A stretch of DNA of 64,000 bases from Eubacteriales bacterium. GTDB lineage: Bacteria; Bacillota; Clostridia; Oscillospirales; CAG-272. Each line of letters opens with the position of its first letter. Within the stretch, counting starts at the first letter, position 1. Of the stretch, positions 1 to 64,000 are shown one piece after another. Where the stretch lies: the NCBI GenBank assembly GCA_045597145.1, contig JAZODU010000069.1:8599-72598 (forward strand). Reading direction: 5' to 3'. Under the pieces are notes generated by a model. It saw only the letters and a list, made by a program, of their open reading frames with translations. It had not been told where the DNA came from and made no database searches. The translations under genes were made by a program, and so were the position numbers.

Positions 1-35
1 GCGATGATAAGGCAATACAACACGGAGGTTCACAC

Positions 36-698
36 ATGAGCAGAGACAGCATCATCGCGCGCGTGGAGGCTGAAAAGCTGATCGCGATCGTGCGCGGCAT
101 TAAAAAAGAGCATCTGATCGACATGGCAGAGGCGATGTATGCGGGCGGCGTGCGGCTTCTCGAGATCACCTACAGCGCAAACGGCGCGGTTTCCGACGAG
201 GAGACCGCCGACGGCATCCGTATGCTCAAATCGCATTTGGGCGACCGCATGGGCATCGGCGCGGGCACGGTGCTGACCGAGCGTCAGGTCGAATTGACGG
301 CGGCGGCAGGCGGCGAGTTCATCATCTCCCCCGACGCAAACCCCGACGTGATCCGCAAAACAGTGTCGCTTGGCTTGGTTTCCATTCCCGGCGCGCTGAC
401 CCCCACCGAAGCGCAAGCGGCGCATCGTGCGGGCGCGGATTTCGTCAAGCTCTTCCCCGTCATCTCGTTGGGCGTGCCTTACGTCAAGGCGATCCGCGCA
501 CCTCTCTCGCACATCAAGTTCCTCGCGGTCGGCGGTGTGGATGAGCATAACATGAAGGACTACCTTGCGGCAGGCGTTTGCGGCTTTGGCATCGGCTCGA
601 ACATCGTCAACAAGGCAATGATCGAATCGGGCGATTATGCGGGCGTCACGGCACTTACCAAGGCGTTCACAGACGCCCTTGGAAAGGAGTCGGCATGA
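36..698 (+). CDS. eda: KDPG/KDPGal aldolase (Eda/DgoA family)
   Basis: 220-aa ORF with a class-I aldolase pattern (LIAIVRG, LLEITY, GAGTVL, FVKLFP). Its stop overlaps the next start in ATGA at 695-698. Confidence 0.85.
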   Translation: MSRDSIIARVEAEKLIAIVRGIKKEHLIDMAEAMYAGGVRLLEITYSANGAVSDEETADGIRMLKSHLGDRMGIGAGTVLTERQVELTAAAGGEFIISPDANPDVIRKTVSLGLVSIPGALTPTEAQAAHRAGADFVKLFPVISLGVPYVKAIRAPLSHIKFLAVGGVDEHNMKDYLAAGVCGFGIGSNIVNKAMIESGDYAGVTALTKAFTDALGKESA

Positions 699-1636
699 CG
701 CGCTACATCACGCTTGACGGCGGCACGACCAACACGCGCCTCTCGCTGGTAGCCGACGGCGAGCTCCTGCAAACCGTCAAGATCCCTCTCGGGGCACGCT
801 CCTGCATCGACGATGCCCCCACGCTTCGCCGCGCCATCAAGGACGCGATTGATACGCTTTTATCCGCACACGCCCTGCAGGAGCGCGACATCGAGCGCAT
901 TTTGGCTTCGGGCATGATCACCTGCGAGTTCGGGCTTTGCCATCTGCCGCACGTCACTGCTCCTGCGGGTCTGCGAGCGCTGCACGAGAGCATGCACGAG
1001 GTGGTAATCTCCGATATTTCCGCGATCCCCTTCGTATTTATCCGCGGCGTGAAATCGGTGGGAGGCTCGCTTTGCGACACCGACATGATGCGAGGTGAGG
1101 AGGCGGAGCTGATGGGCTTGCCTCTCTACAGCGGAGAAAAAACGCTCTACGTCCTGCCGGGTTCGCACTCCAAGCTGATCGAGGTAGACGCCGACGGGCG
1201 CATTTCCCACTTTTCCACCATGCTCACGGGCGAGATGATCGCCGCGCTCTCGCAGAACACGATCCTGTGCGACGCGGTGGATCTTTCGATCCCCACCTAT
1301 GACGAGGCATATCTGCTTGAGGGCAGTCGCTACACGATGAACCGTGGGCTGAACGAGGCACTTTTCAAGGTGCGGATCCTCAAGAATCTGTTTGACACCA
1401 CCCCCGAAAAGGTCTACAGCTTCTTTCTCGGGGCGGTTCTCTGCACCGAGATCGAGCGCATCTGTGCGTCGGACGCGACGCGCGTGGTCATCGGCGGCAA
1501 ATCGCAGATCAAGCGCGCCACCGCCGCCCTGTTGCAGAGCTACAGCGATTCCAAGCAGATCGTCACGGTTTCCGACGCCGACGTGGACGCATCAAGCGCG
1601 CGCGGCGTGATCCGGGTGTATGAACTTGCGGTATAA
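695..1636 (+). CDS. dgoK: 2-dehydro-3-deoxygalactonokinase
   Basis: Start set at MTRYITLDGGTTNTRL (ATG 695, coupled to the eda stop). DgoK-like blocks are MRGEEAEL, LPGSHSK and TMLTGEM. The track start at 578 is an extension inside eda. Confidence 0.75.
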   Translation: MTRYITLDGGTTNTRLSLVADGELLQTVKIPLGARSCIDDAPTLRRAIKDAIDTLLSAHALQERDIERILASGMITCEFGLCHLPHVTAPAGLRALHESMHEVVISDISAIPFVFIRGVKSVGGSLCDTDMMRGEEAELMGLPLYSGEKTLYVLPGSHSKLIEVDADGRISHFSTMLTGEMIAALSQNTILCDAVDLSIPTYDEAYLLEGSRYTMNRGLNEALFKVRILKNLFDTTPEKVYSFFLGAVLCTEIERICASDATRVVIGGKSQIKRATAALLQSYSDSKQIVTVSDADVDASSARGVIRVYELAV

Positions 1637-1681
1637 AAAGATCCGAAAAAGGAGTGGTATTTGCCGCTCCTTTTTTGTTGC

Positions 1682-2161
1682 TTATTCGCTTTTCAGCTTT
1701 TGCTCCATGACGACCTTGAGGGGCATCATGCCGCATTTTTCATAGAATTTCATGGCTCCCGCATTCAGGCACCAGACGTTCAGCGTCACAGCGTCACAGC
1801 CGTTTTTTTGCGCCACGTCCAGTACGTAGCGGTAAAGACTTTGACCAATGTGCTGTCCGCGCAGGGATTCGTCCACGCACAGGTCGTCGATATACATCGT
1901 TTTGCGATCCATCAGCGCGATCTCGCCCTTGACCTCTTGGTACACGCAAAAGGCGTAGCCCATCACAAGGTCGGCGTCGTCCACCGCCACAAACACGGGC
2001 GTGCGCTCGTCGGCAAGGATCGCGCGCAGCTCCGCGTCGGTATACTTTTTGTTCCCCGTGCGAAAAATATCGGGTCTGCCTGTTGCGTGCACGAGATGCA
2101 CCTGATACAACAGATCATTTAGGCGCGGAATGTCCCGCTCCGTCGCTCTTCGAATGTTCAT
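1682..2161 (-). CDS. GNAT family N-acetyltransferase
   Basis: 159-aa ORF. The LRGQHIGQSLYRYV and NAGAMKFYEKCGM blocks are typical of the GNAT acetyl-CoA binding fold. Confidence 0.8.
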   Translation of the reverse strand: MNIRRATERDIPRLNDLLYQVHLVHATGRPDIFRTGNKKYTDAELRAILADERTPVFVAVDDADLVMGYAFCVYQEVKGEIALMDRKTMYIDDLCVDESLRGQHIGQSLYRYVLDVAQKNGCDAVTLNVWCLNAGAMKFYEKCGMMPLKVVMEQKLKSE

Positions 2162-2193
2162 AGTCCTTTCCTTTCTGCTTTATGGCCGGCTGA

Positions 2194-2487
2194 TCACCCA
2201 TGGCGCGGGGCCGTGCCGTTTATCACGTCGTTTTCGTCAAACACGGTCAAAAGGATCTCCTTCGCGCCCGTTCGCTCGTGGTCGTAGATCAAGTAAATTT
2301 TATCCCCGAAAAAGTCGGCGTCGGAATAGGAAACGCTGTTGCGCGTATCCACACAGCACTTATGTGCCCATGTAGCACCGTCGTTGTCAGCGAGATACAC
2401 CGTCATGCTTTTCCGCGCCTTGGGTTCGTCGTTGTTAATGATACCACTCCCCGCCAATATAAGCCATAAACGTGTCGCGTGCTTCAA
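2194..2487 (-). pseudogene. C-terminal fragment of a BNR/sialidase-like glycoside hydrolase
   Basis: The 97-aa ORF (SMTVYLADNDGATW...IYLIYDHE...LLTVFDENDV) resembles only the last blade of sialidase-type propellers. A 25-codon ORF with an AAGGAGA RBS (ATG at 2512) lies upstream in another frame. Confidence 0.35.
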
Positions 2488-2535
2488 AGCCGCCGTTCGG
2501 TTTCAGTAGCATATCGGTTCTCCTTGTAAGTACAT

Positions 2536-3732
2536 TCAATCCCCGTACAAGCAACGGATCAGGCGAAATGCCTGCTCGGCGGTGTTTTTTAAGTTGCGAT
2601 AGGCGTTTTTTGCATCCATGGCATCCTCAAGCGTGCACACGGTGCGCAAAACCGGGAAAAAGGCATCGATGCCGTGCGCGTTGCAAGCCCCCGCGTCCTC
2701 GGCGACACAGCCTGCAAACGCGATCACGGGCTTGCCATAGTGCTTGGCAAGCGAGGCAACGCCGATAGGTGCTTTTCCCATGCAGGTCTGCCCGTCAAGG
2801 CGTCCCTCACCCGTTACCACGACGTCTGCGTCCTTGATAATCTCCTCAAGATGCGTGACGCGCATCACAAGAGAGATGCCCGACTCAAGACGCGCGTTCA
2901 GATAGGTCAGAAAGGCAAAGCCCATGCCGCCGGCCGCACCCGCGCCGGGGGATTCCGCGAACGCTCGCCCCGTGGTGTCCGCGCTGAGCTTGGCGTAACG
3001 ATCAAGACACGCGTCCATGTCCGCGATCATCTCGGGAGTGGCACCCTTTTGCGACCCGAACACCGCGCTGCAGCCGCGCTCACCGCATAAAGGATTGGTC
3101 ACGTCGCACGCGACGAAAAATTCACATTCCGCAAGGGCTTCAATCGCACCGCCGCAATCGATCTGCGAGAGGTGCGCAAGCCCGCGGGCACCATGCGGGA
3201 TCTCGTTTCCCGCGGCATCCCGAAAAGAAAATCCCAGTGCCTGCAGCATGCCGACGCCGCCGTCGTTGGTGGCACTGCCGCCAATACCGACGATGAACGT
3301 CCGACAGTTGTTTTTCTCTATGGCGTGCGCGATCAATTCGCCCACGCCATAGGTCGTGGTGACGCGCGGGTCGCGCCGTGCGGCAGGAATGAGCGTGATC
3401 CCTGCCGCCGCAGACATTTCAATAATCGCCGTGCGCGTATCGGGAAGCACGCCGTACACGGCTTCCACACGCTCCCCCAAGGGGCCCGACACCCACGCGC
3501 GGCAAAGCTGACCGCCCATAGCAGCTGCCAATGCCTCGACGGTACCCTCGCCGCCGTCTGCCAAGGGGCAGACGACCGTTTCTGCGTCGGGGACGGCTGC
3601 CCCGATCCCCTCGGCAACCGCGCGCCCCGCCTCCAAGGAGGACACGCTGCCCTTAAACGAATCTATCGCGATCGCTACCTTCATAGATTGTTCTTTTTTC
3701 TTCTCGAGCAAATCAAAAAATTCCACAAACAT
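2536..3732 (-). CDS. glxK: glycerate kinase
   Basis: Glycerate kinase family pattern throughout (MKVAIAIDSFKGS, GGSATNDGG, VVTGEGRLDGQT). Start set at ATG 3732, preceded by AAGGAGA. Alternative starts are 3684 (MKVAIAID) and 3765. Confidence 0.85.
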   Translation of the reverse strand: MFVEFFDLLEKKKEQSMKVAIAIDSFKGSVSSLEAGRAVAEGIGAAVPDAETVVCPLADGGEGTVEALAAAMGGQLCRAWVSGPLGERVEAVYGVLPDTRTAIIEMSAAAGITLIPAARRDPRVTTTYGVGELIAHAIEKNNCRTFIVGIGGSATNDGGVGMLQALGFSFRDAAGNEIPHGARGLAHLSQIDCGGAIEALAECEFFVACDVTNPLCGERGCSAVFGSQKGATPEMIADMDACLDRYAKLSADTTGRAFAESPGAGAAGGMGFAFLTYLNARLESGISLVMRVTHLEEIIKDADVVVTGEGRLDGQTCMGKAPIGVASLAKHYGKPVIAFAGCVAEDAGACNAHGIDAFFPVLRTVCTLEDAMDAKNAYRNLKNTAEQAFRLIRCLYGD

Positions 3733-3766
3733 AATTCTCCTTTGTTTTTTTGATACGTTCATCATT

Positions 3767-3816
3767 ACTGCTGTAAAATGAAATTTTGAGTTTCGCTCAA
3801 AAGTAACATTTGTCCT
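3767..3816. repeat. island repeat unit, copy A
   Basis: ACTGCTGTAAAATGAAATTTTGAGTTTCGCTCAAAAGTAACATTTGTCCT, with internal hairpin TTTTGAG-TTTCG-CTCAAAA. Confidence 0.8.
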
Positions 3817-4166
3817 TAACTGTTCCCCTTTGCGGTGGTGATGGAGGCGATGAGTCTACGTCTGATCGAACCGCATTTGTTTCGCAAATCTTTATACGTG
3901 ACCTCGTCCATTTTCCCTTTTCTGAATATCAATTCGAGCCAATATTCCGTTTCAGAACACTCTTTCAAAGAGATTTCCAATTTATTTATAAAATCCGCTT
4001 TGCTTTGGGCGTATTTTGCTTCGTGAATGTTTGCTCCGATTGACGACGAGGAGCGAACAATCTGGTTGACATAAACCGAACAGCCCTTTATTTCATCACA
4101 AAGATCAGAAATTTGAATTGCAAATTCGATTGCATCTTCACGGAGTTGGTTCTCGTTATCGTTCAT
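3816..4166 (-). CDS. four-helix bundle protein (23S rRNA intervening-sequence protein family)
   Basis: 116 aa from MNDNENQL (ATG 4166, RBS AAAGGAG). Family pattern IVRSSSSIGANIHEAKYAQSKADFINKLEISLKECSETEYWLEL. The longer track ORF reaching 4418 is rejected. Confidence 0.75.
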   Translation of the reverse strand: MNDNENQLREDAIEFAIQISDLCDEIKGCSVYVNQIVRSSSSIGANIHEAKYAQSKADFINKLEISLKECSETEYWLELIFRKGKMDEVTYKDLRNKCGSIRRRLIASITTAKGNS

Positions 4167-4189
4167 TTGATAAAACTCCTTTCTTTTTG

Positions 4190-4415
4190 TCGATATGTTC
4201 GCCATTGGCGAACTCGATATATGGTCGCTTTGCGACCATTCGATATATTTCTCGCTTCGCTCGAAATTCGATATGTTGCCTGCGGCAACGAGGGTCGATT
4301 GCACCGCACTAAAGTAACGTCTCTCGCTTTGCCCACAGGGCAAAGCATATCGAGCGCGAAGTGTCATATCGAACGCAAATCGTATATCGAACGACGCGTC
4401 AGCGGCGCATATCGA
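4190..4415. repeat. dyad array of eight YATATCGAR motifs with interspersed short hairpins
   Basis: TCGATAT occurs at 4190, 4214, 4240 and 4268. ATATCGA occurs at 4347, 4366, 4384 and 4409. Hairpins lie at 4198-4212, 4222-4238, 4276-4288 and 4327-4345. Confidence 0.7.
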
Positions 4416-4433
4416 CATCGAATCCGCGGGTCA

Positions 4434-4555
4434 AAGACACGACGGATTCGACGTGGGGTCAAGAGTACAAAAGGTATATTTTTGTGTCAAAAACGGGGGT
4501 TGTAAGTCCAAAAAGTCTCAAAAGCATAGGGGGAAAGTAACATTTGTCCCTAATT
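4434..4555. repeat. degenerate rlmCD 3'-end copy plus a ~100-bp arm (junction repeat R1)
   Basis: Minus strand 4455->4435 reads HVESVVS. The arm 4456-4555 aligns with 4771-4872. Confidence 0.65.
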
Positions 4556-4630
4556 TTTAAGTGATGCTTGTGAACATAAACTGCTGTAAAACGAACTTTT
4601 GAGTTTTGATCGAAAGTCACTTTTGTCCCT
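4535..4630. repeat. island repeat unit, copy B (permuted full unit)
   Basis: AAAGTAACATTTGTCCCTAATTTTTAAGTGATGCTTGTGAACATA is followed by AACTGCTGTAAAACGAACTTTTGAGTTTTGATCGAAAGTCACTTTTGTCCCT. Confidence 0.8.
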
Positions 4631-4734
4631 GTGCAAAATCAGGGCATTTTATGATTTTGAACACAGATTTTTGAAATTTTACCTCAAAACCACTCAAAAA
4701 GGCTTGATTTTGTCTATTTTAAGGCGATTTTGAC

Positions 4735-4770
4735 TTATTTTCTCGTCAGACAAACGACACTTTCGACGTG
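4735..4770 (-). pseudogene. orphan duplicate of the last 11 codons and stop of rlmCD
   Basis: Minus strand reads HVESVVCLTRK*, against HVESVVCLSRK* at the real gene end. 4747-4770 is identical to 11356-11379 (24/24 nt). Confidence 0.85.
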
Positions 4771-4872
4771 GGTCAAGAGAGCAAAAGGTCTCAAAATCGG
4801 TCAAAAACGGGGATTGTAAAACCAAAAAGTCCTCAAACCATAGGTGGAAAGTAACATTTGTCCCTGATTTTT
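4771..4872. repeat. ~100-bp arm homologous to 4456-4555 (junction repeat R2), ending in a partial repeat unit
   Basis: Shared blocks are GGTCAAGAG, CAAAAGGT, TCAAAAACGGGG, CCAAAAAGT and GAAAGTAACATTTGTCCCT. Confidence 0.7.
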
Positions 4873-4903
4873 CAAAAAAATCTAAAAAGTTACCTTTAAC
4901 CCC

Positions 4904-4932
4904 TGGACATTTATAAAATTTTATGTTATAAT
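4904..4932 (+). promoter_or_regulatory. sigma-A-type promoter of the m5C MTase gene
   Basis: TGGACA, 17-nt spacer, TGtTATAAT (extended -10 at 4924-4932). This favours the ATG at 4963 over 4933. Confidence 0.55.
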
Positions 4933-4962
4933 ATGAGCATAAAAAATGCAGGGGGAAATGTT

Positions 4963-6279
4963 ATGCCTTATGCAATAGATTTATTTTGCGGAGCGGGTGG
5001 ATGTTCCGAAGGATTAATCCAAGCAGGTTTTCACATATTATTCAGCTCCGATATAAGCGATATGGTGGAAAAAACCTATCGCCATAGACACGAACAACTC
5101 GGTCTCATTCAAGGAAAAAATACTTGGTTTCAACGTGAAGATATTCGCAATCTAAAAGGCAAAGATATAGAAAGATATATTTCGCAGTTGGAGATATTCC
5201 AAGGCGAACCGATTCCTGAAATTGATTTGTTGATCGGTGGTCCCAGTTGTCAGGGCTTTTCTCGTGCAGGCCGTCGGGATAAATCCGATCCACGAAATAT
5301 GCTTTTCGGGGAATATGTAAGAGTGGTGAGCGAAATAAAGCCCAAATACATTGTTCTTGAAAATGTCGAAGGATTCGTAGATATGCGATTTGTCGGGTAC
5401 AAAGGTATCACGGGAATCCAGTATCCCGATGGTAGTGTCACACCTAAAATTTTAAGAAGTGAATTAAGTGAAATTGGCTATGAAACACTTGAACCTAAAA
5501 TACTGAATGCTGCGGACTATGGTGTACCCCAAAGAAGAAATCGCGTCATTTTTATTGGCTTTAGAAAAGGATTGACACCGCCTAAATATCCAGAACCTAT
5601 TATTAATTCTGCCGATTATTTAACATTGACAGAAGCCATAGGTGATTTGATTGTCAGCGACGAAATACGAGCGAGAGTAAACAAGCAAGCCTCTCAGTAT
5701 CAACTTGATAGCCAAAGAGGTCGAACTCCGAGTGCTAACGGTATGCCTATAAAGTCAACTACTCCTAAAAATACAGAGTTATCCAAACAAACCCCTATCG
5801 TCATTGAAAGATTTTCTTTGTTTGAAGAGGGTGAAACAGGAACTATGTTGAAGCGAAGAATTTTGGAAAAAGGGATTGATTTAACAGGCAAAAATGCTTT
5901 AATCACACTCTGTGCTAAAAGTTTTGCGATGTCTAACGAAGCTGTTATTACGCTCTTCAGAGAGGCTCGTGCTACGATCACTCAAATAGAAGTTTTGCTC
6001 ACAAAAAAGAACATTCGCCAAAGATGGGCTTCAAATCAGCCTTCTGCAACGATAGTCACAATAGCCGACGATTATATCAGCCCGTGGGAAGATAGGACTT
6101 TCAGTGTGCGCGAAATGGCTCGTTGTCAATCTTTTGATGATTCGTTTGAATTTTTGGGAAAACGAACAACAGGCGGTTTGCAACGCCGAGTAGAAGTTCC
6201 GCAATACACTCAAGTTGGAAATGCGGTGCCACCGTTGCTTGCAAAAGCAGTTGCATTGGAAATTAAAAAAGTTTTATAA
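4963..6279 (+). CDS. DNA (cytosine-5)-methyltransferase (R-M module 1)
   Basis: Motif I DLFCGAGG. Motif IV GGPSCQGFS. Motif VI ENVEG. Motif VIII QRRNRVIFIG. Motif X TQVGNAVPPLLA. RBS GGGGGA lies before ATG 4963. Confidence 0.9.
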   Translation: MPYAIDLFCGAGGCSEGLIQAGFHILFSSDISDMVEKTYRHRHEQLGLIQGKNTWFQREDIRNLKGKDIERYISQLEIFQGEPIPEIDLLIGGPSCQGFSRAGRRDKSDPRNMLFGEYVRVVSEIKPKYIVLENVEGFVDMRFVGYKGITGIQYPDGSVTPKILRSELSEIGYETLEPKILNAADYGVPQRRNRVIFIGFRKGLTPPKYPEPIINSADYLTLTEAIGDLIVSDEIRARVNKQASQYQLDSQRGRTPSANGMPIKSTTPKNTELSKQTPIVIERFSLFEEGETGTMLKRRILEKGIDLTGKNALITLCAKSFAMSNEAVITLFREARATITQIEVLLTKKNIRQRWASNQPSATIVTIADDYISPWEDRTFSVREMARCQSFDDSFEFLGKRTTGGLQRRVEVPQYTQVGNAVPPLLAKAVALEIKKVL

Positions 6280-6313
6280 CTCTTGACGGGGTACTTATAT
6301 AGTACCCCTTTTT

Positions 6314-7522
6314 CTATGATTTCGTCAAGTCATATTCAATAGGAGTTCCTAAAAGCAACGGCAAATCTTGCGGTTTCATTTTAAAAAGCATACCGTGGTC
6401 TCGCCATTTACCTTCGGGGGTGTAGTGTGCAGCAATGTCGACTGTAATCTTATCCGTTTCCAACAGAGGTGCTATTAAAGAAGTGTTCGGATGTTTGGTG
6501 TGTAGTACTTTATCATATCGAAAATATTCAATGCTATTATGAATTTCCGAGACTGCTTTTACCCAAAATGTTTCGTGGTGTTTAACAAGCAAAGTTTGTG
6601 CAAGACCACTGATATACCAAGCGGAAACATACCGTCTTATTTCTTCTTGTTGATACATTATTTTTAGTTTGTCATCGTTCGCCGTAACCTCTAAAACAAG
6701 GTCATATGCGTTTATATGAGTCACCTTTAATGTATCGTATAACTGTAGTCGTGCGACCGTTGTTCCTTTTGGGATTTGTATTTTTCCGTATGCATCCACG
6801 ATTTGTCTATAGGTCATTCCATCATCGGGAACTTTGGTAAACAATGTAGACTTGGTTGAATGCCTAATTACACCGTCACGCGACAAGCGAGAGGTCTTTA
6901 ACTCTATGCCCTTGTAATCAGGCGTTTTTGCATTATTCCTTGAAATACCTAATGCGTGTTCAAGCGTATCTCCTACACCGGGATCTCCGCGAGTAATCGA
7001 AGGAATAAAACCGCGATTATGTATATTCTGTATCTTGTTGAGCAATTCGCGAGCAACCACATTGTCTTGATGGACCGACTCCAGTAGAATATCATATACG
7101 AATGCTTTTTTGAATAAAGATTCTACAATTTTGGCATCAGAAAGGTTTATTACATATATTTTTTTGTTGGCTATAATGAGTGCTAAAAGGTTACAAGGAG
7201 AACAATAGTGGGTAAGTTTACTAAACCAAATTCTCGGGTCGCCCTTTTTTGTTAAAGGACGATAAAGGGAGGCAACGGTTTCTTGTACTTTATCGGGATA
7301 TACAAAATAACTTTGAACTAAAGTCTTGGCGTTAGGACCTTGATTTTGTGCCTCGTAATCGTGTATATCTTTATTCTTTAAAAGTTCGCGCACAGGAGCT
7401 GTTGCATCCATTATAGATTTACCATAACCAGTAGGCGTAGGTACGAGAAAAGCAACTGAAACACCCGTATCTGCAAAAATGGGAAGGAATTGTTCTATAT
7501 CGGTATCGGACATTAGTAACAT
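6314..7522 (-). CDS. type II restriction endonuclease, MvaI/BcnI (MutH/Sau3AI-like) catalytic domain with a ~165-aa N-terminal extension
   Basis: GDPGVGDTLEHALGISRNNAKTPDYKGIELKT matches the (G)xGxxxExxLG...PDxxxIE-x-K core. The C-terminal VDIAAHY...WRDHGMLFKM resembles the MvaI VDIRIGAY...HDHGTAFRI block, as I recall it. The gene is convergent with the MTase. Confidence 0.65.
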   Translation of the reverse strand: MLLMSDTDIEQFLPIFADTGVSVAFLVPTPTGYGKSIMDATAPVRELLKNKDIHDYEAQNQGPNAKTLVQSYFVYPDKVQETVASLYRPLTKKGDPRIWFSKLTHYCSPCNLLALIIANKKIYVINLSDAKIVESLFKKAFVYDILLESVHQDNVVARELLNKIQNIHNRGFIPSITRGDPGVGDTLEHALGISRNNAKTPDYKGIELKTSRLSRDGVIRHSTKSTLFTKVPDDGMTYRQIVDAYGKIQIPKGTTVARLQLYDTLKVTHINAYDLVLEVTANDDKLKIMYQQEEIRRYVSAWYISGLAQTLLVKHHETFWVKAVSEIHNSIEYFRYDKVLHTKHPNTSLIAPLLETDKITVDIAAHYTPEGKWRDHGMLFKMKPQDLPLLLGTPIEYDLTKS

Positions 7523-7561
7523 AGTTTAAAACTCCTTTGTTTTTCTCGATATGTTACCCCT

Positions 7562-7640
7562 AACTGCTGCAAAATGTACTTTCGAGTTTCGCTCAAAAGC
7601 AACATTTTTCCCTAATTTTTAAGTGGTGCTTGTGAACATA
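7562..7640. repeat. island repeat unit, copy C (full)
   Basis: AACTGCTGCAAAATGTACTTTCGAGTTTCGCTCAAAAGCAACATTTTTCCCTAATTTTTAAGTGGTGCTTGTGAACATA. Confidence 0.8.
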
Positions 7641-7647
7641 TCAGAGA

Positions 7648-8916
7648 TTACATTCCGTTATAGTTCTCCCATCTCCACCGCAAGAACTCTTTATTTGTGA
7701 AATCGGGAATCACAATACGAGGAGGAATCAATGCACCGTAATCCATTCTCGCCCTCGAAGATAGTTCAACAATTCCTGTTTCTGAAATACGTAAATGTCC
7801 TGTGTCGAATAAAGTATGTATGTCGGTTCTCATTGCAAATCCGTTCGCAACAGTATCTTCACCATTATACTTGAAGGGTTTTATGTGTGCAGCTTCTAAA
7901 ACCTCGGGCATCGTAACATTTGTAATTACACAACGTTGACAAGCCTTAAGTACTTCTCTTCTAAAGTTTGCTTGATTCGGTCTTGCCGTTCTCATTGTTT
8001 GAACACGTTTTCTTTCAACTTCAGATGTAACTTCTGTTGCTCGAATTTGAGCTAACGCAGATATAAGCGATTCGTCTTTGGGCTTTTGAGCAATGATTGC
8101 AGAAATTTCATCTAGTATAACGGCACTAATAGCATATTTTTCAGCCATCCTTGTGTTGCCGCCTATAAGATTGATATATCCGTAATTTGAAAGGAACAAC
8201 AAGTATTCTCGTGCTATACGCATGTCATTGGCTTCGGGGCAACAATTGGGCCATCCAATTAGAGATATTTCACCTGCCCTATACCAAAGTATGAAATTAA
8301 CATAGTCTTCTATTTCCGCATGGCATCCCGACAATGGAATAATCACTTTTATCAGTTCTTCGGTGGTGATATAACCCTGCCCTAATTCTTGAAGCTTCAT
8401 TTGAATTTCAAGGATTAGCCTTAGCGGATATAAGACCAAATTGTGTTCAAGCCAACGAGCACATTCCTGCTGACTTTGAATTTGGGCGTTAGGCAATTTA
8501 AAGGTTTGAACTGTTATTGCTGCAAACTCGGTTTGCGAAATATCATGGTCGGCGATCCTTCTACCAAATTCGGTTAATTGGATTTGCCCCGAGCGTCCGC
8601 CCGGAGGAATTAATCCCAAGGCTCTCCAATATTGTCCTGAATTTCTAATTAAATTCCGTTCGCCGGCCCTTCTTTCTAAATCCACGCCGACGGAATCTTT
8701 TATGTCATTAGATAAATCTATCAGTTCTTTTGCAAATTCATCTGAACTGTATTTCACGCCCAAAGGCTCTAACTTTCGCATTCTGAACAAAACGCCAAGC
8801 AATACAACGGGGTCATTCAATCCCTCTGTACATTGTAGGCATGCCCATTTCCATTTAAATTCGGGAAAGGGCTTTACTGGTACATAATTTTTAGGTAACA
8901 TATTATTTTTCCTCAA
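7648..8916 (-). CDS. HNH nuclease, putative restriction endonuclease of R-M module 2
   Basis: C-terminal HNH block: FRREVLKACQRCVITNV...LEAAHIKPF...NGFAMRTDIHTLFDTGHL. It is the last gene of the C-M-M-R operon and overlaps the MTase stop by 14 nt. I cannot assign the N-terminal ~300 aa. Confidence 0.7.
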   Translation of the reverse strand: MRKNNMLPKNYVPVKPFPEFKWKWACLQCTEGLNDPVVLLGVLFRMRKLEPLGVKYSSDEFAKELIDLSNDIKDSVGVDLERRAGERNLIRNSGQYWRALGLIPPGGRSGQIQLTEFGRRIADHDISQTEFAAITVQTFKLPNAQIQSQQECARWLEHNLVLYPLRLILEIQMKLQELGQGYITTEELIKVIIPLSGCHAEIEDYVNFILWYRAGEISLIGWPNCCPEANDMRIAREYLLFLSNYGYINLIGGNTRMAEKYAISAVILDEISAIIAQKPKDESLISALAQIRATEVTSEVERKRVQTMRTARPNQANFRREVLKACQRCVITNVTMPEVLEAAHIKPFKYNGEDTVANGFAMRTDIHTLFDTGHLRISETGIVELSSRARMDYGALIPPRIVIPDFTNKEFLRWRWENYNGM

Positions 8917-9829
8917 AATCGTTAAACATACGAGCTACAGCGTATCCCAATAGCGGGGGAACAGCATTACCAATTTGTCTATATACGGACGAACGATTGC
9001 CCGTAAACTCAAATCGCAAAGGAAAACTTTGCACTGTAGCAAGCTCCCTACAAGACATTCTTCGTGCTGCGTTGGGATGCGGCAAAATAACAACTCCACC
9101 TTTGCTGTCTCCTCTTGCAGTAACAGTAGGTGCGGGTTTTTCAGGATCAAGTGGACGGTGACCCAAATAACCGTTAAACTCTAATTTGTATTTTGAATAC
9201 TCATGATTCGGTAAATCGTTAGGCTGGTCGGGGTCAGGAATATTGGACAATGCCGATAAAACGCTTACCCACTTTGGTAAACCGTTACTACCGTTTTTGT
9301 CGTGTGTAGGCGACGGAAATACATATTCAAAATCCAAATCCGAACGAACACCCACAATAATCACTCTCTGTCGAGTCTGCGGAACCCCAAAATCAGCGGC
9401 GTTTAACACTTTCGCACAGACGTTATAGCCCAAATCGCGAAAATCAGAGAGAATCATCTCAAACACTTTTCCGCCTAACAAATTCGTTAATCCCTTGACA
9501 TTTTCAGCCAAGAAAAATTTTGGCTTTTTAGCATCAATGACACGAATCAGCTGTTTATACAATGCGTTTCTTGTGTCGTCCGCATGACGTTTGGTGTTTG
9601 CAACCGAAAAACCCTGACAAGGAAATCCCCCAATTACAATATCACAATTCGGAATATCTGCCTCATTGATTTTAGATATATCTTCGCAAACAATATGGTC
9701 TCCAATATTCTTTCTATATGTGTTTACCGCATCTTCGTATAAATCATTTGCCCAAATTATAGTGTGACCGGCCATTATAAAACCCAAGTCTAGACCGCCA
9801 GCACCGCTAAACAAAGATACTGCTTTCAT
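8903..9829 (-). CDS. DNA (cytosine-5)-methyltransferase (module 2, second copy)
   Basis: Motifs SLFSGAGGLDLG, GGFPCQGFS, ENVKG, QTRQRVIIVG, RRMSCRELATVQSFP and YRQIGNAVPP. Confidence 0.9.
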   Translation of the reverse strand: MKAVSLFSGAGGLDLGFIMAGHTIIWANDLYEDAVNTYRKNIGDHIVCEDISKINEADIPNCDIVIGGFPCQGFSVANTKRHADDTRNALYKQLIRVIDAKKPKFFLAENVKGLTNLLGGKVFEMILSDFRDLGYNVCAKVLNAADFGVPQTRQRVIIVGVRSDLDFEYVFPSPTHDKNGSNGLPKWVSVLSALSNIPDPDQPNDLPNHEYSKYKLEFNGYLGHRPLDPEKPAPTVTARGDSKGGVVILPHPNAARRMSCRELATVQSFPLRFEFTGNRSSVYRQIGNAVPPLLGYAVARMFNDFEEK

Positions 9830-10761
9830 CTGATTACTTCCTTTTCCAATCTTATCAATTCTTCACCTAGTAATTTTGCAAATTTGACGGGAACAGCATT
9901 GCCAATTTGCCTATAACAAGCCCCCATCGCTCCAACAAATTCAAAATTTTCCGGAAAGGTTTGAACGCTCGCACTTTCTCGAATTGTTAATCTGCGTGTT
10001 CCATTATAATGTGGTATAGCACAAACTCCGCCTTTCCCATTTCCCCGCGCCAAAATAGTAGGTGATGGCTTGTCAGGCTCTGTCTGTCTATGTCCCGTGA
10101 AATTGCGATACTCAACTTTGTAAGAAGAACAAATATGATTCAATACAGTATGCGTGCTTGCAGGGTCAGGAAAATGATCGATAGCTTCTTTTATCGAAAC
10201 CCATGCAAGAGGACTTCCACTTTTTGAGTGAGTAGGTGTGGGGAAACGAAACAACAATTCTTTCCCTATGTCTGTTCTTTGTCCGATGATAATAACTCTC
10301 TGTCTTGTTTGAGGCACACCATAATCTGCCATATTAACTAAAGTTACAGATGTGATATACCCCGCTTGTTCGAAATCATTGATGATTTGTCGAATTGCCG
10401 TCCCATTACCCAAGCTCAAAATCCCTTTTACATTCTCTGCAATGAAAAACTTAGGTTGCTTAATAAGTATTGTGTTGTAAAAAAATTTATATAGTTGATT
10501 TCTGTCATCGTCAACAGTTCTAAGAAGATTAGCCTGTGAGAATCCCTGACAAGGAAATCCACCAACTACTACATCGGCATCGGGAAGCGTATGAATATCA
10601 ATGTTTTTTATGTCATCACACACTATGTGTTCACCAATATTTTTTTTGTATGTTGCTACGGCATCTTTATCAAAGTCATTAGCCCAAATTACACTATTTC
10701 CTGCTTGAATCAACCCTAAATCCAAACCACCCGCACCACTAAATAAAGATATTATCTTCAT
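9826..10761 (-). CDS. DNA (cytosine-5)-methyltransferase (module 2, first copy)
   Basis: Motifs SLFSGAGGLDLG, GGFPCQGFS, ENVKG, QTRQRVIIIG, RRLTIRESASVQTFP and YRQIGNAVPV. It has a 4-nt overlap with both neighbours. Confidence 0.9.
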   Translation of the reverse strand: MKIISLFSGAGGLDLGLIQAGNSVIWANDFDKDAVATYKKNIGEHIVCDDIKNIDIHTLPDADVVVGGFPCQGFSQANLLRTVDDDRNQLYKFFYNTILIKQPKFFIAENVKGILSLGNGTAIRQIINDFEQAGYITSVTLVNMADYGVPQTRQRVIIIGQRTDIGKELLFRFPTPTHSKSGSPLAWVSIKEAIDHFPDPASTHTVLNHICSSYKVEYRNFTGHRQTEPDKPSPTILARGNGKGGVCAIPHYNGTRRLTIRESASVQTFPENFEFVGAMGACYRQIGNAVPVKFAKLLGEELIRLEKEVIR

Positions 10762-10976
10762 TGCGCTTCTCCTGTTTCTTTAGTTACATCCATAATATCA
10801 TCAAAACTGCATTCTAACGCATTGCAGATGCGGAGCATAATATCCATAGACACAGTTTCATTCTTGCCGAGCTTGGCAAGAGTGGTTGTTGACATATCCG
10901 TTGCAAGTCGCAGATCGGTTTTTGTCATACCCTTATCTATGAGCAATTTCCATAGTTTATTGTAGCTTACTGCCAT
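10758..10976 (-). CDS. XRE-family HTH protein, putative R-M controller (C) protein
   Basis: 72 aa with HTH MTKTDLRLATDMSTTTLAKLGKNE. It is the first gene of the operon, and its stop overlaps the MTase start. Confidence 0.7.
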   Translation of the reverse strand: MAVSYNKLWKLLIDKGMTKTDLRLATDMSTTTLAKLGKNETVSMDIMLRICNALECSFDDIMDVTKETGEAQ

Positions 10977-11008
10977 ATGTAAAACCTCGTGTTTTCAAAG
11001 TTATCTCT

Positions 11009-11037
11009 ATTATAACATATCTGTCCGCGAATTTCAA
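11009..11037 (-). promoter_or_regulatory. sigma-A-type promoter of the C-M-M-R operon
   Basis: Minus strand reads TTGAAA, 17-nt spacer, TGtTATAAT. A GAGG RBS lies before ATG 10976. An AACATATC motif (11014-11021) overlaps the -10 box. Confidence 0.6.
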
Positions 11038-11196
11038 CAAAATATCAGAGAAAACAAATATTTTATGCGTAGATTTTGATACTCAATCGGTGTGTGGAAA
11101 CATATCAAAAGCCATTTTTATCGTTGCATTACTATTTTCAAGGAAAAACGTGCAATTTCAGGTCAAAATAGCCGTTTTTGTTCGATATGTTATACT

Positions 11197-11248
11197 AAAC
11201 TGCTGTATTTTGATTTTTGACCACGGGGTGAAAATCACTTTTGTCCCT
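11197..11248. repeat. island repeat unit, copy D (diverged)
   Basis: AAACTGCTGTATTTTGATTTTTGACCACGGGGTGAAAATCACTTTTGTCCCT, preceded by TTCGATATGTTA at 11181-11192. Confidence 0.7.
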
Positions 11249-11270
11249 ACTTGAAAATTTGACAAAACAC

Positions 11271-11312
11271 AAAAAAGAACAGCCTTTTGACCGAAAAACA
11301 CGCTCAAAAGGC
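11271..11312 (-). terminator. intrinsic terminator of rlmCD
   Basis: Hairpin AGCCTTTTGA...TCAAAAGGCT (11281-11312), followed on the minus strand by a T-run (plus-strand AAAAAAGAAC at 11271-11280). Confidence 0.6.
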
Positions 11313-11343
11313 TGAAAAACGCCCGTTTTAGGGTCAAAATCGC

Positions 11344-12711
11344 TTATTTTCGGGACAGACAAACGACACTTTCGACGTGCCCTGTCCTCGGAAACATATC
11401 CACGGGCGTCACAACCCCAATCTCATACCCCAATTTTCTAAACAGCGCACAATCGCGGGCGAGCGTATCGGGACCGCAGGAAACGTAGACGATGCGCTCA
11501 AAATTCCGCGCCGCAAGGTACTCGATCAGCTCGGGCGTGCTTCCCTTGCGCGGCGGGTCCATGATGACCGTAGCACCCGAAACGTCACCGTGTGCGCTCT
11601 CTGCGCGCTCCAACAGATGCCGTGCATCGGACGCGTCACCGCAATAAAAATAAGCATTCTCAACGCCGTTACGTGCGGCGTTTTCTCTTGCGCGCGCGAC
11701 CGCCACCTCAACGATCTCGATGCCGATCACCCGATCGGCGTTCTTCGCCATGGAAAGCCCGATCGTGCCGATGCCGCAATAAAGATCCAGCACGGTTTCG
11801 CCACCCGTCAGCGCGGCTTTCTCGCGCGCCGTGGCGTAAAGCAGCTCGCACGCGTCGTGATTGACCTGATAAAACGCGCCCGCAGAAATGCAAAAGCGCA
11901 GACCGCACAGGATATCCTCGATCCATTCTCGCCCCGCCAGAAGTCGGTAGTCCTTCCCAAGCACCACGTTGGTGTTTTGCGTGTTGACGTTGAGCATCAC
12001 GCTCTTAACGCCCGAAAATTTTCCGCACAAGCCATCGGCAAGCCGCTCTTCGTTCGGCAAGCTCTTGCCGTTGACCACGAGGCAGACCATGGTCTCACCC
12101 GTCCCCTCGCCCATGCGCAGATAGATGTGGCGCAAAAGCCCCTTACGCGTTTCCTCATCGTACGCTTTGATGCCGTTTTGGTCGCAAAACGCGCATATGT
12201 ACGACAAAATCTCCCCGAACACGGGGGGCTGGAGGCGGCAATCCGTGCACGGCACGACGCGGTGCGTGCCCGTAGCGTAAAAGCCCGCCACCATGCCGCT
12301 CTTGCCGTTTGCCACGGGGTACTGCGCCTTGTTGCGGTAGCCCGTGAGCCGCCCCGTGGAAAGCACGGGATCGACGTGCACGTCAAAAAGCCCCGCCTTG
12401 CGGAAGGCGTTTTCCACGTAGTTGCGCTTAAGCTCCAGCTCGTGCTCGTATTTGACGTTTTTATACACGCAGCCGCCGCATCCGCGCGCCGCGCAAACGT
12501 ACCCGTCCTCGCGCAGGCGCGAGGGGGTACGCATTTTTTCGATCCGTGCGACAAGGTAATTCTTCGTCACCTTGATGATGCGCGCGTCCAATAGGTCGTC
12601 GGTCACGCCGTCGCTCACGAACACGACCTGTCCCTCGGGAGTGTGCGCCACGCCGAAGCCGAGGTTGTTGATCTCCTCGATAGACAGCGTGATAACGTCA
12701 TTCTTTTGCAT
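11344..12711 (-). CDS. rlmCD: 23S rRNA (uracil-5-)-methyltransferase, RumA/RlmCD family
   Basis: 455 aa with an N-terminal TRAM-like domain, a Cys cluster (CAARGCGGCVY) and a C-terminal SAM MTase (LDLYCGIGTIG, DPPRKG). Confidence 0.85.
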   Translation of the reverse strand: MQKNDVITLSIEEINNLGFGVAHTPEGQVVFVSDGVTDDLLDARIIKVTKNYLVARIEKMRTPSRLREDGYVCAARGCGGCVYKNVKYEHELELKRNYVENAFRKAGLFDVHVDPVLSTGRLTGYRNKAQYPVANGKSGMVAGFYATGTHRVVPCTDCRLQPPVFGEILSYICAFCDQNGIKAYDEETRKGLLRHIYLRMGEGTGETMVCLVVNGKSLPNEERLADGLCGKFSGVKSVMLNVNTQNTNVVLGKDYRLLAGREWIEDILCGLRFCISAGAFYQVNHDACELLYATAREKAALTGGETVLDLYCGIGTIGLSMAKNADRVIGIEIVEVAVARARENAARNGVENAYFYCGDASDARHLLERAESAHGDVSGATVIMDPPRKGSTPELIEYLAARNFERIVYVSCGPDTLARDCALFRKLGYEIGVVTPVDMFPRTGHVESVVCLSRK

Positions 12712-13382
12712 CAGGCGTAAAACTCCTCGCCCGTTTCAAGGCACAGGCAGGCAAGCTTACCGCCCTCGCACGCGCCGCAATCCATAAGGATACTGCCCGC
12801 GCCGCGCTCGATCCTGCCGCTTTTCGTGGGCACGTGACCAACCACGACCGTCTTGCCCTTGACCAGTGCCACCTCGGGATCAATGGGAGAGGAGAAAAAG
12901 TCCTCGGGCTGATAGTCCTCAAGGTCGGTGTCGGGCTCGTAATCGGCAATGCCTGCGTGCACCAGCAGATACTCCTTGCCGCCTGCCTCGACCTCCTCAA
13001 ACAGCGTCATATCGGACAGATAATCCAGAACGCCCTCTCTTTGCTCCTCGTCAAGCGCGCGGAAGCCGTCAAGCGTTGCCTGACCGCCGTTCTGCACCCA
13101 GGCGGTCATCTCGGAGATATAGACCGCGTCGGGCGTTGCGCCGCTTTTGAGCATTTTATCAAAACCGTAGAGCATACGCGCGGCGAGATAGTCGTGCTCA
13201 CCCGCGATCGCGTAAACGTTGAGGCGCACGCTGACGTCCGCGATCAGCTCCATTGCCTCCTCGCCAAAATCAACGAGGTCGCCGAGCAGATACAGCACGT
13301 CGTTCTCCTTGAAGGCGATCTCGGAGAGCAGCGCGCGGAATTTTTGATAGTTGCCGTGAATATCGGAAATAACATACGTCAT
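12711..13382 (-). CDS. metallophosphoesterase (Ser/Thr phosphatase-like)
   Basis: MTYVISDIHGN, LLGDLVDFG and GHVP motifs. The stop overlaps the rlmCD start by 1 nt (TGATG). Confidence 0.8.
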   Translation of the reverse strand: MTYVISDIHGNYQKFRALLSEIAFKENDVLYLLGDLVDFGEEAMELIADVSVRLNVYAIAGEHDYLAARMLYGFDKMLKSGATPDAVYISEMTAWVQNGGQATLDGFRALDEEQREGVLDYLSDMTLFEEVEAGGKEYLLVHAGIADYEPDTDLEDYQPEDFFSSPIDPEVALVKGKTVVVGHVPTKSGRIERGAGSILMDCGACEGGKLACLCLETGEEFYA

Positions 13383-13417
13383 GGTAATGGTTCCTTTCTG
13401 TGGTAAATATGCTTGCT

Positions 13418-14185
13418 TCAAACGAAGCGTGCGGGATTGCTGTTGACGGTGTCGACCGTGAGATTGGCATCCGCCGCTGCGAGCAGCTCAACAATGCGCT
13501 CGCAAACGGGATTTTCGGTGTAAAAATGCCCGCCCATAATCAGATTCATGCCCCGCTCGGGCGCGTCGGTCAGTTGATTGTGCTTGAGCTCCCCCGTCAG
13601 ATACGTGTCCGCTCCCGCCGCAGCCGCCGCAGGCAGATCGTCCGCACCGCCGCCCCCCAAAAGGGCTACACGGCGCACGGGAAGCCCCGCGTCGCCGATC
13701 TGCACGTAGGGAGCGCCCGTCACGTCCTTGACAAGGCGCGCAAAGGCATCAAGCGTCATCTCATTTTTCAGCGTGCCGATCCGCCCGATCGCCTCGCCGT
13801 CAAGCCCGAAGGTCTGCACCTCCTCAAGCCCCAGGCGCTCCGCCAGAACGTCGTTTACGCCGCCCGTCACCGCGTCAAGGCGCGTGTGAAAGCTCATCAC
13901 GCTCACCCCCGCGAGCAAAAGGCGGATCACCTTATCCGCCACGCACTCCCCGGGAGCCAGTGCCTTGATGGGTCGGAAAATGAGCGGATGGTGCGACACG
14001 ATCAGGTCGTATTTCCCCGCGATCGCGCGCCCGACCACCTCTCGGGTCACGTCCAGTGCCACCAGCACGCGGCACACCTCGCGTTCATCGTTCGGGCAAC
14101 ACATCAGCCCGTCATTGTCCCAGTCGCAGGATAATGCGTGCGGGATTTGGTTTTCAAGATATGCGTAAAGCTCGCGTACCGTCAT
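13418..14185 (-). CDS. Nif3-like dinuclear metal centre protein
   Basis: 255 aa. The SHHPLIF block and NIF3 layout follow trmK, as in the yqfN-yqfO pair. Confidence 0.8.
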   Translation of the reverse strand: MTVRELYAYLENQIPHALSCDWDNDGLMCCPNDEREVCRVLVALDVTREVVGRAIAGKYDLIVSHHPLIFRPIKALAPGECVADKVIRLLLAGVSVMSFHTRLDAVTGGVNDVLAERLGLEEVQTFGLDGEAIGRIGTLKNEMTLDAFARLVKDVTGAPYVQIGDAGLPVRRVALLGGGGADDLPAAAAAGADTYLTGELKHNQLTDAPERGMNLIMGGHFYTENPVCERIVELLAAADANLTVDTVNSNPARFV

Positions 14186-14874
14186 GTGATCTTCTCCAAT
14201 CGTGTCTTCAGAATGTTCAATATTTCCTCCTCTGCGCGGACGGACGCCGTAGCAGAGCGTGATTTTCCCTTCAAAATAGCCTCGTAAACGCCGATCTCGT
14301 GGCGCAAAAGCCCCTCAAAATGCGGCGGATTCGTTTGGATATTGATGCGCCCGAGCAACAGCTCCTCGGTGCTGTATGAATCCCTTTGACCGCTGTATCG
14401 CGCGGCGACCGTCTGATAGTATTTCCCCTCACACGATACGGTCTCCCCCGTGATCGCGAAGCCGTTTTCGATCAGCCACGCACGCAAAAGATGCGCCCGC
14501 GACATGGGCTGCAGGATAAGACCGATCCGCTCGTTTTTGATCCATGGTGCCTCGGAAAGGATACGAATCATCAATTCGCCGCCCATACCGAAGATCATAA
14601 TATGGTCGGGCTGAAAGTCCTCCACGCCGTACAAGCCGTCGGTCAGCATCGTATCGATCCGATCGGACAGACCCGCCGCCGCCACGTTGGCGCGCGCGCT
14701 GTCAATGGGACCTTGATTGATGTCGCACGCGAGCACCCGCTCGACGATCCCCTTTTTGACAAGATAGATCGGAAGATAGGCGTGGTCGGTGCCCACATCG
14801 ACCGCGCGTCCTCCGCCCGTCAGATAAGGGATCGCGCTTTGCAATCGGCTGTCAGGTATGATTTCTGTTTGCAT
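14182..14874 (-). CDS. trmK: tRNA (adenine(22)-N(1))-methyltransferase
   Basis: DVGTDHAYLPIYLV and ACDINQGP blocks. It has a 4-nt overlap with the Nif3 gene. Confidence 0.8.
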   Translation of the reverse strand: MQTEIIPDSRLQSAIPYLTGGGRAVDVGTDHAYLPIYLVKKGIVERVLACDINQGPIDSARANVAAAGLSDRIDTMLTDGLYGVEDFQPDHIMIFGMGGELMIRILSEAPWIKNERIGLILQPMSRAHLLRAWLIENGFAITGETVSCEGKYYQTVAARYSGQRDSYSTEELLLGRINIQTNPPHFEGLLRHEIGVYEAILKGKSRSATASVRAEEEILNILKTRLEKIT

Positions 14875-14946
14875 GTGTCTCCTCTGAATGTGGAAAATGC
14901 GTTGGGGGTCGCCATCATAACTTTCCCCAACGCATCCTCTCTTTTT

Positions 14947-15150
14947 TTACTTCTTCTCTGCGAAGAACTTGTTGATCTGCTCTACCAGAGCATCGGCATC
15001 GGTGCCGTGTGCCGCGCAAGCGTCCTCGATGGATTCTCCTCTGGAGGCAGGGCAGCCAAGGCAATGCATACCGATGGCAAAAAAGAACTGTGCGGTTTCG
15101 GGATCGAAATCCAGAACGTCGCCGACGATCGTCTTTTTGGTTACAACCAT
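14947..15150 (-). CDS. DUF1858-type small redox-disulfide protein
   Basis: 67 aa with MHCLGCP and a C-terminal GTDADALVEQIN pattern. Confidence 0.6.
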   Translation of the reverse strand: MVVTKKTIVGDVLDFDPETAQFFFAIGMHCLGCPASRGESIEDACAAHGTDADALVEQINKFFAEKK

Positions 15151-15293
15151 GGTTTCATTCTCCTTTCCTTGTTGTGTACCGAAGACTTCGGTATTCGTCT
15201 TTTATTATACCCTATTTTCTCTTTTCTGTCAATCGTTCCGCGCTTTTTTTCAAGAAAATCCCTCAAAAAAATATAAATGCCACGCGCTTTTAC

Positions 15294-15322
15294 TTGACAA
15301 CGCGCCAAAAAACTGCTATACT
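15294..15322 (+). promoter_or_regulatory. sigma-A-type promoter upstream of holB
   Basis: TTGACA, 17-nt spacer, TGcTATACT. Confidence 0.55.
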
Positions 15323-15375
15323 ATAAGATGGAGTAAGATGTCACATTGACCCCGATGCGACGGAAAGGAGGGCGC

Positions 15376-16416
15376 GTGAGAAAAGCATTTACCGACGTGG
15401 TCGGAAACGAACGGCTTCGACAGAGCCTGTGCGAGGATATCTCCGCACGCCGCCTCTCGCACGCCTACATCCTTGAGGGAGATCGCGGCTCGGGCAAGCA
15501 CATGCTGGCTCTGCGCATCGCCGCGGCCCTTGCCTGCGAGCATCGGAGCGACGCAGACACGCCGCTTCCCTGCATGACCTGCCCCGTCTGCCGCAAGATC
15601 CTCTCGGGTAACTCGCCGGACGTCATCTATATCAACCGCGAGGACAAGGCCACCCTTGGCGTGGACGCCGTACGCACGCTCAAGAGCGACGTGTACGTCC
15701 CCCCCAACGACATCGATGCCAAGATCTACGTGATCGAGGACGCACATTTGATGACCACGCAAGCGCAAAACGCGCTCCTGCTCACGCTTGAGGAGCCGCC
15801 ATCGTACGTGCTGTTTCTCCTTCTGTGCGAAAGTGTTGCGCCGCTGCTCGAAACCATTCGCAGCCGTGCACAGCATCTCCGCACCGAGCCGATCCCCACG
15901 GAGGAGATCCGTGCACACCTGCTCTCACGCGTTCCCGAGGCGAAAAAGCTGGCTGCCTCCGCGCCGAATGATTTTGCGGAGATCCTGACGGCGGCGAACG
16001 GAAGCATCGGTCGTGCGATCGCGCTTCTTGACCCGAAGCTCTACAAGCCGATCGTCACGCGCAGACTTGCCGCAAAGGAATTCGTGCAGCTGTGTGCGCA
16101 AACCCGCAACAGCGCCGCCGTTCTGCGATACCTCAACGCCCTGCCGCAAAAGCGCGACGAATTGATCGAGCAATGCAACGAAATCCTCTCCTGCCTGCGC
16201 GACCTTCTGCTCTGCAAGCAAACGGAGGGTGCCCCGCTCTGCTTTTTTTCCGACAGAGAGGAGGCTTGCTCCACCGCGTACAGCTTCACGACGCCTGCAC
16301 TTCTGGGGCTGTGCGATTGCGTGTTGGAAACCATTTCAAAGCTGCGAATGAACGCAAACGTACGCCTGACGCTGATCGATATGGCAGTTGCGTGCGAGCT
16401 TTTGCGCCCGTTATAA
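15376..16416 (+). CDS. holB: DNA polymerase III subunit delta'
   Basis: The GTG at 15376 follows AAGGAGG. Blocks LSHAYILEGDRGSGK and a zinc module C..CPVCRKI. The track start is 15346. Confidence 0.8.
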   Translation: MRKAFTDVVGNERLRQSLCEDISARRLSHAYILEGDRGSGKHMLALRIAAALACEHRSDADTPLPCMTCPVCRKILSGNSPDVIYINREDKATLGVDAVRTLKSDVYVPPNDIDAKIYVIEDAHLMTTQAQNALLLTLEEPPSYVLFLLLCESVAPLLETIRSRAQHLRTEPIPTEEIRAHLLSRVPEAKKLAASAPNDFAEILTAANGSIGRAIALLDPKLYKPIVTRRLAAKEFVQLCAQTRNSAAVLRYLNALPQKRDELIEQCNEILSCLRDLLLCKQTEGAPLCFFSDREEACSTAYSFTTPALLGLCDCVLETISKLRMNANVRLTLIDMAVACELLRPL

Positions 16417-16434
16417 AAGAAAGGATTTATACCC

Positions 16435-17796
16435 ATGGAAGAAAACAAGAACCCCGCTCCCGTACAGGAATCGGGCAATCATACCCCCGGCGCGGGCGGT
16501 GAGCACCGCGCACGCCGTCGCGGACACCGCGGCGGTAAAAAGCACAACAAGCACCGCTCCGAAAACGCCACCCCCGCCGCACAGAACGGCGCACAGGCGG
16601 GCGGCGAGCAGAAGCCGCGTGAGCCTCGGTCGGGTGAGCCAAAAAGCAACGAGCAAAAGCCGAACGAGCAGAAAAAAAACGACAAGAAGAACGATCGCCG
16701 CAACAAAAAGAACCGCGATCGCAAGCCCAACGCACACACGCGCGATCACATCTCCCAAAGGGATGACATTTACGGAGACCCGAAGGAGGAGCGCGAGCTT
16801 GCGGAGTGGCGCGCCAAGATCGTGCTCAACGCCCAGCCCGTAAAGACGGAAGCCCCTGCTCCCGCTGAGGAGGTGGAGATCCCCGAGGGAACCGATCTGT
16901 TTGAATCCCCCGTGATGACAGCTCCCGTCTCCAAGGACGAGAAAAAGGTCGAGGTCGTCGGCATCCGCTTCCGCTCGGTCGGAAAAATGTACTATTTTGA
17001 CCCGAACGGCCTCAAGGTCAAAAAGGGTGACTGCGCCATCGTGGAAACCGCAAGAGGTCCCGAGTTCGGCGACGTCTGCCTCGGAAACACTATGATCAAC
17101 GCAAGCGAGACCGTGTCCCCCCTGCGCCCGCTTTTGCGCGTGGCGACCCGGGAGGACGTGGCACACAACGAGGAAAACCGCAAAAAGGAAAAGGAAGCGC
17201 TGGTCATCTGTCAAAAGAAGATCGAGGAGCATAAGCTGGAAATGAAGCTGATCGAGGTGCAGTACGCATTCGACAACTCCAAGCTTCTCTTCTACTTCTC
17301 CTCCGAGGGACGCGTGGACTTCCGCGATCTGGTCAAGGATCTGGCATCGGTCTTCCGCACGCGCATCGAGCTGCGCCAAATCGGTATCCGCGACGAGGCA
17401 AAGATGCTCGGCGGCATCGGTGCCTGCGGCAGAATGCTCTGCTGCTCCACTTTCCTGCCCGATTTTGCACAGGTATCCATCAAAATGGCAAAGGAGCAGG
17501 GGCTCTCCCTCAACTCCACCAAGATCTCGGGCCTTTGCGGACGCCTGATGTGCTGCCTGCGATTTGAATCCGACGTCTACAGTGCCGAGCACAAGCTGAC
17601 CCCTGCGGTCAATTCGACCGTCAAAACCGAGGACGGCATCGGAACGGTCATCTCCACCAACCCCTTGGCAGGCACGGTGCGCGTACTCCTGAAGGACGCT
17701 CCCGACACGCCGCCCAAGCAATATCACCGCGACACCGTTACGGTTTTGCCCAAGGAAAAGTCCCGTCAGGACGTGCAAGCCTCCGAAAAGGCATAA
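16435..17796 (+). CDS. ricT: PSP1-domain protein RicT/YaaT with a long N-terminal low-complexity extension
   Basis: The core from VVGIRFRSVGKMYYFD to a C-terminal CCSTFL/CGRLMCCL Cys cluster is YaaT-like. The first ~170 aa are K/N/E/R/G-rich. Confidence 0.8.
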   Translation: MEENKNPAPVQESGNHTPGAGGEHRARRRGHRGGKKHNKHRSENATPAAQNGAQAGGEQKPREPRSGEPKSNEQKPNEQKKNDKKNDRRNKKNRDRKPNAHTRDHISQRDDIYGDPKEERELAEWRAKIVLNAQPVKTEAPAPAEEVEIPEGTDLFESPVMTAPVSKDEKKVEVVGIRFRSVGKMYYFDPNGLKVKKGDCAIVETARGPEFGDVCLGNTMINASETVSPLRPLLRVATREDVAHNEENRKKEKEALVICQKKIEEHKLEMKLIEVQYAFDNSKLLFYFSSEGRVDFRDLVKDLASVFRTRIELRQIGIRDEAKMLGGIGACGRMLCCSTFLPDFAQVSIKMAKEQGLSLNSTKISGLCGRLMCCLRFESDVYSAEHKLTPAVNSTVKTEDGIGTVISTNPLAGTVRVLLKDAPDTPPKQYHRDTVTVLPKEKSRQDVQASEKA

Positions 17797-17950
17797 CGAT
17801 CAGCCATGATTTTCCATTCCTGCAAGGTTGTGGAAGTGATTGGCGCGTGAAATGAAATTTTTTTTGGAAAATTGCAAAAAACAGTTGCAAAACCAAAAAA
17901 ATATGTTACAATATAGGTGTCCTACAAATACTATCAGGAGGTATCGAAAC

Positions 17951-18121
17951 ATGGCATACAAAATCAATGATGATTGCGTAGCATGCGGCGCTTGCGTTGA
18001 AGCTTGCCCCATGGATGCAATTGCAGAGGGTGACGGCAAGTACGACATCGATGCAGACAAGTGCATTTCTTGCGGTGCTTGTGCTGAGGCATGCCCGGTT
18101 GGCGCTCCCCAGGAAGCATAA
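17951..18121 (+). CDS. 2x[4Fe-4S] ferredoxin
   Basis: 56 aa with CVACGACVEACP and CISCGACAEACP. RBS AGGAGG. Confidence 0.9.
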   Translation: MAYKINDDCVACGACVEACPMDAIAEGDGKYDIDADKCISCGACAEACPVGAPQEA

Positions 18122-18217
18122 TTACATCATTTGCAACCCCAAAGAGCGAAGCGGGCGGTGTTTTCATCGACCGGCTTCGCTCTTGCCATTTTTACTCCTA
18201 AAAGGATACATTCAAAC

Positions 18218-18994
18218 ATGACCGATTATCAACCGGTGCTCTCACCCGACGAAAAAATCGATACGGTCAACGAGCACATTCGACTGATCCGCCGCAAAAA
18301 CGGCTTGACGTTTGGCACCGATGCGTATCTGCTGGCGGCATTCGTCCGCCCACAGCCGCACGACACCGTCGTGGATCTCGGAAGCGGCACGGGGATCCTC
18401 CCCCTCCTGCTTCTGGCACGGAACAAGGTCAAAAACGCCGTGGCGGCGGAGATTCAGGAATGCTTTGCGGATCTGATCCGTCGCAACGCCGCGCTCAACG
18501 GCATGAGCGAGCGGCTGCTCGTGCTGTGTACCGACGTCAGAAGCCTGTCCCCCGCGGACACCTGCGGCGAGGTCGCGCTGGTAGTCGCCAATCCTCCGTA
18601 CATGAAAGCCACAACGGGCAAGCGAAACGAGCACGACGAAAAATTCATCGCACGGCACGAGGTCTTTGGCGGCATCGGCGACTTTTGCAACGCCGCCGCA
18701 CGGGTGCTCAAGCACGGCGGACGCTTCGTATGCGTCTTTCGCCCCGATCGACTGACCGATCTGCTCCGTGCAATGCACGACGCACGGCTGGAGCCCAAGC
18801 GCATGGTCTTTGTGCATGCGGACGAAGCAAGCGAGCCCTCCTCCGTTCTCATCGAGGCGGTCAAGGGAGGATCCCCTTCCCTGCGTGTCGGCCCGCCGCT
18901 CCTGCTCTACGAGCGCACGGACACAGCAAGCACCCCCAAAAGGCTGACCGCACAGGCACGAAAAATCTATGACACTTGCGCTTTTTTTGATTAA
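18218..18994 (+). CDS. SAM-dependent methyltransferase, tRNA(adenine-N6)/YabB-like
   Basis: DLGSGTGILPL (motif I) and VANPPYM (NPPY). It is syntenic with holB-yaaT, as in Bacillus. Confidence 0.7.
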   Translation: MTDYQPVLSPDEKIDTVNEHIRLIRRKNGLTFGTDAYLLAAFVRPQPHDTVVDLGSGTGILPLLLLARNKVKNAVAAEIQECFADLIRRNAALNGMSERLLVLCTDVRSLSPADTCGEVALVVANPPYMKATTGKRNEHDEKFIARHEVFGGIGDFCNAAARVLKHGGRFVCVFRPDRLTDLLRAMHDARLEPKRMVFVHADEASEPSSVLIEAVKGGSPSLRVGPPLLLYERTDTASTPKRLTAQARKIYDTCAFFD

Positions 18995-19060
18995 AGCTGC
19001 CAATCGTTGCAGAAAATAACGACAGTAATAAAAAATATATTTTATAAAGGAGAAACTATT

Positions 19061-19294
19061 ATGTCTAAAGGTTCTATTGCAAAATGGGTTGCCGCTTCGA
19101 TCGGCTTTACTGCTGTTGCGGCGTTCACCGCAGGCGTGATCTATCAGATCCACGCAATCAAAAAGCTCTCCGTCAACATCGACGAGGAAGAGGAAGCTGC
19201 TGATCAGGCAGTGGAAGAGATCGTTGAGGTCGTCCTTGAAGAGGCTGCCGAGGAGGCTGCTGAAGAGGTCGCAGAAGAAGCAACCGAGGCATAA
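19061..19294 (+). CDS. small single-pass membrane protein with an acidic E/A-rich tail
   Basis: RBS AAAGGAG. TM segment WVAASIGFTAVAAFTAGVIY, then EEEEAADQAVEEIVEVVLEEAAEEAAEEVAEEATEA. Confidence 0.6.
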   Translation: MSKGSIAKWVAASIGFTAVAAFTAGVIYQIHAIKKLSVNIDEEEEAADQAVEEIVEVVLEEAAEEAAEEVAEEATEA

Positions 19295-19347
19295 CATCAG
19301 AGGAATGCGGGAGAGGATCCTTGTGGGTTCTCTCCCCATCAAACACA

Positions 19348-20115
19348 ATGGAACATATCAAACGAATTTTAAGCTATACGCGCCGCGCGCTAGACGATTA
19401 CAAGATGATCGAGCCGGGCGATAAAATCGCCGTGGGGGTGTCCGCAGGAAAGGACTCGCTCACGCTTTTGTGTGCCATGGCGGAGTTGCGACGCTTTTAT
19501 CCCGTACCGTTTGAGCTGGTTGCGATCACGGTGGATATGGGCTTTGAGGGCAGCATGGATTTTGCGCCCATTCAAACGCTGTGCGACGAATTGAACGTCC
19601 CCTATCACATCACGCATACCGAGATCGCCAAGATCATTTTTGACGTAAGAAAAGAAAAATCCCCCTGCTCGCTTTGTGCCAAGATGCGCCGCGGTGCGCT
19701 TCACCGTGCCGCAAAGGAGCTGGGCTGTAACGTGGTCGCCCTCGGGCACCACTTTGACGACGCGGTGGAAACCTTTATGCTCAACCTCTTTTTTGAGGGA
19801 CGGCTGGGGTGCTTCTCTCCCGTGTCGTATCTGTCGCGTATGGAGCTGCGCATGATCCGCCCGATGGTGTATCTGCCCGAAAAGGACTTGCGCTATTTTG
19901 CCTCCAAGGCAGCTCTCCCCGTTATCAAATCCCCCTGCCCCGCCGACGGAAACACACAGCGTGAGGAAATGAAGCTGCTCCTCGCGCGCCTTGACCGTGA
20001 GCATAACGGGCTTCGCTACCGCATCTTCGGCGCGATGCAACGTGGCGAGATCGACGGCTTCAAAGTGGTCAACGGCATGCAGGGAATCAAGGCGTACGAC
20101 AACGAGGAAGAATAA
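19348..20115 (+). CDS. ttcA: PP-loop ATPase, tRNA 2-thiocytidine (TtcA) family
   Basis: PP-loop VGVSAGKDS, CSLCAKMRRG and ALGHHFDD blocks. Confidence 0.75.
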   Translation: MEHIKRILSYTRRALDDYKMIEPGDKIAVGVSAGKDSLTLLCAMAELRRFYPVPFELVAITVDMGFEGSMDFAPIQTLCDELNVPYHITHTEIAKIIFDVRKEKSPCSLCAKMRRGALHRAAKELGCNVVALGHHFDDAVETFMLNLFFEGRLGCFSPVSYLSRMELRMIRPMVYLPEKDLRYFASKAALPVIKSPCPADGNTQREEMKLLLARLDREHNGLRYRIFGAMQRGEIDGFKVVNGMQGIKAYDNEEE

Positions 20116-20297
20116 ACCTCCCCCATCGCCAAACCGGCTGTGCGCAAGCACACCGTAGAGCGAGCGGTGATCGGGGCATACAAAGCTTCGCACTGCATCA
20201 ACAGCTTTCACTGCGCACACGCCGAGGAAGGAATCGAAATGTTCCCTTTTCTGCGAAGGTAGCCCCCCCCTTATTCAGTGAAAGTTCCGAAAGGGGC

Positions 20298-20329
20298 GTG
20301 GGGAAAACTCTTTCAAGAGTTTTCCCCAC
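20298..20329. repeat. perfect 14-bp-stem palindrome (REP-like)
   Basis: GTGGGGAAAACTCT-TTCA-AGAGTTTTCCCCAC, with no flanking T-run on either strand. Confidence 0.6.
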
Positions 20330-20349
20330 AAAAAAGAAAGGACTAAAAG

Positions 20350-22302
20350 ATGAATTTTCTACCGCTTTCGCGTGCCGACATGGAGGCACGTGGCTGGGAC
20401 AGACCCGATTTTGTATACGTCACGGGTGACGCTTACGTCGATCACCCGTCCTTTGGCGTGTCCATTATCTCGCGCGTTCTGGAGAACGCGGGCTACCGCG
20501 TGGCGATCCTTTCCCAGCCCGACTACAAAAGCTGTGACGCCTTCCGCGAGTACGGCAAGCCCCGCCTGGGGTTCCTCGTCACGTCGGGCAACATCGACAG
20601 CATGGTGGCGCACTATACCGCCGCAAAAAAGCGGCGAAGCTTTGACTACTACTCCCCCGGCGGCGAGATGGGCAAGCGCCCCGACCGCGCGCTGATCGTT
20701 TACTGCAACCGAATCCGCGAGGCGTACGGCGACGTGCCGATCGTCATCGGCGGTCTTGAAGCCTCCCTCCGCCGCTTTGCGCACTACGACTACTGGGACA
20801 ACAAGGTGCGCCGCTCGATCCTTGTGGACAGCATGGCGGACATTCTGACCTACGGCATGGGCGAGAAGATCCTGCTCCGCATCGCGGAGCTTTTGAACCG
20901 CGGTGTGCCGATCAAAAAGATCCGCGACGTGCGCGGTTGCGTGTATCTTTGCAAGCCCGAGGACGCCGTGCACTACGAGGTGGCGGCAACCTTTGATTAT
21001 AACGAGCTGAAAACCGACAAACAAAAATACGCCGAGGCGTTCGGCGTGCAGTATAAAAATCAGGATTCGATCAACGGACGCGCCATTTGCGAGATGTACG
21101 ACGGCAAAATGCTGGTACAGAATCCCCCGATGCCGCCGCTTGAGAGAGAGGAGCTTGACCGCGTTTACGCACTCCCCTATATGCGCGACTATCACCCCGT
21201 CTACAAAGCAAAAGGCGGCGTGCCCGGCATCGAGGAGGTCAAGTTCTCCCTGACACACAACCGCGGCTGCTTTGGCGGCTGTAACTTCTGCGCGCTCGCC
21301 TTTCACCAAGGGCGCACGGTGCGCTCGCGCAGTATCAGAAGCGTCGTTGAGGAGGCTCGCAAGATCACCGAACTCCCCGATTTCAAGGGCTACATACACG
21401 ACGTGGGCGGCCCCACGGCAAACTTTCGCTACCCCGCCTGCGACAAGCAGCTCAGCGACGGCGTGTGCGCCACGCGCAAATGCCTTGCACCCAAGCCCTG
21501 CCCCAACGTCAAGGTTGATCACACCGAATATCAGTGCTTAATCGAGAAGATCGAGGTGCTCCCGAAGATCAAAAAGGTCTTTATCCGAAGCGGCATCCGC
21601 TTTGATTATCTCATGGCAGACCCCAACGACGCGTTCTTCCGCAAGCTCGTCCGCGACAACGTCAGCGGTCAGCTCAAGGTCGCGCCCGAGCATTGCTCGT
21701 CGGCGGTGCTCGCCTGTATGGGAAAGCCGAATTTCGAGGTCTATGAGGGATTTCGCAAAAAATTCTTTGAAATTACGAAGGCGGTCGGGAAGGAGCAGTA
21801 TCTCGTGCCCTATCTGATGTCCAGCCACCCGGGATCGACCGTCAAGGACGCGATCGAGCTTGCCGTGTGCCTGAAGAAAAACGGCTACGCGCCCGAGCAG
21901 GTGCAGGACTATTACCCCACCCCCGGAACGGCGTCCACTGTCATGTATTACACGGGCATCAATCCGCTGAATATGAAGCCCGTATACGTGGCAACCGATT
22001 ACCGCGAAAAGCAGCTTCAGCGCGCGCTGCTGCAATATAACCGCCCGCAAAACGCAGATCTCGTGCGCGAGGCACTGACACGCGCGGGACGGAGCGACCT
22101 GATCGGCTACGGCGCGGAGTGTCTGGTGCGCCCCGCGAACGCCGCCGCGCCCAAGAAATCGGGGACAAGCCGCCGCACCGAAAGCGGTCACGCGTCGTCG
22201 CATTACGGCAAGCGGAGCGAGCCGCAAAAGAAAAGCGCGTCGCGCCAAAAGCCTGCGTCAAAAAGCACACCCGCCAAGAAAAAAACGGCGAAAAAGCGAT
22301 AA
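20350..22302 (+). CDS. ygiQ: YgiQ family radical SAM protein
   Basis: 650 aa. N-terminal MNFLPLSRADMEARGWD..DFVYVTGDAYVDHPSFG, radical SAM CFGGCNFC, and a basic C-terminal tail. Confidence 0.85.
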   Translation: MNFLPLSRADMEARGWDRPDFVYVTGDAYVDHPSFGVSIISRVLENAGYRVAILSQPDYKSCDAFREYGKPRLGFLVTSGNIDSMVAHYTAAKKRRSFDYYSPGGEMGKRPDRALIVYCNRIREAYGDVPIVIGGLEASLRRFAHYDYWDNKVRRSILVDSMADILTYGMGEKILLRIAELLNRGVPIKKIRDVRGCVYLCKPEDAVHYEVAATFDYNELKTDKQKYAEAFGVQYKNQDSINGRAICEMYDGKMLVQNPPMPPLEREELDRVYALPYMRDYHPVYKAKGGVPGIEEVKFSLTHNRGCFGGCNFCALAFHQGRTVRSRSIRSVVEEARKITELPDFKGYIHDVGGPTANFRYPACDKQLSDGVCATRKCLAPKPCPNVKVDHTEYQCLIEKIEVLPKIKKVFIRSGIRFDYLMADPNDAFFRKLVRDNVSGQLKVAPEHCSSAVLACMGKPNFEVYEGFRKKFFEITKAVGKEQYLVPYLMSSHPGSTVKDAIELAVCLKKNGYAPEQVQDYYPTPGTASTVMYYTGINPLNMKPVYVATDYREKQLQRALLQYNRPQNADLVREALTRAGRSDLIGYGAECLVRPANAAAPKKSGTSRRTESGHASSHYGKRSEPQKKSASRQKPASKSTPAKKKTAKKR

Positions 22303-22321
22303 CGTATGAAAAAGAGGAGAA

Positions 22322-23404
22322 TCACGGTTCTCCTCTTTTTTCCTTTTGCGAGAGCGTTTCAAGCAGATATTTGATCGGCAGAGCCACCACGGGTCCCAGG
22401 ATCATGCCGACCAACCCGAACAGGTAAAAGCCCGCGTAGGTGGCAAACAGCATGACCAGCGGGTGAAGTCCCAGGCTTTTTCCGACCAGGCGCGGCTCTA
22501 ACACCTGCCGCACGAGCGTGATGATCAAATAGAGCAAAATCAAGCCAAACCCCACGTAAAAGTGCCGCCCGATCAGCATCACGACGCTCCATGGGAGCAG
22601 TACCGTCCCCACGCCGAGCACGGGCAACAGATCTAAGACGGCGATCAGGAGTGCCAGCAAAAAGGCGTAATCCACCCCAAGGATCAAAAGTCCCGCGAGC
22701 AAAAGCGCGAACGTGATCGCCAAAAGCCACAGATACGCCTTGATATAACGCGCAAACATCTCGCGCCCGCGCACTCTTGCCGCGTGCAGATGCCGCCGCC
22801 AACGCGCGGGAACGAAGGAAAGCAGAACCGCGCTCACGCGATCCCAATCCACGCAAAAATAATACCCTGCGATCACGGTCAGAACCGTCACGAACAGAAC
22901 GGTCGGCAAGGACGAAAGAATGCGCCCGACAAGCTCGGGCAAGCCCGATGCCACCGCAGACAAAAGGCTCCCGATCATGCCCGTTGCCATTTCGTGTATT
23001 TTTTGCCGCAGGTCGCCGCCTCCGCCGTCCAAGCCAAAGTGCTCCGCCAAGGATTCCAGCCATGTGCCTGCCGCGCCCAAGGCGTCAAGCAAGCCGCCGT
23101 CTGAAAGCAGGCGGTTGACAAGCCCTCCAAGCTCCGACAGCAGCCGACCGACGGCGGCAGCAAGCCCCCACGCGCCCAACCCCACCGTGATCAACAGCAA
23201 TAAAATCGCGCACACGGGCTGCGGCAGACGGGATTTTTTCGACAGCTTTTGTGAAAGTGGCCGAAGCGGAAACGCAATGACCCACGCCAGCAAAAACGGA
23301 AGCAGGATCGGAAAGGCAAAGCGGAGCACGCAGTAAAAAAGCAACCCACCAAGGCACACCGTCAAAAGGATCGCACTCAAGCGCTCCCACACGCTTTTTT
23401 CCAT
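22322..23404 (-). CDS. ytvI: AI-2E family transporter / sporulation membrane protein YtvI-like
   Basis: 360-aa polytopic membrane protein with the AI-2E/PerM layout. Confidence 0.65.
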   Translation of the reverse strand: MEKSVWERLSAILLTVCLGGLLFYCVLRFAFPILLPFLLAWVIAFPLRPLSQKLSKKSRLPQPVCAILLLLITVGLGAWGLAAAVGRLLSELGGLVNRLLSDGGLLDALGAAGTWLESLAEHFGLDGGGGDLRQKIHEMATGMIGSLLSAVASGLPELVGRILSSLPTVLFVTVLTVIAGYYFCVDWDRVSAVLLSFVPARWRRHLHAARVRGREMFARYIKAYLWLLAITFALLLAGLLILGVDYAFLLALLIAVLDLLPVLGVGTVLLPWSVVMLIGRHFYVGFGLILLYLIITLVRQVLEPRLVGKSLGLHPLVMLFATYAGFYLFGLVGMILGPVVALPIKYLLETLSQKEKRGEP

Positions 23405-23543
23405 ACACGCCCCCCTTTTTCCCCTTTTTTATTATCTTATCCGCATTGATTGTAAATTATTTCTCAAAAGGCGCAAACCTCTTGACAAACGTGCGTTTTT
23501 TTGATACAATTTTGATAGTATGCAAAAAAGAAAGGAACCTGAC

Positions 23544-24290
23544 ATGGCAAAAAACACAAGCATGAGCAAGGAGCGCAAGGCGCGCGCCGAGCAGCTCGCA
23601 CGCGCACAGAAAAAGAAGGAGCGCATTTTTCTCATTTCCGCCATTGCGGTCATAGTTGCGATCATCGCGGCAGTCACTCTGATCATTATCCTGAACCTTC
23701 CCGAGAAGCAGTCCCCCGTCCCCCCCACGAAGCATCTGGCTGACGAAAAATACACCGAAACCGACGAGGTAACCAATCTCGTTAAAATGAACATCTCCTA
23801 CACCGACGCAAACGGTGTCAAGCGCATTGACGACATCGTGGTCGAGCTTGATCCCGAAAATGCACCAATTACGGTGGCGAATTTCCAAAAGCTCGTTAGG
23901 GAAGATTTCTATAGCGGGCTGATCTTCCACCGTTCGGTAAATGGCTTTATGATTCAGGGCGGCGGCTTCGACGCTGACATGAACGAAAAAGATGCAGACA
24001 CTATTAAGGGCGAATTTTCCCAAAACAGCGTGGATAACCCCATCAAGCACGTGCGCGGCACGATTTCCATGGCACGTACCGACGTCTACGATTCTGCGTC
24101 CTCGCAGTTCTTCATCGTTCACAAAACAAGCTCAAATAATTCCCAATCCCTCGACGGCCAGTACGCCGCATTCGGTCATGTCGTGTTCGGCATGGAAACA
24201 GTTGACCGCATCGCCGAGCTGGAAACCTCAAACGAAATCCTTGTTTCCAAGGTCGTCATCAACTCCGCAACCTTTGTAAAGGGGAAATAA
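23544..24290 (+). CDS. membrane-anchored cyclophilin-type peptidylprolyl isomerase
   Basis: FHRSVNGFMIQGGGF and SQFFIV blocks with an N-terminal TM. An alternative start is 23520. Confidence 0.85.
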   Translation: MAKNTSMSKERKARAEQLARAQKKKERIFLISAIAVIVAIIAAVTLIIILNLPEKQSPVPPTKHLADEKYTETDEVTNLVKMNISYTDANGVKRIDDIVVELDPENAPITVANFQKLVREDFYSGLIFHRSVNGFMIQGGGFDADMNEKDADTIKGEFSQNSVDNPIKHVRGTISMARTDVYDSASSQFFIVHKTSSNNSQSLDGQYAAFGHVVFGMETVDRIAELETSNEILVSKVVINSATFVKGK

Positions 24291-24298
24291 GCAAAAAG

Positions 24299-24330
24299 AG
24301 CACCGCCGATGGCGGTGCTTCTTTGTTATT
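24299..24330. terminator. bidirectional intrinsic terminator
   Basis: AGCACCGCC-GAT-GGCGGTGCT, flanked by an A-run and a T-rich tract, between convergent genes. Confidence 0.7.
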
Positions 24331-24404
24331 ATGTAATGCACGCGTGATATAATGGTTTTGTGGAGGAAGGAGCTTTTTTGAAAAAAACTTTCTCCCCGAA
24401 ACGC

Positions 24405-25607
24405 TCACCCCACCAAATACAACAATACCTCAACCATCTTTTCCAAGGACTCCACGGGGATAAACTCGTGGACACCATGGAAATTCGCGCCGCCCGTGGA
24501 GAGGTTCGGGCAAGGAAGCCCCATAAAGGACAGCCGCGCGCCGTCGGTGCCGCCACGGATCGGGGAGACGATCGGCTCAACTCCCACCGAACGCATCGCA
24601 TCCTTGGCGTTTTCGATCAGATCCATGTGGGAAAGCAGCTTTTCGCGCATGTTGTAGTAGCTGTCGCGGATCGAGAACTCAAAGCAGCCCTCGCCCCATT
24701 GGGCATTCAAATAATCGCACACGCGTGAGAGGAACGCCTTCCGCGCTTCAAATTTGTCGCGGTCGTGGTCGCGGATCAGCAAGGCAACCGTCGCCGTCGT
24801 TTCGTCACCCCGCATATCGGTCACGTGGTAAAATCCCTCGTAGCCCTCGGTGTGCGCGGGTGTTTCGGCAGGCGGAAGCATCGAAATGAATTGATTCGCC
24901 ATCAAGATCGCATTCTTCATACGCCCCTTGGCAGAGCCCGGGTGGATATTGACGCCGTGCACGGTCAAGCTCGCCGCCGCGGCGTTGAAATTTTCGTATT
25001 CGATCTCACCGATCTCGCCGCCGTCTACCGTGTACGCCACGGATGCGCCGAAGCGCGCAACGTCAAAGTGATCCGCGCCCCGTCCGATCTCCTCGTCGGG
25101 CGTGAACGCCACCGTGATCGCGCGGTGCGAAATTTCGGGGTGCGCAGCAAGATGCGCGCACAGGCTGACGATCTCGGCAATGCCCGCCTTGTCGTCTGCC
25201 CCTAAAAGGGTCGTGCCGTCGGTCACGATCAGTTCCTTGCCAACGCACTTGTCCAGCATCGGGTAAAGGGCGGGGTCAAGGATCGCACCGTTGCCAAGCG
25301 GCAAAACGCCGCCCGTGTAGCGCACGGTGCGCGGCTTGATGTCCTTGCCGCCGACTGCGGGAGAAGTGTCCATATGCGCGATCAGACCGAGCGCAGGCTC
25401 GTTCTCGCGCCCTGCCGACGCCGCCAAAAAGCCGTACACGTAGCCGTATTCGTCCATGCGGACGTCAAAAAGCCCCAAAGCGGTCAGCTCTCCGACCAAG
25501 CACTCCGCCAGTGCCAGCTGACAGCGCGAGCTTGGAACGGTTTCGCTGTCCTCGCAGGAGGTCGTATCAAAGCTGACGTATTTCAAAAAACGTTCAACAA
25601 CGCTCAT
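24405..25607 (-). CDS. pepT: peptidase T (tripeptide aminopeptidase)
   Basis: MSVVERFLKYVSFDTTS N-terminus and M20 family blocks. AGAGG RBS. The track start is GTG 25613. Confidence 0.85.
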   Translation of the reverse strand: MSVVERFLKYVSFDTTSCEDSETVPSSRCQLALAECLVGELTALGLFDVRMDEYGYVYGFLAASAGRENEPALGLIAHMDTSPAVGGKDIKPRTVRYTGGVLPLGNGAILDPALYPMLDKCVGKELIVTDGTTLLGADDKAGIAEIVSLCAHLAAHPEISHRAITVAFTPDEEIGRGADHFDVARFGASVAYTVDGGEIGEIEYENFNAAAASLTVHGVNIHPGSAKGRMKNAILMANQFISMLPPAETPAHTEGYEGFYHVTDMRGDETTATVALLIRDHDRDKFEARKAFLSRVCDYLNAQWGEGCFEFSIRDSYYNMREKLLSHMDLIENAKDAMRSVGVEPIVSPIRGGTDGARLSFMGLPCPNLSTGGANFHGVHEFIPVESLEKMVEVLLYLVG

Positions 25608-25616
25608 ACGCACCTC

Positions 25617-26843
25617 TTAAAACGCCCAGTTGCCGTTTTCAAAGATCGGCACACGGCGTCCGTCGCGCGTTTGCGCAACGATCGAAAGATCGGACGTGCC
25701 GATCATAAAATCCACGTGGATCATAGAGTCGTTGATCCCCTTGTCGTAGCACTCCTGCATGGTGTACTTGTCGTAATCCTTGATAACGTTGGTAAAGCCG
25801 TGACCGACCGCCAGGTGGCACGCGGCGTTCTCGTCAAAGAGCGTGTTGTAAAACAAAAGGTCCGAGTTGCAGATGGGGCTATCGTAAGGCACGAGCGCGA
25901 CCTCGCCAAGGTACGCCGCACCCTCGTCCATGGAGATCATCTCCCGGAGCAATGCTTCGCCCTTCTCTGCCCCCACCTCGACGGCGCGACCGCCCTCAAA
26001 GCGCATCCAGAAGTTTTCGATCAGCTGTCCCTGATAAGAGAGCGGCTTAGAGGCATACACGATTCCCTCTGCCTTTCCCTTCATCGGCGACACGAACACC
26101 TCCTCGGACGGAATGTTGGGGTTGAAGACGATGCCCGAGCCCTGCGTGGTTTCATCGCCGCCCATAAAGAGCGCGTCCTCGATCAGTCCAACGGTAAAAT
26201 CCGTGCCGTTTGAGGATTTGTATTCCAGCGACTCGATGCCAAGGGCGTTGAGATAATCGCATCTCGCCGCCAGATCCTTGTTGTGCGCCTCCCACGCGGC
26301 AATGGGGTCCTCCAGCGCGCGCGAGGTATAAAGGATCGCCTCCCACAGCTTTTCGATCGCGCGGGATTTGGTTTCCTTCGGGAAGACCTTTTTCGCCCAA
26401 GCAGCACCCGGTACTGCGGCAATGCACCACTGGTATTTGTTTTCCATGGCATCGCGATAGGGCTTGCGGATCTTGTACCGCGCCTGCATCGCCTTCGCCA
26501 TCTTCTCCTGATTCACGCCAGCCAGCCCGTCGGGATCGTCGGAATCCAGCCAGATGGTCACGGGCAGGGTTTCGGACTCGTGCTTGAGCTTGGCAACCTC
26601 CCACACCTCCATATGCGACAGCGTTTTCAAACTCGCCTTCTTCTGCGTTACCTTGGTCACGGGCTGATAGCTCCACTCCACGCGAACCTGACGCGCGCCC
26701 AGCGCGTAGCATTCTTCAACGACCATGCGAACGAATTCGGGCTGGTCGAGGTCGGCGCGAATGATCACATCCTGCCCCTTTTGCACGTTTCCGCCCATCT
26801 TCGCGATGAGCTTTGCGTAATTTCTCAAAACTGTTTTTTTCAT
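25617..26843 (-). CDS. aminopeptidase, M29 (AmpS/PepS) family
   Basis: 408 aa. MKKTVLRNYAKLIAKMGGNVQKGQ N-terminus and a C-terminal HVDFMIG block. Confidence 0.8.
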   Translation of the reverse strand: MKKTVLRNYAKLIAKMGGNVQKGQDVIIRADLDQPEFVRMVVEECYALGARQVRVEWSYQPVTKVTQKKASLKTLSHMEVWEVAKLKHESETLPVTIWLDSDDPDGLAGVNQEKMAKAMQARYKIRKPYRDAMENKYQWCIAAVPGAAWAKKVFPKETKSRAIEKLWEAILYTSRALEDPIAAWEAHNKDLAARCDYLNALGIESLEYKSSNGTDFTVGLIEDALFMGGDETTQGSGIVFNPNIPSEEVFVSPMKGKAEGIVYASKPLSYQGQLIENFWMRFEGGRAVEVGAEKGEALLREMISMDEGAAYLGEVALVPYDSPICNSDLLFYNTLFDENAACHLAVGHGFTNVIKDYDKYTMQECYDKGINDSMIHVDFMIGTSDLSIVAQTRDGRRVPIFENGNWAF

Positions 26844-27147
26844 GATTTATCTCCTGCGTTTTATAAATATTCGAATACTATTATACACAAAACGACCGCT
26901 TTTGTCAATCGTTCGCGGCATTTTTATCGATCTTCACCGCGCCACGGCTTCCCACGAAAAGGCGGTTGCGAATCGAACGCCTTTCACTGAGCAGAAACAA
27001 CGGAGGGGGTGCTGTGAGATGCACCCTCTATCGGGAAACATATAGCCCATGCGGGGAATTTTTTTGGAAAGGGTGTGGGAAAACCTTTTTGAAAAGGGTG
27101 CTCCGCCTTAAAAAACAAAAAAATCAGCGCAAATATTGCGTTTTATA

Positions 27148-27176
27148 TTGACTTTTCGGGAAAGCTGTGCTATAAT
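27148..27176 (+). promoter_or_regulatory. sigma-A-type promoter of the SCIFF locus
   Basis: TTGACT, 17-nt spacer, TGcTATAAT. Confidence 0.65.
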
Positions 27177-27205
27177 ATGGGTAATTCTGATTGGAGGTAT
27201 TCATC

Positions 27206-27346
27206 ATGAAGCATATCGAAACCATCGAAACTCGCAACCTGTGCGAGAGCGCAAAGAACGGCGGCTGCGGCGAATGCCAGACCTCTTGCCAGTCCGCTTG
27301 CAAGACCAGCTGCGGTATCGCTAACCAGCAGTGCGAGAACAAGTAA
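27206..27346 (+). CDS. scfA: SCIFF (six-cysteine ranthipeptide) precursor peptide
   Basis: Not in the ORF track (46 aa): MKHIETIETRNLCESAKNGGCGECQTSCQSACKTSCGIANQQCENK. A GGAGG RBS lies 6 nt upstream. It is followed by the cognate maturase. Confidence 0.9.
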   Translation: MKHIETIETRNLCESAKNGGCGECQTSCQSACKTSCGIANQQCENK

Positions 27347-27360
27347 TTTGGCTTTCATGA

Positions 27361-27391
27361 AAAATGCCGCCGACTACGGCGGCATTTTTCG
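27361..27391 (+). terminator. intrinsic terminator/attenuator between scfA and scfB
   Basis: ATGCCGCCG-ACTA-CGGCGGCAT followed by TTTTC. Confidence 0.7.
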
Positions 27392-27429
27392 TCTGCCTCC
27401 CTATCTTTTACGCAAAGGAAGTACAAAAC

Positions 27430-28818
27430 ATGATCCATCAATACAAGCTTGGCGGCTATAACATCGTTCTCGACACCGCGTCGGGCGGCGTACACGTGGT
27501 TGACGACGTGGCGTATGACATCATCGCCATGTTTGCGGACTGCGACCGCGACGCTGTGATCGCGGCAATGAACGAAAAATACATCGGCGTGGACGGCATC
27601 ACCGCTGAGGATATCACGGAATGCTACGAGCAGGTAGAGGCACTGAAGGAGTGCGGCAAGCTCTTCTCCCCCGACACGTTCGAGGGCATGGCGGGTCACC
27701 TGAAGGAAAAGACCGCAGGCGTTGTCAAGGCTCTGTGCCTGCACATCGCGCACACCTGCAACCTCAACTGCGCCTACTGCTTTGCAAGTCAGGGCAAGTA
27801 CCACGGCGACCGCGCCGTGATGAGCTTTGAGGTCGGCAAGCAGGCACTGGATTTTCTCGTTGCCAATTCGGGCACGCGCCGCAACCTTGAGGTCGACTTC
27901 TTCGGCGGCGAGCCTTTGATGAACTTTGACGTGGTCAAGCAGCTCGTGGCGTACGCGCGCTCGATCGAAAAGGAGCACAACAAGAATTTCCGCTTCACGC
28001 TGACCACGAACGGGCTTCTGATCGACGACGACGTGATCGATTTTGCCAACCGTGAGTGCAGCAACGTCGTGCTCAGCCTCGACGGACGGAAAGAAATCCG
28101 CCACCACTATCGCGTGGACTACGCAGGAAACGGCAGCTGGGAAAAAATCGTTCCCAAGTTCCAGAAGCTCGTGGCAGCGCGCGGCGGCAAAAACTACTAC
28201 ATGCGCGGCACCTTCACCCACGCCAACCCCGATTTTCTCAAGGACATTCAGGTCATGCTCGACCTCGGATTTAACGAGCTGAGCATGGAGCCCGTGGTCT
28301 GCGCACCCGGTGACCCATCGAAATTGACCGAGGCGGATCTGCCGATCGTGCTTGACCAGTACGAAAGGCTGGCTGAATTGATGCTTGAGCGCGACCGCGA
28401 GGACCGCCCCTTTACCTTCTACCACTACATGATCGACCTGACAGGCGGTCCTTGCATCTACAAGCGCATCTCGGGCTGCGGCTCGGGCACGGAGTACATG
28501 GCAGTCACGCCTTGGGGTGACCTCTACCCCTGCCACCAGTTCGTGGGCGAGGAAAAATTCAAGCTGGGCAACATCTGGCAAGGCGTTACAAACAAAGAAA
28601 CGCAATGCGATTTCGCCTCCTGCAACGTCTACGCGCGTCCCGATTGCCGCGACTGCTGGGCAAAGCTCTATTGCTCGGGCGGCTGTGCCGCAAACGCTTA
28701 CCACTCCACGGGAAGCGTGACGGGCGTTTACAAATATGGCTGTGAGCTCTTCCGCAAGAGAATGGAATGTGCCATCATGGTGGAGATCGCGCGCACGCTG
28801 GCAAGAAAAGCAAAATGA
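27430..28818 (+). CDS. scfB: SCIFF radical SAM maturase (thioether cross-link forming, SPASM domain)
   Basis: MIHQYKLGGYNIVLD N-terminus, CNLNCAYC radical SAM motif, and C-terminal Cys-rich SPASM region (CGSG...C..CWAKLYCSGGC). Confidence 0.9.
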   Translation: MIHQYKLGGYNIVLDTASGGVHVVDDVAYDIIAMFADCDRDAVIAAMNEKYIGVDGITAEDITECYEQVEALKECGKLFSPDTFEGMAGHLKEKTAGVVKALCLHIAHTCNLNCAYCFASQGKYHGDRAVMSFEVGKQALDFLVANSGTRRNLEVDFFGGEPLMNFDVVKQLVAYARSIEKEHNKNFRFTLTTNGLLIDDDVIDFANRECSNVVLSLDGRKEIRHHYRVDYAGNGSWEKIVPKFQKLVAARGGKNYYMRGTFTHANPDFLKDIQVMLDLGFNELSMEPVVCAPGDPSKLTEADLPIVLDQYERLAELMLERDREDRPFTFYHYMIDLTGGPCIYKRISGCGSGTEYMAVTPWGDLYPCHQFVGEEKFKLGNIWQGVTNKETQCDFASCNVYARPDCRDCWAKLYCSGGCAANAYHSTGSVTGVYKYGCELFRKRMECAIMVEIARTLARKAK

Positions 28819-30152
28819 ACACACCGATCTGCGACTTTGTAAGCCGTTACGCCGAAAGCGGCACGCTGCGGCTGCATATGCCCGGTCACAAGGGCACGGG
28901 GGCTTTGGGCGTCGAAGCACTTGACATCACGGAGATCCGAGGTGCTGACAGCCTGTTTGAAGCCGACGGCATCATCGCGCAAAGCGAGCACCGGGCAAGC
29001 GAGATCTTCGGCTGTCCGACCTTTTATTCCACCGAGGGCTCCTCGCTCTGCATCCGCGCCATGGTGCAGCTTGCCGCTCTGCATGCCAAGGCAAGCGGCA
29101 AGCGCCCGCTTTTGTGGGCGGCGCGCAACGCGCACAAGACCTTTCTCTCCGCCGTGGCGCTGCTCGACGTTGACGTGGTCTGGCAGGACGCGGGCGACGA
29201 TGCCTCTTACCTCTCATGCACGGTCTATGCCAACCTGCTTGACGCGCTTCTTGCGGTCGCCCCCCAAAAGCCGACCGCGTTCTACCTGACAAGTCCCGAT
29301 TACCTCGGAGGCGTTGCCGATATCCGCGCCATCTCCACGGTCTGCCACCGCCACGGTGTGCTTCTGCTGGTTGACAACGCGCACGGGGCGTATCTCAGAT
29401 TCCTGCCGCAATCCGTGCACCCGATCGACCTTGGTGCCGATCTGGTCTGCGATTCCGCGCACAAAACGCTCCCCGTGCTCACGGGCGGTGCGTATCTGCA
29501 CGTCGGCAATCATGCACCGCGCATCTTTACCGACATGGCAAAAAGCGCGCTCGCGCTGTTTGCTTCAACCAGCCCCTCTTATCTGATCCTCCAATCGCTC
29601 GACGCCGCCAACCCTGTTCTGGGCGAGGCGTTCAGCCGCCAATTGCAAGCCTTTTTGCCGCACGTGCAGACGTTGCGTCAAGCCCTGACCGACATGGGCT
29701 GGGAGCTTTACGGCGAGGAGGAATTGAAGCTCACGCTTGCAACGAAGCCATACGGCTACGAGGGCACGGCTGTTGCCGATGCCTGGCGCGAGAGCGGAAT
29801 CGAATGCGAATTTGCCGACCCCGACCACGTCGTTTTTATGCTCTCCCCCACAATCGGTCACGCGGGCTTGCAGACGCTGCAACACGCGCTCGCAGTGCTT
29901 CCGCGTCGCAACCCGATCACCACGCTCCCCCCCGCACGCACGCGCGCAAAAGCGCGCATGTCGATCCGCGAGGCGATGCTCTCCCCCATGGTGCAAGTCC
30001 CGGTTGAGCGCGCATTGGGGCACATTCTTGCCGCGCCGTCGGTTTCCTGCCCCCCGGCAGTCCCCATCGTCGTGTCGGGCGAGGAGATTGACGAAAGCGC
30101 GATCCGCGCCTTCCGCTACTACGGAATTGACGCGTGCTTCGTAATACGATAA
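28815..30152 (+). CDS. PLP-dependent Orn/Lys/Arg decarboxylase-family protein (YaaO-like)
   Basis: LHMPGHKG and DSAHKTLP (PLP lysine) blocks. The ATG overlaps the scfB stop (ATGA). Confidence 0.75.
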   Translation: MNTPICDFVSRYAESGTLRLHMPGHKGTGALGVEALDITEIRGADSLFEADGIIAQSEHRASEIFGCPTFYSTEGSSLCIRAMVQLAALHAKASGKRPLLWAARNAHKTFLSAVALLDVDVVWQDAGDDASYLSCTVYANLLDALLAVAPQKPTAFYLTSPDYLGGVADIRAISTVCHRHGVLLLVDNAHGAYLRFLPQSVHPIDLGADLVCDSAHKTLPVLTGGAYLHVGNHAPRIFTDMAKSALALFASTSPSYLILQSLDAANPVLGEAFSRQLQAFLPHVQTLRQALTDMGWELYGEEELKLTLATKPYGYEGTAVADAWRESGIECEFADPDHVVFMLSPTIGHAGLQTLQHALAVLPRRNPITTLPPARTRAKARMSIREAMLSPMVQVPVERALGHILAAPSVSCPPAVPIVVSGEEIDESAIRAFRYYGIDACFVIR

Positions 30153-30202
30153 AAAACGTGCACGGCGTCCCAAAAGGGACACCGTGCACGTTTTTGTGTT
30201 GC

Positions 30203-32971
30203 TTAATCGGGAATAACGCGCTCGTTCAGGAGATCCTCAACATAGCCGTGCAGTGTATCCAGAAAATCCGCCTTCACGTAAAATCTTCCATACTCCTGAC
30301 CGACCGCATTGCCGTTCTCATCCAGCATGCGGAGGGTTACGATCGCCTTGTTATCGGTATATCGGTAGAAGTTGATCTCGACATTCCAGATCTCGTTCTC
30401 CGTATGCGCACGGACGTCCTCGCCGATCTCATCGTCGTAATAGACGTAGCCGTTAAAGAATTTTGCCTGATCCTCGGATTGGAGCCTGATCGTGGCGGTG
30501 GGCTGACGCGACGCGATGAACTGATCGACCGTCATGCCGTAACGATCCATGATATCCTTTTCCTTGACGTCGCCCTCAAGTGTGAAGTTGACCAAAGCCA
30601 GATGCAGACGGCTGTAATTGGTTTCCGCGCTGATCATCTCGTACAGCGTTTCCCCCGTCGTGTCGCTCCGATATTCCTCTTTGATGGTGTAATCCAGCAA
30701 ACCGTTGTTCTTGGAATACTGAGGGCTGGATATCTGCGGATTGCTCGTTGCGACCGTTACCACGGTTTCAAGCCCCTCCTTGTGACGGTAAATAGGCTCA
30801 CCGAACTGACGGTTGACCGCAATATCCACGCTCTGACCGTTGAGCGTACCGACAAAGCAGAGCACGTCGTCACGTCTGACAATATCGTTGTTGACGAAAT
30901 CGGGACGAACACGCACGTTCTGCCCTTTTGCATTGACGTAGTAATAGATCTCTTCCATATAGATGATGTTCCCCTTCTTGGGATTCATCATGGCATCTCT
31001 GTAGGACACGTTCTCCACGGTATCAAAGTCGATCCGCGCGGTTACCTCATAGGTCTCCCCCGAGGAGGTTTTGTAGTAGAGCTTCGTGCCGGACTCCTCG
31101 AGATATCCGTTGGAAAGATCCACAGCCTTCAGCATTTTGACACCGTTCTCCTCCGTAACGTAATAGCAGTAGGAGCGGTCGTGACTGAAGGAGAAATCGT
31201 AGGACTGATCTCCGATGGTAAGGCTCAGCCCCTTGAGATAGGAAAGGCTGATCTGCATGAAGTATTCTTCATACCAATCCGCAGTATCCCATTCAATAAA
31301 CGGCAGGTAGTACGGCTCAACCTCCACGATCATATCAAAGGTCGTGGACGCTACGTAGTAGTTGCCGTTTTCGTTTTTCACGGTGGAAATAAAGAGCGAG
31401 TTGGTCAGGAAGGTATTCACACCGTCGGACTCATCCACATCCACGCCGTACTGAAGCATCATCACGTTCTCGTCAAAGCCGAATTCCTTGAGCGTGTCGG
31501 CGTTCACACCAAGCTTGACGCATCGCTCACACTCAAGCGAAAAGAACAGCCCCAGGATCTCCTGTGCACGGGACGCGTTGATGCGGTATCCGTCCATCAG
31601 ATTAACGCCGAAGTTGACGTACGGGAAGGAGGTGTTCATGGTGTACTGACGCAGCTCCAGCGGCTCGTAGGAAAGTGCTACGATCAGCTCCGAATCGCTG
31701 ATGTTGTAGTCCTTTATGTTCATCCAACCGTCATCCAGCACGCGAAGCATGAAGTTATCCGCCATGCTGTGCGTGTTGACAGATACCGCATAAACTGCCT
31801 GTGGCTTGACCATGGATTCAACAGGCACCATCACCGTGCTCTTGAGGTACCCGGCACCCAGGATATAGATGGAGTTCTTCCCCTCGATGCGCACGTAATA
31901 GCCGTCTCTGGAGGGGGTCAGGTTTCCGATATGAACGGTATAGTTTTTATCGGGGTCGGGCTTGAAGCTCTGATAGGTGCTTCCGTCGTCGTTCGTTTCG
32001 GTCTTATAGTCGACCACGGGCTTACCGCCCGAATAAAGGTCGTTCCCGCTGTCGTCCTTCTTAAAGAGCACGCCTCGGATTGTGTAAGATGCCGTGGGGG
32101 TATCCAGACCGTACACGGAATAGTCGATGCTTCCGTCCGCAAGCTTTGCAACGTCCGCCGCCTTCGTCAATTTGCGCGACGCGGTCGTCCAGCCACAGCC
32201 TACGATCAGGCGCGCATACAGATCCGTATCGTAGGAGAAAAGCGCGTCCTCAAAGCCCTCGATGTAGGTTCCTTTGGGCGTATGCACGAATTTATACGTG
32301 CCATGCTCGTTCGTGACCTCTATATCAAAAACGTAAGAGGAGGAGATCTCGGGATACAGCAGCAACGCCGTTCCCGCAGCCGCCTCGTAGTCGTCCAGCG
32401 TATCGGGGTCCACGATCGCGATCAACCTATATTCTCCCGTATCCGGGTTGATGCTGTACTGGTTACCGCTCTTTGCGGCAATATAGACGTTTGGGGCGTT
32501 TTCTCTGGTAGGCATGAGCGTTCCATCGCTGTCAAACATCTTGTACACGCCGTCCTCACGCTTGATCGTATAGCGGTCGCTGTACTCCTTGCCATCCACC
32601 GTATAGGTATCGGTCAGATAGTACACGGAGATCAGCTGTGCCACGATCGCCCACGCGATGAGCAGCACCACAGCCGTTGCCGCCAGTGCGACCACAGCCC
32701 ATTTCTGACGCTTGAGCGAGGACGCCTTTTTCTTGTTCGCCCGCTCACGCACCCAGCGCGCCTGCAAGCGCACGTCATCGGCAGAATCCAGAACGGTTTC
32801 CGCGGTGACGCGCGTGTCGCCAAGATACCAGCCGTCAAAGCGGTATCCCGCGCGCACGGGCGTGGGGAGCGTGCCGTAGGGCTCGCCGCACACGGCCTCG
32901 CGCGCCGATTGCGCCACGCTTCCCTTGCCTGCGTCAAATATCAAATTTACAATCGTTTCTTCGGTTCTCAT
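30203..32971 (-). CDS. large single-pass membrane protein, DUF4340-like by operon position, with an N-terminal InlB-type B-repeat
   Basis: 922 aa. GYRFDGWY repeat motif, then a basic stretch and TM (WAVVALAATAVVLLIAWAIV), then a ~800-aa ectodomain. It is the last gene of the ABC/GldG-like operon. Confidence 0.5.
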   Translation of the reverse strand: MRTEETIVNLIFDAGKGSVAQSAREAVCGEPYGTLPTPVRAGYRFDGWYLGDTRVTAETVLDSADDVRLQARWVRERANKKKASSLKRQKWAVVALAATAVVLLIAWAIVAQLISVYYLTDTYTVDGKEYSDRYTIKREDGVYKMFDSDGTLMPTRENAPNVYIAAKSGNQYSINPDTGEYRLIAIVDPDTLDDYEAAAGTALLLYPEISSSYVFDIEVTNEHGTYKFVHTPKGTYIEGFEDALFSYDTDLYARLIVGCGWTTASRKLTKAADVAKLADGSIDYSVYGLDTPTASYTIRGVLFKKDDSGNDLYSGGKPVVDYKTETNDDGSTYQSFKPDPDKNYTVHIGNLTPSRDGYYVRIEGKNSIYILGAGYLKSTVMVPVESMVKPQAVYAVSVNTHSMADNFMLRVLDDGWMNIKDYNISDSELIVALSYEPLELRQYTMNTSFPYVNFGVNLMDGYRINASRAQEILGLFFSLECERCVKLGVNADTLKEFGFDENVMMLQYGVDVDESDGVNTFLTNSLFISTVKNENGNYYVASTTFDMIVEVEPYYLPFIEWDTADWYEEYFMQISLSYLKGLSLTIGDQSYDFSFSHDRSYCYYVTEENGVKMLKAVDLSNGYLEESGTKLYYKTSSGETYEVTARIDFDTVENVSYRDAMMNPKKGNIIYMEEIYYYVNAKGQNVRVRPDFVNNDIVRRDDVLCFVGTLNGQSVDIAVNRQFGEPIYRHKEGLETVVTVATSNPQISSPQYSKNNGLLDYTIKEEYRSDTTGETLYEMISAETNYSRLHLALVNFTLEGDVKEKDIMDRYGMTVDQFIASRQPTATIRLQSEDQAKFFNGYVYYDDEIGEDVRAHTENEIWNVEINFYRYTDNKAIVTLRMLDENGNAVGQEYGRFYVKADFLDTLHGYVEDLLNERVIPD

Positions 32972-33035
32972 TTGGTTTTCTTGTATTCCCTTCTTTGAAT
33001 CTCGGGCAGAATCTCTCCGCCGTCAAGGTTTCGGC

Positions 33036-34862
33036 TCAGTGGCGAGCCCTTCTTCTGACCAAAACGAAGATGCCGGCACCCGCCATGATCACTGCGGGAA
33101 GAACTGCCAGCACGACCGTGGTGGTAATAATGGTGGGCTTGACCACCGTGGCACCGGTCTGCGCATCCGACGTCTGGAAATACTCCGATCCGATCGCCGC
33201 ATCGTAGAGATAAATGAAGCTGATACCAACGGGGTTGACCTCCTTACCGATGTAGCGCAGCGTAGCCAGAAGCACGTCGGTGTTGCCGTAGGTCGTACCG
33301 TATCCGGAGGAGCCGAGTGCCTGATCCGACACGAACGAGGTCGAGCCGATCGCGCAGACGTAAGCGTTCTGCGTGACCGCCGTAAAGCCCTGACCCTCCT
33401 CAACCGTGCGCGGCTCGCGCGAAACGGTCATTACGCGGAACACGTCGCTTCCGACGAGCTCCTCGCCGTTCGTCTTGGTCAGCACCTCGCCGTTTGCCAC
33501 GACCTTGTAATTCGCCATTGCCGAGGAGGTTCCCGCGTGGAACATATCAAAGATCGAACGCGTCGTGCGGTTACCCTCGCGGTAACCGAAGCTAAATCCC
33601 TCGGTTCCCGCGGTTGCGTTTGCCTGAACGTAGGTCAGCTCAAAGCTTTCGGCGTATTCGATTCCGACCGCGTTATCAAAAAAGATCTTGGGGGACGCAG
33701 CCGAGGAGATCACGTCATACAGGATCGCATTGCCAAGTCCGTTTCCGGGCACGTACTGTCCCCAGAAGCGCTCGCCGCTCCCTGCAAGGCTTGCGTTGGG
33801 ATCGCTGATGAGGTAGTTGCCCAAAACGGTATTTCCTTCGGAATCAACGCCCTCTGCCGTTTTGTATTGAATCCCCCACTCTTCAAGAAACTCCACCATG
33901 TTGACAAGCTTACCGAAGGGGGTGTCTGCATCGGCAAAGAACATATACGAGTAGGATTGGTTGAGGTATTCACGCAGCTTTTTACTTTCCGAAAGCTCCA
34001 CGTCCTCGTCGAGGTCAGACACAAAGTCCGTCTGCGGATCAAAGGTGATGATCAGTCTGCAATTTTCGGGAATCTCGTCATTTTCCAGATCCAGATAGCG
34101 AATCTCGTAGCCCGCGCCCTCGATCACGTTCATAAATTCCTTGTAATCGTACCAATTTGCGCGGTCGTCCAGATCAAGCTCCGCAAAGGGCTCGCCGTGG
34201 TTGGTCGTCAGACAGCAGATCGGACGCTCCGCGCCCGTTACGTCAAGGATCTGCTTGACGAACTGCTTCTGTCCGTTGTAAGCCACGGGAATGCTGGTAG
34301 CGGCATCGCTGTCATAGGCGTAATAGGAGCGGACCGTATTCACGCGGAACTCCGAGCCGCTGGCAACGATGACGTCGGTCTGGAAGATGTTGGAGTACTT
34401 CGTGCTGCGATATTCGTCCACGGAGGACGGATTGTCCCAGACATCTCTGTAAGACACGTGAATGATATCGGGGTATTTCTTCTGCAAGGAGAGTGCCGTG
34501 TAATACACGTATCTCGTCTGCTCGTTTCGCATCAGGAGGTCCGGCTCGGCGCAGAAGATGATGTCGACCTGCACCGGATCGTCCTTATCGCGGTTGGAAT
34601 TTGCATTTTCAAAGATATAATCAAGGGAGCTGACCGTTTCGTCCATCAAGGTATACAGCGTTGCGTATTTTCGCGTCGTATCGCCGACGTAGACGTTATA
34701 CGGTGAATCGGGTGTCAGGTCAATATACCACAGTCTCCCCGAGCAAAGAGCGGTCATGCCGATATTCAAAAGCAGTACCGCGACCAGCACCGCTACGGTG
34801 ATACCGAGCGACACCGAACCGTGGCGAAGCTTCTTTCGCCATCCGTTTTCATGATGATTCAT
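33036..34862 (-). CDS. GldG-like ABC-transport accessory protein (copy 2)
   Basis: N- and C-terminal TM anchors. NHGEPF and EIPENCRLII blocks parallel the upstream paralog. The track ORF extends to GTG 34898. Confidence 0.6.
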   Translation of the reverse strand: MNHHENGWRKKLRHGSVSLGITVAVLVAVLLLNIGMTALCSGRLWYIDLTPDSPYNVYVGDTTRKYATLYTLMDETVSSLDYIFENANSNRDKDDPVQVDIIFCAEPDLLMRNEQTRYVYYTALSLQKKYPDIIHVSYRDVWDNPSSVDEYRSTKYSNIFQTDVIVASGSEFRVNTVRSYYAYDSDAATSIPVAYNGQKQFVKQILDVTGAERPICCLTTNHGEPFAELDLDDRANWYDYKEFMNVIEGAGYEIRYLDLENDEIPENCRLIITFDPQTDFVSDLDEDVELSESKKLREYLNQSYSYMFFADADTPFGKLVNMVEFLEEWGIQYKTAEGVDSEGNTVLGNYLISDPNASLAGSGERFWGQYVPGNGLGNAILYDVISSAASPKIFFDNAVGIEYAESFELTYVQANATAGTEGFSFGYREGNRTTRSIFDMFHAGTSSAMANYKVVANGEVLTKTNGEELVGSDVFRVMTVSREPRTVEEGQGFTAVTQNAYVCAIGSTSFVSDQALGSSGYGTTYGNTDVLLATLRYIGKEVNPVGISFIYLYDAAIGSEYFQTSDAQTGATVVKPTIITTTVVLAVLPAVIMAGAGIFVLVRRRARH

Positions 34863-34890
34863 GTTCCGTTCGTTCCTTTCTTGGGGATTT

Positions 34891-36492
34891 TTACGCACGG
34901 CGGCGTCTGACGAGGATCACCACGCCTGCCGCACTGAAGGCGACTGCGGGCACCAATGCCAGCACCAGCGTCCACGTAAGGATCTGTGCAGTCGTGACCG
35001 TGCTGATATCCTGCACAAGGAAGGGCTTGACTGCAATTCCCTCCGTTGTCAGATAGGGTACGCGCTCACCGTTCTCCTCGGTTGCGGCAAAGTTGCCGAT
35101 CAGTCGAAGCAGAACGTCCGTGTTGTGATAGACTGCTGAGCGCAAATATTGCGTGGTTGCAAACTGAACGGAGGAAAACGCGCCCACGTAGGAGCTGCCG
35201 CCCGTTTCATTGGTCTGCTCGGTCACGCTTGCCAGAATCGCGCCGCCGCCCGCGACTCGTCTGCCGCCGACCCACGCCTCGGCACCCTCGCTCGTGCGAT
35301 ACAGAGGATACATCACGCGCGTGCCGCTCTGGTTGCGGTAGGTACCGTCCTTGTTATCAAGATAGCCCTCGTTTGAAACGCTGAAGGAGGTTGCGCCGCG
35401 GAAGATGACGAACTCATGATCCGCGCCGATCAGGTTGCCGTAGCGCGCGGCAACGCGCTCGTCCGCCACACCGTAAACGGTGGTGTTGTCCGAGGTCAGA
35501 GAATTTCCGGGATCCTGAACCGTGTAGCGGTAGGACACGCCGTTGGAATTCTTTGCGTAATCACTCTTCACACCCCATTCCTTCAGATAGCGCTCAAAGT
35601 TCGGAAGTGCCGGAGTATTGTTGGCAAAGAACACCAAAAAGGCGTTGCCGTCCTCGGAAAGGAAGTCCTCCAGAATATCCACCTCGGATTTCTCGGACAT
35701 TTCCGCCGTGGTCACAAGGTCGGTGCTGGGGTTGAAGCTGATCAGCAGCTCGCAGTTTTCGGGGATCTCGTCCTTATACAGATCGATATATCCCACGCTG
35801 TATCCCGCTTCATCAAGAAGCGTGACGAGATCGTAATCGTAAAATACCTCGCCGTGATTGTTGAGCAAGCAGGCGATGCGCTCCTTTTGTGAGAGTGCCG
35901 ACATGATGGCAGAGGCAAGCTTTTTCTCGCCCGCATAGCCCCACGCCTGCGTCAGCGTTCGGTCGTACACGAAGAAATCGGTCGCGCCGTACACGCGGTG
36001 GTAATCCTCGCTGATCACGATCACGCTGTCGGCGTAGATCGTGACGTCGATCGCCTCACCCGTAAGCGGATTGGTCGTGGTCATATAGTTCTCGATCGGC
36101 TTCGGGTTTGCAAATACGTCGATAAATTCGACCTCCAGAGCATCAAAGCGCGCTTCCAACTGCTTGGCGGTTCGGTAAAGGTAGAAATTGGTGGAGTCGT
36201 TCGCCTTGACGTTCTCCTCCGTGTCACAGAACAGGATCGTTACCTTGGGGGTCTTTCCCGTTTCTTTTTTTGCATTTTCAAATGCGGTATCCAGGAGATC
36301 GTAGCAATTCTCGGTCACGTCAAAGGCGGTTTTGCCCACCATGGACGTATACAGAGAGTACCGCTGCGTCACCGAGGTCGCAAGCACGTTGAGCAGCACC
36401 GCCACCACCACGACGAGCACGGTCAGAGCCACCGACACACCGGCGTATCGCATTTTTTTATTTCGGACAAGCTTTCTCTTCATACGAATCAA
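34891..36492 (-). CDS. GldG-like ABC-transport accessory protein (copy 1)
   Basis: N- and C-terminal TM anchors. NNHGEVF and EIPENCELLI blocks. Confidence 0.6.
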   Translation of the reverse strand: MIRMKRKLVRNKKMRYAGVSVALTVLVVVVAVLLNVLATSVTQRYSLYTSMVGKTAFDVTENCYDLLDTAFENAKKETGKTPKVTILFCDTEENVKANDSTNFYLYRTAKQLEARFDALEVEFIDVFANPKPIENYMTTTNPLTGEAIDVTIYADSVIVISEDYHRVYGATDFFVYDRTLTQAWGYAGEKKLASAIMSALSQKERIACLLNNHGEVFYDYDLVTLLDEAGYSVGYIDLYKDEIPENCELLISFNPSTDLVTTAEMSEKSEVDILEDFLSEDGNAFLVFFANNTPALPNFERYLKEWGVKSDYAKNSNGVSYRYTVQDPGNSLTSDNTTVYGVADERVAARYGNLIGADHEFVIFRGATSFSVSNEGYLDNKDGTYRNQSGTRVMYPLYRTSEGAEAWVGGRRVAGGGAILASVTEQTNETGGSSYVGAFSSVQFATTQYLRSAVYHNTDVLLRLIGNFAATEENGERVPYLTTEGIAVKPFLVQDISTVTTAQILTWTLVLALVPAVAFSAAGVVILVRRRRA

Positions 36493-36507
36493 TCCTCCGC
36501 GAGCCTA

Positions 36508-37278
36508 TCAGCCCCAACGACGCTTTTCATATACGCGGATCGTCAGGAAGATAAACACGAACGCCAGGGACACGTAATACAAAAGTGCGGCATAATCAAA
36601 CAGCCCTTGCGCGAAATTCATGTAGCGGCTGAGCACCGACACCCAACCGATCACAAAACGGATCGCATACGCGTCGATCAGAGGCTGACCGTTCTTGTCC
36701 TGAAGCAGGTTGAGGTAGTTAAGCAGGATCATTGCCGCGATCACGCCGATGGTGATGACCGCCGCAGAGAGCTGGTTCTCGGTCAAGGCGGAGATCAGCG
36801 TGCCGATCGCGATCATTGCCGCGCCCATGAGGATCACGGCGATCAGGCATCCGACGATCTGTCCCGTCACGGGTCCGATGTGGTTGGCTTCAAAGGTCTG
36901 CCCTGCGCGCTCCTTCGACGCGATGACGTAGAGCGGAATAAAGTTGATGCAGGAGAGCAGAATGCCGCCCAGAAACATGGTCAGCGCGGCAAAATATTTG
37001 CCCAGCACCATACCCGTGATACTGATCGGGGCTGTCATCAGCATTTGCTCCGTGCGCATCTTGCGTTCCTCTGCAAACAGGCGCATGGTCAGGAGCGGAA
37101 TGAAAATGATAAAGGAGATGATAAGCAGAATGAAATACTGCGTGGTGCTGTACGTGCCCGCCACGATCGTGGTGTAGCAGCAGATCAGTGCGGAGAAGAC
37201 CAGAAAAACGCCCAGATAGATGTATCCGATCGGATTGATAAAGTAAGAGGTCATCTCTTTGCGATAGATAGCTAACAT
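36508..37278 (-). CDS. ABC-2 type transporter permease (GldF-like)
   Basis: 256-aa six-TM protein directly downstream of the ABC ATPase. Confidence 0.7.
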   Translation of the reverse strand: MLAIYRKEMTSYFINPIGYIYLGVFLVFSALICCYTTIVAGTYSTTQYFILLIISFIIFIPLLTMRLFAEERKMRTEQMLMTAPISITGMVLGKYFAALTMFLGGILLSCINFIPLYVIASKERAGQTFEANHIGPVTGQIVGCLIAVILMGAAMIAIGTLISALTENQLSAAVITIGVIAAMILLNYLNLLQDKNGQPLIDAYAIRFVIGWVSVLSRYMNFAQGLFDYAALLYYVSLAFVFIFLTIRVYEKRRWG

Positions 37279-37309
37279 AAAAATCCGTTTCCTTTCTTGT
37301 TATCGACGA

Positions 37310-38401
37310 TCAGTCGTCATCCTCGTCGGAGATGTTTTTCGCCGCTTCGCTTCTTTGGCGCTGTGCGTCCTCAAACAGCACAGCTCCGATCTCCTGCTCC
37401 GCAACGGCGCCGCGCGCTCTCTTGCGTGCGCTTCTGTCCTTCGAAGGCGCGCGCAGGATCTTCTTCTCTTCGGACTTGTCCACGACCGAGATGAAGATGT
37501 CCTCAAGGCTCATGCCAAGGGCTTCCATGCCGACCAGCGGCCAGTGACGCTCCGCCAGCTGATAGAACAGCTTTTTGCGGATATCCACACCCGCATCGCT
37601 TTCGATCATGTAGGAATACGAGTCACCGTCACGGTCTGCCAAGGGCTCGGCATAGCTGATGCCCGAGGTTGCGCGCAGCATGGAAAGAACGTCCTTCTGC
37701 GGTCCTGCCACCTTGATGTTGAAGCGACGGTTCGCCGTCATGATACGGGAGATATTTTCGGTCTTTTCGTTTGCAACGATCTTACCCTTGTTGATAATCA
37801 CGATACGGTCGCAAACCGCTTGCACCTCCTGCAGAATGTGCGTGGAAAGAATGACCGTGTGACGCTTGCCGAGGCTGCGGATCAGGTTGCGGATCTCGAT
37901 GATCTGCTTGGGGTCAAGACCGACGGTCGGCTCGTCAAAGACGATGACCTTGGGGTTGCCCACCAGCGCCTGCGCGATGCCGACTCTCTGACGGAAGCCC
38001 TTGGAGAGCGTGCGAATCACCTTGTGGTACATTTCCTTGATCTTGACGGTCTCGCAGATCGAGAGCAGGTGCTCCTTTTTGTTCAGCTTGCAGCCCTTGA
38101 GATCATACGCAAAGCCAAGATACTCCTCCACCGTCATATCCAGATACAGAGGGGGCTGCTCGGGCAGATATCCGATCAGCTTTTTCGCGCCGATGGGATC
38201 CTTGAGAATATCAATGCCGTCGATGCAAGCCTTGCCCGAGGTCGAGGACAGGTATCCCGTGAGGATATTCATCGTGGTACTCTTACCCGCGCCGTTGGGG
38301 CCGAGGAAGCCGACGATCTCGCCCTCTTCCACCTCAAAGCTGATGTCGTCTACCGCACAGTTGGTGCCGTAGTTTTTTACAAGATGCTCGATTTTGATCA
38401 T
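37310..38401 (-). CDS. ABC transporter ATP-binding protein (GldA-like) with a charged C-terminal tail
   Basis: Walker A GPNGAGKST, signature LSKGFRQR, Walker B VIVFDEP. Confidence 0.9.
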   Translation of the reverse strand: MIKIEHLVKNYGTNCAVDDISFEVEEGEIVGFLGPNGAGKSTTMNILTGYLSSTSGKACIDGIDILKDPIGAKKLIGYLPEQPPLYLDMTVEEYLGFAYDLKGCKLNKKEHLLSICETVKIKEMYHKVIRTLSKGFRQRVGIAQALVGNPKVIVFDEPTVGLDPKQIIEIRNLIRSLGKRHTVILSTHILQEVQAVCDRIVIINKGKIVANEKTENISRIMTANRRFNIKVAGPQKDVLSMLRATSGISYAEPLADRDGDSYSYMIESDAGVDIRKKLFYQLAERHWPLVGMEALGMSLEDIFISVVDKSEEKKILRAPSKDRSARKRARGAVAEQEIGAVLFEDAQRQRSEAAKNISDEDDD

Positions 38402-38702
38402 AGAAAGTCGTATCCTTTCTGATATTTTTCCTTTTGAGGCGTACGGGAGGGAGATCCCTCGGGCGTTCGCCTCTTATTATATTTATAATCAGACTAAAGT
38501 TTATCATAAAAATATGAACGGGTAATGAATAGGAGTGAAAATATTAGGCTTGCATTTGATACGTGCGTGAAGAATTCGTGTATTTTATCAAAAAAAATGG
38601 TTTTGCTGTATAAAGCGTGTAAAGGAGGCAAAAATAAAAGCAGAAACGGCGGTATTCACAGATCCCCGTCGTGCCAATTTCACAAATCAAAGGAGCAAAA
38701 TC

Positions 38703-39422
38703 ATGTGGAAAAAATGGAAAGAATCTGATTTCGTCAAAAAAATGAAGCAGGTGCGCGTCAACCGTGCGGTGTATATCTCCGCCGTCGTGATCCTGCTGGC
38801 ACTCTCGGTCGTTTTAGCGGTGACGGTTGCCACCAACCGCGCCAAAAAAAACGCTGCTGATCTTTTGACCAAGCCCCCCGTGAGCGACCAGACGCCCACC
38901 CCCGAGCAGCCGACGCCCGAAAACCCCGACAGCGAGCCGACGGTCGGCAAGGTGCCCGAGCTGGCAGCCCCCGTATCCGGGACGCTCTCCCGGAAGCACG
39001 TCACCGAAACGCAGGTCTTTTCCCCGACGCTGGGCGAATACCGCGTGCATCTCGGCATCGACATTGAAACCGAGGCAAACGCACCCGTTTGCGCCGTTGC
39101 CGAGGGCAAGGTATCCCAGATCTGGGAGGACCCTCTGATGGGCTGGTGCGTTGCCGTGTCGCACAGCGGAGAATGCGTAACGGTGTATAAAAACCTTGCC
39201 AAGGACATGGCAGAGGGCATCACCGTCGGCGCGTCCGTCGAGGAGGGTCAGCTTTTGGGCTGCGTTGGCGAGAGCGCGATGATCGAGATCGCAGAGGAGC
39301 CGCATCTGCACATGGAAATGACGGTCAAGGGCTTGCAGGTCGATCCCTTGGATTATTTCAGCACGGCGGTTCTTGAGACCCTGACCGAAAACAGCATTTA
39401 CGAGAACGAAGCTGCAAAATAA
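38703..39422 (+). CDS. M23 family metallopeptidase, membrane anchored (SpoIIQ-like possibility)
   Basis: N-terminal TM. HLGIDI and HLHMEM metal-binding motifs. Confidence 0.75.
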   Translation: MWKKWKESDFVKKMKQVRVNRAVYISAVVILLALSVVLAVTVATNRAKKNAADLLTKPPVSDQTPTPEQPTPENPDSEPTVGKVPELAAPVSGTLSRKHVTETQVFSPTLGEYRVHLGIDIETEANAPVCAVAEGKVSQIWEDPLMGWCVAVSHSGECVTVYKNLAKDMAEGITVGASVEEGQLLGCVGESAMIEIAEEPHLHMEMTVKGLQVDPLDYFSTAVLETLTENSIYENEAAK

Positions 39423-39456
39423 AGGAACGGGCGTTGCGATCGCAACGCCCGTAGTT

Positions 39457-40005
39457 TTATTCAATCTTCATGCGATCCTCTTGCGCAAGATAGTAGCGCA
39501 TTTTTGAGAACCTTACCAGCAGGATCGCGTCGATCAGCGCCAGCACACCCCACAAAAGAGCCACCGGATCAAAGCGCAGCGCCACCGTATTGTTGGAAAT
39601 CTGCTCCCGCGTCTCACCGCACACCGCTGTGACCGAAAGCACGCGATCGTACGCGACCGTGTCCTCCCACTCGTAGCCGTATGCCTGCAGGTCATACGCC
39701 ACGCGCGGCTCCAAGGTGATATTGCGCAGAACGATCTGCTTTTCCTCCTTGCCGTTCCCAACCACAAGCTCAAGCCGATCGATCTTCACCCGTGCGTCCG
39801 TTTTGTTGATGAGCACGCCGCGCAGCTGCGAGCGGTAGCCCTTGGAATCCCCGTCAAGCGAGGAGGACACGCGAATCGTTTCCTTGACCTCCACACCGCT
39901 CGCCGAGCGCGACGGAACCAACGCCACCACCGTCAGGGTAACGAACAGCAACGCAAGAACCGCGCAGATAATGATCGCCACGTTATATCGGAGATGTTGT
40001 TTCAT
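39457..40005 (-). CDS. hypothetical membrane protein
   Basis: 182 aa with N- and C-terminal TM segments flanking a beta-rich region. I recognise no motif. Confidence 0.5.
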   Translation of the reverse strand: MKQHLRYNVAIIICAVLALLFVTLTVVALVPSRSASGVEVKETIRVSSSLDGDSKGYRSQLRGVLINKTDARVKIDRLELVVGNGKEEKQIVLRNITLEPRVAYDLQAYGYEWEDTVAYDRVLSVTAVCGETREQISNNTVALRFDPVALLWGVLALIDAILLVRFSKMRYYLAQEDRMKIE

Positions 40006-40014
40006 AACCCCTCC

Positions 40015-41136
40015 TTATGCCAATTCTCTGCCGTGTGCCATAACGCGGCAGATCTCGTTTTCAGCATTTACAAAGAGCAGATCCGCGCGCTTTCCCGCCG
40101 CGATACTGCCCACCGTGCCGTCGATCCCGACCATACGTGCGGGATTGAGCGTTGCGCAAGTCACCGCATCGGCAAGCCCGATGCCCGCAAAGCGCATCAG
40201 ATTTTTTACACCGTCCCACAGGTTCAGCGTGCTCCCCGCGATCGCACCCTCCGTCGTCAGCGCACGACCGTCCTTGACCACCACGGGCATACCCGCGATC
40301 GAATAGTTCCCGTCTGTGCAACCCGTGCCCGCCATGGAATCGGTGATCAGCACGGTCTTATCCGCCCCGAGGCAGCGGTACGCAAGGCGCACCATATCGG
40401 GGCAAATATGCACACCGTCTGCAATGATCTCGCCGTGTCCGCCGCCGTTCAGGGCGACCGAAACCGCTCCGCCCTCGCGGTGGTGAAGCGGCGGCATCGC
40501 GTTGAACAGATGCGTAAAGGAGGTCGCGCCGCGCGCGATCGCCGCGCGTGCCTCATCTGCCGTGGCACAGGTGTGTCCCAGCCCCAGCGTTGCGCCGTGC
40601 TCCAGCACCTTAGCGGAAAAAGAACCGTCCGTGTCCAGCTCCAATGCGGCGCTGACGTGGCACGGAATATGCACGTGCTTCAAAAAAGACGCCAATTCGT
40701 TCGCGTCAAGTCTCCCTAAGAGAGCGGCGGCGTGCGCACCTCTTTTGGCAGGATTGAGATAGCGCCCCTCAAAATGAATCCCGTCGTAGCCGCACGCCTC
40801 GATCGCTTCAATGGAGCAAAGCCATTCCTCGCGCGTGCCCGATGCCAGCGTTGCCATCACGCTCGTCACACCGTGACGCGCATAATCCTCCTTCATCAGG
40901 CGCATCTGCGCCTCGGTCGCACCGCAAAAATCAAAGCCGATCCGCCCGTGCGTGTGCACGTCTACAAGTCCCGGCAAAACGGTATATCCCGCAGCGTCCA
41001 GCACCGTGTCCGCCTCATGCGCGCGACACCCGTCCCCCACGGCAAGGATTCGGTCATCCTGCAATAGGATCGGACATTCGTTCATAAAAGCGCGATCCGC
41101 GCCCAGAACGCGTCCGCCCGTAATCAGAGTTTTCAT
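40015..41136 (-). CDS. nagA: N-acetylglucosamine-6-phosphate deacetylase
   Basis: MKTLITGGRVLG N-terminus, LPGLVDVHTHG, and the amidohydrolase pattern. GGAG RBS before ATG 41136. Confidence 0.85.
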   Translation of the reverse strand: MKTLITGGRVLGADRAFMNECPILLQDDRILAVGDGCRAHEADTVLDAAGYTVLPGLVDVHTHGRIGFDFCGATEAQMRLMKEDYARHGVTSVMATLASGTREEWLCSIEAIEACGYDGIHFEGRYLNPAKRGAHAAALLGRLDANELASFLKHVHIPCHVSAALELDTDGSFSAKVLEHGATLGLGHTCATADEARAAIARGATSFTHLFNAMPPLHHREGGAVSVALNGGGHGEIIADGVHICPDMVRLAYRCLGADKTVLITDSMAGTGCTDGNYSIAGMPVVVKDGRALTTEGAIAGSTLNLWDGVKNLMRFAGIGLADAVTCATLNPARMVGIDGTVGSIAAGKRADLLFVNAENEICRVMAHGRELA

Positions 41137-41297
41137 AGTATCTCCTCTCTCGCACAAGGCGATCGTCGTATTGTTTTTTCTATTGTATCATATTTTCCCT
41201 GATTGTGCAAGAGTGTGCAAAAAAGTTTTTTAAACATATTGCAAAACGGCGCGCTTTGTGTTATACTTTTTTCAAACAAACTATCCGGAGGCACGCC

Positions 41298-42038
41298 ATG
41301 TTGACCGTATCCCATCTGACCAAAAAATACAGCAAAACACTCGCCTGCGACGACGTAAGCTTTGCCCTTGACCCCGGCAGCATCACGGTTCTGCTCGGAC
41401 CCAACGGTGCCGGAAAAAGCACCCTGATGAAGGCGGCGATCGGCTTTTTGCGCTACGACGGCGAGATCAAGGTTGCCAATATCCCCAACAAAACGACCGA
41501 TGCGAGAAGGCTCCTCGGCTATATCCCCGAGCTCCCCTCTCTTTACGCCAATCTGACCGTTTCCGAGCATCTGGAATTTGTGGCACGCGCTTATCGCCTC
41601 ACCGATTACAAGGCGTACGCCGAGGAGCTGCTGGATCGGTTTGAATTGACCGACAAAAAGAAAAAATTCGGCGACGAGCTCTCCAAGGGAATGCAGCAAA
41701 AGCTCAACCTTTGTCTGGGACTTCTGCCCCGCCCGAGAATGCTGCTCCTTGATGAGCCGATGATCGGTCTGGATCCCCACGCGATCAAGGAGCTCAAGGC
41801 AATGCTTGGCGAGATGCGCGAAGCAGGCTGCACGATGCTGGTCAGCACGCACATCATCGACAGCGTGGATATGCTTTGGGATCGCACGCTCATCATGCAA
41901 AACGGCAAGATCCGCGCAAACGTCACGAAAGGTGAATTGGAGGCGAACGGACAAACGCTTGAGGAGCTGTTCTTCGCAGTCACCGAGGGCATCTCCGACG
42001 CAGACGTGCGACACAGCGGCGAGGTAAGCGACGCATGA
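41298..42038 (+). CDS. ABC transporter ATP-binding protein
   Basis: Walker A GPNGAGKST, signature LSKGMQQK, Walker B LLLDEP. RBS GGAGG before ATG 41298. Confidence 0.9.
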   Translation: MLTVSHLTKKYSKTLACDDVSFALDPGSITVLLGPNGAGKSTLMKAAIGFLRYDGEIKVANIPNKTTDARRLLGYIPELPSLYANLTVSEHLEFVARAYRLTDYKAYAEELLDRFELTDKKKKFGDELSKGMQQKLNLCLGLLPRPRMLLLDEPMIGLDPHAIKELKAMLGEMREAGCTMLVSTHIIDSVDMLWDRTLIMQNGKIRANVTKGELEANGQTLEELFFAVTEGISDADVRHSGEVSDA

Positions 42039-43657
42039 GACTCTTTTTCTACTACGTGACCCGCTCGGTCAAAAACCAGATCCGCAAGCTCTTCAAGACC
42101 TGGGTCGCCATTCTTCTGATCGTTTGCATCGGCTTTGGTGCGCTGGTCGGCTTTGGTGCGGTCATGCTTGATGAAGCGTTCTCCGACGGCGAGAGCGAGG
42201 AGGAAACGGTCGAAGAGGAATGGACTGCCGAGGACACCGTAGCGGCGCGCGGGATCGCGGAGCTGGTGATTGGCGGCGTGATCCTCTTGGTGCTCGTGCT
42301 GAACGCTGCGGGTGCTGACAAAAACGGCTGCGCGATCTTTCAACCCGCCGATGTCAACATCCTCTTTCCCTCCCCCATGAAGCCCCAATCCGTTCTGCTC
42401 TTCCGCCTGATGACCCAGATCGGCACGTCGCTGATCGTCAGCCTCTATTTTATCTTCCAATTGCCCTCCATGGCGCAGGATATCGGGCTGTCCGTCTGGG
42501 CGGTGCTCTCCCTGCTTGCAGCATGGCTGTTACTGCTCGTCTTCGGCAGATTCCTGCAGGTGCTCCTCTACGCGCTGGCGGCAACGCATCCGCGCATCAA
42601 GGCACGCCTGCGCCCCGCATTGTTCGGCACCGTGCTTTTGGTTGCCACAGCATTCCTGCTCTACTGGAAAAGCGGCGACGCACAGCCGCTTGACGCCGCC
42701 GTTGCATTCTTCAACGCACCGCTGACACGCTACATCCCCGTTTGGGGCTGGCTCAAGGGCGCGATCATGTTCGCGCTCGAGGGCAATCTGCTCGGCTCGC
42801 TCCTCTCGCTTGGCGGCACGGTCGCGGCCACAGCACTGCTCGTTTTGGTCATTTATCGCACACGTGTTGACTTTTACGAGGACGCCATGGCGAAATCGCA
42901 GGAAACCGCAGAGCTTCAGGAGCGCGTGCAAAACGAGGGCAAGTCGCTCATCAAACGCAAAAAGGATCGCTCCGACCGCCTCAAGCGTGACGGGCTGAAC
43001 CGCGGGTCGGGCGCGAACGTGTTCTTCTTTAAGGCAATGTATAACCGCTTCCGATTTGCGCACCTGCACGTCTTTACAAAGACCGCCGAAACCTATCTGC
43101 TCATCGCCGTGGGCGGCACGCTGATCCTTCGCTTTTATATCGGAAGCCCCTCGATCGTTCCGATCACGCTGGTGCTGGCGGCAATGGCATTCTTCCGCTC
43201 GCTCGGAAATCCCATCGCGGACGACACGCAAAAGGAGCTGTTCATCATGGTGCCTGAAAACGCATGGGCAAAGATGTTCTGGTCCATGGCGGGCGGCACG
43301 GTCAATTGCCTGCTCGACCTCCTCCCCGCCCTTTTAGCGGCGACCGTGATCCTCGGTGTCAATCCGCTACTGACTATTGCATGGATGCTGTTTATCGTAT
43401 CCATGGACTTCTATTCGGCAAGCGTGGGCATGTTTATCGATCTTTCCATTCCCGTCGCAACCTCACAGCAGATCAAGTCGCTCGTGCAGATCATATTCGT
43501 TTATTTCGGTCTGCTCCCGAACGCCGTTTTGCTGATCATCGGATGGATCTTTTCGATCTTCCCGCTCATGGCGATCCTCGCCACCGTGGCAAACCTCGCC
43601 ATAGGTGCACTTTTCTTTGCAGTCTCGCCGCTCTTTTTGGAATACGGGCGAAAATAA
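42035..43657 (+). CDS. putative ABC exporter permease (multi-TM)
   Basis: 540-aa polytopic protein, translationally coupled (4-nt overlap) to the ATPase. Confidence 0.6.
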   Translation: MRLFFYYVTRSVKNQIRKLFKTWVAILLIVCIGFGALVGFGAVMLDEAFSDGESEEETVEEEWTAEDTVAARGIAELVIGGVILLVLVLNAAGADKNGCAIFQPADVNILFPSPMKPQSVLLFRLMTQIGTSLIVSLYFIFQLPSMAQDIGLSVWAVLSLLAAWLLLLVFGRFLQVLLYALAATHPRIKARLRPALFGTVLLVATAFLLYWKSGDAQPLDAAVAFFNAPLTRYIPVWGWLKGAIMFALEGNLLGSLLSLGGTVAATALLVLVIYRTRVDFYEDAMAKSQETAELQERVQNEGKSLIKRKKDRSDRLKRDGLNRGSGANVFFFKAMYNRFRFAHLHVFTKTAETYLLIAVGGTLILRFYIGSPSIVPITLVLAAMAFFRSLGNPIADDTQKELFIMVPENAWAKMFWSMAGGTVNCLLDLLPALLAATVILGVNPLLTIAWMLFIVSMDFYSASVGMFIDLSIPVATSQQIKSLVQIIFVYFGLLPNAVLLIIGWIFSIFPLMAILATVANLAIGALFFAVSPLFLEYGRK

Positions 43658-43663
43658 AATACG

Positions 43664-43693
43664 GGTCACCTCCACCGCGAGGTGACCTTTTTT
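43664..43693 (+). terminator. intrinsic terminator
   Basis: GGTCACCTC-CACCGC-GAGGTGACC followed by TTTTTT. Confidence 0.8.
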
Positions 43694-43724
43694 GGTACCC
43701 GGGAAAATATTTTTGAAAATGGGA

Positions 43725-43753
43725 TTGACAAAACCAAAAACTCGTGGTATAAT
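43725..43753 (+). promoter_or_regulatory. sigma-A-type promoter of tRNA-Pro
   Basis: TTGACA, 17-nt spacer, TGgTATAAT. Confidence 0.7.
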
Positions 43754-43769
43754 ACCAAGGTACGAATTT

Positions 43770-43846
43770 CGGGGTGTGGCACAGCTTGGTAGTGCGCTTG
43801 GTTCGGGACCAAGAGGTCGCAAGTTCGAATCTTGTCACTCCGACCA
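43770..43846 (+). tRNA. tRNA-Pro (anticodon CGG)
   Basis: Cloverleaf read by hand. Acceptor CGGGGTG/CACTCCG. Anticodon arm CTTGG-TTCGGGA-CCAAG. T arm GCAAG-TTCGAAT-CTTGT. CCA is encoded. Confidence 0.9.
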
Positions 43847-43850
43847 AAAA

Positions 43851-43880
43851 GAGAGGGAGCAACCGCTCCCTCTCTTTTTT
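43851..43880 (+). terminator. intrinsic terminator after tRNA-Pro (core of a longer palindrome, 43839-43887)
   Basis: GAGAGGGAGC-AACC-GCTCCCTCTC followed by TTTTTT. The stem can extend to TCCGACCA/TGGTCGGA, which includes the tRNA 3' end. Confidence 0.8.
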
Positions 43881-44062
43881 GGTCGGAATTATTGGTTTTG
43901 ACTTGTGACCGCTTGCCGTCCCGAACCAATTCGGGACCAAGGGTAGGCAAGCAAAAACGCCACGGTGTGGCATTTTTGTGCAGCCGAAACCGCCAAATTA
44001 AGGAGATGCAGGAGCAATCTGCGATTGCGACGCACAGCGACTATGATTTGGTGGAGGGCAAG

Positions 44063-44083
44063 GCAAGTTCGAATCTTGTCACT
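44063..44083 (+). repeat. 21-nt exact copy of the tRNA-Pro T-arm/acceptor 3' segment
   Basis: GCAAGTTCGAATCTTGTCACT occurs at 44063-44083 and at 43819-43839. Confidence 0.85.
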
Positions 44084-44116
44084 TCAGTTCACCTTTACAC
44101 GCTCCGCACAAACCGC

Positions 44117-44287
44117 CTACACAAGCTTGCTTACATAGCGGTGCATTTCATCTCTCGAGCCGATCGCATGAGTTCCGTCTATGATCTTACGCTGCTCCTC
44201 TTCACCGAGCGTTGCGAATTTTTGCATCGCCTCGGGATTCATCGCCAGTGCCATGGCGAATCCTACGGGCATTTCGTTTGCTTCCAT
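44117..44287 (-). CDS. small hypothetical protein (56 aa)
   Basis: MEANEMPVGFAMALAMNPEAMQKFATLGEEEQRKIIDGTHAIGSRDEMHRYVSKLV. A GGAGG RBS lies 7 nt upstream. The longer track ORF to 44596 is rejected. Confidence 0.55.
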   Translation of the reverse strand: MEANEMPVGFAMALAMNPEAMQKFATLGEEEQRKIIDGTHAIGSRDEMHRYVSKLV

Positions 44288-44443
44288 TCCTTTACCTCCA
44301 AGCGTAGTGTCAATAGTTTTTTCCGCCGCGCGGGTGACGCATACCTGCCAATTCTTCACATGACCGCGCCTCGGCTTCTGCCAAGCACTTGCATGAATTG
44401 ACACAAAAATGCGCACACTGAATCCGAGAAAGGAGGGATCGCC

Positions 44444-44578
44444 ATGTCCGAAAATCAGAACACCAAGAAAGAAAAAGAGCCCAACGAGAAAAAGCCTCTT
44501 ACCAAGCCCGGTGATATTCAGGGAAAGCTCGAAATCCCCGACACCCGTGAGCGCAGAGACGGCCCCGGTGGGAATTAA
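44444..44578 (+). CDS. small hydrophilic hypothetical protein (44 aa)
   Basis: MSENQNTKKEKEPNEKKPLTKPGDIQGKLEIPDTRERRDGPGGN. AAAGGAGGG RBS. A strong terminator follows. Confidence 0.5.
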   Translation: MSENQNTKKEKEPNEKKPLTKPGDIQGKLEIPDTRERRDGPGGN

Positions 44579-44595
44579 ATATCTCACAAAAGCCA

Positions 44596-44645
44596 AAAGC
44601 CGATACCGCAGTCAAGAAACGACGGTATCGGCTTTTCGTTTTTTC
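44596..44645 (+). terminator. intrinsic terminator
   Basis: AAAGCCGATACCG...CGGTATCGGCTTT followed by TCGTTTTTT. Confidence 0.75.
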
Positions 44646-45389
44646 AAGGATGACCTTTTACTTGCCCCTTGCGTACACCCCGGGAGGCACGCCCACGATC
44701 TGCTTGAGCATTCGTGCAGATCCAATCGTAGCGCGAACCCTTCGGCAACAGCACGGGCCGCAGGTTTGATTGAACGTGCACGCCGTTGCAATCGGTATAC
44801 ACGGTTTCCCCTTCCCATTTGAGCACTAACGCGGCGTTTTCGCATTTTTTCGCTGCGCGGTCGCATTTTCCTCGGTAAAGATCGTGTTGACCGACAAAAC
44901 ACGCACAACCGACATTTCCCGCTCCTGCATTCCCTCCCGTTTTGCCGTCATTATACTCTTTTTTCGCACCTTCGTCAATATATTTATATCAAATTTTACC
45001 AAAATAGCAACAAAGTATTTACAGAGAAAGACATATCTGCTATACTAAATACAGAAAAAAAGCTTTTTGCAATTTTCAGCGAACAAAATGTGAAAAAGCT
45101 CGGCATTTATGAACAGAAAATCAATTGTTTTACAGGCATCGGACAAGCAGAGTATATGGAGCAGGCGCCGGCAGCTCGAATACGCGCGACATTTCCACCG
45201 CATTACCGACAACTCAAAGGCTTTGGCACTGACGGGGTCGGAGCAAAAAGACATGATGCCCCTTTACGAGGGACTAAAGTGAGAGATCGCCAACACGCAC
45301 GCCGAAGGATCTCGTCCTGGCCGACACCCCCGTGGAGCTTCGCATGGACGAATATCTGAAAAGCACAATTTATAACCGAGGAAAAGCTT

Positions 45390-45491
45390 ATGGGAAGAAT
45401 CCTGATTCAAAACGGGCGCGTCTGGGGCGGCAACCAATTTTTGCGCGCAGACGTGCTGGTCGAAAACGGTAAGATCGTTTATCGAAGCTAA
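45390..45491 (+). pseudogene. N-terminal 33-codon stub of an amidohydrolase-superfamily gene
   Basis: MGRILIQNGRVWGG..ADVLVENGKIVYRS*, the typical first beta-strands of a cyclic amidohydrolase, ending in a premature stop. Confidence 0.5.
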
Positions 45492-45516
45492 ACTTACAAG
45501 ATACGAGGTTTCTGTT

Positions 45517-45774
45517 ATGAAAGCAATGTTAGTAGATGAAAACAAAAATTTCGTCTGGAGCGAGGTCTCCGATCCCGTACTGAAGCCCGACGAGGTTCTG
45601 GTAAAAATTCACGCGACGGCACTCAACCGCGCCGATCTCCTCCAGCGGCAAGGGAAATACCCCTCCCCTGCGGGCTACCCCGAATGGATGGGGCTTGAGA
45701 TCGCACCCGAAGCGGCGCACGCGATCCTTGAGCGCGGCGAAAACGTGGGAAAGGTCGTTTTAAAGGTCATTTGA
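45517..45774 (+). pseudogene. NADPH:quinone oxidoreductase (MDR family) with a large internal deletion
   Basis: The N-terminal MKAMLVDENKNFVWSEVSDPVLKPDEVLVKIHATALNRADLLQRQGKYP is joined directly to the C-terminal AHAILERGENVGKVVLKV. It is 85 aa against the ~320 aa expected. Confidence 0.65.
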
Positions 45775-45775
45775 G

Positions 45776-46677
45776 ATGAAAAACAGCTACAAGGTCATTC
45801 TCAAAGCAACGCTCGTCATGCTGCTTTGGGGCTCACTCTTTCCCTGCATCAAGCTCGGCTACCGCTATCTTGCCATTGACAGCGGTCACATTCCCAGCCT
45901 ACTTCTTTTTGCGGGCGTGCGATTTTTGCTGTGCGGCATCATTCTCGTGGGATTTTGCGCGGCACGGCGCGAGCGCATGCGCCTCTCCTCAAAAAAAGAT
46001 CTGCTTCCCCTTGCCGTCGTGGCGTTGCTCGCCGTGGTTTTGCACTACGTCTGCACCTACGCGGGGCTTTCGATGGTCAAAAGCGGAAAGACCGCGCTTC
46101 TCAAGTGGCTCGGCGCGCTCCTCTTCATCTGCTTCTCCTTTCTCTTTTCAAGGAGGACAAATTTTCGGTCTTTAAGCTGATCGCAGCAAGTCTTGGGCTC
46201 GCGGGTATCATCGTGCTCAACCTCAACGGCTCTTCCCTTCACGTCGTCCTCGGCATTGGTGAGCTTCTCGTCGTACTCGCTTCCTTCTGCACGGTCATTT
46301 CCAACATCTCGGGCAAGCGTTTGACACGCACGATACCGCCGCTTGTGATGACGGGATATTCCCAGCTTGCGGACGGCGTGATCTTGACGCAGGTCGGTCT
46401 GCTCGCGGGCGGCTCGCTCGGAACGCTTTCATGGCAGGAAGGATTGGTATTTGCTTATATTCTGCTCGCCTCCACGCTCGACTACGTGCTTTGGTACAGT
46501 CTGCTCCGCACGAACGACCTCTCAAAGCTCTTTATCATCAAATTTCTCGAGCCCGTGTTTGCCGCGATGTTCGGTATTCTCCTTTTGGGCGAGCACTTCT
46601 CGCTCAACTATCTGATCGCATTCGCGCTCACCGTTGCGGCAATTCTGATCTCGCGCATCAAAAAGAAGAAAAACTGA
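45776..46677 (+). pseudogene. DMT/EamA family transporter interrupted by a frameshift near 46140-46160
   Basis: Frame 1 (45776-46180) gives the first EamA half. Frame 2 (to 46677) continues with ...KEDKFSVFKLIAASLGLAGIIVL and the second half. A sequencing error cannot be excluded. Confidence 0.6.
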
Positions 46678-46726
46678 TCGGACATAAAAAAGCCGAGCAC
46701 ATCTGCGGATGTGCTCGGCTTTTTCC

Positions 46727-47395
46727 CTATTGAAGTGCTTGAATCGCCGCACGGATCTGCGCGATCGAATAGCCGTATCGCGCAAGAGACGCCGTCATAC
46801 GGCGCAGCTCATCGCGGTCGCTTGGAACAGCTCCGTACTTTTTGCGGATCAGCGTGACGCAATTTTCTTCAAAATCAATTTGCACCAAAAGCTCCGGAAG
46901 CTCCGAAAGGGACTCCGCCGCAAAGCCACGGTTCCAAAGGTGCGCGCTGATGCGCTTCGCGCCCCAGAGCTTGCGCACGCATTTTTCCACCTCGCGCCGC
47001 ACGTCGCTCTCCTCGTCGATCAGCCCCGACGCCTCAAGCCGCTTGGCGGCGGCAAGAGACACCTCGCGGGAATACCCGCGCTGCATCAGCTTGCGCGTCA
47101 GAAGCCCCACCGAATTGGCACCGTAGGACAGCAGATTCTCGCCGCTTCGCAGTGCCTGGCAAAGCTGTGACGCCTCCTCCAGCTGCTCGTAATCCTCCTC
47201 CGAAATGATCCCCTTTTGAGGCTTCAATTCGCAATATTGCTCCATGGTAAGCGGCAGGCTTTTCTGCTCCCGATGTTCCCCATTATCAAGAAGCACCTGC
47301 ACCAACACCTCGGCACCGTCATGTTGTGCGCGCAAAGCGCGCACGGTGATCGTCGGCGGAAGTGCCGCCGTGGGCAGATTCTGATTATTCGTCAT
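46727..47395 (-). CDS. recX: recombination regulator RecX
   Basis: RecX repeat pattern ([26 protein letters not shown]; [10 protein letters not shown]). The start overlaps the recA stop by 11 nt. Confidence 0.8.
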
Positions 47396-48503
47396 CCTCG
47401 CCGCCATCCGACAGACGCAGATCGAAATCGTCCTCGTCGTCCATCTCAAATTCCTGATCCATATTCACACGTGCTTCCTCGCTCAACGCGCGAACCTTTT
47501 CCTCGACCTCTGCCATCATATCGGGGTTGCCCTCCAGCAGCTTGCGCACGTTTTCCTTACCCTGACCGATGCGCTCGCCGTTATAAGAGAACCAAGAGCC
47601 GCTTTTTTTGATCACGTCAAACATGATCGCAAAATCCAGCACCTCGCCCGAACGCGAAATGCCCGAGCCGTAGAGAATATCGAACTCCGCAACGCGGAAA
47701 GGGGGGGCTACCTTGTTCTTGACGATCTTGCACTTGACGTGGTTGCCGTATACGTCGTTGCCGTCCTTGAGCTGCTCGGTCTTACGGATATCAATACGAA
47801 CCGACGCAAAGAACTTGAGCGCGCGGCCGCCGGTCGTGGTTTCGGGGTTTCCGTAGATCACACCGACCTTCTCTCGAATCTGGTTGATGAAGATGACCAC
47901 GCAGTTGCTCTTGGAGATGACACCCGAGAGCTTACGCATTGCCTGCGACATCATTCTCGCCTGCACACCGACCATAGACTGCCCCATGTCGCCCTCCAGC
48001 TCCTGACGCGGAACAAGTGCCGCTACGGAGTCGATAACGATCGCATCTACCGCGCCCGAGCGCGCCAGTGCCTCGCAGATCTCCAGTGCGTCGTCACCGC
48101 TGTCGGGCTGAGAAACCAGCAGCTCGTTGATATTGACCCCCAACGCCTTTGCATAGCCGGGATCCAGCGCGTGCTCGGCATCGATGAACGCCGCCGTGCC
48201 GCCGATCTTCTGCACCTCGGAAAGAATATGAAGCGCAACGGTGGTCTTACCCGAGGACTCGGGACCAAAGATCTCGACGATACGTCCGCGCGGAACGCCG
48301 CCGATACCGAGCGCCAGGTCAAGCGAGAGCGAGCCCGTGTGGATCGCCTGCACCTCCATTTTCGTGTTTTCTCCCAAGCGCATGATCGAGCCTGCGCCGA
48401 AATCGCGCTCGATCTTGGACAGTGCGGTTTTCAGCGCCAGCTTTTTCCCCTCGGCGTCGAGATTCTGCGGAACGGCAGCCTTTGTCTTTTTAGCAGTAGC
48501 CAT
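47385..48503 (-). CDS. recA: recombinase RecA
   Basis: Start at MATAKKTK. Blocks [22 protein letters not shown], Walker [10 protein letters not shown] and FINQIREK. Confidence 0.95.
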
Positions 48504-48561
48504 AATCAAAAAATCCTCTCCCGCGGTGCTTTTTGCGCCGCGATTCCTCTTTTGGTAGTTC

Positions 48562-48841
48562 GTACCCATCAAGGACTCGAACCTATAAGGTTTTGGAAGG
48601 CAAACGCTTGTATAAACTGCGTCAAAAAGTCTCGCAATATCTTATATTGCTTCGCCTTTTTTCTTGTTTCTCCGAACCGTTTGTTCTCCCAAAACTGCAT
48701 CGCACCCTACGGCGATGCAATTTTTGATGGATTGCGGCGGAGCGAACCGCAGGAAAGTGCGGATTTTTCAAGGTGAGCTACGGCGCAAGACGCGGAAATT
48801 GCACGCCGTAGGACTTATAGGTTCGAGTCTTTGATGGGTAC
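48562..48841 (-). repeat. 280-bp element bounded by 28-nt inverted repeats, inside the recA 5' leader
   Basis: The reverse complement of 48562-48589 matches 48814-48841 at 27/28 nt. The interior holds at least four hairpins. It lies between the predicted recA promoter and the RBS. Confidence 0.7.
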
Positions 48842-48845
48842 CCCT

Positions 48846-48874
48846 ATTATACCGCACTTTCCCGCCTTTGTCAA
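48846..48874 (-). promoter_or_regulatory. sigma-A-type promoter, predicted recA promoter
   Basis: Minus strand reads TTGACA, 17-nt spacer, TATAAT. There is no ORF between it and recA. Confidence 0.65.
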
Positions 48875-48960
48875 GTACTTTTTGAAATATATTTTTCCGT
48901 TTTTGGGATTTTATTTTTAATTCCGCCTATTTTGGACAAAAAATCAGCCTTCCAAATTCC

Positions 48961-48992
48961 AAAAAAGGACACCGCGCAAAATTTGCGCGGTG
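48961..48992 (-). terminator. intrinsic terminator of the EIIC-like gene
   Basis: CACCGCGC...GCGCGGTG hairpin, followed on the minus strand by TCCTTTTTT. Confidence 0.7.
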
Positions 48993-49015
48993 CCGCTTTT
49001 CGTTGATATTGGATA

Positions 49016-50176
49016 TTACTCGGGAAGCGTCATGTCGCCGGGCTTGATCCACTTGATCTTATAGAACAGCTCGCTGAACAGGAGCGAGAGGATCGCGGGC
49101 AGAACGATGCAAACGAGCAGGAGCCCCACCCACATCATCGCGGGAGAATCGGTCGTGCCGATCATACTGTCGATCACGCCGATAGGGCCCACCAGACCGC
49201 AGGTACCCATGCCAGCCGCAACGCCGCTGCACTGAAGCTTGAACACCATGGTGGAAATGGGCCCCGTGATCGCCGCTGCCAACGTGGGTGCGATCCAGAT
49301 ACGGGGGTTCTTGCAAATGTTGCCCATTTGGAGCATGGACGTGCCAAGTCCCTGCGACACGACACCGCCCCAGCCGTTTTCCTTGAAGCTTGCAACGGCA
49401 AAGCCGACCATTTGCGCACAGCAGCCTGCAACCGCCGCGCCACCTGCCAGGAGGAAGCCCTCCGCAGTTCCGTCAGCCAATGCGACCATGTATGCCGACT
49501 CGGAGAAGATCATCGCGCAGATCGCGGCACTGGAGATCGGCAGCGTCAGGATCACACCAACGACCACGGACACGACAATGCCCATCAGAAGGGGCTGGAG
49601 CGTGGTGGCTGTGGAGATAAACACGCCGAGATAATACATCAGGTAAGAAACGATGGGACAGAGCAGCCAGCAAGCCGCAAAGCCCGCGACGATCGTAACG
49701 ATCGGGGTGACGAGAATGTCGACCTTGGTCTTTTTGGACACGAGCATACCGATCTCCGCCGCCACGATCACGGCAAAGAATGCACCCGCAGGTCCTGCGC
49801 TGTAGAACACGCCCTCGGGAGCGATCGCGGGGATCAGTGCCCATGCCTTGATCACACCGTCACTGATGATCGCGCCGATGCCGTTGCCCATGGCCCCCAC
49901 AGCGGCGCAGGAGAAAATGACCAGCGGGTCAGCCCCCAGCTTGAGTGCGATCGCAACGCCGATAGCCATACCTGTAGCACCCTTGGCGTATCCGGCAATG
50001 GTGTTGCAGATCACCGCAAAGGTGCTCGGTGCCTCCGCACCGATGATTCTGTCAAAAACGTCGCCAATCGTTCCAAAGATCGTACCAATCAGGAGAGAGG
50101 CAAACAGTCCGAGTGCCATCGCGCCCATCGCATCGATGAAATAGCGCTTGGCATACTTTTTTAAGGTTTCCATCAT
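49016..50176 (-). CDS. polytopic membrane protein, PTS EIIC-like (EIIC_2 type)
   Basis: 386 aa from MMETLKKYAKRYFIDAMGAMALGLF. GGAGG RBS. The family call is from memory of the N-terminal pattern only. Confidence 0.5.
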   Translation of the reverse strand: MMETLKKYAKRYFIDAMGAMALGLFASLLIGTIFGTIGDVFDRIIGAEAPSTFAVICNTIAGYAKGATGMAIGVAIALKLGADPLVIFSCAAVGAMGNGIGAIISDGVIKAWALIPAIAPEGVFYSAGPAGAFFAVIVAAEIGMLVSKKTKVDILVTPIVTIVAGFAACWLLCPIVSYLMYYLGVFISTATTLQPLLMGIVVSVVVGVILTLPISSAAICAMIFSESAYMVALADGTAEGFLLAGGAAVAGCCAQMVGFAVASFKENGWGGVVSQGLGTSMLQMGNICKNPRIWIAPTLAAAITGPISTMVFKLQCSGVAAGMGTCGLVGPIGVIDSMIGTTDSPAMMWVGLLLVCIVLPAILSLLFSELFYKIKWIKPGDMTLPE

Positions 50177-50269
50177 ACTACCTCCATCAATTTTATTGTG
50201 TAATAGTATATCACTTTCTTTTTCGCCTTGCAAGTGTAAAAATGCACAAAAATTTGAGTTTTCGGCACT

Positions 50270-50488
50270 TTATACCATATATTTCGACACAAATTCACGC
50301 CCACGTATCAGATAATCGATCGAAACGTCAAAATAGTCAGACAAGATCAACAGCATCTGTACGTCGGGGCTCCGCTTCCCCGTTTCGTAATAGGACAACG
50401 CCTCACGGCTGATGGCAAGATCCATCGCTACTTTTAATTGTGTATATCCCTTCTTCACACGGATCTCGCGCAAACCGATCATATTCAT
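50270..50488 (-). CDS. XRE-family HTH transcriptional regulator
   Basis: 72 aa with YTQLKVAMDLAISREALSYYETGKRSP and SIDYLI. Confidence 0.85.
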   Translation of the reverse strand: MNMIGLREIRVKKGYTQLKVAMDLAISREALSYYETGKRSPDVQMLLILSDYFDVSIDYLIRGREFVSKYMV

Positions 50489-50525
50489 TTTCTTTCCCCT
50501 TTTTTCGATTTTTTTGAAAAACCTC

Positions 50526-50554
50526 TTGACAAGATTGTAACATTATGTTACTAT
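50526..50554 (+). promoter_or_regulatory. sigma-A-type promoter of the 124-aa membrane protein gene
   Basis: TTGACA, 17-nt spacer, TACTAT. Confidence 0.6.
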
Positions 50555-50576
50555 ATTGTGTGTAACAATGTGTTAC
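50537..50576. promoter_or_regulatory. two perfect operator palindromes, GTAACA-N3-TGTTAC
   Basis: GTAACATTATGTTAC (50537-50551) lies inside the promoter spacer and -10 box. GTAACAATGTGTTAC (50562-50576) lies 25 bp downstream. Both are adjacent to the divergent XRE gene. Confidence 0.65.
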
Positions 50577-50599
50577 ATCTAAAGAAAGGAGAAACAAAA

Positions 50600-50974
50600 A
50601 TGGAAGAAATGAATGAAATGGATGAATTGAAAGCTTTAAAAGAAGCTGAAGAACAAGAAAAGCTGAAAAAAACCGGAAAATCGTATTCGATTGCCGGCAT
50701 GACGCTTGCCATCATTGGTCTTGTTCTTGCGTTCCTCGGCGGTTTCGTGATTACCGCGCTTCTCTCACTCCCCTGCGCGATCGTTGGTCTTGTGCTTTCG
50801 GTTGTAGGAGGCAAAAAACTGAAGAGCGTTGGCGTTTCCCGCGGCATGGCTACCGCCGGATTGGTTGTCGGTATCGTCGCTACCTCTATTTCCGGTATCG
50901 CATTCCTGACCTGCGGTCTGTGCGGTCTTTGTGCGCTCAACAGCGGCATCGGCTTCTTTAACCTGCTGTTCTGA
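50600..50974 (+). CDS. small membrane protein (acidic N-terminus, 3-4 TM)
   Basis: 124 aa from MEEMNEMDEL. AAAGGAG RBS. Confidence 0.6.
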   Translation: MEEMNEMDELKALKEAEEQEKLKKTGKSYSIAGMTLAIIGLVLAFLGGFVITALLSLPCAIVGLVLSVVGGKKLKSVGVSRGMATAGLVVGIVATSISGIAFLTCGLCGLCALNSGIGFFNLLF

Positions 50975-51040
50975 TTAAAATCAACAAAAAACAAGTTGCG
51001 CTCCGACAAGGTCGGAGCGCAACTTGCAAAAAGGAGTTTT

Positions 51041-51805
51041 ATGTCCCCTTTTCTTACAATATTCGGACGCAACTTTCCACTGTACGGCGTTTTGATCTGG
51101 TGCGGTGTACCGATATCCGTCGCGGTGGCACTGTTCATCTGCCCGCGCAAAGACACGGAACGCGATGAGATCATTTATTCGGGTGTATACACCCTGGTCG
51201 GTGCCATGATCGGCGCCAAGCTTCTGTTTATAATCGTTTCACTCCCGCAGATCATTGCGCAAAAAATAGGGCTGCTGGACTTGATCGGCGGCGGATTTGT
51301 TTTTTATGGCGGATTGATCGGCGGCGCACTTGGACTTTTGATTTATTGCAAGCAGTTTCAAATGAATTTTGTCACTCTTGCCGAAACCTATGCAGCAGTC
51401 CTTCCGCTCGGTCACGCGTTCGGGCGCGTGGGGTGCTTTTTCTCGGGGTGCTGCTACGGAATCGCATATGACGGTCCGCTCTGCTATACCTACCGTACCG
51501 CACTCGCCGCAACACCCATCGGCGTTCCGCTGCTTCCCGTTCAGTTGATCGAAGCCGGTTGCCTGCTGATAATTTTTGCGGTTCTGCTGACCGTATATCT
51601 AAAAAAAGGAAAGCACGTAGGAACGGTTTTCCCTCTCTATCTTCTCTCATACTCGCTCCTGCGCTTCGTCTTGGAGTTTTTCCGCGGCGACCGCGAGCGC
51701 GGCATTCTTCTCTTATCCACCTCACAATGGGTATGCGTTGGTATCCTTTGTGCTCTGTCAATCGTTTTTTTCAAAAAGTGCCAAAAAGGTGTTGCCGAAT
51801 CATAA
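51041..51805 (+). CDS. lgt: prolipoprotein diacylglyceryl transferase
   Basis: HAFGRVGCFFSGCCYG signature. AAGGAG RBS before ATG 51041. Confidence 0.85.
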   Translation: MSPFLTIFGRNFPLYGVLIWCGVPISVAVALFICPRKDTERDEIIYSGVYTLVGAMIGAKLLFIIVSLPQIIAQKIGLLDLIGGGFVFYGGLIGGALGLLIYCKQFQMNFVTLAETYAAVLPLGHAFGRVGCFFSGCCYGIAYDGPLCYTYRTALAATPIGVPLLPVQLIEAGCLLIIFAVLLTVYLKKGKHVGTVFPLYLLSYSLLRFVLEFFRGDRERGILLLSTSQWVCVGILCALSIVFFKKCQKGVAES

Positions 51806-52036
51806 AAAACGACAGCAGGTCACGCTTAAACCACGAGTGACCCGCTGTCGTTTTTTTCGTTTTTTTCTGCAAACATTTCCATTCATAAAGCATGAATCTC
51901 GGCTCACAATAATGACAGAGCCGCGAATAACGCGACTCGAGGATATAGATAGACGAACGGACGAAGCCGTACTTATTCATTTGTTTTACAGATGAGCGGT
52001 TCGGAGTCGGACCGTTCATGAGAGGAGAAAAAAGCA

Positions 52037-52234
52037 ATGGCAAGCAACAAGACTCTTGTTCCCGAAGCAAAGGAAGCTATGGAGAGATTCAAGATGGAAG
52101 CTGCAAGCGAGGTTGGTGTAAACCTGAAGCAGGGTTACAACGGCGACATCACCGCTCGTCAGGCGGGTTCCGTTGGCGGACAGATGGTCAAGAAGATGAT
52201 CGAGTCCTACGAGAACTCCATTAAGACGAAATAA
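52037..52234 (+). CDS. alpha/beta-type small acid-soluble spore protein
   Basis: LVPEAKEAMERFKMEAASEVGV and ITARQAGSVGGQMVKKMIE, the canonical SASP blocks. Confidence 0.9.
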   Translation: MASNKTLVPEAKEAMERFKMEAASEVGVNLKQGYNGDITARQAGSVGGQMVKKMIESYENSIKTK

Positions 52235-52380
52235 GAAGCTCTTTTCAGAATGATCGCACCCGTGCGGTCACTTCCGCAGCGAAAAGGTATTCTGTGAAGC
52301 TCCTTTTCGCACTCATCTCAATGCCGTCGGCGTCCTTCGGATGCGAATGAGCATGACGGCAAAAACGCCTCAAAAGCGTT

Positions 52381-52416
52381 CCGCCCCGTTCCTAACTTCA
52401 GGAACGGGGCGGTTTT
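52381..52416. terminator. bidirectional intrinsic terminator
   Basis: CCGCCCCGTTCC-TAACTTCA-GGAACGGGGCGG followed by TTTT. Confidence 0.75.
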
Positions 52417-52425
52417 ACGTTACTT

Positions 52426-53091
52426 TTACTTTTTGCGATACGCGCTGTAGTATCCGTGTCTGACACGTGCGCGCTTGTTGCGCACCACGCCCAAAATGCG
52501 GCATCCACTCTTGCGGATCTGCTCCAGCACATCTTCAACCTGGCGGTATTTCAGCGTGTCGTCGCCAAGCACCACGACGCTTCCGTCACAATTCGGTGCG
52601 ATCACGGCGGCGTCAATAACCATGCCGAGCGGCGGCGTGTCAACGATCACGTAATCGTACATCTGCCGCACCTCGTCGAGCAGAGCCTTGAATGCGGGTG
52701 CGCTCAAAAGCTCCACGGGGTTGGGGGGATACGTGCCCGAGAACACCACGTGCAGAGGCTCGTTTTCGCTCTGCCACAGACACTCTTCAAGGGTTGCAAG
52801 TCCGCTGAGCACCTCGCTCAAGCCCTTCTGCGGCTTGGCGGTCGTATTCCGTCCTGCTATAACAGATTTGCGCATATCGGCATCGATCAGCAGCACGCGC
52901 TTGCCAAGCTCGGCAAAGCTTTTGGCGATCTGAATGGAAAGGGTGGTCTTACCCTCCTTTTCGCCGTATGCCGTGACCTCGATCACCTTGACGTCCCTGC
53001 CGCAGAACTGCAGATTCGTACGCAAGGATTTGATTGCCTCCTGCATCAAGAGGTTGTTATCTCCGGGGAGTTGAATCTTCATCGTATTCAT
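52426..53091 (-). CDS. CpsD/CapB-family tyrosine-protein kinase
   Basis: Walker A-like GEKEGKTT and LLIDADMRKS. Confidence 0.8.
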   Translation of the reverse strand: MNTMKIQLPGDNNLLMQEAIKSLRTNLQFCGRDVKVIEVTAYGEKEGKTTLSIQIAKSFAELGKRVLLIDADMRKSVIAGRNTTAKPQKGLSEVLSGLATLEECLWQSENEPLHVVFSGTYPPNPVELLSAPAFKALLDEVRQMYDYVIVDTPPLGMVIDAAVIAPNCDGSVVVLGDDTLKYRQVEDVLEQIRKSGCRILGVVRNKRARVRHGYYSAYRKK

Positions 53092-53858
53092 TTCATCTCC
53101 TCCTTCGTATTTGCTTTATCGTTGTTATGATAGTAATTTCCGTACTTTTTACCGATCTTATTCGCATCGGGAATATCGCCAAGAACGGCGACCCCCAATC
53201 TCTGCTCAAGCTCGGAAATTTCTCCGATATAATCGTTGCGCACGAACAGGAATACAAATATGATGTACAAAACGATCATAAGTCCCAGGCTGATCACAGC
53301 CATCAGAAGAGGACGCGGCTGATTGCACGGCGTTTTGATGATCTCGCCGGGCTGATAGAACTGTGCGTGATCCTCAAGGAGCACCTCTTTGATCTTTCTC
53401 TCGCCCACCTCGCAGATCTTATCCGCGATGCGTGCCGCCTTTTCGGGCGTATCGGCTCTTACCGTAACGCCAAGGTTCAGGCTCTCCTCCGCAAGCTCGG
53501 TCTTCATGCAGCTTTCCAGCTCGCGCCAGGTCATTTTCAGATCCAGCCCCTCTGCCTTCAGCTCCTCCAGCACGGTCTCCATCACGACTCTCTCGTGCAA
53601 AAGCTCCTCGCAATCCTTTGCGATCAGGTCTGCCACGACGTAGTTGTTGTCGTCGACGGTGCCGCCGTTGAGCGTATTCTGACGCAGAATAAACATTTTT
53701 GCCGTGGATTCATACTTCGGGACAAAGGTTAGGTGCGAAACGGCAAACATCAGGGCAAAGCTTGCAATGCCGACGATGAGCAGCACGTATAGGCGCTTTA
53801 CCATGACCTTCCACAAGGTCGCAGCCGTTATTTCGGTGTTTTTCTTTTCAACTTCCAT
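53088..53858 (-). CDS. Wzz/CpsC-type chain-length determinant (kinase modulator)
   Basis: Two TM segments flank a coiled periplasmic-type domain. It has a 4-nt overlap with the kinase gene. Confidence 0.7.
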   Translation of the reverse strand: MEVEKKNTEITAATLWKVMVKRLYVLLIVGIASFALMFAVSHLTFVPKYESTAKMFILRQNTLNGGTVDDNNYVVADLIAKDCEELLHERVVMETVLEELKAEGLDLKMTWRELESCMKTELAEESLNLGVTVRADTPEKAARIADKICEVGERKIKEVLLEDHAQFYQPGEIIKTPCNQPRPLLMAVISLGLMIVLYIIFVFLFVRNDYIGEISELEQRLGVAVLGDIPDANKIGKKYGNYYHNNDKANTKEEMK

Positions 53859-53989
53859 AAGAACGCTCCTATTCCAAAATATTCTCTATCTATTATATTA
53901 TATTAATCGCCTTTTGTCAATAGATTTTGCTCTTTTTGCAAAATTTATTGTCAAAATACCCAAGAACGCGCCCCTCTTTTTTGCAAAAA

Positions 53990-55306
53990 TCACGAACGTC
54001 TTTCCCTCGCGCGGCACGCGCACAGCGTCTGCTCCTTGATCTCACGGCGGCTCATCAGCAAAACAACCAGATTGAGCGTCGTCATACACGTGATGGCAAA
54101 ATCGGCGATCTCCCATGCAGCCGACGGCATCCGACAGGCACCGACGAGGATACAAACGGAAAACATCGCGATATAGCTCCACCGCCACCGTGCCCGTGCC
54201 GTGAGAAATCGCAGGCTCTCCAAGCCGTACGCACCCCAGCAGATCAGCGTTGCAAATCCAAAGCAAAAAACAGCCGCCGCCATAAAATACGCCGCGCCGC
54301 CGCCAAGCACCGCCGCATAGGCGTTGACGGTCGCCATCACGCCCTCGCCGCCACTCTCTCCCAACAAGACCACAAGTGCCGTCAGCGTGCACAAAAGGAT
54401 CGTGTCCACGAACACCTCGCAGATCCCCCAAACGCCCTGCGCGGGCGCATTTTGTACGTTCGCCTCCGCGTGCGCGGTGGGCGCGGTACCGCACCCCGCC
54501 TCGTTGGAAAGAAGCCCCCGCATGGTTCCCACGCGCAGCGCGCGGCAGGTCAGAAACCCGAGGACACCGCCTGCGGCACTCTCAAACGAAAACGCCTCCT
54601 GCAGGATCGCCGCCATCGCGCTCTCCAATCCGTCGCGGCGCAGGATCAGCACCGCCGCCGACAGGATCACGTATCCCGCCGTCATGATCGGCACGAGGTA
54701 CTCGGTCAAGGCAGACACGCCGCGGCTTCCCTTGATCAGAAGCGGCAGCACGAGCAAGAGCAGCAACGCGCCGCAGACCCACGGCGGGATCCCGAACACC
54801 GCCGTCATGGATTCGCTCACCGCCCCCACCTGGATCACACACCCCATGCTCATCGCGTTGACGATCATCAGCCCGGCAAAGACCACGGGCAAAATTTTCG
54901 CCGCGCGCATATGCCGCCGCTGTGCCAGCACGTCACCGATATAATAGACCGCGCCGCCGAAAAAGCCGTCCTTCCCCACTCTGCGGTGGCAGACAGCCAA
55001 AAGGATCTCGGCGTATTTGAGGATCATGGCAAGGCATGCGGACACCCACATCCAGAACACCGCACCCGCGCCGCCGACAGCGATCGCGTTGGCAACACCG
55101 ACGATGTTCCCCACCCCAAGCGTCCCCGCCAGTGCCTGCATCAACGCGCGAAAGGGCGACACGCCGCCCGTGCGCGGCGCACGCAGGGCACGCCACATCA
55201 TACGCGGTGAACGAAAGGGATATCCTCGCAAGAAGATCAGAAAAAATACGCCGCAAAGCATCAGCGCTGCGGGGATCAAGCCCCCCGTCAAAAGCCATTT
55301 CAGCAT
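53990..55306 (-). CDS. alanine/glycine:cation symporter (AGCS family)
   Basis: FRALMQALAGTLGVGNIVGVANAI block. GGGAGGTG RBS before ATG 55306. The track ORF extends to 55471. Confidence 0.85.
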   Translation of the reverse strand: MLKWLLTGGLIPAALMLCGVFFLIFLRGYPFRSPRMMWRALRAPRTGGVSPFRALMQALAGTLGVGNIVGVANAIAVGGAGAVFWMWVSACLAMILKYAEILLAVCHRRVGKDGFFGGAVYYIGDVLAQRRHMRAAKILPVVFAGLMIVNAMSMGCVIQVGAVSESMTAVFGIPPWVCGALLLLLVLPLLIKGSRGVSALTEYLVPIMTAGYVILSAAVLILRRDGLESAMAAILQEAFSFESAAGGVLGFLTCRALRVGTMRGLLSNEAGCGTAPTAHAEANVQNAPAQGVWGICEVFVDTILLCTLTALVVLLGESGGEGVMATVNAYAAVLGGGAAYFMAAAVFCFGFATLICWGAYGLESLRFLTARARWRWSYIAMFSVCILVGACRMPSAAWEIADFAITCMTTLNLVVLLMSRREIKEQTLCACRARERRS

Positions 55307-55444
55307 CCTACACCTCCCGTCCGTTTGCTTCATTATTATGCCGCACGATGAGCGGATATGTGCCCCCAAAAGCCTTAAAGATACCGCCTTTACCCGCAAA
55401 AGCAATAAAATTGTTAAAAGAGTGTGAATAATAGAGCAAAACAC

Positions 55445-55472
55445 TTGATTTTTCCAAAAATCGGTATACAAT
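55445..55472 (+). promoter_or_regulatory. sigma-A-type promoter of groESL
   Basis: TTGATT, 16-nt spacer, TACAAT. Confidence 0.6.
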
Positions 55473-55483
55473 AAGAGCGTGCG

Positions 55484-55510
55484 TTAGCACTCCAACACTC
55501 TGAGTGCTAA
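55484..55510 (+). promoter_or_regulatory. CIRCE operator (HrcA binding site)
   Basis: TTAGCACTC-N9-GAGTGCTAA, a perfect match to the consensus. Confidence 0.95.
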
Positions 55511-55558
55511 CCGACCGATTCAAACAATTCAGGAACATAATATAGGAGGAATCTGAAC

Positions 55559-55846
55559 ATGAATATCAAACCGCTTTCCGACCGCGTTGTGGTCAAGCTC
55601 GTGGAAGCAGAGGAAAAGACCAAGGCAGGCATTCTGCTTGCGGCATCCGCGCAGGAAAAGCCCCAGGTAGCAGAGGTCGTGGCTGTCGGCCCCGGCGCAC
55701 GCGATGACAACGGCAAGCTGATCCCCATGGAGGTCAAGGTCGGCGACCGCGTGATCACGGGTAAGTACTCCGGCACCGAGGTCAAGATGGACGGCACCGA
55801 ATACACCATCGTCAAGCAGAGCGACATTCTCGCAATCGTAGAATAA
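55559..55846 (+). CDS. groES: co-chaperonin GroES
   Basis: [13 protein letters not shown]...ILAIVE. Confidence 0.95.
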
Positions 55847-55861
55847 TTGAAATCGAGGTAA

Positions 55862-57499
<1,638 letters not shown>

Positions 57500-57514
57500 T
57501 CGAAACCAACATTT

Positions 57515-57545
57515 GGGGAAGCTCTTTGACGAGCTTCCCCATTTT
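57515..57545 (+). terminator. intrinsic terminator of groESL
   Basis: GGGGAAGCTC-TTTGAC-GAGCTTCCCC followed by ATTTTC. Confidence 0.7.
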
Positions 57546-57553
57546 CAATATAC

Positions 57554-57590
57554 AAAAAATAAGCGGAGTGCTATGCGCTCCGCTTATTTG
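57554..57590. terminator. second, bidirectional hairpin terminator
   Basis: ATAAGCGGAG...CTCCGCTTAT, flanked by A-run and T-run, 2 nt from the stop of the convergent 1171-aa gene. Confidence 0.65.
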
Positions 57591-57591
57591 C

Positions 57592-60500
57592 TTATTCTTC
57601 TTGCTTTTCTTGTTGTTCGTCTGTTTCATCTGCATCGGAGCGTTCCGCCGCTTGCGTGCCAAGCAGCTCCTCTACAGGCGTTTCCGTCGGTTCTGCCACG
57701 ATCGTTGCCACGCCCTTTACACGGCGGCGTGCACGGCGACGCAGAACCCGCCACGTGATCAAGCCTCCGACGATCAGAACGACCGCAAGCAGGAAGATCG
57801 GCAGATAGACCTCAAGCAGCATATTGTTGTTGTGTCCCGTGGAGTAATCCACGTTCTGCTTTGCTCGCGCAAAGGACGCGTGGAACACAAGCACGCGCGC
57901 ATCACCCGTGGCAATGGCGGGAACCTCTCCCCAGCCCGTAAAGGTGAAGCTGTAGCCGTCCTTCGCGGGAAGCGTGGGAACGTCGGGCAGAAGGATCTCC
58001 TCGCCGATGAGATATTCGGTGCTGTGCCAGATCTCGCCCTCCACGATAAAGGTCACGCTGTATCGGATCTGAGCGACCTCCAGCGTCACGCTGACGGGCT
58101 CGTTCGGCATCACGAAGGTCAATTCCTCGCTCACCTCAACCGCCGTTCCGTCTGCCAGCAAAACCGTAGCACCCACGACCTCGTAGCCCCACTGACAGCG
58201 GATCCTCAGGGAAACGGTTTCTCCCTTTGCAACGCTTGAAGCCAGTGCGCTCATGTCGCACAGCGAGTTGGGCGTGATGTTCAGCGCATACGTGTGCACC
58301 TCGATGATCTCGGCAGAGCCCGTAAGAGTTGCGCTCTCACCCTCCACTCTGACCGTTCCTTGTGCGGTTTTGAGGTAGTACACGGACTCGTATTCGCCGG
58401 CCTCACGTTGCGGAAGCGTAAGCGTCACACCCGTTCCCACCGTTTCCAGAGAATTCCAAACGGCGTCGCAAAAGCGCAGTCTGTAGCACGCGGTATTGCC
58501 GTCGGTCGTGCACTCCAAAATAATACGCTGACACGTGGAATCCAGGAACGCCTCGAGCTGTTCGGTGTCAAAGCACAGCGAAACGCCGCTCTCCCACGCG
58601 ACCGTCAGGCTCTTTTGTGCATCTTTGGCATACTGTGCCGCATTCAGGATATTCAAGGAATCCTGCGTTGCCAGCACCGAGATCTCATTCTCGCCGTGCA
58701 CAATATCCATAGGGGTATTGGAGCCGCCCGTTACCAAGCGCGTGCTCTCGTAATACGCACGATAGGTCACGTCACCCGTGATCGCACCAACGGGTCCCGT
58801 CCAGCTCTTGAAGGTATACACGTTTGCATCGGGTGCGCGGTCGGTACTGCCCGAAAAGGTCGGCGTGGACAGTGCAGGCCATTGCTCAACGACCACACGG
58901 TCACCGTAAAGGATCCACATCACGGTATAGGTGCGCAGGGTCTTGAGCATCTCGCCGCGGTAGGTCGCGTCCCCCGTCACAGCCACGGGCATCGTATCCC
59001 AACCCGAGAAGGTGTAGGCGTAATGCCCCTGCACGTAGTCCGAAAGCGACCACTTGGAGGGGGGCTTGGGAATACTTCCGTAAGGAAGCGTGATCACCTC
59101 GACCGATTCTCCCAAATACCACGTGATGTCGTAATAGCGAAGGAGCTTTGAGTAGGAGGGAATCATGGAAAGGTCTTCGGTGATGCTTGTCAGATTCACG
59201 ACGCTGCCGTCCACAGCGACCCACCCCTGCGGCACGAAGGTATACTGCGCGGTCGCCTCCATCTCTGGGACGGGATAGTTGACGCTGTCGCCGTAATCAA
59301 CGAGGACGCGGTGAAGCAGATTGCCGTTCAGGTCGTAAAAGGAAACCGTTTTCATGTTGCGGATCGACACCAAGCGCTCGGTGCTCGTATCAAAGCGCAG
59401 CGTGACCGGCAGGATCGCTCCCGTAAATGCCGTCAGCGTTCCCTGCTCGATCTCCTCGATCAACGCCGTCGTCACGTCGTCAAACACGGGAGCCGTGGGA
59501 CGCACACCGGGGTGCGCGGTCTCAGCGGGGATCTGATTGCCAAAGGGGTTCTGCGGCTCGGCGGGCACCTCCCCGGGATCGGGCACCGCGGACGTGGGGG
59601 ACGTGGGCTTTTTCGCGGGCTGGGGGAACGTAGGCGGATCGACGGGCGCGACGTATTCCACGGGCGCGACGTATTCCGCAGGCATGTTGCAGGTCGAGGG
59701 ATCCCAGTTGCCGTCGGGCAACAGATGAATGGACTCAACGACGGTCGACAGCTTTTTGTCCGAGATCGTCCAATCCGGGTTTCTCGCGCCGCCCTGGTCA
59801 AGGCAAGTGGTGATCACGTAAAGCTGACCCACGAATTGCAGGTAGTGGTCGAGCTTTTCCGGGTACGTCTCCATAATATAGAGCTTTACAACGGTGTTCT
59901 GGAACAGGGCGTTGAGCGTTTTGTAAAGATCCTCAAAATGCTTGCCAAGCGCCTTGTAGTTGGTTTTGTAGTAGTTAAACATTGCCGCCGTGCGGTCGTG
60001 CTCGTTCGCGTAGGTCGCGGAACGGATCTGTGCATACTTTGGCAGCAACTTACGCAGTGCCACCGTTGCGTCACCGGCCAGACGTATATCATTGGGATTG
60101 TTTCCCGAAGCGACCAGCGCATCCTCATTCTCCAGCACCAGATCAACCGATCCACCCATGATCGAGCCGTACAGCTGCCAGCCGTGGCTGTCGGACACAA
60201 AGAGAGATTCCAGAAGGCGCAGCATCTCGGTCACAGGCTCAAGCTGTGCCAGATAGGTCTTGTATTTATTGTAATCCTCGAGATGATTGGTTGCAAAATC
60301 GATGTACGCAAAGTAATCCTGCCATTGCTCGTACAAGGCAAGCTCCGCCTCGTACGCATCGCACGCGTCACAGTACGCATCGTACGCCTCCTTGGCGACC
60401 TCGTATGCGGCGTATTCGGTTTCCCATGCACCGTAAACGTCCCGCAGCCACGTGCTGTACGCCACCCAATCCTCGTGATCGGAAAGCTGCTGCTCGTATG

Positions 60501-61107
60501 CCGCCAGTGTCTCCTCAAACGCGCGCTTGATCTGCAGGGCTTCATCGCCCGCCTCAAAGGCGGAAGTGCGCATTTCGCGGATCACCTCTGCGGGGATCTC
60601 GATCTCCCACACGTAATCCACGCACATATCGAAATCCTCGGAATAAAAGAGGTTCTCCAAGCGACAGGTATAAACGCCGTTCTCCTCCACCAGCATCGGC
60701 GCAGCGTCTCCCACCGTTGCGCGCGTGGGAATCCACGTCACGCTGGCACCGTTTGCCGCCACGTAGGTATAGGGCAGGATCTCGATCGTCAGAACGCCCG
60801 CGTCGCCGTCGTAGGCAGTGCTGATGCGATTGTCGGGCACCAGCGAATTATACGTCATGGTAAATCCCGCGCGCTCCAGATACCGCGCCTCGGCGTCGGT
60901 GGGGGCTGTACCGAACAGCCGCTCGTAAAGTGCCGTGGCAGAAAGCGTATTGTTATCCTCGCGGTTTGCGATGCCGTAGTCCAAGGACGGCAAGGTCGCC
61001 TCCCCGTCCGCTTGCGCCGCGGCGGGAAGTGCCGTGCCGAGCAGCATCAGAAGGCTGAGCAAAAGCGTCAGTGCCGCCGTACCGAAATATGTAAAACGAT
61101 GCTTCAT
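57592..61107 (-). CDS. large secreted, C-terminally membrane-anchored surface protein with InlB-type B-repeats
   Basis: Signal peptide MKHRFTYFGTAALTLLLSLLMLLGTALPAAAQA. Repeated Y.F.GW motifs (YTFSGWD, YTFKSWTG, FTFTGWGE). C-terminal TM followed by an RRRARRR stop-transfer and an acidic tail. Confidence 0.7.
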   Translation of the reverse strand: MKHRFTYFGTAALTLLLSLLMLLGTALPAAAQADGEATLPSLDYGIANREDNNTLSATALYERLFGTAPTDAEARYLERAGFTMTYNSLVPDNRISTAYDGDAGVLTIEILPYTYVAANGASVTWIPTRATVGDAAPMLVEENGVYTCRLENLFYSEDFDMCVDYVWEIEIPAEVIREMRTSAFEAGDEALQIKRAFEETLAAYEQQLSDHEDWVAYSTWLRDVYGAWETEYAAYEVAKEAYDAYCDACDAYEAELALYEQWQDYFAYIDFATNHLEDYNKYKTYLAQLEPVTEMLRLLESLFVSDSHGWQLYGSIMGGSVDLVLENEDALVASGNNPNDIRLAGDATVALRKLLPKYAQIRSATYANEHDRTAAMFNYYKTNYKALGKHFEDLYKTLNALFQNTVVKLYIMETYPEKLDHYLQFVGQLYVITTCLDQGGARNPDWTISDKKLSTVVESIHLLPDGNWDPSTCNMPAEYVAPVEYVAPVDPPTFPQPAKKPTSPTSAVPDPGEVPAEPQNPFGNQIPAETAHPGVRPTAPVFDDVTTALIEEIEQGTLTAFTGAILPVTLRFDTSTERLVSIRNMKTVSFYDLNGNLLHRVLVDYGDSVNYPVPEMEATAQYTFVPQGWVAVDGSVVNLTSITEDLSMIPSYSKLLRYYDITWYLGESVEVITLPYGSIPKPPSKWSLSDYVQGHYAYTFSGWDTMPVAVTGDATYRGEMLKTLRTYTVMWILYGDRVVVEQWPALSTPTFSGSTDRAPDANVYTFKSWTGPVGAITGDVTYRAYYESTRLVTGGSNTPMDIVHGENEISVLATQDSLNILNAAQYAKDAQKSLTVAWESGVSLCFDTEQLEAFLDSTCQRIILECTTDGNTACYRLRFCDAVWNSLETVGTGVTLTLPQREAGEYESVYYLKTAQGTVRVEGESATLTGSAEIIEVHTYALNITPNSLCDMSALASSVAKGETVSLRIRCQWGYEVVGATVLLADGTAVEVSEELTFVMPNEPVSVTLEVAQIRYSVTFIVEGEIWHSTEYLIGEEILLPDVPTLPAKDGYSFTFTGWGEVPAIATGDARVLVFHASFARAKQNVDYSTGHNNNMLLEVYLPIFLLAVVLIVGGLITWRVLRRRARRRVKGVATIVAEPTETPVEELLGTQAAERSDADETDEQQEKQEE

Positions 61108-61210
61108 GACCGTACCTCTCGAATGAAAATGTAATCTTTATTATCATACCACAAATTCCCCGAAAAGTCAAGCATTTGCGACAAAAGGAAGATGTTCCCT
61201 GCCATATAAA

Positions 61211-61240
61211 AGGACCGCGCGTGCTTGGCACGCGCGGTCC
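61211..61240 (-). terminator. intrinsic terminator of spoIIR (bidirectional)
   Basis: AGGACCGCGCGTGC-TTGG(CA)-CGCGCGGTCCT, flanked by A/T runs. Confidence 0.7.
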
Positions 61241-61244
61241 TTTT

Positions 61245-61856
61245 TCAAAACAGCCCCTCGATCAGCTCCAAAAGCTTGAATCGCACCTTGTAAACGGGCT
61301 TGTCGCTTTCGGTGATGATCTTGTACTGCGAGGGGGTCAGCCCCACGGAGATACACTCCTTCTCCGCCTCCTTTTGGCTCACGCTCGCCGCCCCCAGACA
61401 CAGGCGCGGAAACAGACAGCACCACCAATTCTGCCCCTCAGCCTCGCCGATGCAGACGCGCAGGGAGACGTACGTGCCTGCGGGGAAGCAAAAGCTGTCG
61501 TAGTCGCGCTGTGGGTATTCCTCCTCGCCAAGCGTGATCGTCACGGGATACGCATACCCCTCCTCGTCAATCACACGCTCTGCCGCCGCTTGCAATACGC
61601 CCAGATTGGCGTTGAGTGCCTTTACAGCGTCGGCTTGCGTTTTGCAGTCCTCCACGAGAGGGGCTGCCGCCTCCAGTACCGCGTCACGCACCTTGAGCTT
61701 GAGTGCCTGATCCTCCTCGCTGTCCGAGTTGGCAAGCACGTGCAAGCGCACCACCGTGTCGTAGATCTCACTCTCGCCGTGTACGGGCAACAGCCCCACG
61801 GTCAAGAGCACCGCGCACAGCACGAAAAACGCGATAAGTAACTTCTTATATGACAT
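61245..61856 (-). CDS. spoIIR: stage II sporulation protein R
   Basis: VVRLHVLANSDSEEDQALKLKVRD signature. GGAGG RBS before ATG 61856. Confidence 0.85.
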   Translation of the reverse strand: MSYKKLLIAFFVLCAVLLTVGLLPVHGESEIYDTVVRLHVLANSDSEEDQALKLKVRDAVLEAAAPLVEDCKTQADAVKALNANLGVLQAAAERVIDEEGYAYPVTITLGEEEYPQRDYDSFCFPAGTYVSLRVCIGEAEGQNWWCCLFPRLCLGAASVSQKEAEKECISVGLTPSQYKIITESDKPVYKVRFKLLELIEGLF

Positions 61857-61936
61857 CACAAAAACCTCCTTTTCGGTCATATGTTAGCATGATTTCCCGA
61901 AAAGGAGGCTCTTTATTCGCATTTTTCAAAAATTTC

Positions 61937-62932
61937 TTACGGAAGCTCGATCGCACCGATGATCGTAGTCATCGCCTGCCCGATATCAGCGGCAAGCACC
62001 GTACAACCCGCCGCCTTTGCGTGTCCTCCGCCGTCAAACTGTCGGCAAAGCTCGGACACGTCGTAGCTGGAGGACGAGCGCGCAGACACGCGGAAGCGTC
62101 CCTCCGCCGCCGGCTGGCGAATACAGATCGCCACCTCAACGCCCTCCAGGGAGCGCGCCACGTCGATCAGGGTTTCCAGATGCTCGTCGGAAAGCCCGAG
62201 TGCCGCCTTGAGCGCATACGGGAAGGTGATGATGGCAAGTCTGCCGTCGGCAAACAACTGAAGATTGGAGATGCCCGCCGCCTCGGCGCGCAGCTGCTCC
62301 ATGCTCTTGCTGTCGTACAAGCGGTGGTTGATCTCTGCGCTGTCAATGCCGCTGACCAGAAGCTCCGCCGCGCGCATATGCGTTTTGGAGGTAGCATTGG
62401 AGAAGCGGAAGCAGCCCGTATCTCCGCTGATCGCGGCGTACAGATCGACGCAAAGCGCATCGGTGATGTGTAAGCGTCCCTCGCTCGCCAGAACCTTGAC
62501 CAGATCAAAAATGATCTCGCCCGTTGCGGCGGCGTTCGGACGAATGTAACAATAGGAAGCGTAAAGATCGCCGCTGGCGTGGTGGTCGATCATCAGGTCG
62601 ATTTGCCCCTCGTACATTTCGTACAAGCGGTCAAGCTGGGACGCCGACGCGCTGTCCACGCTGACGATGCGCGCGACCTGAAAATCTGCGGGGATCGCCT
62701 CGGGAAGCACGCTTTCCTGCTCTCCGTGCATCAAAAAGCGCAGGCGTGCGGGCACCTCACCTGCGCACACGCAAAACGCACGCGAGCCAAGCTCTTCCAG
62801 GACGCGCTTGAGTGCGAACGCCGAGCCAACCGCGTCGGCGTCGGGTCCCCGATGAAAGAGCACCAGCGTGTCCATGGGCTCCTCGATATGCGCAACGATC
62901 TCTTCAAAGGCTATTTCGATATGCTCGCTCAT
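61937..62932 (-). CDS. nrnA: DHH-family phosphoesterase (NrnA-type oligoribonuclease/pAp phosphatase)
   Basis: DADAVGS, DHH (MIDHHASG) and GGGH (FDGGGHAKAAG) motifs. Confidence 0.8.
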   Translation of the reverse strand: MSEHIEIAFEEIVAHIEEPMDTLVLFHRGPDADAVGSAFALKRVLEELGSRAFCVCAGEVPARLRFLMHGEQESVLPEAIPADFQVARIVSVDSASASQLDRLYEMYEGQIDLMIDHHASGDLYASYCYIRPNAAATGEIIFDLVKVLASEGRLHITDALCVDLYAAISGDTGCFRFSNATSKTHMRAAELLVSGIDSAEINHRLYDSKSMEQLRAEAAGISNLQLFADGRLAIITFPYALKAALGLSDEHLETLIDVARSLEGVEVAICIRQPAAEGRFRVSARSSSSYDVSELCRQFDGGGHAKAAGCTVLAADIGQAMTTIIGAIELP

Positions 62933-63300
62933 GCGTCCTCCCCGTCTGCTTCTTCCTCTGGTTGAATGTCCAGCTTGTTGAGGATCGACGCAATGTGCGC
63001 GCCGTACGCCACCGAGCTGTCGGGAATAAAGGTCAATTCGGGCGTCATGCGCAGATTCAGCGAGCCTGCCAGCTCGCGGCGGATAAAGCCTGCCGCCGCC
63101 TTAAGCCCCTTGGCAATTTCCTTTTCGTCCCCGCCCATTGCGGAATAATAGATCTTCGCGTATTTCAGATCCGCCGTGCAATCCGCCGCCGTGATACTGA
63201 TAAACGCATCGCACACGCGGGGATCCTTCACCCGTCGCAGGATCTGCGTCAGCTCCTTTTGCATCTCCTCGTTGATTCTGCCGCGTCTGTATTTTGCCAT
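62929..63300 (-). CDS. rbfA: ribosome-binding factor A
   Basis: RINEEMQKELTQILRR.KDPRV N-terminal pattern. It has a 4-nt overlap with nrnA. Confidence 0.85.
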   Translation of the reverse strand: MAKYRRGRINEEMQKELTQILRRVKDPRVCDAFISITAADCTADLKYAKIYYSAMGGDEKEIAKGLKAAAGFIRRELAGSLNLRMTPELTFIPDSSVAYGAHIASILNKLDIQPEEEADGEDA

Positions 63301-63330
63301 ACTCTCTCCTCTTCTTTCTCTCTGCGGATA

Positions 63331-63360
63331 AGAAAACGGCTCCCACGCTTTGGGAAGCCG
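63331..63360 (-). terminator. intrinsic terminator (imperfect stem)
   Basis: CGGCTCCC...GGGAAGCCG, followed on the minus strand by TTTTCT. Confidence 0.5.
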
Positions 63361-63374
63361 CTTTCAGATGTAAA

Positions 63375-63629
63375 TCAGTTTGCTTCTTCTTCCATGTCAG
63401 CCGCGTTGGCGATCACAGCCTCGGCAGGTGCTTCAAAGGTTTCGGTTTCCTCTGCAGCTTCTTCCTCGGCACCCTCGATCTCAAGGATCTCCTCAGCCTC
63501 AGCCAGTGCTTCCTTCTTTTTCTTGATGAACTTCTGGTAGACCTTTGCGGCAACAAGGCAAAGACCTGCTACTGCCAAAACAATACCGATCACGCGCCAA
63601 ACAATACCGCTCTTCTTTTCGTTTTCCAT
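63375..63629 (-). CDS. small single-pass membrane protein with an acidic E/A-rich tail
   Basis: 84 aa from MENEKKSGIVWRVIGIVLAVAGLCLVAAKVY, then KKKKEALAEAEEILEIEGAEEEAAEETE. GGAGG RBS. Confidence 0.6.
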   Translation of the reverse strand: MENEKKSGIVWRVIGIVLAVAGLCLVAAKVYQKFIKKKKEALAEAEEILEIEGAEEEAAEETETFEAPAEAVIANAADMEEEAN

Positions 63630-63810
63630 GTTTTCCTCCGTTTCTGTGGCACAGTGCCACAATGAAGCATATATTCATTCATAGTATATCATGTTTTTTG
63701 AAAAAATCAAGTGGTTCTCAAAAATTTTTTCGTTTTTTTCAAAAATCTATTCCCTTTTATACGAAAGCATGATAAAATAATAGCAGAAACAACGGAAGGA
63801 GGGAGAGCGC

Positions 63811-64000
63811 ATGACCTATCGGGAGCTTTGCTCACGGCTTGCCGCCGCTCAGATCGATTGCGCCGATTGGGACGCCGCGCGCCTGATCGGGCATTTTTGC
63901 GGCGCGGATCTGCTTTCCCTGCGCGCCGATCCCGATCGCGCGTACAACTCCGATGCGCTCGATGCCGCCGTTCTGAGACGCGAGGCTCGCGAGCCGCTCC
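63811..64000 (+). CDS. prmC: peptide chain release factor N5-glutamine methyltransferase, 5' partial
   Basis: GGAAGGAGGG RBS. MTYRELCSRLAAAQIDCADWDAARLI...LDAAVLRREAREPL matches the PrmC/HemK N-terminal domain. The gene runs off the window. Confidence 0.6.
   Translation, partial: MTYRELCSRLAAAQIDCADWDAARLIGHFCGADLLSLRADPDRAYNSDALDAAVLRREAREPL

Follow-up and report, generated by a model that had tools for sequence, protein, structure and literature searches.

The island and its genes

The window is a stretch of 64,000 nt from a Clostridia genome. Between glycerate kinase (glxK) and rlmCD, a RumA/RlmD equivalog (TIGR00479 at 363 bits, cut-off 184), it carries two restriction-modification (R-M) systems and a gene of the 23S rRNA IVP family.

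3816-4166, minus strand: four-helix-bundle protein, 23S rRNA IVP family (PF05635/TIGR02436)
4904-4932: promoter-like site ahead of the system 1 m5C methyltransferase
4963-6279, plus strand: m5C DNA methyltransferase, system 1 (motifs FCGAG, GGPSC, ENV, QRRNR)
6288-6308, no strand assigned: terminator-like hairpin between the convergent methyltransferase and nuclease genes
6314-7522, minus strand: MvaI/BcnI-family restriction endonuclease (PF15515, 221 bits; PDB R.MvaI 2oa9, R.BcnI 2odh)
7648-8901, minus strand: HNH nuclease (PF13391, 4.9e-11; PADLOC HNH; PDB 6yex HNH, 3.9e-4)
8903-9829, minus strand: m5C DNA methyltransferase M2, a paralogue of M1
9826-10761, minus strand: m5C DNA methyltransferase M1 (motifs FSGAG, GFPCQ, ENV, QTRQR)
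10758-10976, minus strand: small HTH controller-type protein C, 72 aa (PF13443, 64.6 bits)
11009-11037, minus strand: promoter-like site before the C-M1-M2-HNH operon (TTGAAA-17-TG-TATAAT, 11/12)

The interval 3767-11343 has a GC content of 0.396, against a mean of 0.544 in 214 equal-sized genome windows (sd 0.032, z = -4.7), and a tetranucleotide distance with z = 6.6 against the same set. None of the 214 matches its extremity in either measure. Sliding GC drops from ~0.60 to ~0.39 between ~3650 and ~11350, and the change at each edge is complete within ~100 nt. On the glxK side, ~80 nt of the annotated glxK ORF are also AT-rich, up to ~3650. GC3 is 0.29-0.46 in eight island genes versus 0.70 in glxK, 0.75 in rlmCD and 0.72 in the next gene. 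The AT-rich interval, GC-rich flanks and abrupt edges described in the initial annotation are thus borne out by the computed profiles. Every gene that it listed was recovered, and its repeat-laden non-coding DNA is real; within the window's genome, these repeats are confined to this locus.

System 1 pairs an m5C methyltransferase with an MvaI/BcnI-type nuclease, its R-M specificity being putative; the N-terminal ~160 aa of the nuclease lie outside the family assignment. System 2 consists of a controller, two strand-specific m5C methyltransferases and an HNH nuclease; such a composition suggests that the target is asymmetric. The HNH protein is likely the restriction enzyme of this system, and its N-terminal region is weakly AlwI-like, with PF09491 below its cut-off. 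Both systems would act as ordinary type II defence, with their own promoters and a terminator after rlmCD. In a profile search, no island ORF matched an integrase, transposase or relaxase family, and tblastn of three serine recombinases and one tyrosine recombinase against the island gave chance-level matches only, in line with the earlier description. The sole PF00589 and PF00239 matches of the genome are on contigs other than that of the island, which agrees with the earlier view that the mobility function is not local.

Anatomy of the array behind rlmCD

The island consists of cassettes in an array whose anchor is the final 11 codons of rlmCD.

11354-11379: 26-bp core within the rlmCD end, with the invariant GA (Glu codon bases 1-2) at 11373-11372
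11344-11379, minus strand: rlmCD 3' end, last 11 codons plus stop (HVESVVCLSRK-stop), live attachment site
11280-11293: terminator-like hairpin in the leader, with a T-run
11253-11343, minus strand: cassette leader directly 3' of the rlmCD stop; many other arrays also have this leader after their cores
11190-11252, minus strand: X repeat copy D, AGGGACAAAAGTGA...ATACAGCAGT
7541-7643, minus strand: X repeat copy C, a chimera that joins the X hairpin part to the distal extension from an S site
4742-4872, minus strand: site S1 (nhmmer 91.6 bits), conserved arm at 4771-4872
4735-4770, minus strand: orphan rlmCD end of S1 (HVESVVCLTRK-stop), core 4747-4770 identical to 11356-11379
4523-4741, minus strand: empty cassette, leader plus X copy B (4579-4637), no ORF
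4428-4558, minus strand: site S2 (nhmmer 80.9 bits), arm plus decayed orphan rlmCD end (HVESVVSLTRGF)
4186-4427, minus strand: heptamer array in the IVP gene leader, four TCGATAT and four ATATCGA with GC-rich hairpins between
3766-3822, minus strand: X repeat copy A, at the distal array end (3733-3822)
3733-3765, minus strand: cassette-type RBS leader, now preceding glxK

The rlmCD core (11354-11379), S1 and S2 are the only S/core copies in this genome. Four successive cassettes are divided by copies of the rlmCD 3' end and a conserved arm, an arrangement that upholds the earlier proposal of assembly at the site. S2 would be the oldest junction of the window array. The 6.6-kb R-M block appears to be a pair of R-M cassettes that an internal deletion has joined, and X copy C, which is 30/35 identical to X copy A and 42/48 identical to 4534-4581, is probably the scar of that deletion. 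The first bases of the heptamer array pair with the S2 core, and the heptamer co-varies with the IVP lineage.

A conserved site in other gut Clostridia

The repeats, which the initial annotation left without a role, are the recombination sites of a widespread cassette system. S is ~100 nt long and stands between cassettes; it consists of a ~85-nt conserved arm and then a 26-bp copy of the rlmCD end (CAYGTNGAR...GTCTSAC). Between 1 and 8 S sites occur in each of about 60 further species of uncultured gut Clostridia, and in all 48 loci where some rlmCD is visible, the array lies behind and co-oriented with it, at rlmCD identities to the window's gene of 32 to 84%. Among relatives, the locus is in some cases empty or occupied by the IVP cassette alone; in others it has a different content or extends to as many as 8 sites. 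The glxK-rlmCD neighbourhood itself is not conserved: the two genes share a contig in one congener only (G005), with a GH20 gene and an acetyltransferase gene between them.

Among the complete cassettes found (102; median 692 bp), the longest ORF lies on the rlmCD strand in 98. Start codons cluster 9-22 nt past the core, and most cassettes are one promoterless ORF; the IVP gene is the most widespread cassette. One could regard S as an analogue of attC and the array as CALIN-like, its folded single-stranded sites being served by a tyrosine recombinase, either the host Xer enzyme or an IntI that escaped recognition. The uniform orientation of the cassettes, most of them single genes that lack a promoter, the repeated site that separates them, the lack of an adjacent integrase and the one Xer-like tyrosine recombinase of the genome would fit such an integron-type system. 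However, the folding of S is no better than that of shuffled sequences for either of the two strands (z from -1.4 to +1.3), and S is conserved in sequence rather than structure. In addition, the genome holds no IntI (integron-integrase model 98.6 bits, cut-off 265), and the core is unlike a dif site as judged by eye. We consider this reading highly improbable.

Cassettes are exchanged horizontally. The same cassettes show 94-96.5% identity where the host rlmCD genes show ~65-70%; they occur at different ranks, and their identity begins exactly at the core. One cassette has rlmCD as its left arm in L079 and an S arm in L087, with identity beginning at CACGTCGAG and ending inside the terminal S core. 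Between the window and L076, identity rises from 50-65% to 90% at the core, stays at 96-98% through the C gene and then falls to 42%. The leader-promoter-C-gene module is 96-98% identical to one in a species whose rlmCD is 57% identical at the protein level, and the controller is 98.5% identical to the first gene of the L076 R-M cassette. Together with the most extreme composition of the genome, this module common with a distant host sustains the earlier inference of horizontal acquisition. The existence of the AT-rich R-M island is confirmed, and among the exchangeable cassettes lined up behind rlmCD it forms the largest cargo.

Might ordinary homologous recombination after transformation or conjugation account for this exchange, with the rlmCD end, S, leader and X as homology patches and no site-specific enzyme, as at the orphan-module arrays of rhs and cdi loci? 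The repeats of 26-130 nt are long enough for some RecA-dependent exchange, the X copy C chimera and the fused R-M block resemble short-repeat recombination products, and the leader-C module common to different R-M cassettes points to modular shuffling inside cassettes. Against this, ~140 sites have their junction at precisely the same base, CA|YGTNGAR: the 99 S sites and 38 rlmCD ends compared, all distinct, are in register, similarity starts exactly there and runs for 26 bp, and the left arms of the two groups are unrelated. No identity bleeds into rlmCD upstream of the core. The core is nearly invariant at synonymous positions, though the rlmCD proteins are only 32-50% identical, and the junction point coincides with a known serine-integrase crossover. 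Homologous displacement is therefore quite improbable as the source of the arrays.

A link to rumA-specific serine integrases

The vanG and ICE-r elements insert at the GA of the 11th-from-last (Glu) codon of rumA; their recombinase gene lies at the right end, fused to rumA 3' codons, and tandem insertions occur (PMC4120198). The same recombinase/rumA arrangement is found in PMC4701971. The core position in the window is this published integration point, the GA of the Glu codon. This goes beyond the initial annotation: the island is anchored at precisely the position in rumA that large serine integrases target.

Locus L102 has an array headed by a large serine recombinase (PF00239 + PF07508 + PF13408), which joins the core at CACGTGGA; four S-bounded cassettes follow it. 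Its twin in L126 is 98% identical and diverges at the same fusion point. All five clade members with nucleotide sequence run into CACGTNGA and a RumA-type tail in the other frame. The recombinase clade differs from that of CcrB (CcrB model 152 bits, cut-off 900).

The L102 array raises the question of whether the segments are remnants of autonomous ICEs, IMEs or prophages after integrase loss, with S as old attR scars and no dedicated class of non-autonomous cassettes. A complete integrase element lies inside this array, complete elements are known to insert in tandem at rumA (PMC4120198), and the R-M block of the window bears an internal deletion scar. Such a fossil pile-up is nevertheless unlikely. 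It does not suit 102 short cassettes that are mostly one promoterless ORF starting 9-22 nt past the core. The ~85-nt S arm is conserved over ~60 species and is not an integrase pseudogene (tblastn found no remnants), and its similarity to the P arm of the integrase is not significant (score 15.3; shuffles 13.2; other gene segments up to 19.4); the spacing of the two arms also differs. Moreover, distant hosts have identical small cassettes at ranks that differ from one to the other, always bounded exactly by S and the core, so that the small unit itself must move.

Discussion

Our data suggest that the island belongs to a site-specific cassette array on the rlmCD (rumA) 3' end, which is probably moved in trans by a rumA-specific large serine recombinase. 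Since the island sits at a known landing site of serine integrases, it would need no recombinase of its own. Each mobile unit would bear one S site, the ~85-nt arm with its 26-bp imitation of the last codons of rlmCD. A free cassette would recombine through its S with the live end of rlmCD, the crossover falling on or beside the invariant GA in the Glu codon of H-V-E-S-V-V-C-L, and would thereby be inserted directly behind the gene. By this insertion, rlmCD would gain a fresh, equivalent C-terminus, and the old end would be pushed downstream as an orphan behind the S arm. The window may record four such rounds, from the oldest: the IVP cassette, the empty leader-only cassette, the MvaI-like R-M cassette and the C-M-M-HNH R-M cassette. 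The last two may have fused later by deletion between shared AGGGACAAATGTTAC motifs. The movement of integrase-less cassettes by serine integrases, the order of events and the R-M specificities are what we infer from these sequences.

The enzyme would most likely be brought by a passing ICE, IME or phage-like element. No rumA-type serine integrase occurs in this genome or in 40 relatives, where the protein closest to the L102 enzyme shows 37-39% identity, and neither serine recombinase of the window's genome has a core-like 3' end. These genomes are MAGs; therefore, mobile elements may be missing or mis-binned. Further points count against an integrase in trans: only one of ~90 array loci adjoins an integrase, the S arm shows no significant similarity to the P arm of the integrase, and serine integrase excision normally requires a directionality factor, of which none was identified.

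Elements that target rumA with a terminal large serine recombinase include vanG, ICE-r, Tn1549/Tn5252-type streptococcal ICEs and C. difficile CTn5 after relocation (PMC4120198, PMC4701971). Like these, the arrays use the RumA/RlmD family and the same GA in a Glu codon ~10 codons upstream of the stop. The replacement C-terminus comes from the insert's left end, insertions are in tandem and the L102 integrase is fused at the core. Unlike these, the window units have no integrase, conjugation or mobilisation genes, most array units are single-gene cassettes of 0.3-1.5 kb in arrays of up to at least 8 sites, and a non-coding ~85-nt arm takes the place of the integrase 3' end. In addition, cassettes restore the native 11 codons, whereas known rumA elements add 101-115 foreign codons.

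The SCC and pseudo-SCC composite islands at rlmH (orfX) of staphylococci (PMC13739063; bioRxiv 10.1101/336396) also stack at the 3' end of a 23S rRNA methyltransferase gene, with a copy of the gene end at each junction. Recombinase-less members (pseudo-SCC) lie beside recombinase-bearing ones, R-M is a frequent cargo, and the large serine recombinases act in trans, as proposed for these arrays. However, the rlmCD arrays differ in target gene and recombinase clade and have far smaller cassettes, and strict co-orientation with promoterless ORFs is a trait of cassette arrays, not of SCC. CIMEs (cis-mobilisable elements) are integrase-less, att-flanked elements retained beside, or mobilised by, a related autonomous element, as with ICESt1/ICESt3 at fda. 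They likewise accrete at the 3' end of a protein gene, but use tyrosine integrases and are single large remnants with no dedicated conserved site or mini-cassettes.

Integrons and CALINs (PMC8618304; bioRxiv 10.1101/2024.07.02.601686), among them the sedentary chromosomal integrons in which defence systems are stored, resemble the arrays in their co-oriented, mostly promoterless single-gene cassettes, repeated site, fixed acceptor and upstream transcription. The arrays differ in lacking IntI and folded sites, in having the end of a housekeeping gene rather than attI as acceptor and, likely, in using a serine rather than a tyrosine recombinase. Both systems carry defence genes and have cassettes common to several species; large cassettes at other rlmCD loci also hold defence or nuclease genes.

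Composition and gene content of the island

The AT-rich character that the initial annotation had ascribed to the interval between glxK and rlmCD (3767-11343) is borne out by the computed GC, GC3 and tetranucleotide profiles. In a sliding profile, the GC fraction drops from ~0.60 to ~0.39 between ~3650 and ~11350. The interval itself has a GC fraction of 0.396 against a mean of 0.544 (sd 0.032, z = -4.7), and its tetranucleotide distance to the genome mean has a z of 6.6. Both values are relative to 214 windows of equal size from the assembly (1.9 Mb, 75 contigs), none of which is as extreme as the island in either measure. GC3 is 0.29-0.46 for the eight island genes, and 0.70, 0.75 and 0.72 for glxK, rlmCD and the next gene, respectively. 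The cargo that had been listed is also all present, as judged by family and structure matches.

Genes of the island
3816-4166, minus strand: four-helix-bundle protein of the 23S-rRNA-IVP family (IVP)
4963-6279, plus strand: m5C MTase of system 1, convergent with the MvaI/BcnI-family nuclease
6314-7522, minus strand: MvaI/BcnI-family nuclease of system 1 (PF15515, 221 bits; PDB matches R.MvaI and R.BcnI)
10976 down to 7648, minus strand: operon of system 2 (C-M1-M2-HNH), encoding a small HTH protein (C), two paralogous m5C MTases (M1, M2) and an HNH nuclease (PF13391, PADLOC HNH, PDB 6yex)

All three MTases score above the cut-offs for PF00145 and TIGR00675 and contain motifs I, IV, VI and VIII; motif IV of the system-1 enzyme has the variant form GGPSC in place of the usual GFPCQ. 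Thus, as in type II restriction-modification (R-M) systems, m5C MTases with a full motif set adjoin a predicted restriction endonuclease, and by these predictions the island amounts to two ordinary type II systems. Extended -10 promoter-like sites lie upstream of the C operon and of the system-1 MTase, and terminator-like hairpins are located between the convergent system-1 genes and just past the rlmCD stop. When begun at 4933, as listed, the MTase ORF would overlap its own promoter-like site, so translation probably starts from the ATG at 4963, which GGGGGA precedes. The best NCBIfam match of the controller-type HTH protein (10758-10976) is VanU, at 87.5 bits and below the cut-off of 150, which is probably mere XRE-family similarity. 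The rumA gene also houses vanG elements (PMC4120198). An Rfam scan of 3000-12500 gave one match only, at chance level.

The island had further been described as encoding no recombinase, and both family searches and tblastn agree. Its ORFs have no match to recombinase, transposase, relaxase, coupling-protein or VirB4 families, and tblastn with four recombinases found nothing above chance in the island. The whole genome encodes one tyrosine and two serine recombinases, all on contigs other than that of the window.

Gene-end repeats divide the island into cassettes

The island holds two further copies of the final 36 nt of rlmCD (11379 to 11344, HVESVVCLSRK*), one at 4770 to 4735 (HVESVVCLTRK*) and one, decayed, at 4455 to 4420 (HVESVVSLTRGF). 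In the rlmCD direction, an arm of ~85-100 nt precedes each orphan copy (4771-4872 and 4456-4558, 82% identical). We refer to the arm together with the 26-bp copy (the core) as site S, and to the two orphan sites as S1 and S2. The island also contains a hairpin-containing repeat of ~60 nt, X, which reads AGGGACAAATGTTAC-TTTTGAG-CGAAA-CTCAAAA-TTTCATTTTACAGCAGT.

Copies of X
11190-11252: X_D
7562-7617: X_C
4579-4637: X_B
3766-3822: X_A

A genome-wide repeat or MITE was rejected, since X and S are confined to this one locus in the genome. Counted from rlmCD, the order is core, leader with terminator, X_D, promoter, C-M1-M2-HNH, X_C, the R.MvaI-like nuclease and its MTase, S1, an empty cassette (leader and X_B), S2, a heptamer array, IVP, X_A, a cassette-type RBS leader and glxK. 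X_C is chimeric. Its part at 7562-7596 is the X hairpin part (30/35 identical) and 7596-7643 is the distal extension of an S site (42/48 identical to 4534-4581), the motif AGGGACAAATGTTAC being common to both. In the simplest reading, two R-M cassettes would have been fused by deletion of the intervening S body, core and leader.

Anatomy of the site and its cassettes

When 99 distinct S sites and 38 distinct live rlmCD ends are put in register, the similarity between them starts exactly at CA|YGTNGAR and spans 26 bp (CAYGTNGAR-NN-GTCGTKTGTCTSAC). Left of the core the two classes are unrelated, S reading ...GAGACCTTTTGGAGTCTTGACC and the gene ...GATATGTTCCCGAGGACGGGG. The S arm, which reads ...ACCTTTTGGAGTCTTGACCCA|CGT at the junction, contains two direct repeats of ~26 nt. 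S is conserved in sequence across ~60 species. Single-strand folding of either strand is no better than that of shuffles (z from -1.4 to +1.3), and attC-like folded sites were rejected for this reason.

Segmentation of all arrays yielded 102 complete cassettes of 287-6609 bp (median 692 bp), the largest of which is the R-M block of the window. The longest ORF lies on the rlmCD strand in 98 of the 102. Of 96 ORF starts, 44 fall 9-22 nt past the core, with an RBS only and no promoter. A second cluster of start codons is found ~190-200 nt past the core, behind a "leader + X" module with a terminator-like hairpin. Many leaders (L037 in G009, a congeneric genome; L039, L040, L079, L081, L087 and others) have a GC-rich, near-perfect palindrome of ~60-80 nt in place of the usual AT-rich stretch, for example GTAGGGGCGAACTGTGTTCGCCCG...CGGGCGAACACAGTTCGCCCCTAC. 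Cassettes with this palindrome, which looks like a small inserted palindromic element, begin ...GTAGGGGC...GCCCCTAC...

Large cassettes of other species encode a ResIII/DEAD helicase protein, a DUF4062 protein, a PD-(D/E)XK/DUF4268 protein, an Mrr_cat nuclease with homing-endonuclease repeats, a Bpu10I-type nuclease with C- and MTase-like genes on the opposite strand (L107), and an HpaII-type R-M system (L076). Because such cargo is found across species, the description as a defence island applies to the larger cassettes of the system generally. The small cassettes encode mostly short proteins, several of which appear membrane-associated by sequence inspection.

Distribution of arrays and exchange of cassettes

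When the S core was used to scan 185,579 species, each represented by one genome, 66 loci emerged. Of these, ~60 are in MAGs of uncultured gut Clostridia that were sampled from ruminants and other animals and carry the labels Oscillospiraceae, Christensenellaceae, Acutalibacteraceae or "Eubacteriales". Another 18 contigs came from a metagenome scan, which revealed no new integrase; most full-site matches hold arrays, behind rlmCD wherever it is visible. IMG/VR phage/viral contigs had no match to S. At all 48 loci where part of rlmCD is visible, the S sites are downstream and co-oriented, even at 32-50% identity of rlmCD to that of the window. S is rare order-wide (3 of 401 evenly sampled genomes, from three families) and common in the genus of the window. 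Its distribution is patchy, and it has spread horizontally.

An rlmCD orthologue is present in most of 24 congeneric genomes (55-79% protein identity), and the content downstream varies. Comparison of the locus among these congeners, as the initial annotation had proposed, found both empty and differently filled sites. Behind rlmCD, G016 has nothing AT-rich and no canonical core, G018 has the IVP gene alone, and G003, G004 and G014 each have one unrelated AT-rich ORF. The same place holds an unknown protein and a SASA esterase followed by IVP in G005, and in G009 an array with eight gene-end copies, including the live one, at a spacing of 396-1137 bp. Only in the window, G005 and probably G022 does glxK lie behind the array.

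Cassettes are shared between loci. In 55 pairs of cassettes drawn from different loci, the shared part covers 70% or more of the length, and several shared cassettes are 94-96.5% identical at different ranks (places counted from rlmCD), next to rlmCD genes that are 65-70% identical. The same cassette (96.5% identical) has rank 1 in L079 and rank 3 in L087, and its left bound is the rlmCD coding arm in the former and an S arm in the latter. The identity starts at CACGTCGAG, covers the cassette and its terminal S arm, and stops inside the next core. By these alignments, cassettes move as units with an exact junction. For the R-M cassette of the window, a similar comparison is possible with L076, where the rlmCD protein is 57% identical. 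At the DNA level, the two loci share 50-65% identity over rlmCD; the value rises to 90-92% at the core, holds at 96-98% across the C gene and drops to 42% where C meets the MTase. Since L076 has the same C module but another MTase and an HpaII-type nuclease after it, R-M cassettes also swap internal modules. Beyond this leader-C module, the R-M gene bodies of the window have no DNA-level relatives among ~100 array loci.

A candidate enzyme

The anchor rlmCD is a RumA/RlmD equivalog (TIGR00479, 363 bits, cut-off 184). ICEs that encode a single large serine recombinase specifically target rumA in streptococci, enterococci, Roseburia and C. difficile, where they insert at the GA of a Glu codon ~11 codons before the rumA/rlmD end (PMC4120198). 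The recombinase gene is fused to the rumA 3' codons, the RumA-like tail comes from the left end of the element, and tandem insertions occur (PMC4120198). Every array junction is at CA|YGTN-GA-R, that is, at the Glu codon of HVESVVCL, matching the published rumA position. In the window, the invariant GA is at 11373-11372, in the Glu codon of H-V-E-S-V-V-C-L, and is homologous to that position.

At the head of one array, L102 from a Christensenellaceae MAG, is a serine recombinase of 597 aa (PF00239, PF07508 and PF13408). The recombinase frame enters the core copy (...ACA|CACGTGGAAAGTTTAGTTTGTCTAAC), and four S-bounded cassettes come next. A gene from a different genome (L126), 98% identical to the L102 recombinase, matches it up to ...CACGT and then diverges. 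An unrelated insertion site for the L126 integrase was rejected; its junction read in the other frame gives the RumA-type tail HVETLVVLERI* and hence lies in a rumA gene. In the five members of the L102 recombinase clade with readable DNA, the gene always runs into CACGTNGA, and the sequence beyond encodes, in the other frame, a RumA-type C-terminus (HVETLVVLERI*, HVETLVCLARKAN*, HVETLVVLSHKK..., HVETLVVLSKK... and HVESLVCLTRRS*). Among the best 120 homologues, at least 59 show the junction motif D-T-(R/C/Y)-(R/G)-(D/N) at the point where the tails begin to diverge; for the commonest codon choices it would read H-x-E-T/S in the +1 frame. On these grounds, the array core is the attachment core of rumA-specific serine integrases.

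Several observations count against the enzyme assignment for the arrays. The integrase is seen at only one array (L102) of ~90. A rumA-type serine integrase is absent from the window and from its contig, and the genome has no member of the matching clade. Neither is there an orthologue of the L102 type among 41 genomes (this one and 40 relatives), where the best identity is 37-39%. A resident integrase was rejected, as the two serine recombinases of the genome have no core-like 3' ends and its sole tyrosine recombinase is Xer-like. An origin of the S arm as a degenerate copy of the integrase 3' coding end is not borne out, since alignments of the two reach 21/28 at best, with a mean score no better than controls. 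Nor does the S arm have significant similarity to the integrase left arm, and the spacing to the core differs by 3-4 nt between these two arms. The absence of the integrase, the lone L102 case, the arm mismatch and the null result on viral contigs all weaken the case for this enzyme. The enzyme that reads S may belong to a different subclade, on elements not binned into MAGs.

The rumA-type integrase elements of other gut genomes (L126 on JAZLZD010000002.1, and L145-L149) are defence islands or mobilisable elements. One such element carries N6 MTase, ResIII, DUF4062, RES and AIPR genes, one an Eco57I-like R-M system, and one a relaxase with NikA. Of the four elements seen, two (L126 and L145) have a small SHOCT-domain gene immediately ahead of the integrase.

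Proposed mechanism and comparison with known systems

According to our model, a free cassette with one S would recombine at the GA with the live rlmCD end. The right half of S would mimic the gene's own tail, and after insertion the new gene end would still be attB-like and the displaced junction still attP-like. Because of this retained likeness, the acceptor would be regenerated and cassettes would stack, the newest adjoining rlmCD. The order and decay gradient of the array, from intact core to an orphan identical at 24/24 positions to a decayed orphan, fit such stacking.

We tentatively suggest, with more doubt than confidence, that gut Clostridia possess a serine-recombinase counterpart of the integron. 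In such a counterpart, the minimal cassette would be one gene plus an S of ~110 bp that mimics both the integrase attachment site and the RumA C-terminus. Since attL would then resemble attB, and attR attP, the acceptor would be renewed after each insertion, and cassettes could stack, be excised and be reshuffled with no need of a directionality factor. Small cassettes would depend on rlmCD read-through for their expression, and larger ones would come with their own terminator-promoter leader. As a whole, the array would store defence and accessory genes that are shared and traded horizontally, and the near-ubiquitous IVP cassette, with its lineage-specific heptamer arrays and core-complementary hairpin, would be the system's own regulator or accessory factor.

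The arrays resemble three known systems. With rumA serine-integrase elements (vanG/ICE-r) they have in common the insertion position and the likely enzyme; however, the integrase and transfer genes of those elements are missing from the array of the window, and the integrase is present only at L102. Like integrons and CALINs, the arrays consist of co-oriented, mostly promoterless single-gene cassettes, similar in layout and function. Unlike them, they have no IntI (the Xer-like recombinase of the genome scores 98.6 bits against TIGR02249, cut-off 265), and whereas attC is conserved in structure and folds single-stranded, S is conserved in sequence without a significant fold. Closest in architecture, by analogy only, are SCC and pseudo-SCC elements at rlmH, with a gene-end direct repeat at every junction and recombinase-less members. 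Here, instead, the anchor is rlmCD/rumA, the CcrB score of the L102 recombinase is 152 bits (cut-off 900), and the cassettes are much smaller, with strict co-orientation.

The R-M island is ordinary as such, and its interest lies in the route of its arrival. The rumA 3' end is a known but poorly understood hotspot for vancomycin- and multidrug-resistance ICEs of streptococci, enterococci and clostridia, and is tied here to a wider phenomenon. Rows of tiny integrase-less cassettes, each with a dedicated conserved site and traded among species of uncultured gut Clostridia, occupy the same position here. Integrons have been reported as essentially absent from Firmicutes. If serine integrases move the cassettes, the arrays would be an integron-like gene-capture platform with a different enzyme class. 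This would explain recombinase-less defence islands at the rumA site, the near-invariance of the last 26 bp of rlmCD across deep divergence, and the recombination of R-M modules, such as the shared C-gene module. S and the rlmCD end offer a concrete site pair for cloned integrases.

The IVP leader and the glxK end of the array

Upstream of the IVP gene, a heptamer co-varies perfectly with the IVP protein lineage (window 4186-4427; L031, L032, L034, L037, L039, L043, L076 and others). Depending on the lineage it is TCGATAT, GTGATAT, GTGAAGT, TGAATTG or GCGATAT, in 3-6 forward and 2-6 reverse-complement copies with GC-rich tetraloop hairpins between them. This co-variation suggests that the IVP protein may bind its own leader, as DNA or RNA. 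In IVP cassettes (window 4420-4457, and every IVP cassette in relatives), the first 15-20 nt past the 26-bp core are complementary to the core, which yields a predicted hairpin across the last rlmCD codons. Compensatory changes preserve the pairing from one core variant to another (GTCGTGTGTCTC/ACACGAC, GTCGTTTGTCTC/AAACGAC and GTTTGTCTGAC/GTCAGACAAA).

At the other end of the island (3650-3765), a cassette-type leader and RBS (AACGTATCAAAAAAACAAAGGAG) are located ahead of glxK, as for IVP and the MvaI-like nuclease, and glxK has an AT-rich extension of 16 codons ahead of its usual MKVAIAIDSFKG start. A GH20 gene, found between the array and glxK in G005 and behind the array in G024, is missing in the window, and so is the acetyltransferase gene of the G005 locus. 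The leader, the glxK extension and the two missing genes together suggest that a deletion has joined the end of the array to glxK.

Follow-up and report, generated by a model that had tools for sequence, protein, structure and literature searches.

The question raised by this locus is what part a short unit, repeated between the genes of a low-GC island, plays in the arrangement of those genes, and whether it is this unit that delimits the gene cassettes of the island. In the window, i.e. the whole 64-kb stretch of DNA analysed, the 18-nt core of the unit, AAAGTAACATTTGTCCCT, is matched six times at no more than three mismatches (at 3800, 4534, 4613, 4848, 7596 and 11231), all copies being on the plus strand and confined to the island, with 0.01 expected from shuffles, and no unit was found in the remainder of the window. 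The five copies listed in the first-pass annotation are all present at the stated coordinates, and the extended homology amounts to 80% over 94 nt between copies A and C, 86% over 49 nt between A and B and 93% over 45 nt between the left part of B and the right part of C. The unit reaches farther on the gene-proximal side than first described, having the structure ..TACAGCAGT-N6-TAACATATCGA-RBS (e.g. 7546-7613 and 11182-11248). The internal TTTTGAG/CTCAAAA hairpin attributed to it is intact in copies A and C only, being imperfect in B and absent from D and from both core-only copies, and copy B, formerly taken for a circularly permuted unit, is instead a cassette right end (core 4534-4551 and trailer 4552-4578) adjoining a truncated unit (4579-4630).

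The repeats that were said to bracket every cassette are real, but the true delimiters, missed at the first reading, are copies of the end of rlmD. The last 11 codons of this gene (HVESVVCL..*) were found by pattern match three times on the minus strand, with 0 expected, namely at 11357-11379 (the end of the live gene) and at 4748-4770 and 4433-4455, both within the island and each with a conserved right-end segment (RE) before it. In the related loci RE, which consists of ~25-70 nt of non-coding sequence straight after the cargo stop codon, precedes every internal copy of the gene end (att). The copies att1 and att2 are identical across 23 nt, and the homology pairs of the window are 4580-4770 with 11197-11379 and 4430-4558 with 4745-4872. 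Similarity to rlmD starts at the CAC immediately past RE, and the direct repeat in locus L123 begins within the Glu codon, at its GA. The insertion point lies in the HVE codons, and att comprises precisely the 11 terminal codons of rlmD; in all hosts the boundary falls at one and the same codon, matching the position of the known integrase attB. The palindrome arms of att covary and are kept together in the distal copies, which in other loci are mostly of the TCC type. What is targeted is the last 11 codons of rlmD/rumA; the repeated unit is not, contrary to one earlier proposal, a duplicate of the target.

The unit itself (LE) is the conserved left-end or leader segment, forming the front end of small recombinase-less gene cassettes. 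It always lies immediately 5′ of the RBS, which suggests a role in expression; neither a sigma70-like promoter nor a canonical terminator was found in it, RNAalifold gave no consensus structure, and its hairpins show no structural covariation beyond that of shuffles. Since cassettes lacking LE are integrated at the same place (L131, L129, ORF6 of L089 and others), LE appears to be an optional cassette leader with a function in expression or insulation and possibly in mobilisation, integration being defined by att and RE, so it is probably not the recombination site that it was suggested to be.

Read on the minus strand, the window is best explained by the order rlmD, cassette 1, cassette 2, the displaced rlmD end with the W-hairpin/4HB/LE segment, and glxK, where cassette 1 consists of two restriction-modification (R-M) modules fused at LE/core and cassette 2 has been emptied. 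The rlmD/rumA gene (11344..12711), coding for a 23S rRNA U-C5 methyltransferase (Pfam tRNA_U5-meth_tr and TRAM; homologues named RlmD), serves as the integration target with its 3′ end and terminates in att1 (11344..11379, CACGTCGAAAGTGTCGTTTGTCTGTCCCGAAAATAA, HVESVVCLSRK*, pattern match), i.e. the live last 11 codons and stop, of the cassette-borne ‘AGT’ type. It is followed by the spacer of cassette 1 (11249..11343, GCGATTTTGACCCTAAAACGGG.. family), which has the same start after internal att copies in L104, L054, L057 and L018, and by LE copy D (11182..11248, ..TACAGCAGTTTAGTATAACATATCGA), a diverged, hairpin-less variant found also in L029. R-M module 2 (7648..10976), which has its own sigma70-like promoter at 11037-11009, includes according to Pfam an HTH C-protein (10758-10976, with a 98.5% identical C-protein in a cassette of L064), two C5 methylases (9826-10761 and 8903-9829) and an HNH/AlwI-like nuclease (7648-8916), all on the minus strand. 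The ‘trailer’ behind it (7614..7647, TGATATGTTCACAAGCACCAC joined to TTAAAAATT) resembles the rlmD codons immediately before att, its GATATGTTTCC being common to real rlmD genes (11390-11400 in the window, L073, L096 and L129), and may be a decoy left arm of attB. LE copy C (7546..7613), a full unit, leads directly into the RBS and the start codon (ATG) of the gene for the MvaI/BcnI-like nuclease (6314-7522, minus strand) in R-M module 1 (4933..7522), the C5 methylase of which (4933/4964-6279, plus strand) is convergent with the nuclease (both by Pfam).

The right end of cassette 1 (4771..4865) is composed of a core fragment (4848-4865, the partial copy of the first-pass annotation) and a long RE (4771-4847) ending ..CTCTTGACC, and the same ‘core-CCACCTATGG..-RE’ right end is found in L124, L018, L026, L032, L086 and L094. 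Then come att2 (4735..4770, CACGTCGAAAGTGTCGTTTGTCTGACGAGAAAATAA, HVESVVCLTRK*, pattern match), an internal rlmD-end copy of repeat family D8, and the spacer of cassette 2 (4631..4734, GTCAAAATCGCCTTAAAATAGAC.. family) with a CCCTG/CAGGG hairpin, 4677-4770 being homologous to 11286-11379. The cargo of cassette 2 has been lost, LE copy B (4579..4630) being truncated past CAGCAGTTTA and followed by the right end of the empty cassette (4456..4578, with RE at 4456-4533; repeat D4, in which 4456-4558 matches 4770-4872 at 82%), and a comparable LE-RE fusion is present in L085. att3 (4399..4455, HVESVVSLTRGFDVDMRR*, pattern match), a displaced rlmD end of the ‘TCC’ type and the left arm of a decayed palindrome, is probably the original end of rlmD. 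LE copy A (3750..3817), in a class-2 upstream context, contains in its core the stop codon of the four-helix-bundle (4HB) gene and continues into the RBS of glxK (2536..3732, Pfam Gly_kinase 5e-145), a host gene for glycerate kinase, also on the minus strand, where GC is back up to the host level and the distal edge of the array is reached. The LE(C)/trailer fusion and the empty cassette resemble the outcome of ordinary recombination or deletion between repeats.

The LE pattern was found in at least 119 Clostridia MAG contigs with the same architecture behind a RumA/RlmD gene, about 2 such stretches being expected by chance (author’s estimate), and gave 0 matches in viral contigs. The order att (the rlmD 3′ copy), spacer, LE, RBS, cargo ORF, RE, att is repeated up to six times, with six cassettes in tandem in L089, and the gene immediately 5′ of the array is of the RumA type, and on the same strand, at 81 of the 121 related loci. 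Typically there is one LE locus per genome, behind rlmD and on the same strand. The arrays occur in more than 100 species-level genomes of uncultured Clostridia (ruminant and gut), and LE is highly identical across hosts from Oscillospiraceae, Christensenellaceae and Acutalibacteraceae whereas the flanking host DNA is not. The junctions RE-att-spacer-LE (~280 nt) are 85-95% identical between genomes, and the cassettes (0.4-3.5 kb, usually with one ORF) are tandem, co-oriented and compact and carry diverse cargo, as is expected of integron cassettes. They differ between conserved junctions in related genomes, which bears out the earlier idea of a cassette-accreting hotspot.

The 119 cassettes harbor 54 cargo families that are shared between distant hosts, with within-family cargo identity of 80-98% across hosts in which RlmD is only 30-60% identical, and 4HB identity does not correlate with RlmD identity. 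In L124, R-M module 1 follows the rlmD gene of a different organism and forms one cassette on its own, with 36-nt att repeats (1 mismatch) on either side; R is 93% and M 79% identical there to that of the window, and the module is also found in L125 and L126. These features speak for horizontal mobility of the cassettes. The majority of the cargo is small uncharacterised ORFs, and the defensive cargo is represented by R-M systems, with R-M genes in several further cassettes (e.g. NgoPII), and by matches to PD-T4-3 and LmuA; Pfam, NCBIfam and PADLOC scans found no conjugation or mobilisation genes in the cargo. Among the loci gathered there is neither an excised circle nor a same-species empty/occupied pair for a canonical cassette, the sole same-species set (L208-L217) having no canonical junctions.

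The reading preferred here, with a probability of roughly 0.7, is that recombinase-less cassettes integrate site-specifically into the end of rlmD/rumA, with LE as a leader segment and catalysis presumably supplied in trans. In this scheme att is formed by the last 11 codons of rlmD/rumA (CAYGTCGARNNNGTCGTKTGTCT..), and a full cassette consists of its own 11-codon copy with the stop, a spacer, LE, RBS-cargo and RE (..ATACCTTTTGnnnTCTTGACC). Upon insertion rlmD would receive the cassette’s version of its end and the former end would be shifted downstream, so that the target would be regenerated and the cassettes would stack head-to-tail, co-oriented with rlmD. An unlinked recombinase would act in trans to catalyse both excision and integration, the likeliest candidate being a rumA-specific large serine integrase from a co-resident ICE, IME or prophage. 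The first-pass annotation had likewise, in one of its two alternatives, supposed the recombinase to be unlinked, and this agrees with a crude motif scan that turned up no recombinase gene, whatever its type, in the window or the 227 loci (1.9 Mb, most loci covering only 8 kb), no serine-recombinase motif in any array locus and no integrase gene across the right end; Pfam revealed no recombinase among the island genes. The 23-36 nt repeats are longer than a serine integrase needs and suit a tyrosine recombinase or homologous exchange equally.

Similar behavior is known for staphylococcal SCC and pseudo-SCC elements, which are located at the 3′ end of rlmH (orfX) and moved by Ccr large serine recombinases. 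In both cases a 23S rRNA methyltransferase gene is targeted at its 3′ end, and direct repeats that include this gene end flank each element, so the site is regenerated; SCC elements likewise accrete in tandem (PMC11470126), include recombinase-less members moved in trans and carry defence genes. The rlmD cassettes differ in the target gene and host clade, are far smaller and share a stereotyped junction, and no ccr-like gene was seen in any rlmD array. Firmicutes ICEs and IMEs with a single large serine integrase use as attB the rumA site 11 codons from the stop, at a GA (or CA) dinucleotide; they have rumA-like codons at the left end, and tandem insertions have been described for them (PMC4120198, PMC4701971, PMC4735348, PMC11578063). 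Tn1549/vanG/CTn5, ICESluvan and IME_SpnAP200_rumA share with the cassettes the insertion point, the HVE codons, the GA/CA dinucleotide and the left end with rumA-like terminal codons. These elements, however, are 10-80 kb long, possess an integrase across attR and transfer or mobilisation genes and alter the C-terminus of RumA, whereas in the cassettes no integrase or transfer genes were seen, the restored rlmD ends in a stop codon, and RE is non-coding. As att coincides with this published attB, the best inference is that the cassettes would be mobilised in trans in the manner of ψSCC or CIME elements. CIMEs of the ICESt1 family, i.e. integrase-less DNA between attL and attR at a gene 3′ end, a description that the rlmD cassettes also answer, accumulate in tandem and are mobilisable by an incoming element of the same specificity (PMC5704250). 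CIMEs are viewed as decayed ICEs, each of them idiosyncratic, whereas the rlmD cassettes are uniform and streamlined.

This uniform format in more than 100 genomes and with at least 54 cargo families speaks for a system that is maintained, not for debris. A stronger version, considerably less probable than site-specific integration by a borrowed enzyme though not to be taken lightly, is that the arrays, far from being ICE debris, are an integron-like platform dedicated to gene capture in gut Clostridia, anchored at the rlmD stop region and served by an unlinked recombinase, in which LE would be a purpose-built leader or a transfer/processing signal and the W-hairpin/4HB module would be a functional part, e.g. 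a nucleic-acid-binding factor recognising its own W words.

Homologous recombination alone is unlikely to account for the arrays. It would treat the ~280-nt junctions as portable homology for RecA-dependent swap, gain and loss of cassettes with no dedicated recombinase, similarly to the ‘minimal mobile elements’ that lie between conserved Neisseria genes. Such exchange is consistent with the identity of the junctions between genomes, the LE/core fusions and one cargo deletion in the window, the recombinase not found by the crude motif scan, and the difference between L208 and L210 (same species), where gain or loss is bounded by ~103-nt direct repeats. For a first insertion behind a naive rlmD, however, homology is limited to 23-36 nt and to one side, and single cassettes are nevertheless found behind rlmD genes that are 30-60% identical (L001, L124 and L131); the boundary, moreover, stays at one codon coinciding with the integrase attB, and a copy at a secondary site (L219) retains an att-like end.

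A true integron or CALIN, with the unit acting as a folded attC-type single-strand site for an IntI-like tyrosine recombinase encoded elsewhere, is very improbable. The resemblance lies in the arrays of small co-oriented, mostly uncharacterised single ORFs with a conserved element between them and cargo tight from RBS to stop, in the empty cassettes and in the inverted repeat within the unit. The attC analogy drawn at the first reading fails, since the junction fold (z = −1.1) is no more structured than shuffles and the hairpins lack covariation and an RNAalifold consensus; inspection revealed no R″/R′ (RYYYAAC/GTTRRRY) core sites, the boundaries are host-gene 3′-end copies, cassettes without the unit exist, and the arrays, found in Clostridia and sited at the coding end of a host gene, have no intI, attI or integrase motif, the tyrosine recombinase included (window and 227 loci, crude motif scan).

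Helicobacter pylori R-M genes are reported by Nobusato and Kobayashi to undergo ‘insertion with long target duplication’, and direct repeats of tens of bases do flank the R-M modules in the window and in L124, with R-M genes in several other cassettes. That the repeats are target duplications made by R-M units is even less credible, given the cargo diversity: the same att/RE/LE flanks surround dozens of unrelated non-R-M cargos, so the R-M-specific mechanism suggested earlier does not hold, and the repeat is one and the same gene end throughout, a fixed site common to all cargo types in many genomes and not an arbitrary target. Least credible of all is a dispersed REP/MITE or a mere shared promoter or terminator placed between the modules by coincidence, since the unit, although short, AT-rich, provided with an inverted repeat and always just 5′ of an RBS, is locus-specific (only in the island within the window, and typically at one locus per genome behind rlmD) and not dispersed genome-wide, the outcome that the first-pass annotation had named as refuting its idea, is conserved across several host families when the flanking DNA is not, and contains no sigma70-like promoter or canonical terminator.

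Integrons are regarded as essentially absent from Firmicutes, and the evidence supports the view that the rlmD arrays collect genes in an integron-like manner in bacteria not known for integrons. They represent a stereotyped single-gene cassette array at a fixed chromosomal site in uncultured Clostridia (ruminant and gut) and contain a large stock of small shared genes, most of them uncharacterised. The segments att, RE and LE could be used as a sequence-defined handle for mining mobile accessory genes in metagenomes, and the cassettes could supply a rumA-specific recombinase with a natural collection of minimal attP substrates mobilised in trans.

The W/hairpin region (4190..4432, minus strand) contains four TCGATAT words, a centre and four GC-rich hairpins each with ATATCGA, extending up to the RBS of the 4HB gene (3816..4166, minus strand; 23S_rRNA_IVP/TIGR02436, Pfam 1.4e-22, NCBIfam 6e-26). 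It has no Rfam match, no match with E < 0.5 being present in the island and the sole above-threshold match in the window being tRNA-Pro outside it; its fold (z = −6.8) makes the module a strongly structured element tied to the poorly understood ‘23S rRNA IVS protein’ family. The 4HB gene lies directly upstream of LE at 51 of the 121 loci. Many very short contigs carry the gene, so the arrays are likely to contribute to the poor assembly of rlmD-adjacent regions in metagenomes.

Horizontally shared cassettes have accreted in tandem at the stop region of rlmD, both site- and orientation-specifically, and restore the end of the rlmD gene. In the window they lie within the island, a segment (about 3750-11343) with a GC content of ~40% compared to 55-60% in the flanks, which is bounded by two minus-strand host genes, glxK (2536-3732) and rlmD (11344-12711). 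Pfam searches bear out the gene content described in the first-pass annotation: a four-helix-bundle (4HB) gene (3816-4166), assigned to the 23S_rRNA_IVP/TIGR02436 family by Pfam and NCBIfam, restriction-modification (R-M) module 1 with a C5 methylase on the plus strand and an MvaI/BcnI-family nuclease, and R-M module 2 with an HTH C-protein (10758-10976), two C5 methylases and an HNH nuclease. All five copies of the repeat unit claimed there (hereafter LE, with copies A to D) were recovered in place, and its 18-nt core AAAGTAACATTTGTCCCT has six matches with no more than 3 mismatches, all of them on the plus strand and within the island, against 0.01 expected by chance. When the window was compared with itself, extended similarity was found between 3732-3824 and 7527-7620 (80%), 3767-3815 and 4580-4628 (86%), and 4534-4578 and 7596-7640 (93%). 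The internal hairpin attributed to the unit holds in part, as the TTTTGAG..CTCAAAA inverted repeat is intact in copies A and C and not elsewhere, while copy B, regarded earlier as a circularly permuted unit, is actually a right-end trailer/core adjoining LE(B).

In the self-comparison, homology was also seen between 4677-4770 and 11286-11379 and between 4430-4558 and 4745-4872. On the minus strand these segments include copies of the final 11 codons of rlmD (also named rumA), overlooked earlier and referred to here as att. The first, att1 (11379-11344, CACGTCGAAAGTGTCGTTTGTCTGTCCCGAAAATAA, HVESVVCLSRK*), is the live rlmD end, and the other two are att2 (4770-4735, CACGTCGAAAGTGTCGTTTGTCTGACGAGAAAATAA, HVESVVCLTRK*) and att3 (from 4455 downwards, CACGTCGAATCCGTCGTGTCTTTGACC.., HVESVVSLTR..). 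A degenerate att pattern matched exactly these three rlmD-end sites in 64 kb and none in shuffled sequences.

Read on the minus strand, the locus consists of rlmD with its cassette-type end (att1); cassette 1, composed of a spacer, LE(D), R-M module 2 with its own promoter, a segment named the trailer, LE(C), R-M module 1, a core fragment and a long right-end segment (RE); att2; an emptied cassette 2, composed of a spacer, LE(B) cut off after CAGCAGTTTA, the trailer, the core and RE; att3, which is a displaced end of the kind found distally in other loci; and finally the W-hairpin region, the 4HB gene, LE(A) and glxK. The right end of the type core-CCACCTATGG..-RE is also present in six related loci from other genomes (L124, L018, L026, L032, L086 and L094). 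The trailer starts with GATATGTTTCC, i.e. with the rlmD codons located directly upstream of att, and its sequence suggests that it is a left arm of attB, copied and carried along, which on R-M cassettes may act as a decoy taken by a cargo-less mini-element. Ordinary recombination between LE/core repeats, or a deletion between them, would best account for the fused R-M modules and for the empty cassette.

The trailer motif, GATATGTT(T)C..CAC followed by TTAAAAATT before a core fragment, was observed at 7614-7647 and 4552-4578 of the window and in L018, L026, L032, L086 and L105, and its opening codons (DMFP) precede att in real rlmD genes. Cargo-deleted cassettes in which LE is joined straight to RE or to the trailer are located around 1694 (oriented) in L085 and at 4456-4630 in the window. 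A near-consensus extended -10 promoter with TG (11/12 matches) precedes the methylase of R-M module 1 at 4904-4932 (plus), and another such promoter precedes the R-M module 2 C-protein gene at 11009-11037 (minus), so the R-M cassettes carry their own transcription signals.

The same architecture was found in other genomes. In L001, whose RlmD is 86% identical to that of the window, a single GIY-YIG gene lies behind rlmD, with the order of rlmD end, ~110-nt spacer, LE, ribosome-binding site (RBS) and gene, conserved right end and second rlmD-end copy; the LE unit is absent in L002 (RlmD 85% identical). A scan of one genome per species with the pattern TRCAGCAGT-N6-TAACATATCGA, which corresponds to the side of the unit nearest the gene and is written in rlmD orientation, gave matches in at least 119 genome stretches, about 2 being expected by chance according to our estimate. 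Among the matches listed, nearly all come from Clostridia, Eubacteriales, Oscillospiraceae, Christensenellaceae or Acutalibacteraceae MAGs from ruminant and other guts, and in all of those listed LE abuts the RBS and start codon of a different gene. Directly upstream, on the same strand, 81 of 121 loci encode a RumA/RlmD homologue (30-86% identical to that of the window), many of the others being truncated blocks. L089 comprises rlmD, W-hairpins, 4HB, LE, ORF1, RE, att, spacer, LE, ORF2 and so on up to ORF6, followed by a host kinase gene. The junction between cassettes (~280 nt) consists of RE, att (23-36 nt), a variable spacer and LE, where RE, AAAATATACCTTTTGGCTTTACAACCCCCGTTTTTGGCACAAAAATATACCTTTTGGTCTTATGACC, begins at the cargo stop codon, and at least the proximal RE motif precedes every internal att copy in the whole data set.

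Viral contigs gave no matches to the LE and RE patterns, and no match to the junction was found in plasmids and phages. Exact-protein look-ups for the RlmD and 4HB of the window matched no record, a metagenome scan with the same RlmD returned no relative above 72% identity, and the same-species contigs reached through 4HB look-ups belong to lineages without canonical LE/RE junctions. Of 80 RlmD loci sampled from metagenomes without bias (42-72% identical), four bear cassette signatures, all among the closer relatives, which confines the system to a single lineage.

Several cassettes (for example L131, L129, L089 ORF6, L081, L114, L117 and L013) lack both the spacer and LE and are reduced to att (23 nt), RBS and ORF, RE and att, so att and RE are the constant elements and LE is dispensable. 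On the left, the likeness of cassette junctions to real rlmD genes starts at CAC, directly after RE, and the direct repeat on either side of an L123 insertion opens at the GA of the Glu codon. Distal att copies of the TCC type have a long palindrome with the att codons as its left arm, and since the two arms vary in concert between loci without being separated, the exchange is placed 5' of the Ser codon; on the right, LE-less and LE-bearing cassettes diverge after ..GTCGTTTGTCT. These two limits therefore set the crossover within about 23 nt, probably at the 5' edge of this stretch. A different cassette type is present at the same rlmD site in L123, where the in-frame insertion is located between 11-nt direct repeats GAAAGTGTTGT. 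This insertion (11344-11950), with neither LE nor RE, is a ~560-nt ORF fused in frame into the rlmD end and results in a 639-aa RlmD fusion.

When the first ORF of each of 119 cassettes was taken, 54 families were obtained; most of these cargo families have no Pfam or NCBIfam match, and 6 of 50 cargo representatives match defence models, including type II REase, PD-T4-3 and LmuA. Cargo proteins are 80-98% identical within a family, while RlmD of the hosts shares 30-60% identity with that of the window. The identity of 4HB does not correlate with that of RlmD, and in 51 of 172 pairs 4HB is more than 85% identical yet RlmD is less than 60% identical. R-M module 1 of the window is found as a single cassette in L124 (R 93% and M 79% identical), in the order of rlmD-att, spacer, LE, R, M, core, RE, att and host gene, with one base different between the two 36-nt att copies; the left junction of this cassette is also present in L125 and L126, and in L127 a 77%-identical R-M module lies directly behind another RumA-type gene. 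The L064 cassette (att 2065 to RE/att 5514-5561, oriented) encodes a C-protein 98.5% identical to that at 10758-10976 of the window, paired with a methylase of only ~30% identity, a pairing that speaks for R-M parts being swapped as modules behind a common controller gene. Among contigs of the same species, a 167-aa gene distinguishes L208 and L209 from L210 and is bounded by ~103-nt terminator-plus-promoter direct repeats.

LE is cassette-borne, optional and always adjoins the cargo RBS. The whole junction is not structured (DNA fold z = -1.1), and an alignment of 122 LE copies gave no consensus structure, with covariation equal to that of shuffles, so that an RNA structure of LE is not supported. 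LE matched no Rfam family even at a relaxed threshold and contains no sigma70-like promoter, and inspection by eye for sigma54-, sigmaD- and sporulation-sigma-like spacings found none consistent across copies. Our first guess is a putative expression or insulation leader, a putative transfer or processing signal also being possible.

The W region (~4190-4455 of the window, minus) is located between the displaced rlmD end and the 4HB gene. It contains three to four copies of a 7-nt word W followed by three to six copies of its reverse complement W', with variable GC-rich hairpins between the copies, and this layout is seen in 27 of 28 loci examined. The word is TCGATAT, GCGATAT, GTGATAT, GTGAAGT or TGAATTG depending on the locus, and 4HB subtypes partition exactly with it (85-99% identity among members of a word family, 38-66% from one family to another). 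The W region of the window folds far better than shuffles (z = -6.8) and has no Rfam match. Other W regions were observed in L089 (2216-2545), L076, L054, L066, L007 and elsewhere. The W-4HB module opens with a palindrome of up to 18-20 bp, the left arm being the HVESVV codons of the upstream gene end (att regions of L107, L045, L026 and L063; L208 9690-9735; L219 6690-6735; window 4410-4455), and both arms appear to be element-carried as they covary between loci. In L218-L227 (e.g. L219 6640-7400), a 4HB gene 89% identical to that of the window, with a TCGATAT array and an att-like palindrome, lies outside rumA, behind a Trans_reg_C regulator gene and before mnmG, and looks like a secondary-site insertion. 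The length of the W array is polymorphic within a species, two contigs of which differ by a ~230-nt internal tandem duplication (L212 2970-3520 compared to L208 9690-10010). The 4HB proteins at least 86% identical to that of the window form 120 listed clusters (P0241-P0360), one with 1758 members, and nearly all come from contigs of less than 2 kb, suggesting that metagenome assemblies routinely break at these repeat-rich arrays.

The 3' end of rumA as an integration hotspot, tandem accretion and non-autonomous att-bounded elements are already known. Firmicutes ICEs and IMEs (Tn1549, vanG, CTn5, ICESluvan) have single large serine integrases that target rumA, a recognised hotspot, 11 codons before the stop at a GA (or CA) dinucleotide with attL CACGTGGAGTGCGTAGTGTT, and the left ends of these elements mimic the RumA terminus (PMC4120198, PMC4701971, PMC4735348, PMC11578063). 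Integrase-less cis-mobilisable elements (CIMEs) and tandem SCC-type elements at a staphylococcal chromosomal site (PMC5704250, PMC11470126) are precedents for accretion and movement in trans. A full-text literature search found no description of a uniform, mostly single-ORF, recombinase-less cassette family with the stereotyped RE-att-spacer-LE junction, of the arrays that such cassettes form, up to six at a time, in over 100 Clostridia genomes, or of a W-hairpin/4HB module tied to the rumA/rlmD site.

Motif scanning of the window and of 227 loci (1.9 Mb in all) detected no recombinase except for one small serine recombinase, which sits in a locus without an array. We tentatively suggest, with a probability of roughly 45%, that the cassettes would be moved in trans by a rumA-specific serine integrase. 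A tyrosine recombinase as the enzyme seems rather unlikely, and homologous exchange alone, as an account of these arrays, even less probable. Tn7-like targeting (attTn7 downstream of glmS) was rejected, as each junction duplicates 23-36 nt of the gene end and not a 5-bp target, and the idea of RE as a leftover of the 3' end of an integrase gene was likewise rejected: no codon-like pattern was found in it, and it is an internally duplicated ~27-nt motif. Over-long RlmD homologues (P0014 and P0060) were also considered as signs of integrase-bearing ICEs, but neither has an integrase, P0060 being an in-frame cassette fusion and P0014 a natural C-terminal extension. An extension of ~93 aa (..KATYDEIKEYVLENTGLKVSQLYIAQIKRKYGI..) follows the HVE motif in some RlmD homologues (L122 11330-11650) and is a natural domain and not an insertion.

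Follow-up and report, generated by a model that had tools for sequence, protein, structure and literature searches.

Dyad-symmetric arrays of heptamers and hairpins upstream of Avd-like four-helix-bundle genes in gut Clostridia and phages

What is an array of eight copies of one heptamer, set in two inverted halves, doing directly upstream of a gene for a small four-helix-bundle (4HB) protein? The question is raised by a locus in a window of 64,000 nucleotides (the whole stretch of DNA that was analysed) on a contig of a Eubacteriales bacterium. Exact heptamers are present four times per strand, as ATATCGA on the plus strand at 4347, 4366, 4384 and 4409 and as TCGATAT at 4190, 4214, 4240 and 4268, with both sides pointing outward from a centre, as a preliminary description of the sequence had reported. 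The extended motif YATATCGAR, which it gave for all eight copies, fits six of them and fails for the remaining two; the outermost copies both read CATATCGAC, as it had said, and form a perfect 10-nt inverted repeat (4188–4197 with 4408–4417). Chance is no explanation for this array: the 64 kb contain 19 ATATCGA matches vs. 7.0 expected, a number reached in none of 100 shuffles, and eight of the 19 fall inside 226 nt (P(≥8) ~1e-16 at the background rate of the other 11). The matches at 6515, 27213, 60626, 62883 and 62916 lie in coding sequence without a surrounding array and look like chance, and no second array of this kind was found within the window. We rejected a CRISPR-like array, as the spacers are palindromic and the repeats too short, and Spo0A, DnaA, parS, cre and C-box sites are unlikely, as their consensus sequences appear not to match. 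The locus is made up of the following parts:

3816–4166, minus strand: gene for the 4HB protein (116 aa), partner of the array in cis
4176–4181, minus strand: Shine-Dalgarno sequence AAGGAG, with the last heptamer 8 nt before it and the ATG (4166) 9 nt after it
4190–4274, minus strand: gene-proximal half-array ("b-half"), with ATATCGA at 4268–4274, 4240–4246, 4214–4220 and 4190–4196
4247–4267 (tandem-G.A), 4221–4239 and 4197–4213, minus strand: hairpins of the proximal half, alternating with its heptamers
4275–4346, minus strand: centre, with an extra hairpin at 4275–4289 and hairpin hp4 at 4327–4345
4295–4307, minus strand: degenerate fifth heptamer and segment C (TCGATTGCACCGC) of the centre, complementary to 4402–4415
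4305–4325, minus strand: stretch of the centre resembling the island's repeated module
4347–4415, minus strand: distal half-array ("a-half", Gut-1-type), with four TCGATAT on the minus strand
4354–4365, 4373–4383 and 4391–4408, minus strand: spacers of the distal half, hairpins partly eroded
4415–4454, minus strand: hairpin hp8, with arms 4415–4426 and 4443–4454

Hairpins were found where the preliminary description had put them (4198–4212, 4222–4238, 4276–4288 and 4327–4345), the first three extending by one more pair each, to 4197–4213, 4221–4239 and 4275–4289. The hairpin that it had called imperfect is present as well (4247–4267); it is not a degenerate version of the others but a special, conserved hairpin, which on the minus strand reads stem-GAGC-GAA-GCGAG-stem with a tandem G.A and is common to most of the related arrays examined. 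The right-half spacers (4354–4408) are weakly palindromic, with perfect runs of 1, 3 and 2 pairs vs. 7, 8 and 5 on the left; as the right-half spacers of homologs are clean hairpins too, the window copy is partly eroded on the right. The centre of this copy, at 79 nt start-to-start, exceeds the ~35 nt of most copies. One arm of hp8 is a remnant of an rlmD-like gene 3' end (4430–4457), and the equivalent of hp8 in relatives is a long variable hairpin, on an rlmD or pgi gene end or serving as a terminator.

The preliminary description was to be refuted if the array proved to be translated as part of a longer conserved protein. A 200-aa ORF does run through it; however, the extension is not conserved among the 4HB relatives, whose family start is MNDNEN (4166) with the Shine-Dalgarno sequence at 4176–4181 ahead of it, and the window array is thus untranslated. 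The junction from the heptamer through CAAAAGGAG to the ATG is identical in five related elements (L132, L189, L190, L204 and L224). The protein matched the PF05635 (1.4e-22) and TIGR02436 (6e-26) profiles and, by sequence, PDB 2RLD (1.9e-34). Its predicted fold is Avd-like: an AlphaFold model from single-sequence input (pLDDT 87.5) was matched by Foldseek to 2RLD (TM 0.87), 2GSC (0.85), Avd 4DWL (0.78–0.84) and the Avd chains of the DGR RNP 8UB7 (0.77–0.81). Such PF05635/TIGR02436 4HB proteins are very common, occurring with rRNA intervening sequences, in cas and RM operons and in DGRs (Avd); outside DGRs we know of no role for them. PF05635 has been handled as the Avd family (PMC10053308). 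Identical-protein look-ups for the 4HB protein (with both possible starts) and for the XRE protein returned no record, PHROGs held no family for the 4HB protein, and in the literature on this gene family we found no description of the array. A BLAST search of 3766–4932 against phage and plasmid collections gave weak matches confined to the 4HB gene; those to phages led to distant examples of the array.

Searching for the array beyond the window, as the preliminary description had proposed, we identified more than 35 elements of the form "----++++" (4+4) with conserved spacing in a genome scan and viral scans, carried by MAGs of Oscillospiraceae, Acutalibacteraceae, Christensenella and other gut Clostridia and by phage contigs. 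A first, loose three-heptamer pattern (gaps 10–22) had returned mostly chance or tandem-repeat matches, and a tighter pattern was then used; genome-scan matches in Bacillus, Vibrio and Bacteroidetes were 7- or 21-nt tandem repeats and unrelated, and the island's boundary module had no match in a viral scan. The reading in the preliminary description was also to fail if homologous loci did not conserve motif number, spacing or hairpin geometry; they keep all three with differing stems, the motif number being 4+4 and the spacing ~22/24/26 – 35 – 19/19/25. The window array is one somewhat eroded copy of a conserved dyad heptamer-hairpin family. Each family element consists of two half-arrays on opposite strands, each with four identical heptamers and three short alternating hairpins; the distal one is of Gut-1 type, and directly after the proximal one comes the ribosome-binding site or the promoter of a TIGR02436/PF05635 (Avd-like) gene; in the window, likewise, the half-arrays are inverted and complementary and the proximal one lies directly upstream of such a gene. 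At least eight heptamer pair types occur (including ATATCGA, ATATCGC, ATATCAC and ATTTCAC), which are alike within an element and differ between lineages, the distal heptamer being the reverse complement of the proximal one except in L199, a hybrid of distal TCGATAT with proximal ATATCGC. This hybrid, together with the mixed first copies of L276 and L278, indicates that strict heptamer complementarity is not obligatory.

The link between array and 4HB gene, suggested at first from the window by itself, is real and general among relatives. Every one of 33 non-redundant regions upstream of 4HB relatives (from phage, viral and metagenome contigs) has at least the proximal half, ~30 have both halves, and among 125 ORFs flanking related elements the only recurrent families are PF05635 and the rlmD-type methyltransferase. 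Approached from the DNA pattern, a 4HB gene lies 15–28 nt downstream in nine of ~40 ATATCGA-type elements and about three-quarters of the elements of this type found by pattern have no adjoining 4HB gene, showing that the array can exist, apparently multiply, without the gene in cis.

What is conserved in these elements is pairing. Folding energies of 148 spacers average -3.4 to -3.7 kcal/mol vs. -0.56 in shuffles, and in an alignment of 19 sequences 96.2% of cells are paired vs. 68.8% in shuffles and 21–44% in slid controls; double changes are seen in 25 of 30 pairs of this alignment, with 161 double-change cells vs. three one-sided ones. Selection on structure, which the differing stems of the window had suggested, is thus supported by spacers that stay paired across the family while their stems change. 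A ladder fold, in which heptamer helices are added to the hairpins, is ~20 kcal/mol better than the hairpins alone and is in the MFE of about two-thirds of elements, and across the family segment C is complementary to the first distal hairpin arm (6.4/8 vs. 4.9 when permuted, a value that none of 500 permutations reached). Against such a ladder, it is unusual for seven-base helices to have perfect four-way junctions on their flanks, and the two strands yield disagreeing single-sequence MFE predictions.

G.T-type pairs number 15 among ~1,300 stem pairs and show no strand bias in the distal half (4 vs. 3), and a strand assignment from wobble pairs was dropped for having too few counts to decide. 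Loops of the proximal half are GAA, AAA, GCA and GTCA, and those of the distal half are exact complements (TTC, TGC, TTGC and TGAC), such that in either half it is the heptamer strand that has the G-N-A triloops, many of them in GCGAAGC units; as DNA, the mini-hairpin d(GCGAAGC) is exceptionally stable. Scarce wobble pairs, G-N-A loops on opposite strands and a varying promoter position together point towards DNA. Loop-loop kissing between the halves was dropped, as by eye the loops are unmatched within an element.

We put at about one in two the probability that the array is a folded single-stranded scaffold controlling the cassette, with heptamers recognised by a factor that is lineage-specific and probably the 4HB protein. 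In a single-stranded state (RNA, or single-stranded or cruciform DNA) the spacers would fold out as hairpins, and the distal and proximal heptamers could then pair into four 7-bp helices with three four-way junctions between them; alternatively, the heptamers may be read as eight identical sites. That the heptamer is the same within an element and different between lineages suggests a lineage-specific, sequence-specific reader, for which the 4HB protein is the candidate, being the only one constantly linked, an assignment we infer from linkage alone. Adjacent sequences co-diverge anyway, which is the weak point of any such linkage. Avd, the DGR homolog of the 4HB protein, is a pentamer inside a structured nucleoprotein. 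Avd is basic, and the 4HB protein of the window is acidic to neutral (pI 5.9), which counts against an Avd-like reader role. Folding or binding at the last heptamer would determine how the 4HB gene and those downstream of it are expressed. The last heptamer lies 4–8 nt from the Shine-Dalgarno sequence in ATATCGA and ATATCGC types; in ATTTCAC and ATATCAC types it is the -35 or -10 that heptamers overlap, and in L279 and L280 a promoter directly follows the array, with heptamers over its -35 or -10. Loci of the L280 type occur on more than 40 gut contigs.

The sole curated precedent for this design is classified as an RNA. Gut-1 (Rfam RF01706) is an sRNA class whose published description, confined to the human gut and based on 43 representatives, gives no function, gene association, dyad partner or organism, and which was rated "RNA? 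Y" by Weinberg et al. 2010 (PMC2864571). The Gut-1 consensus, four (G/U)UGAAAU heptamers with three hairpins and the first spacer longest, is the design of a half-array, and the half-arrays of the window share this architecture of four heptamers and three hairpins (covarying across the family), the distal one also in having its first spacer longest. On the distal halves of 4HB-linked relatives with GTGAAAT/GTGATAT heptamers the Gut-1 model scored 88.9 bits (L279) and 54.8 bits (L280), against a gathering threshold of 50 bits; it gave 45 bits on a proximal half, on the opposite strand, and 27 bits at most on ATATCGC types. The window heptamer TCGATAT differs from that of the Gut-1 consensus, and the covariance model found no match in the window (3000–13000 at E≤1, 4150–4480 at E≤10), nor did Rfam yield anything relevant there. 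Relative to Gut-1, what is new is a second, inverted half, the association with a 4HB gene, the variation in the heptamer and the hosts, which are Oscillospirales and Christensenellales MAGs and phages. Gut-1, in Rfam since 2010 without organism, neighbour or function, and the PF05635/TIGR02436 family are hereby joined as halves of one unit, which is dyad-symmetric, changes its heptamers in concert between lineages and has identifiable gut Clostridia and phages as hosts, and the two are now testable together.

Given this precedent, a purely RNA-level element, i.e., a Gut-1-class RNA transcribed with or next to the 4HB gene and having no dedicated protein, is a tentative possibility, although on balance an unlikely one. 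It might serve for processing or insulation, its halves pairing into a long, interrupted stem for RNase III to cut, as happens in 23S rRNA intervening sequences with the same gene family, or it might be a 5' stabiliser or a conformational switch in which segment C competes with the first hairpin. The sRNA classification and rating of Gut-1, the two scores above threshold and the strong covariation, which extends to the mutually exclusive pairings of the centre segment and the first hairpin, all speak for an RNA, as do a conserved TATAAT just 5' of hp8 in the "gaattc" subfamily and L268, an array (L025) inside a phage late operon with scaffold and capsid genes either side, the co-orientation of ~16 of 20 elements with the upstream gene (counted by eye) and the tandem-G.A hairpin, which is specific to the 4HB sense strand. 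However, in L279, L280 and L287 a strong terminator ahead of the array and the 4HB promoter behind it place the array outside the mRNA, G.U pairs are nearly absent, one loop grammar on opposite strands of the two halves is not what a single transcript would predict, and a sequence common to all eight helices is an identity that pairing alone does not need. The structured RNA leader considered in the preliminary description agrees in this way with its curated precedent, but not with the relatives that have a terminator before the array and a promoter after it.

Unlikely as well, in our estimate, is a DNA-level recombination or mobility site, at which folded single-stranded or cruciform half-arrays would mark the insertion, duplication and deletion of cassettes, the distal half providing a landing pad at the 3' ends of genes for an incoming cassette of proximal half and 4HB gene, and solo copies being non-autonomous, MITE- or REP-like relatives. 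Several MAGs carry at least 3–6 copies (e.g., at least five loci in JAFXJW, and at least three loci with at least six matches in Christensenella UBA3217), and near-identical copies stand at separate loci of one genome (L149, L145, L124/L188). Rearranged forms would fit too: the distal half is directly repeated on either side of the 4HB gene in L190, L204 and L222, solo distal halves adjoin the RBS of unrelated genes in L128 and L229, and there are permuted "++++----" and internal-deletion forms (L243, L132). Recurrent sites are the rlmD 3' end, where TCGATAT is part of the VDMFP codons, and the stretch immediately following a tRNA gene. The purely Watson-Crick stems and the placement of the G-N-A triloops count on the same side, and the DGR target hairpin is a precedent for a DNA hairpin, perhaps contacting Avd (PMC3240598). 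Set against this, the 125 flanking ORFs include no recurrent transposase, integrase or HUH gene, the lone Rep-like neighbour being in L014 (for which reason we dropped an HUH Rep origin), the flanks of 35 elements show no target-site duplication, and the window has one copy. A stem of 4 bp is also not long enough to extrude from duplex DNA unaided.

A foldback MITE, also proposed at the outset, accommodates the multicopy solo elements and the terminal inverted repeats of the window (4188–4197 with 4408–4417); it does not accommodate halves that are otherwise not copies of each other, nor the lack of target-site duplications (flanks of 35 elements) and of a transposase (125 flanking ORFs), MITEs having TIRs and target duplications. 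Like MITEs and REP/BIME (REPIN) elements, the arrays are short, non-coding, hairpin-forming, multicopy and intergenic or at 3' ends, come as inverted pairs on opposite strands, and are alike within a genome and divergent between genomes. Within a genome, REP palindromes keep a common sequence, and they are tied to RAYT transposases, whereas the stems of an array all differ within one element, at every position, and it is the linkers that are conserved; no Y1 transposase or RAYT was found among the neighbours.

More speculatively, the complementary half-arrays may constitute a nucleic-acid-guided docking system, in which cassettes of a proximal half and a 4HB gene would find Gut-1-type distal pads at gene 3' ends by four discontinuous 7-bp pairings, the spacers standing out as G-N-A-looped ssDNA hairpins and an Avd-like 4HB oligomer acting as a reader specific for structure and sequence. 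We regard this as quite improbable; if true, it would be a new kind of small mobile cassette with no recognisable recombinase, related, as a free-living form, to the intervening sequences of 23S rRNA and to the Avd/hairpin portion of DGRs.

Very improbable is a conventional duplex operator, iteron or centromere array of the parC kind for an HTH or partition protein (XRE or a host regulator), which the preliminary description had put forward as an iteron or operator array and which does capture the eight identical sites in two inverted sets and the promoter hexamers overlapped by heptamers in L279 and L280, but which leaves unexplained a spacing of 18–28 nt that tracks hairpin length and keeps no constant helical phase, as well as conserved spacer palindromy with free stem sequence, which plays no part in duplex binding. 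Promoter adjacency is found in some subfamilies only, the elements have ordinary chromosomal genes as neighbours or lie within a phage structural operon, and among the 125 flanking ORFs there is no recurrent XRE or partition gene and no HTH family recurring beyond two AraC-type matches; the island XRE gene is 6 kb off, and its protein is unsupported as a reader.

Among known systems, the array can be compared with the DGR target hairpin, in which the stem varies and one strand has a 5'-GRNA loop; this hairpin was shown to act as DNA, and a contact with Avd is possible (Guo et al. 2011, PMC3240598). Both are short hairpins with a free stem and a purine-rich loop on a defined strand, in systems having a PF05635-type 4HB protein. 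The DGR target, however, is a single hairpin with a 7–10 bp GC-rich stem downstream of the variable repeat, whereas the array has eight hairpins and intervening heptamers; the DGR target also requires a reverse transcriptase and template repeat, and we found no YxDD ORF of ≥200 aa in the window (a crude test) and no RT family among the neighbours of related elements. If the array is read at the DNA level, the principle of a structure-read DNA hairpin would extend from DGR targets to a much larger class, and this could explain the spread of small 4HB genes into operons and rRNA genes.

Resemblances to other systems are looser. In type III toxin-antitoxin toxI-toxN loci, the toxI array lies directly upstream of a small protein gene, sometimes with a terminator between; its repeats are identical 34–36-nt direct repeats and its partner is an endoribonuclease. 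The attC sites of integrons are conserved in structure and read as a folded single strand between cassettes, and they need R and L boxes and the integron integrase. The array family has neither toxI-like identical direct repeats nor attC-type boxes and integrase. The 23S rRNA intervening sequences (IVSs) of Leptospira and Coxiella carry the same gene family (S23p/PF05635) as the window, and are bounded by inverted repeats that pair once transcribed, the IVSs being cut out by RNase III; we know of no heptamer-plus-hairpin repeat design described for them. Unlike IVSs, the window and most loci have both halves upstream of the gene and outside rRNA, but L190, L204 and L222, in the order proximal half, 4HB gene and distal half, have the topology of an IVS.

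The eight heptamers that a preliminary description had reported were all located, TCGATAT starting at 4190, 4214, 4240 and 4268 and ATATCGA at 4347, 4366, 4384 and 4409, and the hairpins it quoted lie where it had placed them. ATATCGA occurs 19 times in the 64 kb against 7.0 expected, a count reached in none of the shuffles, and at the background rate the Poisson probability of eight heptamers within 226 nt is ~1e-16; no second array of this kind was found within the 64-kb window. The spacers hold 7, 8 and 5 perfect stem pairs in the left half and 1, 3 and 2 in the right half. The array is situated between the start of a gene for a four-helix-bundle (4HB) protein and a remnant of an rlmD-like gene:

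3816-4166, minus strand: 4HB gene (PF05635, TIGR02436)
4430-4457: remnant of the 3' end of the rlmD-like gene

We conclude, with a probability of about 0.9, that this is a conserved dyad array related to the Rfam family Gut-1 (RF01706) and partnering 4HB genes. When one genome per species was scanned, the matches listed included more than 35 elements (a lower bound) with the same '----++++' layout, nearly all in MAGs of gut Clostridia (Oscillospiraceae, Acutalibacteraceae, Christensenella, Faecousia, Congzhengia and 'Eubacteriales'), and a viral scan found the divergent 4+4 layout in two independent phage contigs, L014 and L025. The start-to-start spacing of the heptamers is conserved and asymmetric, at ~22/24/26 on the gene side, ~35 at the centre and 19/19/25 on the far side, and the spacers are in every case hairpins with both ends flush with the heptamers. 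Their mean folding energy (n=148) was -3.4 to -3.7 kcal/mol versus -0.56 when shuffled, and in a 19-sequence alignment 96.2% of cells were paired, versus 68.8% in shuffles and 21-44% with slid partners, with changes on both sides in 25 of 30 pairs. This folding and covariation therefore uphold the claim of structure-conserving hairpins, heptamer number, spacing and hairpin geometry all being conserved in homologues. Along the coding strand of the 4HB gene (the minus strand of the window) the parts are ordered as follows:

hp8, a long variable hairpin
a-half (distal), TCGATAT-hairpin four times
hp4, a hairpin
centre segment C
b-half (proximal), ATATCGA-hairpin three times and a final ATATCGA
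CAAAAGGAG and the ATG

Segment C reverse-complements the 5' arm of the first a-half hairpin together with a portion of the first heptamer, and its sequence covaries with the arm from subfamily to subfamily (AAATCCC, AAATCTC, AAATTCC, GAATTCT, TGCTCCC, GTGCCAC and others), matching at 6.4 of 8 positions versus 4.9 when permuted, and none of 500 permutations scored as high. The core stem-GARC-GNA-GYGAR-stem, containing tandem G.A, is conserved in a single b-half hairpin, in most cases the first; the hairpin described earlier as imperfect is in fact this one. When single strands were folded, the a and b heptamers paired in nested order in ~2/3 of the MFE structures, and the computed heptamer-paired ladder was more stable than hairpins alone by ~20 kcal/mol. 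In Christensenella sp. UBA3217, two loci (L146, L174) have half-arrays embedded among other repeats: ATTCCGC/ATTCCGA heptads occur in runs, and CATGATGTA separates the members of a further series of hairpins. The composite is duplicated in tandem, ~400 nt apart.

Rfam gave no relevant match in the window, including the array region 4150-4480. The Gut-1 model nevertheless scored the a-half of two related loci above its threshold of 50 bits (L279, 88.9 bits; L280, 54.8 bits), as well as reaching 45 bits on the b-half of related loci on the opposite strand and 27 bits on ATATCGC types; because it scores these relatives and not the window, the array here is a diverged Gut-1 variant beyond reach of the curated model. 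In the Gut-1 consensus three hairpins accompany four (G/U)UGAAAU heptamers, which is the design of one half-array. Gut-1 was described from human-gut sequences only, with 43 representatives, as 'certainly' RNA and not cis-regulatory (PMC2864571); its dyad partner and gene link appear undescribed in the literature searched. More than 40 human-gut contigs (L284-L326) share a locus with a tRNA, a bidirectional terminator hairpin, a GTGATAT/ATATCAC array matching Gut-1, a promoter and a 4HB gene, and are probably the population behind the original Gut-1 definition.

Among the matches listed, a 4HB gene lies 15-28 nt past the last heptamer in 9 of ~40 ATATCGA-type elements. The only families recurring in 125 flanking ORFs were PF05635 and the rlmD-type methyltransferase, with no recurring transposase, integrase or regulator. 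A protein-first survey, covering two distant homologues in phage records, four viral loci and the best 80 of 474 metagenome relatives, found a b-half in 33/33 non-redundant regions upstream of 4HB genes and also an a-half in ~30 of them. Heptamer pair types (a/b) included TCGATAT/ATATCGA, GCGATAT/ATATCGC, ACGATAT/ATATCGT, ATGATAT/ATATCAT, GTGATAT/ATATCAC, TCGATGT/ACATCGA, GTGAAAT/ATTTCAC and TGAAATT/AATTTCA. Within an element the copies are alike, with a- and b-heptamers reverse complements of each other, except in L199 (about 2690-2870 of that locus), a hybrid of a TCGATAT distal and an ATATCGC proximal half, and in L276/L278, where the first copy of each half has G/C where the other three have A/T; the two halves can therefore be recombined. 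The predicted 4HB model (pLDDT 87.5) matches 2RLD and 2GSC (TM ~0.85), as well as Avd, the accessory protein of diversity-generating retroelements (DGRs), in 4DWL and the Avd chains of the DGR ribonucleoprotein 8UB7 (TM ~0.8). At several loci (L255/L261, L249/L262, L260 and L268) a small variable unannotated ORF starts ~5-110 nt after the 4HB stop, which suggests that the array-4HB unit heads small variable operons.

As to mechanism, we infer, at somewhat less than even odds for the scheme as a whole, that the hairpin spacers would fold out, that the eight identical heptamers would then either pair or serve as sites for a lineage-specific factor, with the 4HB oligomer as its likeliest identity, and that this pairing or reading would set cassette expression. 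Two other explanations, a protein-independent RNA element and a site of single-stranded-DNA recombination or mobility, are not mutually exclusive with it. The Gut-1 precedent in Rfam speaks for RNA, as do a conserved TATAAT immediately preceding hp8 in L268 as well as in one subfamily, the placement of an array within a phage late operon, the bias of array orientation towards that of the upstream gene, and the strand-specific G.A hairpin. A simple RNA reading is, however, at odds with L280 and L279, where the array follows a terminator and is itself followed by a good promoter whose -10 or -35 is overlapped by heptamers, with the near absence of wobble pairs (15 of ~1,300 stem pairs), with stem changes that were one-sided in 3 cases and two-sided in 161, and with a single loop grammar on opposite strands, the b-half having GAA/AAA/GCA/GTCA and the a-half the exact complements. 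These hairpins include many GCGAAGC units, and d(GCGAAGC) forms a DNA mini-hairpin of exceptional stability. Experimentally, the nearest parallel is the hairpin at DGR targets: its stem is free in sequence, a 5'-GRNA loop lies on one strand, and it functions as DNA, possibly in contact with Avd (PMC3240598).

Signs of mobility are the several copies in some MAGs (among the matches listed), hairpin sequences common to copies at different loci of one genome (L149, L145, L124/L188), solo a-halves adjoining the RBS of unrelated genes (L128, L229), an additional a-half beyond the 4HB gene (L190, L204, L222), permuted '++++----' forms and deletion derivatives, and recurrent sites directly after tRNA genes and at the rlmD 3' end, where the VDMFP codons contain TCGATAT; yet neither a target duplication nor a recombinase was found around the related elements. 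In the phage contig L014, a gene for a rolling-circle Rep-like protein (5313-6026 of that contig, minus strand; PF23343 REP_ORF2-G2P, 7e-12; HUH-like LHHH and YLTKE motifs) ends 4 nt from the array, the sole such neighbour among the 125 ORFs.

The array is at one end of a low-GC island (~40% versus 57% GC) between a glycerate kinase gene and the rlmD-like gene:

3766-11343: restriction-modification island with three Dcm (C5-cytosine) methylases, an MvaI/BcnI-type endonuclease, an HNH/AlwI-like endonuclease and a small XRE gene with its stop codon overlapping the start of the first methylase
11350-11378, 4745-4772 and 4430-4457: last codons of the rlmD-like gene (HVESVVCL...), the first copy native
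4456-4558 and 4770-4872: direct repeat
3748-3815, 4570-4628, 7545-7611 and 11181-11246: repeated ~70-nt module between island gene blocks

Each rlmD 3'-end copy is followed by a related flank of ~100 nt. Because the island holds two extra rlmD 3' ends with such flanks, its sequence suggests serial insertion at the end of this gene, and the copies look like att-type duplicates from these insertions; the island yielded no integrase. The array and 4HB gene come directly after rlmD in L214, the closest relative, whose 4HB protein is 93% identical. The ~70-nt module, absent from the viral contigs, reads TCGATATGTT ... CTGCTGTAAAA ... hairpin TTTTGAG-N5-CTCAAAA ... AAAGTAACATTTGTCC, and its minus-strand end, AACATATCGA, an A-run, AGGAG and the ATG of the next gene, resembles the array's last heptamer; the module may derive from the b-half by reduction. 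Elsewhere in the window, one chance ATATCGA match falls inside the gene of a SCIFF six-cysteine ranthipeptide precursor (27206-27346, plus strand; TIGR03973, 80 bits), which is followed by the gene of its radical-SAM maturase (27364-28818, plus strand; TIGR03974, 748 bits).
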